A DNA stretch of 63,355 bases, the filler included, from Octopus bimaculoides (Eukaryota): assembly GCF_001194135.2 (NCBI RefSeq). It is 3 parts of 3 records of this genome, joined end to end, with 100 filler letters (N's around TTAATTAATTAA, not from the genome) between each part and the next. Parts side by side here need not be neighbours in the genome. Positions count along the whole stretch, not along the records: positions 49,464 to 63,355 come from NC_068983.1; 2 more parts are not named here. One strand, given 5' to 3'. The notes beneath the pieces are model-generated. The model was not told where the DNA came from and ran no database searches. It worked only from the letters and a program-made list of their open reading frames with translations. Positions 1 through 63,355 of the stretch are shown piece after piece. Position 1 is the first letter of the stretch. Every line of letters starts with the position of its first letter. The position numbers were made by a program, and so were the translations under genes.

Positions 1-35
<35 letters not shown>

Positions 36-308
36 TTGCAAGCTTTCTATTATCGGACCAAAACAATCCTTCGAATTTAAAAACTTTATTCTTACCAGTG
101 AAAGTCGAAGATTTGCTTTGCTCTAATAGTAGTAATACCAGTCATATTTATAGAACATGTGAACTGGATTCCAATAAGCAGTCTTCGACTTTTTGTATCG
201 AAAGTATTTTATGCCCTATTATTTAAAAGATATTATTTATCGCCTTATTTGCTTCGGGTTTCACCGCTCCAAAACAATTATTTCACGTTTTCTCCACGTT
301 CCTACATT

Positions 309-523
309 GGAGAGCTAGCAGAATCGGCCGAAATGCTTAGCCGATATGCTTAGCGGTATTTCGTCTGCCTCTACGTTCTGAGTTCAAATTCCGCCGAGGT
401 CGTCTTTGCCTTTCATTTTTTCGGGATCGATAAATTAAGTACCAGTTGCATACTGGAGTCGATGTAATCGACTTGCCCCTTTACACAAAATTTCAAATCT
501 TGTGTCTATAGTAGAAAAGATAA
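309..523 (+). mobile_element. SINE family A (tRNA-like head; central GCCTTTCATCCTTTCGGGGTCGATAAA box)
   Basis: Box-B-like GAGTTCAAATTC plus the shared central domain; about 20 copies in the window. Confidence 0.85.
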
Positions 524-655
524 TGATACCAACAATATATAGATAGAAAGAGAGAGAGAGGAGAGTGAAATAGATAGATAAATAGATAGATAGATGGTTA
601 TATATTTCATAGGTATTCATGTATGTATGTATGTATGTATGTATGTATGTATACA

Positions 656-691
<36 letters not shown>

Positions 692-1049
692 ATAAGCATA
701 CAGAATAAGTCAAAATGTAAAAATTTGGAACTGCAAAGTGTTACAATGTATGCTTTAATCTTCGCAGGCGGTCATTTGGTGAATAAATTTCGGCTTTACT
801 TGTAATATACTTTGATTTTACTTTATGTCCATTACTAGATTATATAACCATCTGTATTTCGAATAGCTACCTCTTGTGGCTTGCTGACAAAGCCAACATG
901 TTAAATAAATAGATGGATGTTTATGAATTGCAAATACTTGGATTGAAGGAAGAGTATATTCGTGTCTTTTCGCTACGCATAGTTCGATTTATTTATGTTA
1001 TTCCAATTTACATTCTAATTCTATCTATAGAAGTCTTCGGTAAATATTC

Positions 1050-1469
1050 TTTTCTACTCTAGGCACAAGGCCCGAAATTTTTGAAAAGAGGCCAGTTGAT
1101 TAGATCGACCCCAGTACACAACTGGTACTTAATTTATCGATCTCCAAGAGATGGAAGGCAAAGTCCACCTCGGCAGAATTTGAATTCAGAACATAAAGAC
1201 AGACGAAAACAGTCTAGCATTTCGCTAGGCGTGCTAAGGTTTTTCTTTATTGCCCACAAGCGAGTAAACATAGAGGGGACAAACAAGGACAGACAAAGGG
1301 ATTAAGTCGATTATATCGACCCTAGGGCGTAACTGGTACTTAACTTATCGACCCTGTAAGAATGAAAGGCAAAGTCGACCTCGGCGGAATTCGAACTCAG
1401 AACGCAACGGCAAACGAAATACCGCTAAGGATTTCTCCCGGTGTGCTAACGTTTCTGCCAGCTCGTCGC
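1050..1469 (-). mobile_element. Two adjacent SINE A copies with different 3' tails (1050-1240 and 1241-1469)
   Basis: Reverse complement of the family A consensus. Confidence 0.85.
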
Positions 1470-1639
1470 GTTGGTCTTCGGTAAACATTGCAAGAAAATA
1501 CGGCTGTGCATAGAAAATATTTTATTGCTTCATATATCTATCTCAACATCTATCTATCTATCTATCGATCGATCGATCGATCTGTCTAGTTATCTATGTA
1601 TCTGCACACAAACACACAAACACGCATACATATATTTAT

Positions 1640-2022
1640 CTACTGTATTGACCACACTTTTGCACGTGTTAGACACCGCTGGTTGCAATACGCTTCCAGA
1701 TCTTCCTTAATTACGTAATTTTTTTTTTTTTTTGCTGGTGTCTCACTTTGTCCAAAATTGTTTTTCCTGAATACTTCTCTTTCCATTGTCGTGGACGTCT
1801 TTCGAGTTGTATTTTCCGTTTTCCTGTATACCACTTAGCAAATGCACGAGTTGAATTTTGCGACATATTCGGCCCAAGGGGACTTGTGATTTCTTATTTT
1901 GTGATCACGTAATTCACTCCGCCCCGTTATCCAATTGTTTCAAACATTCTCTCGCAATTTTATTCCTAACACGGATCTTTCAACGGCCCTTTGCGTCGTA
2001 GAGAATCGATTAAAAGATGTGT
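1640..2022 (-). mobile_element. RTE-clade LINE relic, 3' part of RT
   Basis: Minus strand gives RFSTTQRAVERSVLGIKLRE..RNHKSPWAEYVAKF..KWYTGKRK..KNNFGQ, matching the RTE pattern TQRAMERSMLGI..KWRWAGHVAR..WYP; stops and frameshifts present. Confidence 0.7.
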
Positions 2023-2140
2023 TTAGAGCAAAACTAGACAAAACCCTGCGTCTTGCCAGTCTCTTCAAAGTCACCGCGCTACATGTTGTCTTATATGCAA
2101 GTGAGGCATAGTCTACTACGATACATTTGTATCGTGTACT
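2023..2140 (+). mobile_element. Inverted upstream piece of the same RTE relic
   Basis: Plus strand gives LKDVFRAKLDKTLRLASLFKVTALHVVLYASEA*STT, the RTE LF.STVLP.MLYASETW motif that normally directly precedes the segment found on the minus strand. Confidence 0.65.
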
Positions 2141-2883
2141 GCAAAATCTGGAACGATTATTCTCATATTTATTCTCAACACGTCTAGGCAGGTTCAGACG
2201 TAAAATATGCCGGTCACTGTAGTGCAGTAGAATAACTTCGACCTTATAATGTCGCTTCTATGTGTCTGTGGTTGCGTGTATTCAAGCCTGTGTATGTGTT
2301 CGTGCGCCTTTGTGTGTATGTATGTATGTGTGTGAATGTGTGTGTGTCTTTGTGTGTGTGTTTGTGTGTGTTTGTGTTTGTGTGTGTGGTTGTGGAGAGA
2401 GAAAGATATATAAGGTACATTTAGCGTGCAGAAAGAAAACAAAATGTTCTGGGATCTATATGACCGACTGAAAGTTATGATGGCGATGACCCAGTATACA
2501 CTGAATTCAGTGACTGAAACCAGTGAACATATCATGGAAAGATATACCGTATGTATGTATGTATGTATGTATGTATGTATGTATGTATGTATGTATGTAC
2601 TTAGGCTTCGTGTAGTACTGATCCAGATCTTGTCTAATTTTTTGCCAGTACAGACAGGAACTGTGCTTTTTGCAAATTGGTATTTTATTATTGCTATTTT
2701 TTATTTGTATTTCTAAAATATTGACAGCGCATCCCTGCTAAACATCATAGCTGACACCTGTACTCGGTAGTGTGTAGATACGGAGCTGTAATTACAGTAA
2801 AAGCTTGATTGTTGAATAAATGAATTACTGTCGTTGGTGCTTAATCAAGATTCAACGCTAATCATGAACTCTACACCTCAACA

Positions 2884-3113
2884 ATGAACGATGACTACAG
2901 TTACGGCGTCCTCACATTCCAACGCGCTTGCTCTCCTTGCGGGGCAGTTGTCAAATATGCAAGCTGGATTTTGGGGCTGCAGGCAAAACATTTCTTTGAC
3001 TGTTGGAGCGTTAGAGTTGACCATCGGATCTGGTCAGCTTTCGTGAGAGGAATGGCGAACTCGTTGGCTGTAGCTGGCTCAACCCAGCCGGATGCATGCC
3101 GCCGCAAGTACAG
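2884..3113 (+). CDS. Candidate exon of an unidentified gene
   Basis: GC-rich island in an AT-rich background, open frame MNDDYSYG...DACRRKY, canonical CAG|GTAAGT donor at 3113/3114. No recognised homology; 5' boundary uncertain. Confidence 0.3.
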
Positions 3114-3823
3114 GTAAGTAATCACGTACGCACATGACTAATGGTATTTCCAACCGTGACACTCGAACCGTATTTTTAAAGTCATTTGCCTTTAAAAAAA
3201 TACAAGATGGTAGGTTGTGCTATGTGATGAAAATTTGACTGCTAATCTAGCTATTAGAGGGTCTCTCATGCTTTATATCGATAATAATATTCAGAGAAAA
3301 TGAGAAAAAAAAAAAAGAGGATTGAAAAGTAAAATGTAAGAGATTTGAATGCTTATAACTTTGTATGCTTTTACATACCTACACATACACATCACACATT
3401 CATTCACACACATATATATGTGTATAACTATATGCACATATGCTCCGATGAAATTATAAGGTGGTGCACAAGCACTCAAATATGACTGTACTTTATTTTA
3501 TAGCAGAAGCAGATATACTTTCTTATTACCGCTCTGTACTCGACAGCCACTTCGTTCTGAATCATTTGTGCGTTGAGGTCTACACCAGGTTATTAGTCTC
3601 CCTTGTAAGTAATTTATTTAATATTAGATATAATAATATATATTATTTATGTGTTTTTAAGTAACGAAACAATTTGTCGTGATATTAGAATTTTCTTATT
3701 GTTATTTAAATTTTCTTATTGTTATTAAAATTTCATCAAACTATCTTTGTCATTTATGACTTTATATATGTGTGTGTGTGCATGTATTATGTATATAATG
3801 TATACATACACACACACGCGCAT

Positions 3824-3890
<67 letters not shown>

Positions 3891-4299
3891 ATGCGGTTGT
3901 GCGCACTATCACACATGCACACAAACATAGACGCGCGCGCAAACATTTTAATCTCAATTTAAATTGTTTTCCTACTAGGAGTTTCCTGTTTCAGATTTCG
4001 AGGTGCTTGAAGCGTTGAGCTCTTAAAAGAATTCTGCTCCGAATAATTCTGATCAAATATATTAAGCATTTTTCCGTATAAAAAGAGACTCTAAGGTATT
4101 ACCACGTTATCCTATTATACTCATATGGTATAACCTAAAGTTTAACAAAGAAAGAGATAGTAAAACAACCTTTCCTAGAGTTTTTCTCTCTTCTGTATCA
4201 AATTGGTGATATAAACAAATATAAACTCTAAGAAAATACGATCAATTAACGAGCTAATTAGGAAGACTAGGTGGTTAATCGAAATTCTGGAAATATTGA

Positions 4300-4520
4300 T
4301 TTCAAATTTTGGCACAAGGCCAGCAATTTCAGGGAGTGGGTAAGTCGATTACATCGACCCTAGTATTTAACTTATTCAACTGGTACTTATTTTATCGACC
4401 CCGAAAGGAAGAACTGTACAATCGACCTCGGCGGAATTTGAACTCACAACGTAAAGACCGAAAAATTGCTTCTATGCGTTTTGTCCAGTCTGCTCACGAT
4501 TCTACCAGCTCACCGCCTTA
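4300..4520 (-). mobile_element. SINE A
   Basis: Reverse complement of the family A consensus. Confidence 0.8.
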
Positions 4521-4566
4521 AAATGTTAGAAATGTTAACCAAATATCTTGTTTAACTATGTCCCTA

Positions 4567-4793
4567 TTAACCGCTTAGTATACAGATTACCGTGTCAAAT
4601 ATAATGCTTATTTATCGACATTGTCTTGAAATAATCATGAATTATCTCAAAGCTGAGAAATTTCAAAGTTGTCATTGGTTATTTCTAGAATGATATTGTA
4701 GGCTGAGTGTGAGAGGTCAGATCTGGCCGGTTGATCATAAAATAGATAGAATATCTGGGCTTGATGTGGCTGGTGTAAGTACTAAAGGGTTTA
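4567..4793. mobile_element. piggyBac-type MITE
   Basis: TTAA-ccgcttagta ... tactaaaggg-TTTA. Confidence 0.55.
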
Positions 4794-5230
4794 CTGAGTA
4801 AGAAAAGCTCATACCGGATGATGTAATCCCAGGTTCCTCACTGAGAAGAAAAGGTGGGATGGTCTCGAATGGAATGCTTTTGATCGCCATTCTGGTTCAT
4901 TAGGGTTGAGCTGCGACTAAACAACATCTATGTTAAAACAAAGAAACAAAGAAAAGATAGCTGCAAATTTGTTTTAATTCGAACGCTATTGACTTAAACA
5001 AAAGGGAAATAACACGCTCCATCATATAGTCCTATAGACATGTAAAAACGCAGGATGGTCATGGGTAGAATGTTTCTCATCTATGATCTGCTCGCTCTGG
5101 ATTTCCTTGGAATTAGTGGCTGTGTGGTTAAGTGTACTTTGCAACTATATGGCTTCTAGTTCAGTCCGTTTACGCTGTACATTGGGTGCTTTCTGCTATA
5201 GCCGGGTTACATGTGTGTATGCATGTGAAG

Positions 5231-5548
5231 GCTCGTGGCTTGTGGTTAGGGCATTCGGCTGACGATCGTAAGGTCGTGAGTTCAATTACCGGCGACGCGT
5301 TGTGTCCTTGAGCTAGACACTTTATTTCACATTACTCCAGTACGCTCAGCTGGCAAAAATGAGTAGTACTTGTATTTCAAAGGGCCATCCTTGTCACACT
5401 CTGTGTCACGCCGAATCTCGCTGAGAAATACGTTAAGGGTACACGTGTCTGCGGAGTGCTCATCGACTTGCACATTAATTTCACGAGCAGGCTGTTCCGT
5501 TGATTGTATCAGCTAGGACACTCGTCGTCGTAACCGACGGAGTGCTCC
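5231..5548 (+). mobile_element. SINE family C (tRNA-like head, V-domain-like TTGTGTCCTTGAGCTAGACAC), tail type 1
   Basis: Box A/B-like GGCTTGTGGTTAGG..GAGTTCAATT; the tail is shared with 45561-45738. Confidence 0.85.
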
Positions 5549-5868
5549 TAATTATGCATGTATGTATGTATGTATGTATGTATGTATGTATGTATGTACG
5601 TACGTATGCATGTATGTATATATATATATATATATATATATTTATAGACATACACACACACACACAAACACACATATAAATGAATATATAAGTGTGTGCT
5701 TATGTGTATGTATGTGTTTATGACATCCGCTCGACAACCGGTGTTAGTTTGATTTAGTCCTATAAGTCAAATGACGTCATGGTCACGTCATGAATGGCTT
5801 CTGACGGAAGAAGAGCTGTAGTCACAGCAAATATCAGCATTAGTATGGACAGATAGATTGATGAATAC

Positions 5869-5914
<46 letters not shown>

Positions 5915-5946
5915 TTGTGTGTGTGTGTGTGTGTATGTGTATATGT

Positions 5947-5977
<31 letters not shown>

Positions 5978-6197
5978 CATATACATACACACACGTATAT
6001 ATATATATATATAGATATATATATATATATAAACATTTACCATATATATATANNNNNNNNNNTATATGGTAAATGTTTTTATTTTTCACTCCTTTTCGAA
6101 ATTATCCCTAATTTTGTGATGTAGAGCTTTGGCTGCTCTTTTTAGCGGGTCAGATGTCCTTTTATGGGCATCTCTAATGTATATTAAATGTACACTG

Positions 6198-6240
<43 letters not shown>

Positions 6241-6907
6241 AATATACATATACATATATGCATATAATATATATATATACATATACATGCATACATGCAT
6301 CCACACACACAGACACACATATCCTTAAAGAACGGACGAATGTTGATTGTTCCATCGATACAAACTACCTTCAGTAAATTGTCTTTATTAAAAGCAAAAC
6401 AAGAAACTAAACATCGCATAACGTATCCTTAGATATAAGAATACATTGCATATAACCGTAACCTAGAGGTTCGGTTAAAGAGACCAATAGAGTACTACCA
6501 GGCTAAAAAAAAAAAACAGAAGTGCTGGGGTCGATTCATGTGACTAGAAATTTTTTTCAAAGCGGTGCCCCAGTATGGCCGCACTCACATGATTAAAAGA
6601 AATAAAAGATACAATCCAGAAAGGTCACGGCTGGAAAGTCTTTATTATCACCTACTCGTCCAGAGATCTTCTGCTTAAGAACAACGACAACAAGAACAAC
6701 AACAGCAGCAGCATATAATGGTAAAGAGTTGCACATTTAGCAAACAAGAAGCAGTGATCGGCAGCGGATCGGACACACGCACACAAACTGCAGATTCTTT
6801 CTCTGATGCATACGGTGTGGAATTGTTTTCTGAGGATTTACTTAGTCGACATGCCGAGAAGATAAGGACACACACGCACGCACGCACGCATGAAAGAAAC
6901 GCACACG

Positions 6908-6963
<56 letters not shown>

Positions 6964-7332
6964 CGCGCATACACGCATACACACACACACGCATGCACAT
7001 ACGCACACGCAAACCCTACACATACTCACGTAGACACACGAACACAACAAACACGTACAAATATATATATATATANNNNNNNNNNNNNNNNNNNNNNNNN
7101 NNNNNNNNNNNNNNNNNNNNNNNNNNNNNNNNNNNNNNNNNNNNNNNNNNNNNNNNNNNNNNNNNNNNNNNNNNNNNNNNNNNNNNNNNNNNNNNNNNNN
7201 NNNNNNNNNNNNNNNNNNNNNNNNNNNNNNNNNNNNNNNNNNNNNNNNNNNNNNNNNNNNNNNNNNNNNNNNNNNNNNNNNNNNNNNNNNNNNNNNNNNN
7301 NNNNNNNNNNNNNNNNNNNNNNNNNNNNNNNN

Positions 7333-7400
<68 letters not shown>

Positions 7401-7493
7401 TAATAATAATAATAATAATAATATGACAACAAAAGAATGAATGAGACCTCGATATTATGTAAAATAGAGGAATTTATCTATATATATAATATG

Positions 7494-7608
7494 TGACAAT
7501 TAGTTTGTTGTCATAATAAAACTTAGTGTTTCGGATGCCGGAGCAGACTTCAGCCCCGGCATCCGAAACTTTACTTTGAGTTTTATTATGACAACCAACT
7601 AATTGTCA
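7494..7608. repeat. Short hairpin element (about 50-bp arms, 14-nt loop)
   Basis: tgacaattagtttgttgtcataataaaact..gtttcggatgccgg pairs with ccggcatccgaaac..agttttattatgacaaccaactaattgtca. Confidence 0.8.
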
Positions 7609-8504
7609 TATACATATACATATATATATGCAGGGTCAAATGATTGTCGAGAAAAATATAATTCTCGAAAATTAATATATTAATTTTGTTATTATCTGGA
7701 ATGATTATTTAAAAAAATGATAATAACAGAAATAATAATATAGGTGATCGCAGGCCCAGGGAAAGCATTAAATAGCTGAAGGATTAATTTTAATATGTAT
7801 ATACATATACATAAATACCTATATATATATATATATATATACATACACATACATACATACATACATACACAAACGCGCGCTCACACACACACACACACAC
7901 ACACTCATATATATGCACACACATATATTAATATATCTGTATCTACAAAGAGCGAGAGAAAGAGAAACAAACAACCAGACAGACAGACAGACAGACAGAC
8001 AGATAGATAGATAGATGGATAGATAGATAGATAGATAGATAGATGGAGAGATAGATAGATAGGTAGGTAGGTAGAGAGATAGATAGATAGATAGATAGAT
8101 AGATAGTGTGAATGCTGCGAATGAAAGTTTCGTATAAAGTTGGTTATTGCTATCAAAAAGGTTCCATTCTAAAGGAGGTTTATTTAAATAGGACTATCGT
8201 TATGTACATAGAAGTATATGAACATGCAAGCACTCATATATATAAACACGTAAATAATACATTCGCAAACACACGTGCATGTATATACTTCTCTTTTTAG
8301 AACTGCAGATCTCTCTAAGCAGCTAAAGGTATAAAAAAGAACATGTAAATATTGGATTCAAAGATCTCTTTGGATAAAACCCTCGAAGGCTGTCCGTAGA
8401 ACCTTCATCTCGACATAAAACCTGGGCCTTTTCTATCGAAAATGGGTTTATTTTTATATATGCAATATTTACATGCTTTTATTTATAGCCTAATGTAAAG
8501 CAAC

Positions 8505-8760
8505 AAGCTGGTAGAATCGTTAGTACCCCACGGGCGAAATGCTTAGCGGTATTTCGTCTGTCTTTATGTTCTGAATTCAAATTCCTCGAATTAAGTACCA
8601 GTTGCGTACTTGAGTCGATCTAATTGACTGGCTCCTCCCAAAATCTTTCGGGCTTTGTGCCTAAAGTAGAAAAGAATCGTTAGCACGCTGGGCAAAATGC
8701 TTAGCGGTATTTCGTCCATCTTTATGTTCTTTATGTTCGAATTCCGCCGAGGTCGACATT
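8505..8760 (+). mobile_element. Two tandem SINE A copies, partly deleted
   Basis: The head gctggtagaatcgttag repeats at about 8507 and 8673. Confidence 0.75.
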
Positions 8761-9171
8761 GTAATACCTTTACTTAACCTGTAACAAACGAACCCCAAAA
8801 CCATTCGTTCTTCAAATTATTTAGAAGTAGAGATAAGTAAAACTAAGTTTAAAAGTAAACTTAGGTTGTTCTGAAAATTTCTGTTGGTAAATTTAATGTG
8901 AAACCTCTGATATACACAAATATACAAAAAGCATAATGTTTGCCCACATGATGATAAATTCTAATGACGTAATCAATACGTGTGCGTGAGGGATAACACT
9001 CGGTTATGTAAACCAGTTCTAATTACCGTATAAAAATAACACATCTACTTAAACATCAAAATTTTTTCTTAATTTTGAGAACGGCAAGAACATGACAACT
9101 GCTTTATCTCTAAAATGAGAAGACAAGCATTTAAGCATTTGTTTACATCAACTTAGTTATGATCACTGAAG

Positions 9172-9428
9172 GAGCATTGCTCAGGGGTCAGAGTGACGGG
9201 CTCACAATGATGAAGTAGTAAATTCGATTCCCGGACCGGGCTACATCAGCCAAGCTGTGTCAACCTTTTCCTTTCCCTTGGATAACATCGGTGACGTGGA
9301 GTGGAGAGCCTGGTATGCATGGGCGACTGCTGGTCCTCCATGAACAACCCTGCCCAGACTTGTGCCTCGGAGGGGAACTTTCTAAGGGCAATCCTATTGT
9401 CATTCATGACTGAAGGGAGTATTTACCT
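9172..9428 (+). mobile_element. SINE C, tail type 2, internally deleted
   Basis: Similar to 12827-13155. Confidence 0.7.
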
Positions 9429-9644
9429 CTATAATCTAATGATTACTGATTTATTGGTAATTGAATATCGAGATATTACAATATTTTTTCCTCGTGTCTT
9501 TTTTTGAGTCATAATATTTTTTTGGCTGCATGTAAAATGAAAACATAACTGAGCTGTTCCTTTATATTTGAATTTTCACGAAAATTATTTAATGGTTCAA
9601 TGATTGTGTGTACAGATATATCGGGTTTAATATGTTATTACATT

Positions 9645-9835
9645 TTCCGGGCAAAATGTCTAGGGTCATTTCGTCCGTCTTTGCGTTCTGAGTTCAAATT
9701 CCACCAAGCTTGACTTTGCCCTTCATCTTCTCGGGGTCGATAAAATAAATTCCAATTGAGTAGTGGGGTCGATTTAATTGACTTATCCTGTCCTCCGAAA
9801 TTGCTAACCATGTGTCAAAATTTGAAACCAAGAGG
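9645..9835 (+). mobile_element. SINE A, 5'-truncated
   Basis: Family A central domain and tail. Confidence 0.75.
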
Positions 9836-10364
9836 TCATTACATATGAAACCCTGTATATTTGTACCTGTAACTGTTGACCCATTAAATATGTTTCGCAA
9901 AAATTTATATAAAACAGCTTGGATGTATTTTCATTTTAATTGTAACCCCACCCTCCCCAAACTAATAAAACATTCCAATTCCTGAAACGAACAAAGGGCG
10001 AATGAGTATACCGGTTCTATTGATTAGTGGAGGGTTCATTCAGAGTAGGGTTTACGATGTCTAGAAGACGATATTTCAATAGTTACAGAAATTTCTCATT
10101 CTGCTGAAGAATAAGTTTCAGCGTTCTTATCAAAGCTATTTATAATTTACAGGCACGACATTGTCATACTGCGTCACGCTGACTACGGTGGAGAATTACG
10201 CTAATTGTACACGTATTTGTGGAGTGCTCAATCACTTACACAGTAATGTAGTTTAATTGATTGAACAACTAAATATTTATCATCGAAACAGGCGAAGGCC
10301 CATAGTTACTAAACACTAAGTGTGATTTTTCCCCTTCTTTCTTATTAAAACTTTTATCATTAAT

Positions 10365-10668
10365 TCTTTTATTCTTTTACTTGTTTCATAACATTGGAGT
10401 GCGACCATGCTGAAGCATTTCCTGGAAGGGTTTAACTGGACATTGGACAAACTGACCCGAGTACTTATTTTTTTATAGCCTGGTATTTGTTCTATCAGCC
10501 TCTTTTGCTGAACAGCCAAGCTACGGGGACGTAAACAAACCGACACCGGTTGCCAAGTGGTGGCGGTGGAGGTGGCGGCGGTGGTGGCGGTGGCGGCGGC
10601 GATGGTGGTAGAGGTGGAGAACATATACACAAGCAAAGACTCCCTCGTGTGTGTGTGTGTGTATGTGC

Positions 10669-10702
<34 letters not shown>

Positions 10703-10840
10703 ATACCTAACAATGTGCTTCTTTCAGTTTCCGTCTACCAAAGCCACTCAGGGCGTTTGTCAACCGGGGCCATACTAAACGAAACCTACCTAAGATATCC
10801 GTGCAGTGGATCTGAACCCTAGACCACGTGGTATGCAGAA
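10365..10840 (-). mobile_element. SINE family B (tRNA-like head, CCTTGGGCAAGTGTCTTCT CORE-like box, internal CA/TA microsatellite)
   Basis: Shared blocks ttctttcagtttccgtctacc, ggggacgtaaacaaacc and cttgtttcagtcatt recur across the window. Confidence 0.75.
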
Positions 10841-11407
10841 ATCATAGTGAATATCTGTTGCAGTATTTCGAACGCGAACTTTTGATATATTGATTTATTT
10901 TTTTCTTTCTAAAAAATTTTGTGCCAAAATTCAACAAGGTCTTTTGCAGTTAAAACGTAGAACTTTTTGATAGGCATTTCATCTTAAACATTTTCTATCT
11001 GAAGTAAGCCTTCTATATTTTTCACAGAAACTTAACTGCTTTTTTCAACAAAAAAAATTTTTTTTAATCTTTAGAAATAATCTTTTATCACTTGTATGTA
11101 TATCTTGAAGCCAATTTATAAAAGCGTAAATCTTCAATAAATGCTTCAGTAGTCCTTCATATCAGTAACTATAAACAGATATTTTGAGCTTTTAACATAG
11201 TTAAAAAGAGTGAAAGGAAGTATGAATATGTTTTTCTTAACAATTTACAGACTTCTTACAAACCCCCTCTTGTAAATTTCACCCCAGAAAATGCAGTCGA
11301 CTGTTGACTGGCTTGTTAGACATATGTCACTAATGAAGTCGTCGTACACAAAATGCATTATACAAAATAATTTTAAAATTTCGTTGCGACAACGTTCTTT
11401 AATTTCA

Positions 11408-11805
11408 ATATTAATAACATCCAACAAGGTGGTGAGCAAGCAGAATCGTCACAACTCCGAGCGAAATGCCTGGCGGCATTTCGTTCATCTTTCCATTCTG
11501 AATTCTGATTCCAACGAGGCCGAGCATGCTTTCATCCTTTCGGGGGTCAGTAAAATAATTACCATTTGGGAATTACGGTTGTTGTAATCGATGACTTAAC
11601 CTCTCCACCGAACTTGCCGGCCTTGTGCCAAAATTTGAAATCAGTATTAATGGCATCAAATAAATTGACGAACTGGTAGAAGCGTTAGCTTGAAAGGCAA
11701 AATTCTTAGCGTAATTTCGTCCGTCTTTACGTTCTGAGTTCAAATTCAGCCGAGGCCGTCTTTGCCCTTCATCCTTTCGAGGTCGTTAAAATAAGTACCG
11801 GTTGG
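11408..11805 (+). mobile_element. Two SINE A copies (11408-11645 and 11670-11805)
   Basis: Family A similarity. Confidence 0.8.
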
Positions 11806-12537
11806 AAAACCACAGAACGGATTTTCACCAAATTTGGCAGAAATACTCATTGGATATATGTCTCGAACACATTATATTTTGGTTTCATTATCTTTAAAAC
11901 TGGTGGACGGGTGAATCAAAATGTGGTTTTTGTTACATATGCATAAGCAATAAGCAGGAGAAATAACTCGATGTCGTTTTGTTGAAATATGAATTCGTCT
12001 AAGAATAAATTTATTGCAATAGATTTTATTTTATCCTTGTATGAGCGCAGGGTATGCATCGCCCCTCCAATGCCTTTTATTTTTCATTTCATATAAAATT
12101 ATTTAGAATAGATTACAATGAACAGCGTCTTTATATATACTCTAAATATTTCGAAACAAAAATTGTAGTGTATGATCAATGTCTCATTGTATAAGTTGGA
12201 ATAACGATGCGGACATGTTTAATATTTTTAATGTAAAGCTTGCAAAAGATTATAAGAGCAGAAAGTAAGTTATTTCTATTGGATGCATGTAACTCCTTCA
12301 CTAATTCTATTTTCTGCTGAGGAAACGAGACAACTAGGAACTTTCAGTACACCGATTCTGCATAAGATGTATAAGAAGTGTCTGCGTCGTCAGTCTTCAT
12401 GGAAAAATATATCCTCAGTGAGAAGCAAATGTCTAGATTTATTGAACGTCAACATCTATTCCATTTTTTCGTTAAATTCTCTATACCCTATAATTAAACT
12501 CCTACTAACCGAAAGTTCATCTCACTGAAAAATTTTG

Positions 12538-12784
12538 TTAACCCTTTCACTAAGAAATTAATTGTCATGATTATTCCAGTAACGATGTTAAATATCCACC
12601 AAAGAATAGAATTAGTGTTTTCTGGAAGTCACGTTGCTACAATAAATTTCGCGTATCCCAACAGAAAATACTTTTAAACACGGCATTCTTCAACAAAAGA
12701 TAGATTGGTATTCAAAACTCCTTCTAGCCGTAAAGGGTAAATGAAATTTTAAGTGGATATATCTTTCAGCAGTAAAATGGTTAA
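12538..12784. mobile_element. piggyBac-type MITE (degenerate)
   Basis: TTAA-CCCTTTCAC ... GTAAAATGG-TTAA. Confidence 0.45.
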
Positions 12785-12826
12785 GGGGATTCAAATAGTT
12801 AAATTATCCAATAATCCACATTAGAA

Positions 12827-13155
12827 GGCGCAGGTCTCAGTGGTTACAGTGTGGGGCTCACAATCATAAGGTAGTGAGTTCGAATCCCGGTTCGGGCTGT
12901 GTTCTTAAGCAAGAAACTTTATTTCACGTTGCTTCAATTCACTCAGCTGTAGAAATGAGTTGTGACATCACTGATGCCGAGCTGTATCGGCCTTTGCCCT
13001 TCTCTTGGATAACATTGGTGGCTCGAAAAGGGAAGGCGGTTAGGCATAGGTAACTGCTGGTCTTCCATAAACAACCTTGCCCTGACTTGTTCCTCGAGGG
13101 AGAACTTTATAAGTGTTATCCCATGGCCCTTCATGACCGAAGGGGTCTTTATCCC
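12827..13155 (+). mobile_element. SINE C, tail type 2
   Basis: Same head and V-like box as the copy at 5231 but a different 3' half, which is shared with 9172-9428. Confidence 0.8.
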
Positions 13156-15420
13156 TCTTTTTTTTAATTCACTACATTTCCATTTAGGTATTCTATACAC
13201 TCGATATGAAGAGACGAATAGGAAACTGTAAGTTTACAACAGCATACCTTGAAGAATTCCGGTCCATGAATTCAGCAAGTTCTTAGCTGCAAGTAGGGAA
13301 TCTACTTTTTAACTCACGATGCTAGAAATAATTACCATATCTCCTTAAATTCACAACCTGCCACCTAAAGATACAGTAGATTACGTAGTTTGAGAATCAC
13401 CATGCCTGAAAAATAAAAGATATCTATCGCTGGCATACCTTTGATAATTCATACTCGATTAAGATCAACCATAGCTGAAGACCAGTAACTATATAAACAA
13501 TCAACATTTTGTGATATATACTGTAAAGTTAAGACAGATCCTGTTTAATGATGTCGCTATTATTTTGGAGAAAGGCATTAACGTTTCACACTCCATTCTC
13601 TGTAAACGTGAACAAATACCAATATATATATATATATATATATATANNNNNNNNNNNNNNNNNNNNNNNNNNNNNNNNNNNNNNNNNNNNNNNNNNNNNN
13701 NNNNNNNNNNNNNNNNNNNNNNNNNNNNNNNNNNNNNNNNNNNNNNNNNNNNNNNNNNNNNNNNNNNNNNNNNNNNNNNNNNNNNNNNNNNNNNNNNNNN
13801 NNNNNNNNNNNNNNNNNNNNNNNNNNNNNNNNNNNTATATATATATCAATATATCAATATTGTATTTGAGTAAAGATGACAACTATACCAGTCAACGAGG
13901 CATTTTTTTCTCTCGTGTATTTTATCAAGATCGGTACGAAAGGAGAGTAAAATTTCGAAATTGGTTTTCCTTTGATTTTGTTCGTTCTGATCATTTTATG
14001 TTCAGCCTGTAAAAATTAATTGATTTCTTAAACTTTTTAAATGCCCAATAACTTGAGGCATTTCCTGATGCGTTTATTGATAGAGAGATGTAATGAAAAC
14101 ACCATGTGTGGTGTGTGTAAATTGTAGTCAGAAACGTAAAATAAGTGTTGGCATGATCCCTGATCAGTGACGTTTGCAAGCTGTCAGTAACAAATCTATG
14201 TCCTTCCGGTTGAAAATGGACGTTGCCTAGGAGAAAACATGTATGTCTCTGTGTGTTTGCGTGCGTGCGTGTGTGTGTGTGTATGTGTGTGTGTGTGAGT
14301 GTTTACGTATGTGTGAGTGTGTGTGTTCGTATGCGTGTATGTATGTTTAGGTGACATAAAACTCACATACGAACGCATACACGAACTCACTTATTCAAAC
14401 AACATATCGTATATATGTATACTTTTATGTGTGAAAGCACGTATTTGTGTATCTGCCTGCGTAAAGATATATTTATACGTTTATGTATGGTAGAGTATTT
14501 ACCAGCGATGATGGTACTGTATATGAAAATCCGTATTTTTATCTGTCCGTTTTCCAGAGAAGAGTTAAATGTAACATAAACAGAGGTACATACATACAGG
14601 GTTACTTCTTTATTCGAACTCACCAGTTTATGTGTATGTATTTCTGTCTATACATGGATGTGTGTATATAGACAAGCAAATACGTTTATATGTATTTGTT
14701 TCTTTAAAACGCATTTGCTTATATTTGTGTATATCATAGCATTTACGCTTGTGTATCGTTTTTGCATTATATTACTATATTTGTGGGCTTTTCAGGAGAA
14801 AAAACCCGTTGTAGCAAAAACACAAATGAACCTACACACAATCATTTATACTCACACGTAAAACCTGAGTGTATACAGATGTGTTGATTAACAGCCCAGT
14901 CAAGATGGTATTTTCTTCATCTCCTACTCTTGTATTTGCGCACATCTACAAATTGACTTTCTGAAATGAACTTCCATTATGCAGCTGAGAAGTACATTTT
15001 CATTGCACATCTTATGTGGTGTTCACACTACATAAATAAATGAACTTTGTACGAAACGTACGTACTGCTATAACCTAATGCATTTTTATTGCTTTCCTTC
15101 AAATTTTATTCNNNNNNNNNNNNNNNNNNNNNNNNNNNNNNNNNNNNNNNNNNNNNNNNNNNNNNNNNNNNNNNNNNNNNNNNNNNNNNNNNNNNNNNNN
15201 NNNNNNNNNNNNNNNNNNNNNNNNNNNNNNNNNNNNNNNNNNNNNNNNNNNNNNNNNNNNNNNNNNNNNNNNNNNNNNNNNNNNNNNNNNNNNNNNNNNN
15301 NNNNNNNNNNNNNNNNNNATATATACATATACTAATAATAATAATAATAATAAAGATAAAATCTTCAAAAATTTTATCAGTAGCTAATATATTTAAATAG
15401 ACGTATTAAGGTGAAATTTA

Positions 15421-15670
15421 TATATATAATTATAATTAAGGGCATAGAAAAAAAATCTAGCCTCTATGCTGGAAAGAGACGCTAAATCGTCCAACCACTT
15501 TAAATCATCCCAATACAGCTAACTATATTTTTATGAATTTCCGTTAGCTTACTCTCTCGATTTCAGCACGTGTATAACTTTGTGATGATTTAAAGTGGTT
15601 GGATGATTAAACGTCTCTTTCCAGCATATAGGCTAGATTTTTACTATGCCCTTAATTATAATTATATATA
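15421..15670. mobile_element. Foldback MITE with about 90-bp arms, in a TA context
   Basis: Inverted arms at 15421-15509 and 15584-15670. Confidence 0.8.
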
Positions 15671-16123
15671 CAGGTGACACGACTGAAACATCCCTATTCA
15701 AACTGAAAAGTTCATGACGTACTAATGCATTTAAGAGTGTTATTGTTCATAACTAACCATGGAGAATAATGAAATGAAAGAAAGGTATACGTTATATAAG
15801 AGTGACACTCACTCATTGTACTAAATCAGAGCCAACATGAAGTGATATAATAAACAACTACGAATACACTCGCAAAATGCTACAAGATGTACATATATCT
15901 ATACGAATATATATTACGTTGTATGTTTGATTATAGTTTATTTAAGCGCATAATATACTTAAATTATCAGTTCAAAACTATGGTGGACTTATGAAACATC
16001 TCCCCCAAACCATTTTATTTCTCAATGTTAGAAACTATTATTATTATTGTTGTTATTAATAATATGATTTTACACCACCCCTGCCAACACCAACACTATC
16101 CTCATCATCATCATCATTGTTAT

Positions 16124-16176
<53 letters not shown>

Positions 16177-16395
16177 AGGCGGTGAGGTGGCCGAATCGTT
16201 AGCATGCCGGACGAAATGCTTAGCGGTATTTCACCTGTCACTACGTTCTGAGTTGAAATTCCGCCGAGGTCGACTTTGCCTTTCATCCTTGGTGGGGTCG
16301 ATAAATTAAGTACCAGTGAAACACTGGAGTCGATATAATTGATGATTCCCCTCCACCAAAATTTCAGGCCTTGTACCTATAGTAGAAAGGATTCT
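16177..16395 (+). mobile_element. SINE A between (CTA)n and (TTA)n tracts
   Basis: Near-consensus copy. Confidence 0.9.
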
Positions 16396-16412
16396 TATTT
16401 TTGTTGTTGTTG

Positions 16413-16415
<3 letters not shown>

Positions 16416-16507
<92 letters not shown>

Positions 16508-16508
16508 G
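16416..16508. repeat. (TTA)n microsatellite; the window has dozens of (TA)n, (CA)n, (TATG)n, (TAGA)n and (TAA)n tracts
   Basis: Direct inspection; most N-gaps are bounded by (TA)n. Confidence 0.95.
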
Positions 16509-16829
16509 GACTGACGTACGTCTATAGATTAGTTCTATAGCTAGAGTGCAGTATTTGTTACGGATCTCTATGTTCTGCATACAAATCTTTATTCCAAAGA
16601 TTTACCTTTCATTTTTCTACCGCCAATACCATAACGTACCATTGAAATAGTGAGTTTGATATATTCGGCTAAACCCGACTCCTAAATGTCAAGATTTAGG
16701 CTTTTAGCGTCGCACACAATAACATGTTCCGGCCATTTGCATTCTGAGTTCAATTCTCGCCTGAATCAAATTCCGGAGTCGAGAAAGAATAATAATTATA
16801 GATGGAAATTTACAAAGGGTCTGTGGAAA

Positions 16830-17250
16830 TATGCAAGGAAAAAGAAAAAAATTCTCAAGAAAAAGACGGCTCAACATCAAGCTACGAAAACAAATAGGAG
16901 GTGCAACTTCTTCTGAATAAGAACAAAACCTCTCCTTAGGAAAATGATTAAAAAAATGAAGAGAAAAGAACAAAGATGAAGTAAGATTCACCGTTCATTT
17001 AAAAGTAAACAAGCAGTTCATAGTCAAAATTACACGACTTTAGTGTCACAGACTTCCTGAAGATCTTATAATGACTATAAAAAGAAATAATGTCAGGTTC
17101 GGAATATAAACAACTTAAGAAAGATACAGTATTAATAAACTGTAAGATAAAGATTATAAAGATTATCCTGCAATATTAGTGTATTTCCACACCAAATATT
17201 GAAAAGAATAAAATTGCCTATTGGTGCACTCGGTTGCATTCGCACATAAT
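16830..17250 (+). mobile_element. Highly decayed possible R4/Dong-like fragment
   Basis: Only patchy motifs (KLPIGALGCI near 17210; DF....D near 17035). Confidence 0.3.
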
Positions 17251-17437
17251 GTGTAAACTGTTGAAGCGAACAGGACTGTGGAGGGTCCTAAATTCACAAG
17301 CAATTTTTCATGCTTGGTTTCCTTTGAGTAGGTCTTTCTTTCATTATTGCTTGTTTTATTGTATTAAGCATTTATTTCTAAAAAAAATGTTTTTGTGTAT
17401 GAATATATTTGTGCGTATGTATACAAATATATATATA

Positions 17438-17595
17438 CCAAGGGATGTTGAAAACTTCCTGGCTTTAAGGATATTGCCAAAGGCCTGGTTGGAGGCCCAA
17501 CCTGCCCAACCTTTCGAGTTCTTTTACAGGGCTTAGAAAAACTGAAAAAACACTGCAATATGTGAATGGATCTGAAAGGGGAATATGTTGAATAA
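17438..17595 (+). mobile_element. Internally deleted mariner relic
   Basis: TA followed by TIR-like ccaagggatgttgaaaacttcctggc, then a mariner C-terminus GLEKLKKHCNM*MDLKGEYVE*. Confidence 0.6.
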
Positions 17596-17688
17596 AATCA
17601 TAGCCTCCGACCCAAAATTTCACGCCTTGTGCTTTTAGTAAAAAGGATCATCATCATTATTATTATCATCGTCATCATAATCATTATT

Positions 17689-18026
17689 ATTATTGTTCAG
17701 TAGTTTTATTTTTATAACGTGCTTTCACTTCACTACCGAGCGCAGCTCTGTGCGCCTTGGGTATGTGCTGTGGTTTGCTGTGGTTTGCTGTGGTGCTCTT
17801 ATGTTTACTGTATTGAAATTGTTTTGCGTAGAATGTGTGCAGTACCCAGTAGTGCAATTTTCTGTATGTTATATATATTTGTAAGTCCTGGTGTTTTTGT
17901 TATGTATTTGTCTGAATATTTTTTTATTATACCTAAGGCACCTACTATGATAGGAATTGTTTCTGTTTTTAGATTCCACATTCGAGTTATCTCTATTTCC
18001 AGGTTTTTGTATTTTGAAAGTTTTTC
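17689..18026 (-). mobile_element. 3' end of an R4/Dong-like (REL endonuclease) LINE
   Basis: Intact 73-aa ORF end at 18026-17805 (EKLSKYKNLEIEITRMWNLKTETIPIIVGALGIIKK...IQKIALLGTAHILRKTISIQ*), then a short 3' UTR and TAA/TGA-rich tail. The 5' side runs into an artificial gap. Confidence 0.85.
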
Positions 18027-18126
18027 NNNNNNNNNNNNNNNNNNNNNNNNNNNNNNNNNNNNNNNNNNNNTTAATTAATTAANNNNNNNNNNNNNNNNNN
18101 NNNNNNNNNNNNNNNNNNNNNNNNNN
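18027..18126. other. Artificial assembly join: 44 N + TTAATTAATTAA + 44 N
   Basis: Exactly 100 bp with a linker carrying stops in all six frames at 18071-18082; the same construct occurs at 49364-49463. Confidence 0.9.
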
Positions 18127-18262
18127 CTTATTTCTAGCAATGCTGGTGCTGACTTGCACCCTTAGTCACTGCAAAGACGATTGTACTTGTACTTTGTGGT
18201 TTTAAATTGCGACTAGCCACTTTAATAAGTTGCGCGTGCGCACGCACACACACACACACAAG

Positions 18263-18293
<31 letters not shown>

Positions 18294-18829
18294 CATTATA
18301 GCTTTATCCACAGTAAAAAGATTTTCCACAAGTAAACATGAGAGGAAAGCATAAATATCTAAGATGGCAACATGCTTCGTAGTCAGTACACGAAAGGAGT
18401 ACAAGTGAGATGATTCAAGCAGCCTGAGTGGAGCTAATCAACTGAGATGCTTTAATAGCGAAAATAGTTGGGTGGTTATTCGCAACATCAGTCAATGCCT
18501 TATTCGAATTTTCGTCCAAGCGTGTGGATAGCTGCGAGTACACGTCTTTGAAAAGAATCAAAAAGGCCAAAATGTATCTGGCGTTCTTGCTGGTCGATGC
18601 TGGAGCGATTTTTTGTCTTTTCCCCGAGATTGTATTTTTGTCTCTCCCGATATGTATTGAGATGTTACTGCAAATACCGCACTAACTGACCTGTCAACGG
18701 TGTGTATACATTAAGTATGATACATGTATGGCTATATAAATAAATACATGAGCAAATAAATATACAAATATAAATGTCAGAACTTACTGTGGACAAGGCT
18801 GCGTGGTGCTCGATTATAAAATAAACAAT

Positions 18830-19576
18830 ACACATTAAGTACAGGACATCACCACCGAGCGAAAAATACGTAAAAACACAGAGGTAAGTACAGGACAAAA
18901 TACCAAAAGAAGTCTAACTCCACCTCAGTTGTCGACCGTTTTACTACTCTCTATTTCGTGCTTTTAACGATAGGAAAACTTTCTCCCCCTCCTTCTTTGC
19001 TGTCCTCTTTCTCCCATTCCCTACCATCTTTCGTTCCTTCTCCACCTTCTCTTCGCTCCCTTTGCTTCTTTCTCTCATCCTGTCTCTTGACCCCTTCCCT
19101 CTGCCTGCTGCTCACACGTGACTACAGGCAATTTCTCTCGCCATTGTCTTTTCTGGATTAGACATCCACCGGGCTGGACGTCATTTCTCACGCCTCCCGA
19201 CATTTTTTCTCTTCTACTATTTTCTTCTCTTCTATTTCCTTTAAAAATTTTCCCCAGGCGTTACCCATAACAATTCGTCTAGGCCTAACGGCCCTTAATG
19301 CTTGTCTTCGTCGATTGTTTACTTTGTATGTCCACTCTGTTGTTGTCGTTTGTTCGCTCGAAGACCTAACTCTCCGCAAATTTTATATTTTTGAAATTTC
19401 TGGATGCTGGTGTCTTATGAACTTTTCCTACCTTGTCGTTAAAACCACGAAATAGGGAGTAGTGAAACAGTCGACAACTGGAGAGGAGTTACGTTTCTTT
19501 TGGTATTTTGTCATGTAGTTATCTCTGTGTACTTACTTATTTTTCACTCGTTGGTGATGTCCTGTACTTAATGTGT
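18830..19576. mobile_element. Foldback element with about 150-bp imperfect TIRs
   Basis: Arms at 18830-18980 and 19421-19576 (visible as near-identical opposite-strand ORFs MSCTYLCVF.. and MSCSYLCVL..); the right end runs into (TA)n and a gap. Confidence 0.8.
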
Positions 19577-19719
19577 TTGCGTGTATATATATATATATAT
19601 ATATATATATNNNNNNNNNNNNNNNNNNNNNNNNNNNNNNNNNNNNNNNNNNNNNNNNNNNNNNNNNNNNNNNNNNNNNNNNNNNNNNNNNNNNNNNNNN
19701 NNNNNNNNATATATTCCTT

Positions 19720-20104
19720 TTCTTTTCTTTTACTTGTTTCAGTCATTTAATTTCGGCCATGCTGGAGCACCGCCTTCGGTCGAGCAAATCGACCGCAGGA
19801 CTTATTCGTTGTAAGCCTAGTACTAATTGTATCGGTCTCTTTTACCGAACCGCTAGGTTACGGACACGTTAACTCACCAGCATCGGTTGTTAAGCGATGT
19901 TGGGGGAGAAACACACTCACACACGTACACACATACGCACACACACACACACACACACACGCGACGGGCTTCTTTCAGTTTCCGTCTACCAAATCCACTC
20001 ACAAGGCTTTGGTCGGCCCGAGACTATAGTAGAAGAGACTTGCCCAGGTGCCACGTAGTGGTACTGAACCCAGAACCATGTGGTTGGTAAGCGTAAGCAA
20101 GCTT
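19720..20104 (-). mobile_element. SINE B, near complete
   Basis: Family B blocks in order; ends at a gap. Confidence 0.85.
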
Positions 20105-23100
20105 NNNNNNNNNNNNNNNNNNNNNNNNNNNNNNNNNNNNNNNNNNNNNNNNNNNNNNNNNNNNNNNNNNNNNNNNNNNNNNNNNNNNNNNNNNNNNNNN
20201 NNNNNNNNNNNNNNNNNNNNNNNNNNNNNNNNNNNNNNNNNNNNNNNNNNNNNNNNNNNNNNNNNNNNNNNNNNNNNNNNNNNNNNNNNNNNNNNNNNNN
20301 NNNNNNNNNNNNNNNNNNNNNNNNNNNNNNNNNNNNNNNNNNNNNNNNNNNNNNNNNNNNNNNNNNNNNNNNNNNNNNNNNNNNNNNNNNNNNNNNNNNN
20401 NNNNNNNNNNNNNNNNNNNNNNNNNNNNNNNNNNNNNNNNNNNNNNNNNNNNNNNNNNNNNNNNNNNNNNNNNNNNNNNNNNNNNNNNNNNNNNNNNNNN
20501 NNNNNNNNNNNNNNNNNNNNNNNNNNNNNNNNNNNNNNNNNATATATACATATATATATACACACACACACACACAGAGATATGTAGATGCAAACAGGAA
20601 AAATAGAACTCAAAATATGAGTACATGTATATTTTTTATTAATATTTTGAAGTAATAGGCTGACCCAAAGTCCGATAATTTCGCGAGTTTGATAAGTCCC
20701 AACACACGAAATTCTTGATCTTTGAGTCACTCTGCTACTCCTGCTAATTATTAATATATTTATATTTACATATTTATATTTACATAAAATCATAAATGCA
20801 TACACATACAAATATATGTATGTACACATTTTATATATATTTGAGTGTATGTTTACGTACAGATAAAGGCGGTATGTAGAAGCACTTCTTATAAATATCT
20901 TTCCTACCCGAAGAAAGATGTTCAAAAATGTTTGAAAAACGTTGGAATGTTTTAGTATCCATATTCAATCTGCTGTATTTCACATTGTTGACGGTTGTTC
21001 AGGTTTACATTAAGGCTCAACGAATTTTTGATATATTTTCTTATAAGAAACATTACATTTATTTATTGAGCCACTTTTGTATTAAGAATCAATATCATTT
21101 TTGTATATACACGTATGTCTTCTACGGATAGTTGAGCTCTCTCTTGTTACATGAAACATTTTATACACCCATATTCTATGAGTGAATAATCTAATGATTA
21201 ACAATAGCTACTGAACATTTTGATAACTTTTTATAAAATGCTTGACTCGCCAGAAGATCCATCAAATAGGAATAATCCATTACGTAACTGGATTTCAAAT
21301 ATTTTTGAAAATTTATTTAATACTATCTTTTATTTAATCGGATTTCGCATTGTTGGCAATTATTGATATAGCATGAAACCATTAAGATGCGATAAATTAT
21401 TTTATATATCCATTTATAATAATATTATATCAATATAATAATATTTATAATAACATAATAAAATTTATGTTTGAGTCCTTTTTTGTATTATGTATCAATA
21501 TAATTTCTATACAAACAAATGCAGACATATTCACAATGAAATTTACTATAATAATATATTTACTTATGATAATATAACAATATTTGTGTTTTGAGTACTT
21601 TTTGTATTATGAATCAATATCATTTCTACAAATACATACGCACACATATATACACAGCGAAATGTAGAAAATGAATGATATTTACAACGACAAAGTGAGT
21701 ACAGAAACATGTAAAATGTTGAACTATTTGGGAGGTATAATTGTCAAAGGTAACCCTGATAGATATTCGAGCCGATGATACTAAATTTTGAAAGTCTATG
21801 ATGTTTCTCCTCATAAGCGTTCTGTATAAACACCGCTAAGCTTCTTTAAACAGGATAGAATGACAGATTGGTTATTCGATTTTTGTTACAGTGAAGATAG
21901 AATTTTAAGTAGTATTGTAATGTATTCAAAAAATGCGAAACTATCATTATGCTTTGGACAATGGCCAATTAAGTGCAAATGGAATTGATTTTACCATTTT
22001 GTGAAGTACATCATGAGAGAATTTGACAATACTTAAAAAAACTACATAATTGTGCTATAATTATTAAGAACCTTGCATTATGTCATGTGAAATAAATGTT
22101 CCAGTTGAAAATCTTTTCTTCCTAAATGGTTATAGGAAGAAATATGGGTCAGAGAAAACATGAAATTGAACAGTTTTAGTCTTTATTTAATGAGCAACAT
22201 TTAGGGGGCAAAATGGCTATTTTATTTAGTGTCTTATAGCAGTGCAGCAGCTACTTATTTGAAATTATAAATACGACAAAAGTATATTTAAAACTACAGT
22301 GAAATGGCTACTTTCATAAACATCAAATTCTTGGCAAGTCAAAATGTGACAACTTCGCTATATATATTATCGAACTATTCTGTTTCTTATCAGATGGGAA
22401 TTTAGAATATTCCTTGACGTTTGCAACTGGAAGTTAACAATGCATATTAGATCTTTATTGCCGTAAAGCTGTCAATTTTTTATTAAAAAAATTATTTAGA
22501 ATATCATACTACATGGCTATTAAATATTCAGTTAAGCCAGTTTAACGTGTTAAATGCAGCGGAAAGGGCATGCGAACAACTTGTTAAAATAATAATGCAG
22601 TGGAGGAAATATTGACTAATATTTTTTAATGATTTCAGCAAGTACGAGAGGCAACTGTGATTATTAAATTAAATTTCCTCAGTGAAACACAGACTTCATC
22701 GTATTTACCGCTGTTATGATGAGAGGTTCCATAAATAGATGTGTATGATATTGTACACTATTGTTCTTCACACAGATAGCGTCTCTGAGCAATTAACCTC
22801 TGTTTATTGTTTAAAATGTATTAATTTTCTAAATTTTCTCGTGTACTATATCGTACATGTATTTGGTGAATTTCGCATCAGTATTGCAAAAGATACAGGA
22901 AATCTGATAAGATCGAAACATACTCAGTGTTCTTTATCATGTTTGTCGAAATGATTAAATCAATATTACTTACTTAGCTAATGTTGAATTTTTCTCTCCA
23001 TATAATTGTTTCCAGTTAGTCACTTTTTTATGTTCATCGCATTAAATATGTTAACATTGACTAAACTAGAACTGCTGAGAAAATAGTCAGGGATGAATGT

Positions 23101-23399
23101 TGCTTTAAAACTTAATTGTAAAGTGGGATATATCCTACTTAGTGTAGTAAACGGAAACATTTTAATTTACAGTTCATATTTATACCAAATCAAGTCGCCA
23201 CGGGACTGAAGTGGCAGATGTTGTAGGATTGTCTTCCTTTGACATCCTCTAAAAGTGCACAAACTTCTTAACTCTGGATTGCACAAAAATGAAGGCATAA
23301 CAATTTCGTACACTATGACAAATCACATGATTTTGATAAGATTTTACAGGAATACTTTAGGATTTAACTTTAAACATAACCGTGAGCTCTGATTTAACA

Positions 23400-24100
23400 A
23401 TTGCCCTTCTACTAGAAATGATGCATGATTTATAGGCAGGCGCACACAGCCCCCAAAAATTCCGGATGAGAAGATTATTCATATCATCGATAAACTTATC
23501 TATAAAACTTCCAACTATTCGCGGGTAATAATTAGGGACCTTGAAGCTAAAGTAAGTAGGAGGGCTACTAATCTATCTTCAAGCAGAGATATCTTCAAAA
23601 TGGTAGGCCTGTATCATACTGATGTGCTAGCTAGAAGCGGTGTCAGTGAAAAGATAACTTATGACGATAAGACACACGCTGCAGCAAAATAAATCCAAGA
23701 AGAGTAAAATAATCTGGTTTAATCCACCATAAATCCTAAAAACCACCATGATCACAACCAGAAATTTCTTACATCATTTTCATCAACATATAAACGCCGT
23801 TAACCCTCTGACTCACACGTCATTATAGTTATCCATTTCTGTGTAGATAATATAATTACTCAGATCAAATACTATAACTACAAACACATTTTATTGCAGT
23901 TACTACTCTATTAGAAAATCTGTAAGAGTCGAAATCTTCTTTATTCAGAAGCTACTTATCTATAGACATCGTATACCTGTAATCATTACACTCCGGGCAG
24001 TATACAGAGAAATTATGCAGGTAAGACTGCGAAAACTTTCATGAGTCGTTTCTTTCTACATTTTCACTTCTTCAGATCGACATTTAAAAAAATTTGTCTG
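23400..24100 (+). mobile_element. Penelope-like element relic (RT thumb and GIY-YIG)
   Basis: KTSNYSRVIIRDLEAKVSRRATNLSSSRDIF...RSGVSEKITY (about 23500-23670), KKSKIIWFNPP (about 23698-23730) and YAGKTAKTFMSRF (about 24015) match PLE motifs SNHP..I..RIS.LSS, IIWFNPPY and YIG.T...FK.R. Confidence 0.75.
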
Positions 24101-26780
24101 GAAATTCAGGGACCAATGACACAGAATATTGTTGATAAGACAGTCCCATATTTATAATCAAAAGGTTCGAACTGGGTCCGTGTCGTGTTTTTTTCTAAGG
24201 AAATGTAGGAATATATTAACAAACAAGAAATCTTTTTTTAGACGGTAGGGCATGATTTGAGGGAAATTTGGCAGCTATTTCTACTAGGTTATATGTATGC
24301 GACCATGAAGAAGCTCCTTCGTCAAACTTACGAAGAAACTTTTACACAGTCGCTAGAAATAACAGTTAAATCTATCAGATATCTTACCATCATAAAAAGG
24401 AAGGACAGTTTGGGTGATATGGTGCTAGGTGTATTTTGTCTAGGGACAAGACGGATTGGCCACGATTGAAATGCATTTTATAATAGGTCTGTTCGTCCAT
24501 GTTGGATCTAGTGATAAATACAACAATAAGAACAGTAAGAACAGCTAATGCAGTGTGAAAGTTAATGCCGTGTGCTCCTCTCTGACAATCCACTCGAACG
24601 TTGCATTCTCTACACTCAAATATACATCTAAATGTATACACAAGTATAAGATGTCTATAAAGATTTAAACTCCTGAAAATATGCACCAACGCTATATGTC
24701 GTAGTATAATAATGGTTTTGTTCAAATATAAACGGTATACTGGTTTAATAGTATACTGGTCTTTCAAATTAATATTGATTTCTTCTGATTGAACTTCTGT
24801 TCATTAAACATAGTCACTCATGTGATTTCTCAATAACATCTTAAATACGTATGCGCGTACGCATTAAGTATGTATGTATGTATGTATGTATGTATGTATG
24901 TAGTGAGAATTTACAAAATACAAAAGACAAAGACGGTTGTGTAAACAACAAACAGATGTATTAGTTTAACGCTCGGGAAGTGAGAAAGTCTTTTACGTTT
25001 CGAGCCTACGCTGTTCGACAGAAAGAAACACAGAAATAAACAGGGAGAGAAAATAGAAAAAGGTTTAGTGGCTAGCGATCTATCATGGCGAAGATGGTTT
25101 CTGAGAGATTTGACTGTTATTTCTATACTGTTTCTGTAATCTGGACAGCAACCACCCCAAGTCCCTTAAACGTACTAGAAAATAGCAGCGGGATTAAATT
25201 CAAATTGTACCGTACAGTGTTAAAAAAGGTGAGACATATTGAATAATACAGTAGATACACTATGTTAGGTAGCAAAATGTTATGGTCTTCATCGGAATGC
25301 CTTCGCTGATGAGTCTTTTCTATAAAAACTGACCTGAAGCCATAATTAACACGAACAAGGCAAAAAGCATGAACAGTTACAACCATGCATTACCATCATC
25401 ACCACCCCCACAGCCACCATCACCACCGCCACTATTACTAACAACAACAGCAACAACAGCGGAGCCTCTACGGGGTTGTTTCATCTGCTAGAAATGAGAA
25501 CTAAAGCTTCTTCATTACACACTCTACCGATTTTTAAAATCAACGGAGAAATTAGATAATGTAGTCCCTGATACATTAGGTGTAAACAATGATATGGGAT
25601 GACCACGGCTGCAAGACCTTTGATCATTGGTCTGTCCGGAGATGACTTGGAGACAAGCAACATCGACGAGCTTACGAGCGAGCCTCTACGTGGTCACTCA
25701 ATCTGCTAGAAATAACCAAATCTCCTTCCTAATATATTCTACCGTCTTAAAAAAGAGAAACACATTGGACGTTGTAGTCTTAGATCCACTATGTCTGAAA
25801 AAAAACGAGAAGATTATAGTTGGAACTCTTTTAATTATAGGCTTACTGGACAATATTTTTCTCAAAAACATTTTTAGAAAAACAAACTACTTCATTATGA
25901 AGTAAAACGATACTGTTCATAAGCTTTTCTCCCTAAGATATTCTTAGAGCTAGGAAATTAGCGGAATAAAAGAAAAAACAAACAAACAAATGAGAAGAAT
26001 AGAATTAACGGACATTGCTCATAGCTCTCCTTAAAACTTCTCATTAGAGAGTCTGGCAAAATGCCATGATATATTTAGTTATGACAATGTTCGTTCCTAG
26101 TTCAAATTTCGCTCAGGCCAGCTTTATATTTCAACCCTCTGGGAGTAATAAAATAAAGTAGTAATCAAGTAAGTAGTGAATGTTTAAATGTGTTACGAAG
26201 AAGAACACTGATATTTGTTGAGATTTTTGATAAACGAGGTATCTATTCTTTTGCTACAAACGACAAAACATCGATAGAGTTTAGAGATAATGGCTCTTGG
26301 ATTAGTGTGATAGTAGCAACAGACAAAATGTGGTTATCTGCTGGTCGTGCTACTCGCTTCTGATGTTTCTCGTTCCCTGCCTGTTCATTACTCTTATGCT
26401 GTCAGCTTGGATCAGCTGCTGTACGCCGTCTCTTGGCCGTCTGTCTGCTATTTACTTTCTCCAGTCCACCGTCTGTTGTAGTAGCTAAGGTGTGCAGAAT
26501 ATATAGCGATGGTTGGGCCCGCCAAAAATATGAAATTGCTGTTGGAGCCGGTTCCAAGCAAAGGCTTGATTAGTCAGATCTTTTCGATGACGTGGGTATT
26601 ATTCTAGTGAATCGCAACATCAGACATAGTGATTTGATGGCTAAATATTCCCACTACATATGTATTTCAATAATGCATCTTCGTTGTGAGCGGAATTATG
26701 CTAGTAGAAAAAGCAGCAAAGTGTTTATTTGAACAGCATTTGAGTTATTGCAAATCAGTAAAGAAAACACAAAGATGACA

Positions 26781-40279: not shown

Positions 40280-40400
40280 ATGGTTCCGGTTCGGTCTCAC
40301 AGCATGGCACCTTGTGCAAGTGTCTTCTACTATAGCCTCGGGCCGACCAAAGCCTTGTCAGTGGATTTGGTAGACGGAAACTGAAAGAAGCCCGTCGTGT
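40280..40400 (+). mobile_element. SINE B fragment
   Basis: gcaagtgtcttctactatagcctcgggccgacc..ggtagacggaaactgaaagaagcc. Other B fragments lie at about 5116-5207, 6465-6610, 50685-50880, 55950-56150 and 57360-57470. Confidence 0.8.
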
Positions 40401-40586
40401 ATATATATATATATATACGTCTATATGAGTTAGAGGTTAACCATCTAAGGGATAATAAACATCCTATATACTACTGGATGTATACCTATGTATTTATATC
40501 CAAGTGCTTACTGTTGTAAGGCAATAACGCAATTGAATAATAGGTATGAGTGGAGGTAAACAAAAGTTTACCCAGAATTTATAAGG

Positions 40587-41234
40587 CAAAGAAGAAAATG
40601 GTGAAGATAATTAGTTGACAAATATCAGCTTACAAACATCAATTATATCTATTTATTAATTACAATCATATGCATAAATAAATCAATAAAAAATAAGAAT
40701 AAATGAGTGAATAAATTTTACTCTTACAGCTGTTTCTACTTTGGTGGGGGGATCCAGCATGCCAAAGTTGACACATCATATCAATATCATACAAGTATAC
40801 TTGTATAATATTGGTATATTCCCCATTAATTTCAAAGAAGCTGTAGTCTCACAACCTCTGGATATTATCTTGGAATTTACTTCTTTACCATTTCTTACTA
40901 TTTTATTATTTTATTATTTCATTTTACTTTTTCACATGTTTCATTCTTACCATTATGGATTCTCTGATGAAGCTTTGGGGCTCAATTATTGTCTAACTTC
41001 TGTCCAACTTTTGTTCAACCTTTGTACAATCTCTGTATAATATTTGTATAATATTGGTATGATGTGTCAACTATGGCAAGCTGGACCTCCAAAGTAGAAA
41101 CAGCTGTAAGAGTAAACTTTTATTCACTCATTTATTTATTTATTTATCCATATGATTGTAATTAATAAATAGATCTAGTTGATGTTTGTAAGCTGATATT
41201 TGTCAACTAATTATCTTCTCTATTTTCTTCTTTG
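40587..41234. mobile_element. Foldback element with about 210-bp arms and a central insert
   Basis: Arms at about 40587-40799 and 41040-41234. Confidence 0.85.
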
Positions 41235-41236
41235 AG

Positions 41237-41572
41237 CAATTTCCACAAATGTCTGACCATTTGAACTGGCTATGCCAGTGCTTGACTACGTCGTATGATG
41301 GTGCATCGTCACCATAAACTTCTTTCGTCTCATCAAAAGCGTTTTGGTGTACGACTTTTCAAGTCTATGAGCCTTATTACTGATCTGCATTCAACTGCCT
41401 CCATTATAACACCATAGTCCACTTCAGCAGCCGCAAAAGACAAACGAATACTAGTGGAAAGCTGCAATTTACAATGTGACATGTAGAGAGATGTATGATT
41501 ATACCTGTACAAGTTCCGTTTCCTGCAATAACCGGAAGTGTGTCAGGATAAATCTTTAATGAACACTCCTCG
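41237..41572 (-). mobile_element. Mariner 5' end (TIR and HTH region)
   Basis: TIR-like cgaggagtgttcattaaag at 41572 and below; ATG at 41404 gives MEAVECRSVIR..KSRTPK/AFDETKEVYGDDAPSYDVVKHWHSQFK with one frameshift; truncated at the foldback element. Confidence 0.8.
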
Positions 41573-41583
41573 TGTGTGTATAT

Positions 41584-41623
<40 letters not shown>

Positions 41624-41702
41624 TTATATATATATGTGTGTATGCATGCATGAATGTATGTATATAGGTATGCATGTATGTATATATGTATGTATGTATG
41701 TA

Positions 41703-41738
<36 letters not shown>

Positions 41739-42449
41739 TGTATGTATGTATGTATCTATGTATGCGTGTATGTATGTATGTATGAGTGAGTTAGTGAAGT
41801 GTTTATACACATCGTTAATAGGGAAAAGGCGAAATTCGAAACGAACTGCAACAACGAAATGCCATGTTCACGTTCGAGTGTGCAGAACGTATTAAAAATA
41901 GATGTACCCATCATAAATATTTATGTGAATGTTTCGCTTTAACGCAACGCCTGGCAAAAGAAAATGTGTCACACCGAAGCCTTCACTAAGGAGACCAGTG
42001 CGGTAAGTGAACCGACTGTAACCTGAAATCAAGACCTCCTTGCTTCCTCTACTACGGAGCTTTGTCAACGTATTTCTATGTTATATAAAACTATTGAATA
42101 GCATAACACTGGTTAAATTTTGAGAATTTTGAAAAGTTATTACAATTCTATGTCGCGTATTGAATAACAAAATTAATAATATAGTTGTAGAGGCATTTAT
42201 TTTGAGAACCATTCTCCACATTGAAATCTGTGAAGAAGATAGACTAACTGCAGATATAGCCACGTACACCAAAAGAATGTACAACGCCTTTGTTTATTGT
42301 TTCGCTCATTGGACTAGAAAATTAACTGTACAAGCTATGTCTATGCACGTATGCACGTATGCGTGTATAGATAGTGTTTGTAAGAATTTTATATCCAGAT
42401 ACAAATACATATACACATAAACACACACATGCAAGCACTCCACTCACAC

Positions 42450-42513
<64 letters not shown>

Positions 42514-42699
42514 NNNNNNNNNNNNNNNNNNNNNNNNNNNNNNNNNNNNATATATATATGTATACATACATATGTACACACACGTGTGTGTGTGTGTGTG
42601 TGTGTGTGTATAGACACGCACTCACCTACTCACATTTAACGGGTGGATGTGGTAGCAGTTTTACGGATGTGTGTTTTTAATAGATAGCTTTTGTTGTTG

Positions 42700-44560
42700 C
42701 TTATTAAAGAATGGCAGAGATAAAGCTAATAAGGTTAAAGCAGTTTATATAGACGTATATATTTGTATCTTTTGTTAATAAATCTGCAAAGAGTTGTTGA
42801 ACTCTTTTTCTTTTAACGATAAGAATATACAATCTTTTACTGGATGTGATTCGGAATTCGAAAATATGTTTTTGTTATATCTATCACCCAATGTCTGGTT
42901 GTACGTTATTTACTTTCAATGAATCTGCGTTCGATATAAATATTGAAAAATTCAGGAGAGATATGTTAAATTTCTTGTGGTTGTTTGAATTCTGGCTTTT
43001 GATAACAAAATATAAGACATGTTTATTCCGGTAATTTTAAATAATGAAACTAGAAACTTAAGGATACTTATCATAAATGGAACGAAATACAGGGAGTTTG
43101 GAAAAATAAATAGAACTAAGTTGGAAGAAATGCCTTTAGGATCTATAGATAATTTCGTTGATAAATCGTGCGAAATATACAAGATAGGCGCAGATGTTTT
43201 TGAGGTTTGGAAATGGAAAGTAAGTAACTTGATTAGAGAAATGATAAGAATGGATTTGGTTAAAGTAAAAGAGTAAGTTCTTTGGAAATGCGAAGTCAAA
43301 GAGTACATAAGTAAGATATATGATAAGTATAGTGTTGTGCCAACGGATAAATAATTTCGTGGTTATATGTAAAAAAAGTACTATTTGATGATGTTACCCA
43401 AAAAGTTGAGAATGAATAGTGATTATAATTTCAGTGGCGATAAGATATATAAAGCGGTGTTAGAGGATAATATATTGATCGATAGTTTAGTTTCTGAAGT
43501 AGGAAAGTCAGACAATAGTATAGTGTAGAGGAGAAAAATAGATGCATTACTAAATCGTTTTGGATTCCGAAAATACATAATATACCGTACAGAAGTAGAT
43601 TTATAGTTAGTGTTTGCAAGAGTACAAAGAGAACTGTTGCATTCTAAGCAAGGTATTTATGTTATTCGAACGGCTTTTGTGAGATATATTGCAATGCAAT
43701 ACAAAACTTCTAGTATAAAATTTGTTGTGGAGTAATAGATCTGAATTCCTGAGTATATTCACTGGCGTAAAGGAAATTAAAACTCATGCATGTGATTGTT
43801 CTACGCTACGTGAAAATTTAGATTTATAACTGAAGGGGGATAAAGATGAAGCAATGGATCTGGTGTTTGTTGAGTAATATGAATGTAAATTGGTTTAAGA
43901 TGGTAAAAATATTTTGTCTAAGGTAACATATAATGGATATATACGAGTTAAACAAGGGATAAGCTGAAAGGAATTAAATTTGTGATTAGTAATGAATGCA
44001 TTTCGATTTCAGATAGTGTTTAACTTAGGAGCATCTCTATGGATTTTAAATGTAGTCCTTCGTTGACTGACATATTCATTATCGTGTGAGTTTAGTTTTC
44101 TTAACAATTTGTGCAAAAAGAAAAAAAACAACCTATCGATTTGATTAAGCAGCGGTGTGGATGTTGTAAGGTACATAGATGATATACTTCGTAAAATTTG
44201 TCCTAGTGATTTGAAAGCGAACCGAAGTGGTTTTGATGTTAAAATGCTATTATTTAGATGTTATGATAGAGAATAGTAATAATATTAATTACTGTTTATA
44301 ATATAAAGAATGGTTTTAATTTTAAAGTGACAGTAATGCCTATGTTTCTAGCTGCATTCCAGATAGTTTGGGTTACAGCTTGTTTTCCAGCCATATAAGT
44401 TACGGTAGAATAAATAATCATTTTGAATTATTTACAGATAAAGTAAACCATCCAATGGAACGAATGACAGGGCTAGGACACCTTAGTAAATTATTAATTA
44501 AATATTTTAATTGTAACTTTCATATACATTGTGATAGTTTGAAAATTTACATTTTATGTT
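42700..44560 (+). mobile_element. Penelope-like element RT relic (a second lineage)
   Basis: IYDKYSVVPTDK (about 43320), FWIPKIHNIPYRSRFI (43558 on), DCSTL (about 43794), RYIDDIL with YIDD at 44172-44183, then YLDVMI..YN...FNFKV; many stops. Confidence 0.8.
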
Positions 44561-44699
44561 AATATATTATAACTCTGAATTTACCTGAATTCCATTAAGT
44601 GCAAATTTTAGCGAGAACTTCATGACCTATGCAAGAAGATATTCTTGCTTTATTTGTCTATTATTATTATTATTATTATTATTAATATAATAAATCAAA

Positions 44700-44880
44700 T
44701 GCATGGTGGTAGTTCTCCCGGCTCTTCACGTTCCGAGTTCAAATTCCGCCGTGGTCGACTTTGCTTTCCATCCTTTCGGGGTCGATAAATTAAGTACCGG
44801 TTACGCACTGGGATCGATGTAATTGACTGGTCCCCTTCCACCAAATATCAGGCATTATACCTATAGCAGAAAGGATTCTT
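44700..44880 (+). mobile_element. SINE A
   Basis: Family A similarity. Confidence 0.8.
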
Positions 44881-45439
44881 ATTATAATAAATAGTCTGTA
44901 TATGACTGGTGATTTGATGTCAAATTTTAAATGGCAAAGTACTTTTGATATAAGTTTTGCAATCGAAGGACGATATTTGATTTAAGGAGGTCTCACCTTT
45001 TGCGGAACATTTGGAATCTCGTTTGCGGATAATACCTGGTTATATAACAAAAGGCCTCAGTCTATTGATGATGGCCAAACATGCGTGTATCTATATATAT
45101 ATATTTAAATCATGTCGTTTGCCAGAATCATGATACCATGTCAAAAATAGCCTATAAGGATATATATATATATATATTTATTTTAATAAATATGCTTTCT
45201 TTTATTTTCGTGTGTCTTACCGTTTGTGTTTCTTTGTATATTAGCATATTTCTGCCCTAAATTTTGACTTAATTCTATTATGTACAAAACCATAGAGAAC
45301 ATTATGTGAATTTCGCACAAGAATATTCAAGCTGTATTTGAAGAATACGCTCATACACACATGCATCAGTGTTTTTTAAATTGGTACAAACAGACGATAG
45401 AATATCGCTTCATTTTCTAATTGCCATGTTATATGTACA

Positions 45440-45745
45440 TATATTTTATTGAGCGAAAACACCTAAAGCTCCACAAGGCTCCGGCAGGGGATGGTGGCGA
45501 ACCCTGCTGTACTCTTCCACCACAACTTTCTCTCACTCTTACGTCCTGTTTCTGTTGTGCCTGTAATTCAAAGGGTCAGCCTTGTCACACTGTGTCACGC
45601 TGAATATCCCCGAGAACTACGTTAAGCGTACACGTGTCTGTGGAGTGCTCAGCCACTTGTACGTTAATTTCACGAGCAGGCTGTTCCGTTGATCGGATCA
45701 ACTGGAACCCTTGACGTCGTAAGCGACGGAGTGCTAACAACAACA
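45440..45745 (+). mobile_element. Probable LINE 3' end sharing its last about 180 bp with SINE C tail type 1
   Basis: 45561-45738 matches 5370-5548; the upstream part is not the SINE head; ends in (AAC)n. Confidence 0.55.
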
Positions 45746-46376
45746 ATGTACATGTATGTATGTATGTGTGTGTGTGTTGGTTAAAACTTTTACTAAGATG
45801 TGGCAGCGACATACTGAAATGAAACGGTTGACCTGATACAGCATTACACTTTCAAATAATCTTGTCGGGAGTTCAAATACACTTTCTCCAACTCTCTATT
45901 TACCGTTCATATCACTTTTAATTTCCTAAACACAAAGTTCTACATTCCAGTATAAAGTTATATGGAAATCTTAATTTTCCATTTATTGCAGAATGTACTA
46001 AAACTCACCTTTTTTTCAGTTCTACATCTATTCGCCCAAACAGACTCGTTCATTTGTCCACCCCATCCTTCCGATCAGAAGCAAACCCCGTTTGCTGTTG
46101 GTTATGCTCTTCAGCTGATACATACTATTTTACACTTGGAGTGGTTTCAACCAAACAGTTGTGACCATGCTAGGAATAAAGAACAAAGAATCTTTTGCCA
46201 ATAACATTTCTCGGTTCATTCTATATTGAAGAGATGAATAGAATCAACTGTTTTCCCTGTGTAACAAAATAAATAAATACATAACTAAAACGCTTGTGAC
46301 GAGTTAGATTGCTGTCGCCTATGAACCGGATTGCGCCAGGATTTATAGATCCACTCTCTCTTTTATTTCTCACCAG

Positions 46377-46576
46377 TGACATTCACACACAGCTTATATG
46401 GCTTTCCTGAATTCTACATTACAGGAAAGACATACTGGAATTATAATTCACGCTCTGGTGAAATTGACTACTCTTACGACAATCTCAACAAATTTAGTTT
46501 TGCGTCAATTCAATTACCAACGTGTTTTCCTGTAAACAAAAAGCGATTTGAACAGTCACAATCTGAAAACCTGTAA
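46377..46576 (+). CDS. Candidate terminal exon of an unidentified gene
   Basis: Strong polypyrimidine acceptor ctctctcttttatttctcaccAG, then a 66-codon frame xTFTHSLYGFPEFYITGKTYWNYNSRSGEIDYSYDNL...ENL* with a faint hemopexin-repeat flavour. No partner exon could be phased. Confidence 0.25.
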
Positions 46577-47051
46577 TATTGAATTACTTTCTAATACAAT
46601 GTCGCAACTAAAGTCGTGTCTTGCTTCTTTCCTTGTCTTTTTAATATAGTCCACCAACAGTATTGTTTCAAACAGCATTTATGTCAAATATGTAGCATGT
46701 TATTAAATAATTTGGAGTTGTGAAGCCATAGTATCGCAGATTCTAATTTCCGAATCACATAAAAGAATTTTCAGTTGAACAACTTTCTTTTTCACTTGAC
46801 GGACATTGTTTTTATATACCACTATCCTTATAATAAATAGCAGTGGATGATAGAATAGGTGGTGCGGCAGAAAAGGTGCCTTGCGATAATTAGTTGTGTC
46901 CATTTTCTGTTCTCAGATTCGAATCTTATTGAGGTTGAGTTCACGTTTCAATCTTTCGGTGTCAATAATATAATATCAGTCATGTACTGGGTCGATATAA
47001 TCTATTATATTCTCCTTCAAAACTATGCTAGAAATTATTATTATAATTATT

Positions 47052-47870
47052 AAGGTGGCGAGTTGACAGAACCGCTAGTACGCCGGACAAAATGCTCAGC
47101 AGCGTTTTTTCCGCCTTTACGTTCTAAGTTCAAATACCGCCGAGATCGACTTTGCATTCAAACTTTCGTAGTCGATGAAATCAGTCAAGCACTGGGATCG
47201 ATGTAATCAACTAGCCCCCTCCCCAAAATTTCAGGCTTTGTGTCTATAAAGGAAAGGATTATTATCATTATTAAGGCGACGATCTAGCAGAATCACTTGT
47301 ACGCCGGAAAAAGTACTTAGCGGCATTTCTTCCGGCTTTACGTTCTAAGTTTAAAATTCCGCCGAGGTCAATTTTGCTTTTATCTTTTCGGAGTCGATGA
47401 AATAAATACCAGTTAAATACTGAGGTCGATTGGCCTCTCATAAAACTTCATGCCTTGTGCCTGTACTAGAAAGGATTGTTATTAAGGATAGTAGATAACA
47501 GAACCAGCACACTGATGGAAAAATTACCTTGAAGTGTTTAGTTAGTCGTAAAACGGCTAAATAAAAACGGTAAGAGTCAACTTAGCGTTTCGCCCCTCCG
47601 AGATTAATAAAATAAATAAACAGTTAAGCAATGAATTCATTTAAATCGATTAACCTACTTCTCTTAAATTTATAGCCTTAAGTTTATGTGAGAAACTTTT
47701 ATTATATTTTCAACAATCCGGCTCTTTACGTTCTTAGTTCAAATTCCACTGAACTCAACTTTGTCATCGACTTTTCGGGATCACTAAAATAGAATACCAG
47801 TCAAGTACTGGGGTCGACGGAACCGACTAATTTCTACCATCATAATTGCTGGTATTATGTCTAAATCAAG
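47052..47870 (+). mobile_element. Cluster of about four head-to-tail SINE A copies
   Basis: Copies start at about 47052, 47272, 47490 and 47715; the later ones are more decayed. Confidence 0.75.
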
Positions 47871-48447
47871 TCATTATTACATTTTCAACAGTAACACAAG
47901 TTCCTACTTCGCCACAAGGTGCGTTATTGCGTTTTGAGGTGTCTTCAGCATTGTCTTTCGAGCATATAGATTTGTGTTTGTATATTTGCAGCAGTTTCAC
48001 TTGGCTCTGGACTTTGGTTTATTGCTTTTGCTATTATTTAAGCACATTTGTCTATTATGTTGAGTATGTGCATTGCGAACTGCATTACTTTATTCTGTGT
48101 TGTATGTATTTCGTATATGTTTTGTGATTGGCATTATGTATTATAGTGTCAGACGGTAACATTGTGATATTCTGTTAAGTTATTGGGTGACATTTAGAGA
48201 ATATGAGTTGTTTGAATTGTTGGTGTTATAGAGTCTAACATCGATTAAATAAGAGTATGTGCTATGTTAGTTTATGAAATGACGCGTGTGTAAATTTACT
48301 ATCATTTTTCAGTAGCTGGTAGAATCGTAAGCGTATCTTAAGCGTAGCTGCATTTCTACCGGTTCATTACGTTCTGAGTTCAAATCTCACAGAGGTCCAC
48401 TTTTCTTTTAATCGTTCCGGGGTCGATAAAACAAAATACCAGTCAAG

Positions 48448-48703
48448 AGAAATGGTGCCAATATGTCGCCCTGGAGTATTCCGACTCTGATATCAAAGAA
48501 ACTCTTATCTCCATCTAGGGACCTAACCTTTGATTTAGTGTTATTATAGAGCGTCATAAGTGCTGCTGTTGTTTCTTCAGGGATGCCGTAGGCCAGTATA
48601 ATCTTTTCCATTTTATCACGGTGGATAGAGTCAAAAGCCTTTGAGAAATCAACAAATAGTAACACTGCTACAAGATTTCCGGCTTTTACTCGTTCTATTA
48701 GCA
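48448..48703 (-). mobile_element. Inverted 5' segment of an RTE LINE insertion (RT core)
   Basis: LIERVKAGNLVAVLLFVDFSKAFDSIHR..GIPEET..VRSLDGD..FDIRVGILQGDILAPFL. Confidence 0.9.
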
Positions 48704-49098
48704 ACAACCTGGACGCTTACCAAAATACCAGAATCCAAGCTCGCTGGAACTTACACCCGAATGTTAAGAGCGGTCTTAAACATATCTTGGAGAACTCAAC
48801 CCACCAAGAAACAGCTGTATAGAAAACTCCTGCATGTTTCCACCATTATAAAGGAAAGGCGCTTGCGCCTTGCGGGACATTGCTGGCGGCTAGCTAAAGA
48901 GGTGGCAAGTGACCTACTGCTATGGATGTCAAATCATAGCCGTACTCGAGCACGTCGTCCGAACACAACGTACATATGTCAACTGACCAGAAACACAAGA
49001 CGTCTCCTTGAAGACCTCAATCTGAACCGAGATGAATGGCGTGTACGAGTTAAAAATATCCGAGCAAGCTCGACCAGATGATGATGTTGATGATGATG
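48704..49098 (+). mobile_element. 3' segment of the same RTE insertion, with (GAT)n tail
   Basis: TWTLTKIPESKLAGTYTRMLRAVLNISW..RRLRLAGHCWR..DEWRVRV; stop at 49079-49081; GAT tail. Confidence 0.9.
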
Positions 49099-49159
49099 AC
49101 CAGTAATGTCCTGGGATCGATGTATCCCCCTTCCCTCAAAATTGCAGGCCTTGTGCCCC

Positions 49160-49363
49160 ATGCAGCGTCATCAACTTTCTCGTCCTTCTATCCAGTGTTG
49201 ATATTTCCTCCCTAGTCCATTTGAGGATGGACGCACTATATCTGACCACCGCAACTGCTCTGATATTCATTGCGGTAATCAAACTTTTGGCATTTAGATT
49301 GGATTTTAACACCATCTTTACCCCTTTTTGATACGCCTCGTTGACGTTGACTTTCATTTCTCT
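49160..49363 (-). mobile_element. R4/Dong-like LINE RT C-terminal fragment
   Basis: VLKSNLNAKSLITAMNIRAVAVVRYSASILKWTREEISTLDRRTRKLMTLHG matches the R4/Dong pattern LKS.LN..N.I.AIN..AV.V+RYS..W...L..LDRKTRK+MT. Confidence 0.8.
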
Positions 49364-49463
49364 NNNNNNNNNNNNNNNNNNNNNNNNNNNNNNNNNNNNN
49401 NNNNNNNTTAATTAATTAANNNNNNNNNNNNNNNNNNNNNNNNNNNNNNNNNNNNNNNNNNNN
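49364..49463. other. Artificial assembly join: 44 N + TTAATTAATTAA + 44 N
   Basis: Linker at 49408-49419. Confidence 0.9.
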
Positions 49464-49583
49464 GAGCAGAATATTTGCTGTAGCCCATCTTTTTATACCA
49501 AGACAAAACAATGTACATGGTAACACTTCCAATCAATTAAGACCAGAAGCCATGAGAGCCACTGCCTGGTACTGTATCAGGGC

Positions 49584-49641
<58 letters not shown>

Positions 49642-49740
49642 TTATGTTTGAATTTTGCTTTACATTTCTATAAGTTGGCTTCAAGTCTCACCCAGAGACC
49701 TCAAGAGATAACAAGTTAGAAGTTCATGCTGGTGTTGTTA
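49464..49740 (-). mobile_element. Probable Dong-like 5' end (49464-49587) and a separate short 3' end (49641-49735), both set in (TAA)n
   Basis: Two non-repetitive blocks bounded by (TAA)n tracts, next to the R4/Dong RT fragment across the gap. Family assignment is from recall and context only. Confidence 0.4.
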
Positions 49741-49859
49741 TTATTATTATCATCATTATTATTATTCCATTACCAACATTAGAACACTAATAAATCTCTC
49801 CAATGTTTAAATATGTTTTCCATAAAAGAAAGTCATGTCAATATTCACTTATCTTATGA

Positions 49860-50030
49860 TGGCGGTGGTGAGCCGGCAGAATCGACTGGCAAAATGCGTA
49901 ACGACCTCTGAGTCCAAATTCCGCCAGGGTCGTCTTTGCCCTTTACTATTTTGGGGGTCAATAAAATAAGTACCAGTTGATGTAATCGACTTACCCTCTC
50001 CCCCCCAAATTGTTGGCCTTGTGCCAAAAT
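49860..50030 (+). mobile_element. SINE A
   Basis: Family A similarity. Confidence 0.75.
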
Positions 50031-50034
50031 CATC

Positions 50035-50330
50035 CTAAATTACCTACTCTTTCTCTCCCTCTTCCCATTCATAAAATCAATAACTTCCGTTTCTTATCTC
50101 TTTCCTTCTCTTCCCCTCCTTTCCTTCACCCTTGCCCTCCCTCCACTTCTCTTTCCCTCCTCCTCTCATCTCCCCCTCCTTTCGTCCTCCTTCCGCTCCT
50201 CCTATCGCTCTTTCTCTCTCCACCGCCTCACCGCTCTCTTTCTCCTTCGTCTCCTCCTGTCTCCCCTATAACCCCTCTTCTTTTCTTCCCTCTCTCTTCC
50301 CCCTCTCCCTTTCTCATCAATACCCTAAGC
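50035..50330. repeat. About 300-bp low-complexity polypyrimidine tract
   Basis: Almost pure C/T on the plus strand. Confidence 0.9.
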
Positions 50331-51218
50331 TCTAAGAGATTTATAACCTATTTATTCTAATGTCTTAATTAAACTAGGAAGGGAAGCTCCCGTGACCCCA
50401 TTTCAGCGTCTTCAAGCTCAGTGCAACTTAAGTAAGTAGTTAGGAAGGTAGAGAGGTTGCGAAGTTGTCCCCGCAACCCCCTTAACACTAACCCCCTCCA
50501 CCACCATTTCTCCAAGTCAAACCCTTTAATTCCGGGATCCATTCCTTTTAAATGGGATTATTTCCTTACTTCTGATCTTTACACTTAGATCCTTCGAGAT
50601 CCAACAGATTTATGATCAAAGACGTTCCAATCGTGATTGTCCTGTCTTTTTTTTTTTAGCAATATTTACGACTACATCATCTTATCTTTAATCTTTTATT
50701 TGTTTCAGTCATTTGACTGTGCCCATGCTGGGGCACCACATTGACGGGTTTTAGTCGAACAAATCGACCCCAGTTCTTATTTTTGAAAATCTAGTGCGTA
50801 TTCCATCGGCCTCTTTTGTCGAGCACCTAGCTTACAGAGTTGTAAACAAACCAGCGTCGGTTGTCAAGCGGTGGACACATACACACACACACACATTTGT
50901 CTACCGTGTCTTGCCTCCTCAACAATCAATAGGGTCGCAGGGGCGCGTCGTAACTTGTGGCAGGGTTTGGGCATCTCAGACGCCTCAAGGTCAACAGGTG
51001 ATTGTTTTCAAGAGAGAGAGAGAGAGAGAGATTGACCTCACCGGGATTCGATCTCAGACAGCCAGACCAAGTTCTGAAAACACTCTGTCCGATGCTCCAA
51101 CGACTCTGCCAGTTCAACAAATATGTATGTATGCATGCATGTATGTATGTATGTATTTGTGTATGTATGTATGTTTATGTGAGTGTGTGTGATTGAGTAT
51201 TTATGTATGCATGTATAA

Positions 51219-51265
<47 letters not shown>

Positions 51266-51558
51266 TCCTTATGTATATTGAGAGAGGGTGTGGTTTATTG
51301 GCCAGAGACTATTTCAGCCAATATTGACCAAGGACAGCTACTCAGTTATTTTCAAGCAGCTACAGACGATTTCAAGAGTCAATTACTCGAATTAACAGAG
51401 AAAATATTAGCATTTAGAAGATAATGCTCTTAGTTTAACTGCTTTGCACTTCCTGTCCCCAGCCTTGAACCTATTCACTTCTGGTGCGTATAGTCCGATC
51501 TGTCCACGAGGCCCTCAGCTTCTGTGCAGTTGCTGATATACTCCATTGAATTTATCCT

Positions 51559-51781
51559 TTAACCCTTTCAACCTGGAAATTTTTCTCAAGTCGGTAATGG
51601 CGGGTGGGCGGGTTTGTACGCATGCCTGCCTTTTGAGCTGTCATTATAGTGTCATACACCCCGATCATATGTCTAGCGCTCCATACTTATCAGAAAAACC
51701 GGAGCGGTACTATACTGCATCACATGACTCGTAAAATGTTTGACTCTTACAAATATGAAGCAGCCGGGCTGAAAGGGTTAA
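51559..51781. mobile_element. piggyBac-type MITE, 215 bp
   Basis: TTAA-CCCTTTCAACC ... GGCTGAAAGGG-TTAA (TIR match 10/11, TTAA TSD). Confidence 0.8.
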
Positions 51782-51944
51782 TGTTAATTACAGAAGCTGT
51801 TGTCAGACATGTGACATTTTCAGCTCCTGAAAAATTTAAGAACATAATCATAAAGACCATTCCCCCGCCCCCCTTTCCTTGTTGCTGAGAGGCTACAATC
51901 AGTGTCCGAGAAACTGGTTGGTGTTCTGTGACTTTATTTATTCC

Positions 51945-52145
51945 TAGTAGAACCTTTAGCGCGTCGAACAAAATGCTAAGCGACATTTCTTCTAGCTCTT
52001 TACGTTCAGAGTTCAAATTTCGCCGAGATCGACTTCGCATTTCATCCTTACGAAGTCGATAACAGTAAATCAGTCAAGTACAGAAGGTGCCGTAATCAAC
52101 TTGCTCCCTCCCCTCGGAATTATTGGCCTGGTATCAAATAAGAAA
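51945..52145 (+). mobile_element. SINE A
   Basis: Family A similarity. Confidence 0.75.
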
Positions 52146-52179
52146 GAATTTATTATCTATGCAGACATATATATATATT

Positions 52180-52402
52180 TTATTTCTTTGTTGCCCACTG
52201 AGGGCTAAACATAGAGGGGACAAACAATGACAGACAAAAGTATTAAGTCGATTACATCGACTCCAGTGCATAACTGGTACTTATTTAATTGACCCCGAAA
52301 GGATGAAAGGCAAAGTCGACCTCGGCGGAATTTGCACTCAGAACGCAAAGACAGACGAAATACTGCTAAGCATTTCGCTCGATGTGCTAACGATTCTGCC
52401 AA
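52180..52402 (-). mobile_element. SINE A, convergent with the previous copy
   Basis: Reverse complement of family A. Confidence 0.85.
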
Positions 52403-53319
52403 CTTGGATAAGTTTATAGTAGAAAGTGGGTTATACATCTTTAGATTGTATACCTGACTTTCCTACTATAATATTAAGGAATATAACGGAACGCTGAACT
52501 CCAGACTATCAACTTAAACGACATTTATTTAGGTGGTAAATATATACATCTTTAGTTCTTGTTGCTACAGCTTCTATTGTGTATGAGCATAGTTGTTGGG
52601 ACGTTGTTCTGTAGTTGTGAGCGAGCTGTCGAGTGTAAGTCCGAAAGATGTAGAAAGACAGCTTTAATACGTCCATGCTCAATCGCTGGCCAGCGAGAAA
52701 GAGAATGAATTGAGCGGGAACGCTTGGTTGTTTAATTCTACGCATGCGCACGGCGTTACTACAAGTTTGTATATCATGCGTAGAATCTTACGATTTTTGG
52801 ATCCACCCTGCAGGGGCGTGGCCAGGTTCTAAAGTTAGGAGTAGCAAGCTCATAAAAAAACCCAAAAGGCGTCGTGACACATATCAAACAATTTTAAACT
52901 CATTTCTCTTATATTATGCGAAATATTTTATTAGTCATAAAATACGTAATTGTCATATACATTCATTAATTTTATGTTTCGGTAACAATGTCATTATGTA
53001 TGAAGCTTACAACTACGGATCTAAGTGAGCAAAGCATTAAAAAGAAACGTTGAAAAGGCGCCAATTTTGAAAAATGTGCTTGTGGAGAGAGGTCGCTCCT
53101 TTTACTTCCTTATTAGCTACGTCGATGTCACCCTGTCCTTAAGACAATAAAAAAAATTCTCTCTCCCCCCCCCTCTCTCTCTCTCCTAAAACGCAACTTT
53201 CCTCTTCTCAGCAAGCCATACGAATTATCTGAAATCTTCACGATCTCAAATGTAATCCTTAACACTTCTTTTCGTAATATACAAACTACTGAAGCAAATT
53301 TATCAAAGTTTGTCTTTTG

Positions 53320-53537
53320 AAATTGGTTTCAAATTTTGGCCCAATGCCAGTAATTTCAGAGGAGGGCGTGAGTCGATTGCATCGACCCCCAGCGCTCAAC
53401 TGGTACTTATTTTATCGACCCCGAAAGGATGAAAAGCAAAGTGAACCCCAGCGGTATTTGAACTCAGAACGTAAGGACAGATGAAATGCCGCTAAGCATT
53501 TCGCCCGGCGTGCTAACGATTCTGCCAGCTCGCTACC
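53320..53537 (-). mobile_element. SINE A
   Basis: Reverse complement of family A. Confidence 0.85.
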
Positions 53538-54344
53538 CCTGTCTTTTGAAATATTAAGCATTAAAAGCTGGATCCTGTTAGAAAATATTAACAATCGAAA
53601 ATTCAAGGCGCAGCAGAAAAACCTCCCGTATTTTACACGGCCATTGGCGTGGCGCTAATAAAGTTTGGCAGAAGATAATAGTGTCTTCCTGTAGCTCATG
53701 TTTTACTGTTTATTTGTTTTGTTTTGTTTTTCTAGACCAGTGTCCACCATGCGGCTATCAAGAATAAAAATGTGGGAGGGTTTTATTTTATTCTATTTTT
53801 GCTGCACCCTACATGTGAAGTAAAGGTATTAGAGTCCAAACCCTCCTTATTATATTCATATTCACATCGTGGTTTTAGTATAAAAATAAAAAAGCCTGTC
53901 CCCCAATCATTTTCTTGTGGCGCCACCTATATTTTACACTGAATTACTGCCCTTTTGGTCTACAAAGCTTTCTACAATGAGTCACAACAATAAAGTTTCT
54001 TTTAATATCTTGCTCTTAACATAGATAATTTTTTGTTAAGATCAAATGAAATACTAGATGTTGGAAACCCACAGAATCCAAGGAGGAGGGCCGTTGAAGA
54101 ATATATTTTTCATATCTTCATATTGAAATTGATGCACAAGAAGAGTTTATTGCGGGTTTTCTCCAAGCTTAAAAGCAAGATTCACAGAAACAAATGTATT
54201 TACACTTAATCAGATTTCATCACTGAAAATTGAGGGCTCAGTTCATAGGTATGGGGTAATGCAGTTAACGAGAGATGAACTGTTGCTTCTCTTCTGCTAA
54301 GGATTGGGGACCACGGAAACATGCGCTCTCTCTCTCTCTCTCTT

Positions 54345-55140
54345 TCTCTCCGCTTCTGGTTATGGTTGTGTATTTTCAGTCAGGGGTCTTCCAGTCCACT
54401 CTTTGATGTTGTCCGGCTAATGTCTTCGCAGTTCTTTGGTTCCTTGTGTCCCATTGACTCTTCCTTCATGGATATCAGTGCTGAGATTCCGGGCCCAGAT
54501 GACATCCCTAAAATACTGCAGCTTTCTCTCCCTGGCAATTATCAAAAAATCCCCTTTCTGTTCCCATTTCCACAAGTACTAACTCCTTTGTTTGATAGTC
54601 AGTCCCGCTGATCTTCAGTATTCTTCGATAGTATGTTGTCTCAAATAATGAGTTTGGCAACGTTCTTTCAGGGCCCAGCTTTCACATCCATACAGTGCAA
54701 CGGGCCAAACTAGTGACTTCATAAGCTTTAATTTGATGTTCTTCTTAAAGCACAGTCATTTTATATTCTACTGAGGGATTTTTAAGACAGATCTCGCTGC
54801 CCTAAATCATGCTCCTATTTCGTAGCCTCCGTCTCTTGGTTGTTCTGTAATAGTATCCAGACATTTGAACTTGGTGACCCATTTAAATGTAACTCCTTGG
54901 CATTGAGTGTTATGTTCCTCTGTTTTTGTCACTGCGATCACTTTTGTCTTCATTGTATTGATTTCCAGCCGGTACTCACTCAATACAAATCTTTAACTCT
55001 ATACCTTATCTAATAATCTCTGTAGCGACTCTGCCGATGTTGTGATAAGGACTACATCATGAGCATACCATACGCTGTTGATGTCTCTACAATCGATGGT
55101 GATTCCTATCCCATTGAGATCATCAACTGATTCTTATCCC
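54345..55140 (-). mobile_element. Old RTE/BovB-like LINE relic
   Basis: INSVWYAHDVVLI..LQRLLDKV..LEINTMKTKVI..KFKCLD..KLKLMKSLVWPVALYGCESW..RKLQYF..DNIKEWTG, with many stops. Confidence 0.85.
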
Positions 55141-55159
55141 ATTTTCAGAGCAGAAGGAG

Positions 55160-55450
55160 TCATCGTCATCATCATCATCGTTTAACGTCCATTTTCCATG
55201 CTGGTATGGGTTGTACGGTTTGAGTGGGGACTGGCAAGCCAGGATGCCGCACCAGGCTCCAATCTGATGTGACAATGTTTCTGCAGCTGGATGCCCTTCC
55301 TAACGCCAACCACTCCGAGAGTGTAGTGGGTGCTTTTTACGTGCCACCGGTACAGGAGCCTGTTAGGCGGGCCTGGCATCGATCACGTACGGATGGTGCT
55401 TTTTACGTGCCACCGGCACGGGAGCCAGTCAGGGTGTACTGGCATCAGCC
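55160..55450 (-). mobile_element. 5'-truncated RTE 3' UTR copy with (GAT)n tail and two 66-bp units
   Basis: catcatc..gtttaacgtccattttccatgc tail on the plus strand; units start at 55329 and 55395. Confidence 0.8.
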
Positions 55451-55702
55451 GAAACGTTGTGATAACAACAAACAAGATGAGGACAAATATCCGTCCAACG
55501 TAAATAAAGTAAATAATGTTAATCCTTGACTTTCTTGTATCTTAGGGTGGTAGTGGGGAGAGGGGAATTTTTTGCTTTATTTTTAGTAGATATGGTTTCA
55601 TAAATACCAGTCATATACTAGAATTTATAGAAGAAATAATCTATATTCCCCACGGTTTCCACATATTTAGCTTATCTAATTAATTTGCGTTTCTCTTTCC
55701 AG

Positions 55703-55925
55703 ATGGATCGATTTTTATCAGCGAAGGGAGTGCATCCTGACCATGGAGGGAAATCTTTCACAATATGTGCAGATGGACAAGCTCACCTACGCCAATGTCT
55801 GCATCCAGAATGTAGTAAAAAGAACATTAATTTACCAAAATACATGTATAAGTTTTATGACCTGAGGAAAGAATTCAGGAAATTTTACAGAACTGAAGCT
55901 ACCGGAATCAAGTCAATGCTTGAAC
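55703..55925 (+). CDS. ESRP: Internal coding exon of an ESRP1/2 (fusilli) orthologue, N-terminal DnaQ/exonuclease-like domain
   Basis: Strong acceptor tttctctttccAG at 55701-55702. Open frame [74 protein letters not shown] closely matches human ESRP1 as I recall it ([42 protein letters not shown]). Phase 0 start, phase 1 end, 223 nt. Confidence 0.9.
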
Positions 55926-55934
55926 GTATCCTTT
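55926..55934 (+). promoter_or_regulatory. U12-type (minor spliceosome) 5' splice site GTATCCTTT
   Basis: The donor right after the ESRP exon reads C|GTATCCTTTG, a full match to the RTATCCTTT U12 consensus and a poor U2 donor. Confidence 0.8.
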
Positions 55935-56159
55935 GAATACAGCTTTTATGTTTTACCTTTTACACATTTCAGTCACTGGACTCTGGCCACGCTGGGGCAC
56001 TACCTTCAAGGCTTTAGTCAAACAAACCAACCCCCTGGATCTTTTTTTTTTAATCCTTGTACTTTTTCTATTGGTCTCTTTTGTTGAACTATTGAATTAC
56101 AAGGACGTAAACAAACCAACACTGGTTGTCAAGGGGTGGGCAAAGACAGACACATATAA

Positions 56160-56575
56160 CTGTCATCACCATCATAGTCATTTAACACCCGTTCTCCATG
56201 TTGGCCTCGGTTGGATGGTTTGACAAGTGCTAGCAAGGCCGGAACCTACATCAGGCTCCACTCCATTGGCTGTTTCAGAATGGTTTCTACAGTTGGATGC
56301 CCTTCCTAATGCCAACCACTTTACTGAATGTACTGAGTGCTTTTTACATGCCACCGGCACAAGAGCCAGTCAGGTGGCACTGGCATCAACCATGCTCGAA
56401 TGGGGCTTTTTACATGCCATCAGCACAGGTGCCAATCAGGTGGTACTGTCATCGGCCACGACAATGACTTCACTTGACTCAACAGGTCTTCACAAGCACA
56501 GTTTATTGCCCAATATATATAGCGTCGCCTTACTGGCACTTGTGCTGGTGGCATGTAAAAAAAAAACATTCGAGT

Positions 56576-56577
<2 letters not shown>
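56160..56577 (-). mobile_element. RTE 3' UTR copy with two 66-bp units and a short inverted fragment at 56531-56577
   Basis: Same tail; units start at about 56336 and 56402. Confidence 0.75.
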
Positions 56578-56614
<37 letters not shown>

Positions 56615-56782
56615 CTGTGTGGGTTAGGGGTTGAGAAACCAACAAAGGGATAGTACCTATCCAATATACTGCTGGTAGTGTACCCAGTTATTCATACTCA
56701 GGTACTAGCTATTTAGTGGCAAACTCGCAACTGAGTGTTATATATAGGTGGGGGTAAAAAGTAATTTACCCTTGATTTATAC

Positions 56783-57289
56783 GGCAAATAAAAAAATGGA
56801 GGGGATACAAAAACTACATTCATCAGCCGGTAAACATTCCAATATGTCTATTTATTGCAGTGTATTAGATAAATCCACACACATGTATTAGTGGTACAGA
56901 CTATCAAATAGAAAGGTTTGGTAATTGCCAAACCAAGGGTGTGGATGCATATAATCATATAGAAACAAGTGATTAATTGAGTAAATGAGTAAATGAGTAA
57001 ATGAACAGATTGTCAGTAAAACAGGAACTAGGACCTACACACCCATTTGGTTTTACTGGCAATCTGTTCATTTACTCATTTGCTCATTTACTCAATTAAT
57101 CACTTGTTTCTATATGATTATATGCTTCCACACCCTTGTTTTTGCAATTACCAAACTTTTCTATTTGATAGTCTGTACCACTAATACATGTGTGTGGATT
57201 CATCTAATACACTGCAATAAATAGACATATTGGAATGTCTACCGGCTGATGTCTGTTGATTTAGTTTCCTCTCCACTTTCTTATTTGCC
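56783..57289. mobile_element. Near-perfect palindromic MITE (about 240-bp arms, 27-nt spacer), TA-flanked
   Basis: Core 56821-57022 versus 57050-57251 has 8 mismatches in 202 nt; internal (GAGTAAAT)3 motifs. Confidence 0.9.
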
Positions 57290-58123
57290 TATATATATAT
57301 ACATATATATATACACACACACATACACACACAATACAAGCTTCCATATTGTTTTCATCTACTAAATTCACTTGCAGAGCATTGGTTGGCCTGGGGCTAC
57401 AGTAGAAGATACTTGCCTAAGGTGCAGTGCAGTGGGACTGAACCCAAAACCACATGGTTGCAGTGCTAGAGATAACACTAGATCAACGACTGATATTTTA
57501 ATCATTTCAATATGTACAAGAGACAACTCTGCACATGTTCTGTTATTATTAAACCTCATCAGTGAAGTATTCACTTCACTATACATACTGAAGTAGTGAC
57601 AAGAGAATCACTAAGGAAATAATACAGGTTTGAGTGTAATGGAGTAGGTGTAAACAATTATCATAATTTATATATGACATCGCTAAAATCAGAGCTGCTG
57701 ATTGGCTGAGTGGAGTGCATTCATAGAACATTGACGTACTTCTGGGAGATGACATTTTAGTTATGTTTTATTTATTTCTTACTCATTGCTTTCGCTGGTA
57801 ACAATCCTTCCTTTTATGTAGTTGTCATGTGACTATCGTCATGTGATTAGGTTGGTAAGCATGACACAGAATTCTAGTGACAGTTATTATTAATTAGCAG
57901 CAGGACCTGATTTTGCCAGGGTTTATTAATACTTGAAGTAATTACAATCATGTGAATTCACTGTGTTTTAGAGAATAAATTATTTTTAAAAGATGTTGAC
58001 AATCTTTGCCTGGCCTGAGAAATATTGCAGATTTATTCAGAATTCTAGCATCCAAGAAATCCTTTTGATTCTTATTTTTATTGGAAGCATTAGTAATATA
58101 TTCTATGATGTATGTGTATATGA

Positions 58124-58165
<42 letters not shown>

Positions 58166-58242
58166 ACTTGTGTGTGTGTATATCTATATATATACACATA
58201 TGAAGGAGCCTTATGGAGGCAAAGTGGCTGAGTTCCTTTTGA

Positions 58243-58404
58243 GTGTTGGACCTCATGGAGGCAATGACCAAGACCTTTATGTCGTGCTTGAGAAGAAGAC
58301 CCATCAAGCCGATCAAAATCAAAGTCATGGCAGATACTGGTGTCATGCAAATGGCACCTGTGCCAGTGGCACATAATAATACCTTCCAAGAGTTGGGCCT
58401 CACG
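58243..58404 (+). mobile_element. Oppositely oriented RTE 3'-end pieces next to the main copy
   Basis: Sense-strand RTE terminal sequence ttggacctcatggaggcaatgacc..gtgccagtggcac, and a second copy of the gggcctcacggaggc motif. Confidence 0.6.
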
Positions 58405-59708
58405 GAGGCCCAACGTTTGAAGGTCAAGTGAGGCCCAACGTTCGAAGGTCATGCTTGACCACCTCATCCCATATCATCCTGGGTCTTCCTCTACCCCGGA
58501 CTCCTTCAACTGATTGGGAGTGGCACTTCTTCACACATCTCTCCACATTCATCCCATAGTTCTTGATCATACCAACACAAACATCTCTCTTGCATGCCGC
58601 ATCCAATGCTTCATATGTCCAACATTTCTCTCAGGGCGCTTACACTCTGTTGTGTGTGCACACTGACATTACACATCCAGCGGATCATGCTAGCTTCATT
58701 TCTTTCGAGGCTACACATGTCTTCAGCAGTCACAGCCCATGTTCACTGCCATGAAGCATGGCAGTTCACGCACATGCATCGTACAGTCTACCTTTCACTC
58801 TGAGCGAGAGGCCCTTTGTCACCAGTAGGGGTAGAAGTTTTCTGAACTTTGCCCAGGCTAGTCTTATTCTAGTGGTAACACTCTCTGAGCATCCACCCCC
58901 ACTACATACTTGGTCACCTAGGTAGCAGAAGCTATAAACTACTGCTAGTTTCTCCCCCTGGCATGTGATGGAATCTGTCTTCAGAGCACCTGTGGTGTTT
59001 ATTGCCCCTGTGCATCTGCTGCACACAAAAGCTATCTTCCCAGTTAATTTTCCTTTGATGTTGCTGCACCTCTTATGTCTCCATAGCATACACTGGGTAC
59101 ATCTTATGGAGTTTCTACCTACACCTTTTCTACAGATCGAGCAGGACCACCTACCTGAAGGCGTGTGTGATGTGTTCGCCTTCCTACTTACTAGAATTTT
59201 GGTCTTTGCTACATTGACTCTAAGGCCTTTGATTCTAAACCTTACTTCCACACCTCAAATTTCTTCTCTAGTTCTGTTAGTGATTCTGTTTTTAGGGCCA
59301 GGTCATCAGCATATAGAAGCACCCAGGGGCAACCCATCTTGAATTCCTCTGTTATTACCTGGAGGATTATAATGAATAAAAAGGGACTGAGGGCTGATCT
59401 TTGGTGGACCCCTACTTCTACCCGGAATTCTTCACTATACTCATTGCTGATCCTAACCTTACTAACAGCCACTCTGTATAGGGCTTGTACAGCCCTTATT
59501 AACCATTTGTCTATTCCCAGTTTCTGCATCACCCACCAGATAAGGGATCAGGGGACCCTGTCAAAGGCTTTCTCCAAGTCCACAAAATTTAAGTATAGGG
59601 GTTTATCAGTAGCTAGGTATTTCTCCTGCAGTTGTCGAACCAGGAATATAGCATCAGTGGTGCTTCTACTTGGCACAAAACCGAACTGCATCTCATCTAA
59701 GCAGATTC
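58405..59708 (-). mobile_element. RTE/BovB-clade LINE (RT to 3' coding end) with embedded PHD finger
   Basis: LDEMQFGFVPSRSTTDAIF..FVDLEKAFDRVP..GVHQRSALSPFLF..LLYADDL..GLRVNVAKTK..[C4HC3]..FCYLGD..RGRGRPRMIWDEVV; several frameshifts. Confidence 0.95.
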
Positions 59709-59940
59709 TTGAGTATAACCAGCCGAAATTGCGAAGATAATCTGAAACTCGACTGAGGAAAGAAAACTCTGAATGACCCGTCCTTGTTTTCTTTGTATCG
59801 TCTATCTGGAGGTTTTGTTGTCCCTTTTTTGTGTCACCTAACTGTCTGGATGTTTTGTGTTCTTGTCCCATTTTGTATTTATATATGTATATATANNNNN
59901 NNNNNNNNNNNNNNNNNNNNNNNNNNNNNNNNNNNNNNNN

Positions 59941-59988
<48 letters not shown>

Positions 59989-60089
59989 TATTATTTATCA
60001 CTTATATATGGATATGGTTTATATCTGCTGGACAATGATGCAACAGACATGATAAAATACAGCTACTTAAGATAAAACAGAGGTGGCAG

Positions 60090-60250
60090 CAAGCTGATTG
60101 CATCAACCCCAGTATTTGACTGGTACTGTATTTTATTGACCCCTCAAAAGAATAGAAGACAAATTTGACCTGAATTCAGAATGGAAACAGTCAGAGGGAA
60201 TGCTGCTAAGCATTTAATTGGATGCATTCATGGTTCTGCCGGCTCCCTAC
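60090..60250 (-). mobile_element. SINE A, degenerate
   Basis: Reverse complement of family A. Confidence 0.6.
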
Positions 60251-60649
60251 TTTTATATTCCCTCAATTATGGTCTTACCAAATAATATTCAAATGCCTCT
60301 ACAATATTTATGTTTCTGTTAATTGTGTCATTGAAATTTTGTTAATTATTGCCTATTATTAATTTGTTAATTAATGAGAGAGAGGGAGAGAGAAATCAGG
60401 AAAATATTTTAGGAATTTCCTTTTGTCAATATTTTGATAGTAAAACATCTGACTGTGTACCGTGTCACACTACAGAGTCATGGTTTGTGAGTTTGGCTGT
60501 AGATGTTCCTATATATCTCTTGACAAGAAACTTACCGTTAATTGTAGCATATAAATTGACTATGTATACAAATTGATTTTATATACATACATACAAGCAC
60601 ATACACACACACACTCACATGTAAGATTTAGTAGTTGACAAAATAATTC

Positions 60650-61025
60650 AAAACAAGAGCACTCAGAGAGCGCAAACCTCCACCATGGCAACACCAACGT
60701 CCTCTCAATGATTATCCAGAGATGATTTTTAAAATGAGAATATCTGAAATAAACTCGACTGCTCTCACAAACGAGAATACTAAAAATGAACCCGACCACT
60801 CTCAAAAATTAAGTAAAAAAAAAACGGAAAAATAATCCAGAATCCTTGTCTGGTATTAGATCCTAAAATCTAATCAGCTTGTGCCAGTCAAGGCCAAACA
60901 TCCCTGAAAGTTTCATCCAAATCCATCCAACGGTTCTTGAGATATCTTGTCCACAGACAAACAAACACAACTGAAAACAACACCCCCTCCTTCACACTAA
61001 GGTGAAGGTAATACTTCCTGTTGAG
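60650..61025 (+). mobile_element. Non-autonomous DNA element (aacaagag...ttcatccaaatcc...acagacaaac type)
   Basis: Motifs typical of molluscan Helentron/Kolobok-like non-autonomous repeats (recalled); a related sequence lies on the minus strand at about 11805-12080. Confidence 0.35.
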
Positions 61026-61199
61026 AACGGAAAGGAATCTAAAGAGAAGACACAAGCTTTGTCTCTTAGTGATTTCCTTTGGCAAGGCACGCCATATGTT
61101 TGGCAGTGAGCAAGGCACAGCATCTGTTTAGCATGATCCATTATATCTATGAAGTATATTTCTAGATCCTGGTTTTTATTAATATTCTCAAGATCTAAT

Positions 61200-61415
61200 G
61201 GTGGCGAGCTGGCAGAATCAGTGGCATGCCAGACAAAATGCTTTGCAGCATTTCGTCCATCTTTTCGTTCTGAGTTCAAATTCTACCACGGTCAACTTTG
61301 CCTTTCATCCTTTTGGGGTCAAATAAAATAAGTACCAACTGAGCACTGTGGTTAATATAATCGACTCCCCCCCACTACCACTCCCCTGAAATTGCTGGCC
61401 TTGTGTCAAAATTTG
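61200..61415 (+). mobile_element. SINE A
   Basis: Family A similarity. Confidence 0.85.
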
Positions 61416-62311
61416 AAAAAAAAAATTGGAATTAACAAGATCTGAAACAAGATCTGAATTCAACAATTTTCTTGGAAGAAACTAACAGCTTGAAATCCTT
61501 TATGGGACATTATTTCTGAAATGGGTGCAAGGCAGGATTTCAAGCGACTTCAAGGGATCAAATTCTAATTTGTCTTTTTTGGCTGACATCAAAAAGACAT
61601 AGAAGTGGGTGCTGAAGGGTTGTTGAAAGGTGACAGATGTTTTATAGAAACTCCCTTGTTGCTTGTTCTAATTAGGTTTTACTCTTGTAAGAATATTTCG
61701 TATGAGGCAACGCATCATTATTAGATCATCACAACCAAAGCAAGGGGATATTTTCCAAGTTAATTCCATTATGCAACCTTAGAAGTTTTCTATTATGTAA
61801 ACAGAACTGTCTATCAATCTGATCATTTCTTTTATATTTTGTAATCTTTCTAATGGATTATATCACCATTTGACAACTTCATGTTAAGAAATCACTTCAT
61901 GTTGAGAAAATACATTTTTCGTTTCGTGACTTCATATTTCTTATGAACAAGGAAACAACAAAAGCAAATCAAGTTAATTCTGCTGATAAGAAAACAAATT
62001 CTCAGGTATTTCGAGCACTCCCGTAAAAGTTTGAATAAGTTCTTTTGGTTGTGTTCAAGTTTGTAAAAGTGCTTCTAACTCCCAGGTACTTATTTCCTAA
62101 ACTATTCACCATATCCGCCAGAGTAATATGAGGTACAGTACACGGCTTTTCAAGATCAATATGGCATTTGAAATGCTGTATGTCATATATACATACATAC
62201 AAACATTATATACAGTACATAATTACATACATTATATACAACAACAAAATTTAATCAAATAAATTTGACAAATGATTCTAATTACTAAAAGAATAGTTTA
62301 TTTATTGATAT

Positions 62312-63030
62312 CAGTGGTTCCTAACCATTTCTTTTATTTATGGGCCTCTTTGACTTCTATTTATCTTGGGCAAACCCTCATTGACATTCATCATCATCAT
62401 CATCATCATCGTCGTTTAATGTCCATTTTCCATGCTGGCATGGATTGGACAGTGTGACTGAGGTCTGGAGAGCCAGCAGCTACACCAGGCTCCAATCTGA
62501 TCTGGAAGGGTTTCTACAGCTGGATGCCCTTCCTAACGCCAACCACTCTGAGAATGTAGTGGGTGCTTTTTATGTGCCACTGGCACAGGGGCCAGTCAGG
62601 TGGGCGTGGCATCGATCACATTCGGGTAGTGATTTTTTCATGTCACCAGCATGGGAGCCAGTCAGGAGGTGCTGGCATCAGCCATGTTCACATGGTGCTT
62701 TTCACGTGCCACCAGCATGGGAGCCAGTCAGGAGGTACTGGCATTGGTCACGTTCGGATAATGCTTTTTATGTGCTGCCAGCACAGGAGCCAGTCACGGG
62801 GTACTGGCATCACCATGTTCGGATGGTGCTTTTTACGTGCCACTAGCATGGAAGTTTAAAAAATCCTTTTTTGCTTTTATAATTAAATATCAGGCATTTG
62901 TATAAAAGAAAATTGTTAAAATATTTTGTGTATTGTAGGAGTATAACTAGTTCATTGCAGATAAATCTTAACGACAAAATCTTATGTGACCCCTTAAAGG
63001 GCCATATGGACCCCAGTTGAGAATCCCTCG
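62312..63030. mobile_element. Possible hAT-type MITE carrying the nested RTE tail
   Basis: CAGTGGTTCCTAAC at 62312 and a degenerate GTTGAGAATCCCTC at 63016; no clear TSD. Confidence 0.35.
62387..62852 (-). mobile_element. RTE 3' UTR copy with four and a bit 66-bp units
   Basis: Units start at 62562, 62628, 62694, 62760 and 62825; (CAT)n at 62387-62410. Confidence 0.85.
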
Positions 63031-63319
63031 TTTATAACTTGACAAAACAATATTTTACGTAAAAGTCCTCTTTTAGTTCCCACACACACTAATGGTGTTG
63101 GCACTTACATCACTCTCTCTCACACCCACACTTAATTGCCATCTGTATGCGTGTGTGTGTGTGTGTGCTTGTAGTGTTCACTTGAATCCCCACCCCCTAC
63201 CAACATGGGACTCATTTTCAATAATAGGAACCAAGAAAGTGTTTTAGCAAATAATTTGGTCTGTTTTAAACTGCTTTAAATTTCCTGGAAGTTTATTGTG
63301 TTTGATGGAATTTGAGACC

Positions 63320-63355
<36 letters not shown>

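Follow-up and report, generated by a model that had tools for sequence, protein, structure and literature searches.

Genes with U12-type introns include ESRP1 in both human and mouse (PMC6239176, PMC8850803). Human ESRP1 was also part of a study of twintrons, which described a U12 variant of 742 aa and a U2 variant of 206 aa and gave the U12 intron as ancestral for each of its 18 cases (PMC3564746). Zrsr1/2 mutant mouse embryos show changes in the expression or intron retention of U12 genes, Esrp1 being among those named (PMC7312986). The minor introns of Octopus sinensis were compared with those of human in a pan-eukaryotic survey, which reported a relative enrichment in molluscs (PMC10639083). 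In the literature, we found no paper that singles out the minor intron of ESRP/fusilli in invertebrates and nothing relevant on ESRP2 in connection with U12. The initial annotation of the DNA analyzed here had named both human ESRP1 and ESRP2 as minor-intron genes. For ESRP1 this is borne out by published work (PMC6239176, PMC8850803, PMC3564746), while for ESRP2 a U12 intron was seen in an ESRP2-like gene of turkey.

Here we describe the intron of the Octopus bimaculoides gene, which was detected in a joined stretch of 63,355 nucleotides (the window). The segment at 55703-55925 is very probably an ESRP exon, and the intron that follows it a GT-AG intron of the U12 type with a length of 19.5 kb, inherited and orthologous to the minor intron of vertebrate ESRP1. 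On the vertebrate side, the intron was read in a bird ESRP1 gene, in the turkey ESRP2-like gene and in a sturgeon ESRP gene. The octopus and the vertebrate ESRP1 introns share the gene family, the codon position (after M-x-E/D of the N-terminal domain) and phase 1. Position and phase, by which orthology was judged, agree between octopus SMLE/H and bird ESRP1 AMTE/Y (here and below, a slash within a sequence marks the splice junction), the genomic sequence of the bird being T/GTATCCTTTC. Both belong to the GT-AG subtype, their donor being N/GTATCCTTT and their branch site lying 10-14 nt before the AG. The gene models of bat, monitor lizard, catshark and darter (P0009, P0008, P0015, P0033) end with ECIL or ERIL. 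For human ESRP1, we infer the position of the U12 intron from the bird genomic DNA and from the bat gene model, which ends MTECIL.

The genes also show differences. The octopus intron, at 19.5 kb, is much longer than that of the bird (7.3 kb) or the sturgeon (235 nt), and the codon at the junction is His (C/AT) in octopus and Tyr (T/AT) in vertebrates. Furthermore, vertebrates carry an extra intron at SKK/N (3395/5843 in the bird locus L004 and 16664/17153 in the sturgeon locus L008), whereas this segment is a single exon in octopus, in the mussel-like contigs and in the annelid.

Identification of the ESRP exon

The piece of the window from 49464 to 63355 aligns at 100% to the ESRP locus of O. 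bimaculoides (L009 15064-28955). This locus was taken from GCA_001194135.2 (CM046603.1, 5,087,155-5,161,139), and its coordinates equal the window coordinates minus 34,400. The coding exon of 223 nt lies on the plus strand at 55703-55925, starts in phase 0 and ends in phase 1. Its translation gives 74 residues and the first base (C) of a His codon. Frame 1 over 55703-55936 reads 77 protein letters ending with SMLERIL before a stop codon, while the other two frames are closed.

A protein search with the 74 residues of the exon gave no more than three matches, all of them short read-through ORFs. With the full-length ESRP of Mytilus (P0134) as query, an ESRP1-like protein of Argonauta hians was found, whose 90% cluster includes the annotated ESRP1 of O. 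bimaculoides, O. sinensis and O. vulgaris. The exon peptide corresponds to residues 92-165 of the annotated O. bimaculoides ESRP1 with 100% identity (P0408/P0411/P0412), so the assignment to an octopus ESRP exon made in the initial annotation is supported both by this match and by the alignment of the whole piece to the locus. Two residues differ from ESRP1 of O. sinensis and O. vulgaris. Identity is 68-76% to mollusc-like homologues and 64% to residues 101-145 of human ESRP1. When the ESRP protein is mapped onto the O. bimaculoides locus, the segment is the third coding exon.

The exon is part of the N-terminal exonuclease-like domain of ESRP, upstream of the RRMs. In a direct Pfam scan the 74-aa exon alone gave no domain match, and the mussel-like homologue P0021 gave a sub-threshold match to RNase_T only (E 0.008). 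The RRM-coding exons are located 3' of the exon in L009, and the families RRM_11 and RRM_1 are recorded for the gene product. The gene has the arrangement typical of the ESRP/fusilli family, an N-terminal exonuclease-like domain followed by three RRMs.

One may ask whether the segment is a pseudo-exon outside the functional transcript, or whether another donor is used. We consider this extremely improbable. The exon is joined at exactly the same point in two annotations of O. bimaculoides, in the RefSeq annotation of O. sinensis, in O. vulgaris and in Argonauta, and its frame stays open with 68-76% amino-acid identity in other molluscs.

The U12-type donor and read-through into the intron

The exon end and the donor read GAA C/GTATCCTTTG, with the donor bases at 55926-55935. 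The U12-type 5' splice site GTATCCTTT (55926-55934, plus strand) matches the RTATCCTTT consensus in 9/9 positions, which confirms the full match claimed in the initial annotation. Equally, its prediction that a retained intron would read ERIL and then stop holds in the translation, where SMLERIL is followed by an in-frame TGA at 55934-55936 (plus strand). This stop codon is met only upon intron retention. It lies 9 nt into the intron, which is the usual consequence of retaining any intron.

RTATCCTTT was found once in the 13.9-kb source when both strands were scanned. In shuffled sequence the mean was 0.42 matches, and a single occurrence somewhere in the piece is unremarkable because 33 of 100 shuffles contained at least one match as well. 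This leaves room for the idea that the donor resembles the U12 consensus by chance and that the intron, which ends GT-AG, is removed by the major (U2-dependent) spliceosome. The signal that argues against chance is a different one: the donor stands exactly where the homology to spliced ESRP proteins ends, and the intronic positions +1 to +9 are conserved across phyla. In addition, the exon end AAC followed by GTATCC would make a poor U1 site. The weight of the acceptor side and of other animals in this question is described below.

Two further motifs in the gene were examined and judged to be coincidental. A second GTATCCTT at L009 51480 lies away from any exon edge. Six bases into the upstream intron, ATCCTTTT (GAG/GTTTGCATCCTTTT, L009 1117-1130) looks like the tail of a U12 donor, but out of register; no U12 donor is formed, and the acceptor of that intron is of the U2 type.

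The distant acceptor and its branch site

The window covers the first 7,430 nt of the intron, from 55926 to 63355 (plus strand), and a further 12,041 nt follow outside the piece. Downstream of the exon, the window contains no exact TCCTTAAC, the sole exact match being located upstream at 53256. Allowing one mismatch, TCCTTRAY gave 10 matches in the window, which is the level expected by chance, and none of them is followed by an ESRP-like frame. A tblastn search of the window with ESRP proteins of human, a mussel-like mollusc, an annelid and others did not find the next ESRP exon, its sole match being the exon already known. Motif searches and tblastn are thus in agreement with the earlier statement that no branch point with a matching exon follows in the window.

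The acceptor was found in the public locus, 19,471 nt downstream and outside the window. The intron spans L009 21526-40996, is 19,471 nt long and of the GT-AG type, which is well above the lower limit of 7.4 kb that had been proposed. The branch site TACTTAAC is located at L009 40980-40987 and matches the core TCCTTAAC in 7/8 positions, so an exact-match search for the core would miss it even with the whole gene at hand. Its branch A lies 10 nt from the 3' AG (L009 40995-40996), and the interval tgtcattag contains no pyrimidine tract. The acceptor reads gattttACTTAACtgtcattag/AT, and the sequence before the next coding segment is tctttttttattttctgaaagattttacttaactgtcattag/ATTTGGGACTG. This segment, LGLKPDQSVEYGVHQCQEMASILHRMVTSG, begins at L009 40999. 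Joining C to AT gives a His codon and restores the frame to HLGLKPDQSVEYG (SMLE/HLGLKPDQ). This agrees exactly with the proteins annotated for O. bimaculoides, O. sinensis, O. vulgaris and Argonauta hians (including P0408, P0405 and P0297).

The features found are an RTATCCTTT donor, a TCCTTRAY-like branch site within about 8-20 nt of the 3' splice site, a stretch from branch site to AG that is free of a polypyrimidine tract, and GT-AG ends with a restored frame. Judged by sequence, the intron shows every property by which a U12-type intron is recognized. Removal by the U2-dependent spliceosome finds a point in its favor in the T-rich tract upstream of the branch site. It is countered by the branch site itself, which stands at a U12-typical distance, and by an AG that has no adjoining pyrimidine tract. 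Taken with the conserved donor 9-mer, we regard a chance donor and U2-type removal as very improbable.

The T-rich tract and the AG that follows it (tttttttattttctgaaag, L009 40957-40968) precede the U12 3' splice site by about 29 nt. By analogy with human ESRP1, they could represent a cryptic U2-type acceptor, as in a twintron.

For the inherited U12-type intron, the following course of splicing is proposed. U11 snRNP would recognize GTATCCTTT at 55926, and U12 snRNP would pair with TACTTAAC, which precedes the distant 3' AG by 10 nt. Splicing would then join C to AT to form the His codon (SMLE/HLGL). From the motifs and from what is established about the minor spliceosome, full-length ESRP with its three RRMs is expected to need this machinery with its U11, U12, U4atac and U6atac snRNPs. 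An unspliced transcript would stop after ERIL. It could yield a short N-terminal fragment, but is more likely to be a substrate for decay; nonsense-mediated decay is probable because this stop lies upstream of many exon junctions. Use of the junction is suggested by public gene models and by transcript-like contigs of other molluscs. The evidence goes no further than constitutive, inherited minor splicing.

Orthologous introns in other animals

The donor 9-mer GTATCCTTT was found at the same codon position and in the same phase in seven further loci (L001, L002, L003, L004, L005, L007 and L008). Three of these are short mollusc-like genomic contigs with the same exon, in which the donor is the visible part of the intron. 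They read GAC T/GTATCCTTTC (L001) and GAT T/GTATCCTTTT (L002 and L003), and the latter two resemble mussel. Mussel proteins and transcript-like contigs (P0021, P0134) read SMLD/YLGLQEDHSVEYG (SMLD/YLGL) where the genomic sequence is T/GTATCCTTTT. The donor is therefore taken to be used in mussel.

For the other loci, the intron could be compared with that of O. bimaculoides (GAA C/GTATCCTTTG, branch TACTTAAC, 10 nt to the AG, L009 21526-40996) at both ends. In the annelid Paralvinella palmiformis (L005 9106-10312), GAT T/GTATCCTTTT is combined with the branch site TTTCCTTAAC at 12 nt (cag/TT). Bird ESRP1 (Buphagus, L004 5961-13265) has GAA T/GTATCCTTTC and the branch site GACTTAAC at 13 nt (aag/AT). 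The turkey ESRP2-like gene (L007 1511-2270) reads GAA T/GTATCCTTTT with TTCTATAAT at 12 nt, and the sturgeon ESRP gene (L008 17277-17511) reads GAA T/GTATCCTTTG with TTCTTTAAC at 14 nt. The lophotrochozoan introns, namely those of Paralvinella, the mussel- and mollusc-like contigs and the Batillaria model, are like that of octopus, with the same boundaries on both sides and the donor GTATCCTTT. Paralvinella has a textbook TTTCCTTAAC branch site and differs in its intron length of 1.2 kb, compared to 19.5 kb in octopus.

An exhaustive search gave 85 cluster representatives that reach the exon end. CIL or RIL, the read-through by which the same donor was recognized, follows in 56 of them, and three continue with CI or RI and another residue. 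Among the remaining representatives, 11 fit GTAAG/GTGAG/GTAAT donors, 13 are spliced or other, and two stop at the boundary.

The rotifer Adineta ricciae and Daphnia magna serve as contrast cases. Their ESRP/fusilli genes have an intron at the octopus position and in phase 1, but of the U2 type, with GTAAGA/GTAAGT donors and long polypyrimidine tracts. The rotifer intron (L006 1670-1811) reads GAA A/GTAAGACT at the donor and tttcttttgtttag/AA at the acceptor, and the Daphnia intron (L010, near 5796 and 10190) reads AAC T/GTAAGTTA and ttttttttttcag/AT. A U12 branch site is absent at both acceptors. Lineages with a true U2-type intron at this site thus look different from octopus, which speaks further against U2-dependent removal of the octopus intron.

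Conversion of U12-type to U2-type introns is far commoner than the reverse. The rotifer and Daphnia introns are apparent conversions of this kind, Daphnia being the one representative of the ecdysozoans in the comparison. The simplest reading of the sequences is that the U12 intron was present in the bilaterian ancestor, persisted in molluscs, annelids and both types of vertebrate paralogue, and was converted to the U2 type in some lineages. The occurrence of the intron in a mollusc, an annelid and vertebrates supports bilaterian ancestry. In bird ESRP1, annelid, turkey and sturgeon it lies at the same codon and in phase 1, and the earlier proposal of an ancestral bilaterian U12 intron kept in a cephalopod agrees well with this distribution.

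Several public ESRP models read through the donor and end there. They come from lizard, bat, shark, a teleost and the gastropod Batillaria (among P0008, P0009, P0015, P0033, P0144 and P0030). The annelid ESRP model skips most of the exon, and the models P0030 and P0144 are truncated or mis-spliced at the U12 intron.

Flanking intron and repeats

Upstream of the exon, the piece contains the last 6,239 nt of a U2-type intron (49464-55702, plus strand), which has a full length of 20,186 nt (L009 1117-21302). Its acceptor consists of a polypyrimidine tract and AG (tttctctttccag, 55690-55702), and its donor in L009 reads GAG/GTTTGC. The acceptor position matches in L001, L002 and L003.

About 860 nt inside the U12 intron, a foldback (MITE-like) inverted repeat is located at 56783-57289. 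It has 240-nt arms with 93% complementarity and a 27-nt loop, was also seen as a match to its own reverse complement, and in the pre-mRNA would fold into a long hairpin. The intron also contains a degenerate retroelement remnant on the minus strand (58766-59988) with reverse-transcriptase fragments and an ORF with a PHD-like zinc finger. In the Pfam scan, RVT_1 was matched with E-values of 1.7e-5 and 1.9e-6, neither match reaching the curated cut-off, and PHD with 1.4e-5. The remnant is interrupted by an assembly gap of 45 N (about 59896-59940).

An interspersed repeat of about 290 nt occurs on both sides of the exon (55160-55450 and 62394-62683), the copies being 83-86% identical. It recurs across the ESRP locus (L009 34264-34543, 55325-55531 and 56737-56945). 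The repeat copy near 62562-62851 has internal tandem subrepeats of 66 and 132 nt. Rfam and tRNA scans found no non-coding RNA in the piece.

Implications for ESRP expression

It was considered whether the U12 intron is a regulated, rate-limiting step, so that retention in certain tissues or stages tunes the dose of ESRP or gives a protein lacking the RRMs. Conservation of the intron type at the nucleotide level extends over mollusc, annelid and both types of vertebrate paralogue, and retention would truncate the protein at once. Inefficient U12 splicing has been argued to regulate host genes (PMC4615840, PMC4066798). In mouse embryos mutant for Zrsr1/2, Esrp1 is one of the U12 genes affected (PMC7312986), and the alternative U2 variant of human ESRP1 leads to the 206-aa product (PMC3564746). 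Against this, the replacement by a U2-type intron in the rotifer and Daphnia implies that the U12 status is dispensable in some lineages, and neutral processes may explain much of the evolution of minor introns (PMC10639083). Furthermore, almost every intron would bring in an early stop codon when retained, and a coupling of dose to minor-spliceosome activity, as suggested in the initial annotation, would apply equally to any gene with a minor intron. On balance, we regard such a regulated step as unlikely. The accompanying suggestion that epithelial splicing programmes would thereby follow the activity of the minor spliceosome is likewise a tentative one.

A more specific form of this idea treats the 19.5-kb ESRP U12 intron of cephalopods as a regulated bottleneck, where variable minor-spliceosome activity or, as in the human twintron, a competing U2 event would set the ESRP levels. 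This appears distinctly unlikely. It is equally doubtful that ESRP levels would in turn set epithelial alternative-splicing programmes, with retention producing an NMD target or a short protein lacking the RRMs.

For the constitutively spliced, inherited U12 intron, which we prefer, the finding is less novel than the initial annotation implied: the junction already appears in public annotations of Octopus, and its vertebrate orthologue is a known minor intron. The octopus ESRP intron is probably also contained in genome-wide catalogues of minor introns. As an ordinary inherited U12 intron, it has little significance beyond confirmation. It nevertheless provides a neat case for studying how minor introns are conserved and converted, and since annotation pipelines often fail at this intron, the site is a useful check for them. 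According to the comparison, the ESRP minor intron dates back at least to the bilaterian ancestor. A regulatory role, if real, would connect epithelial splicing programmes with the minor spliceosome.
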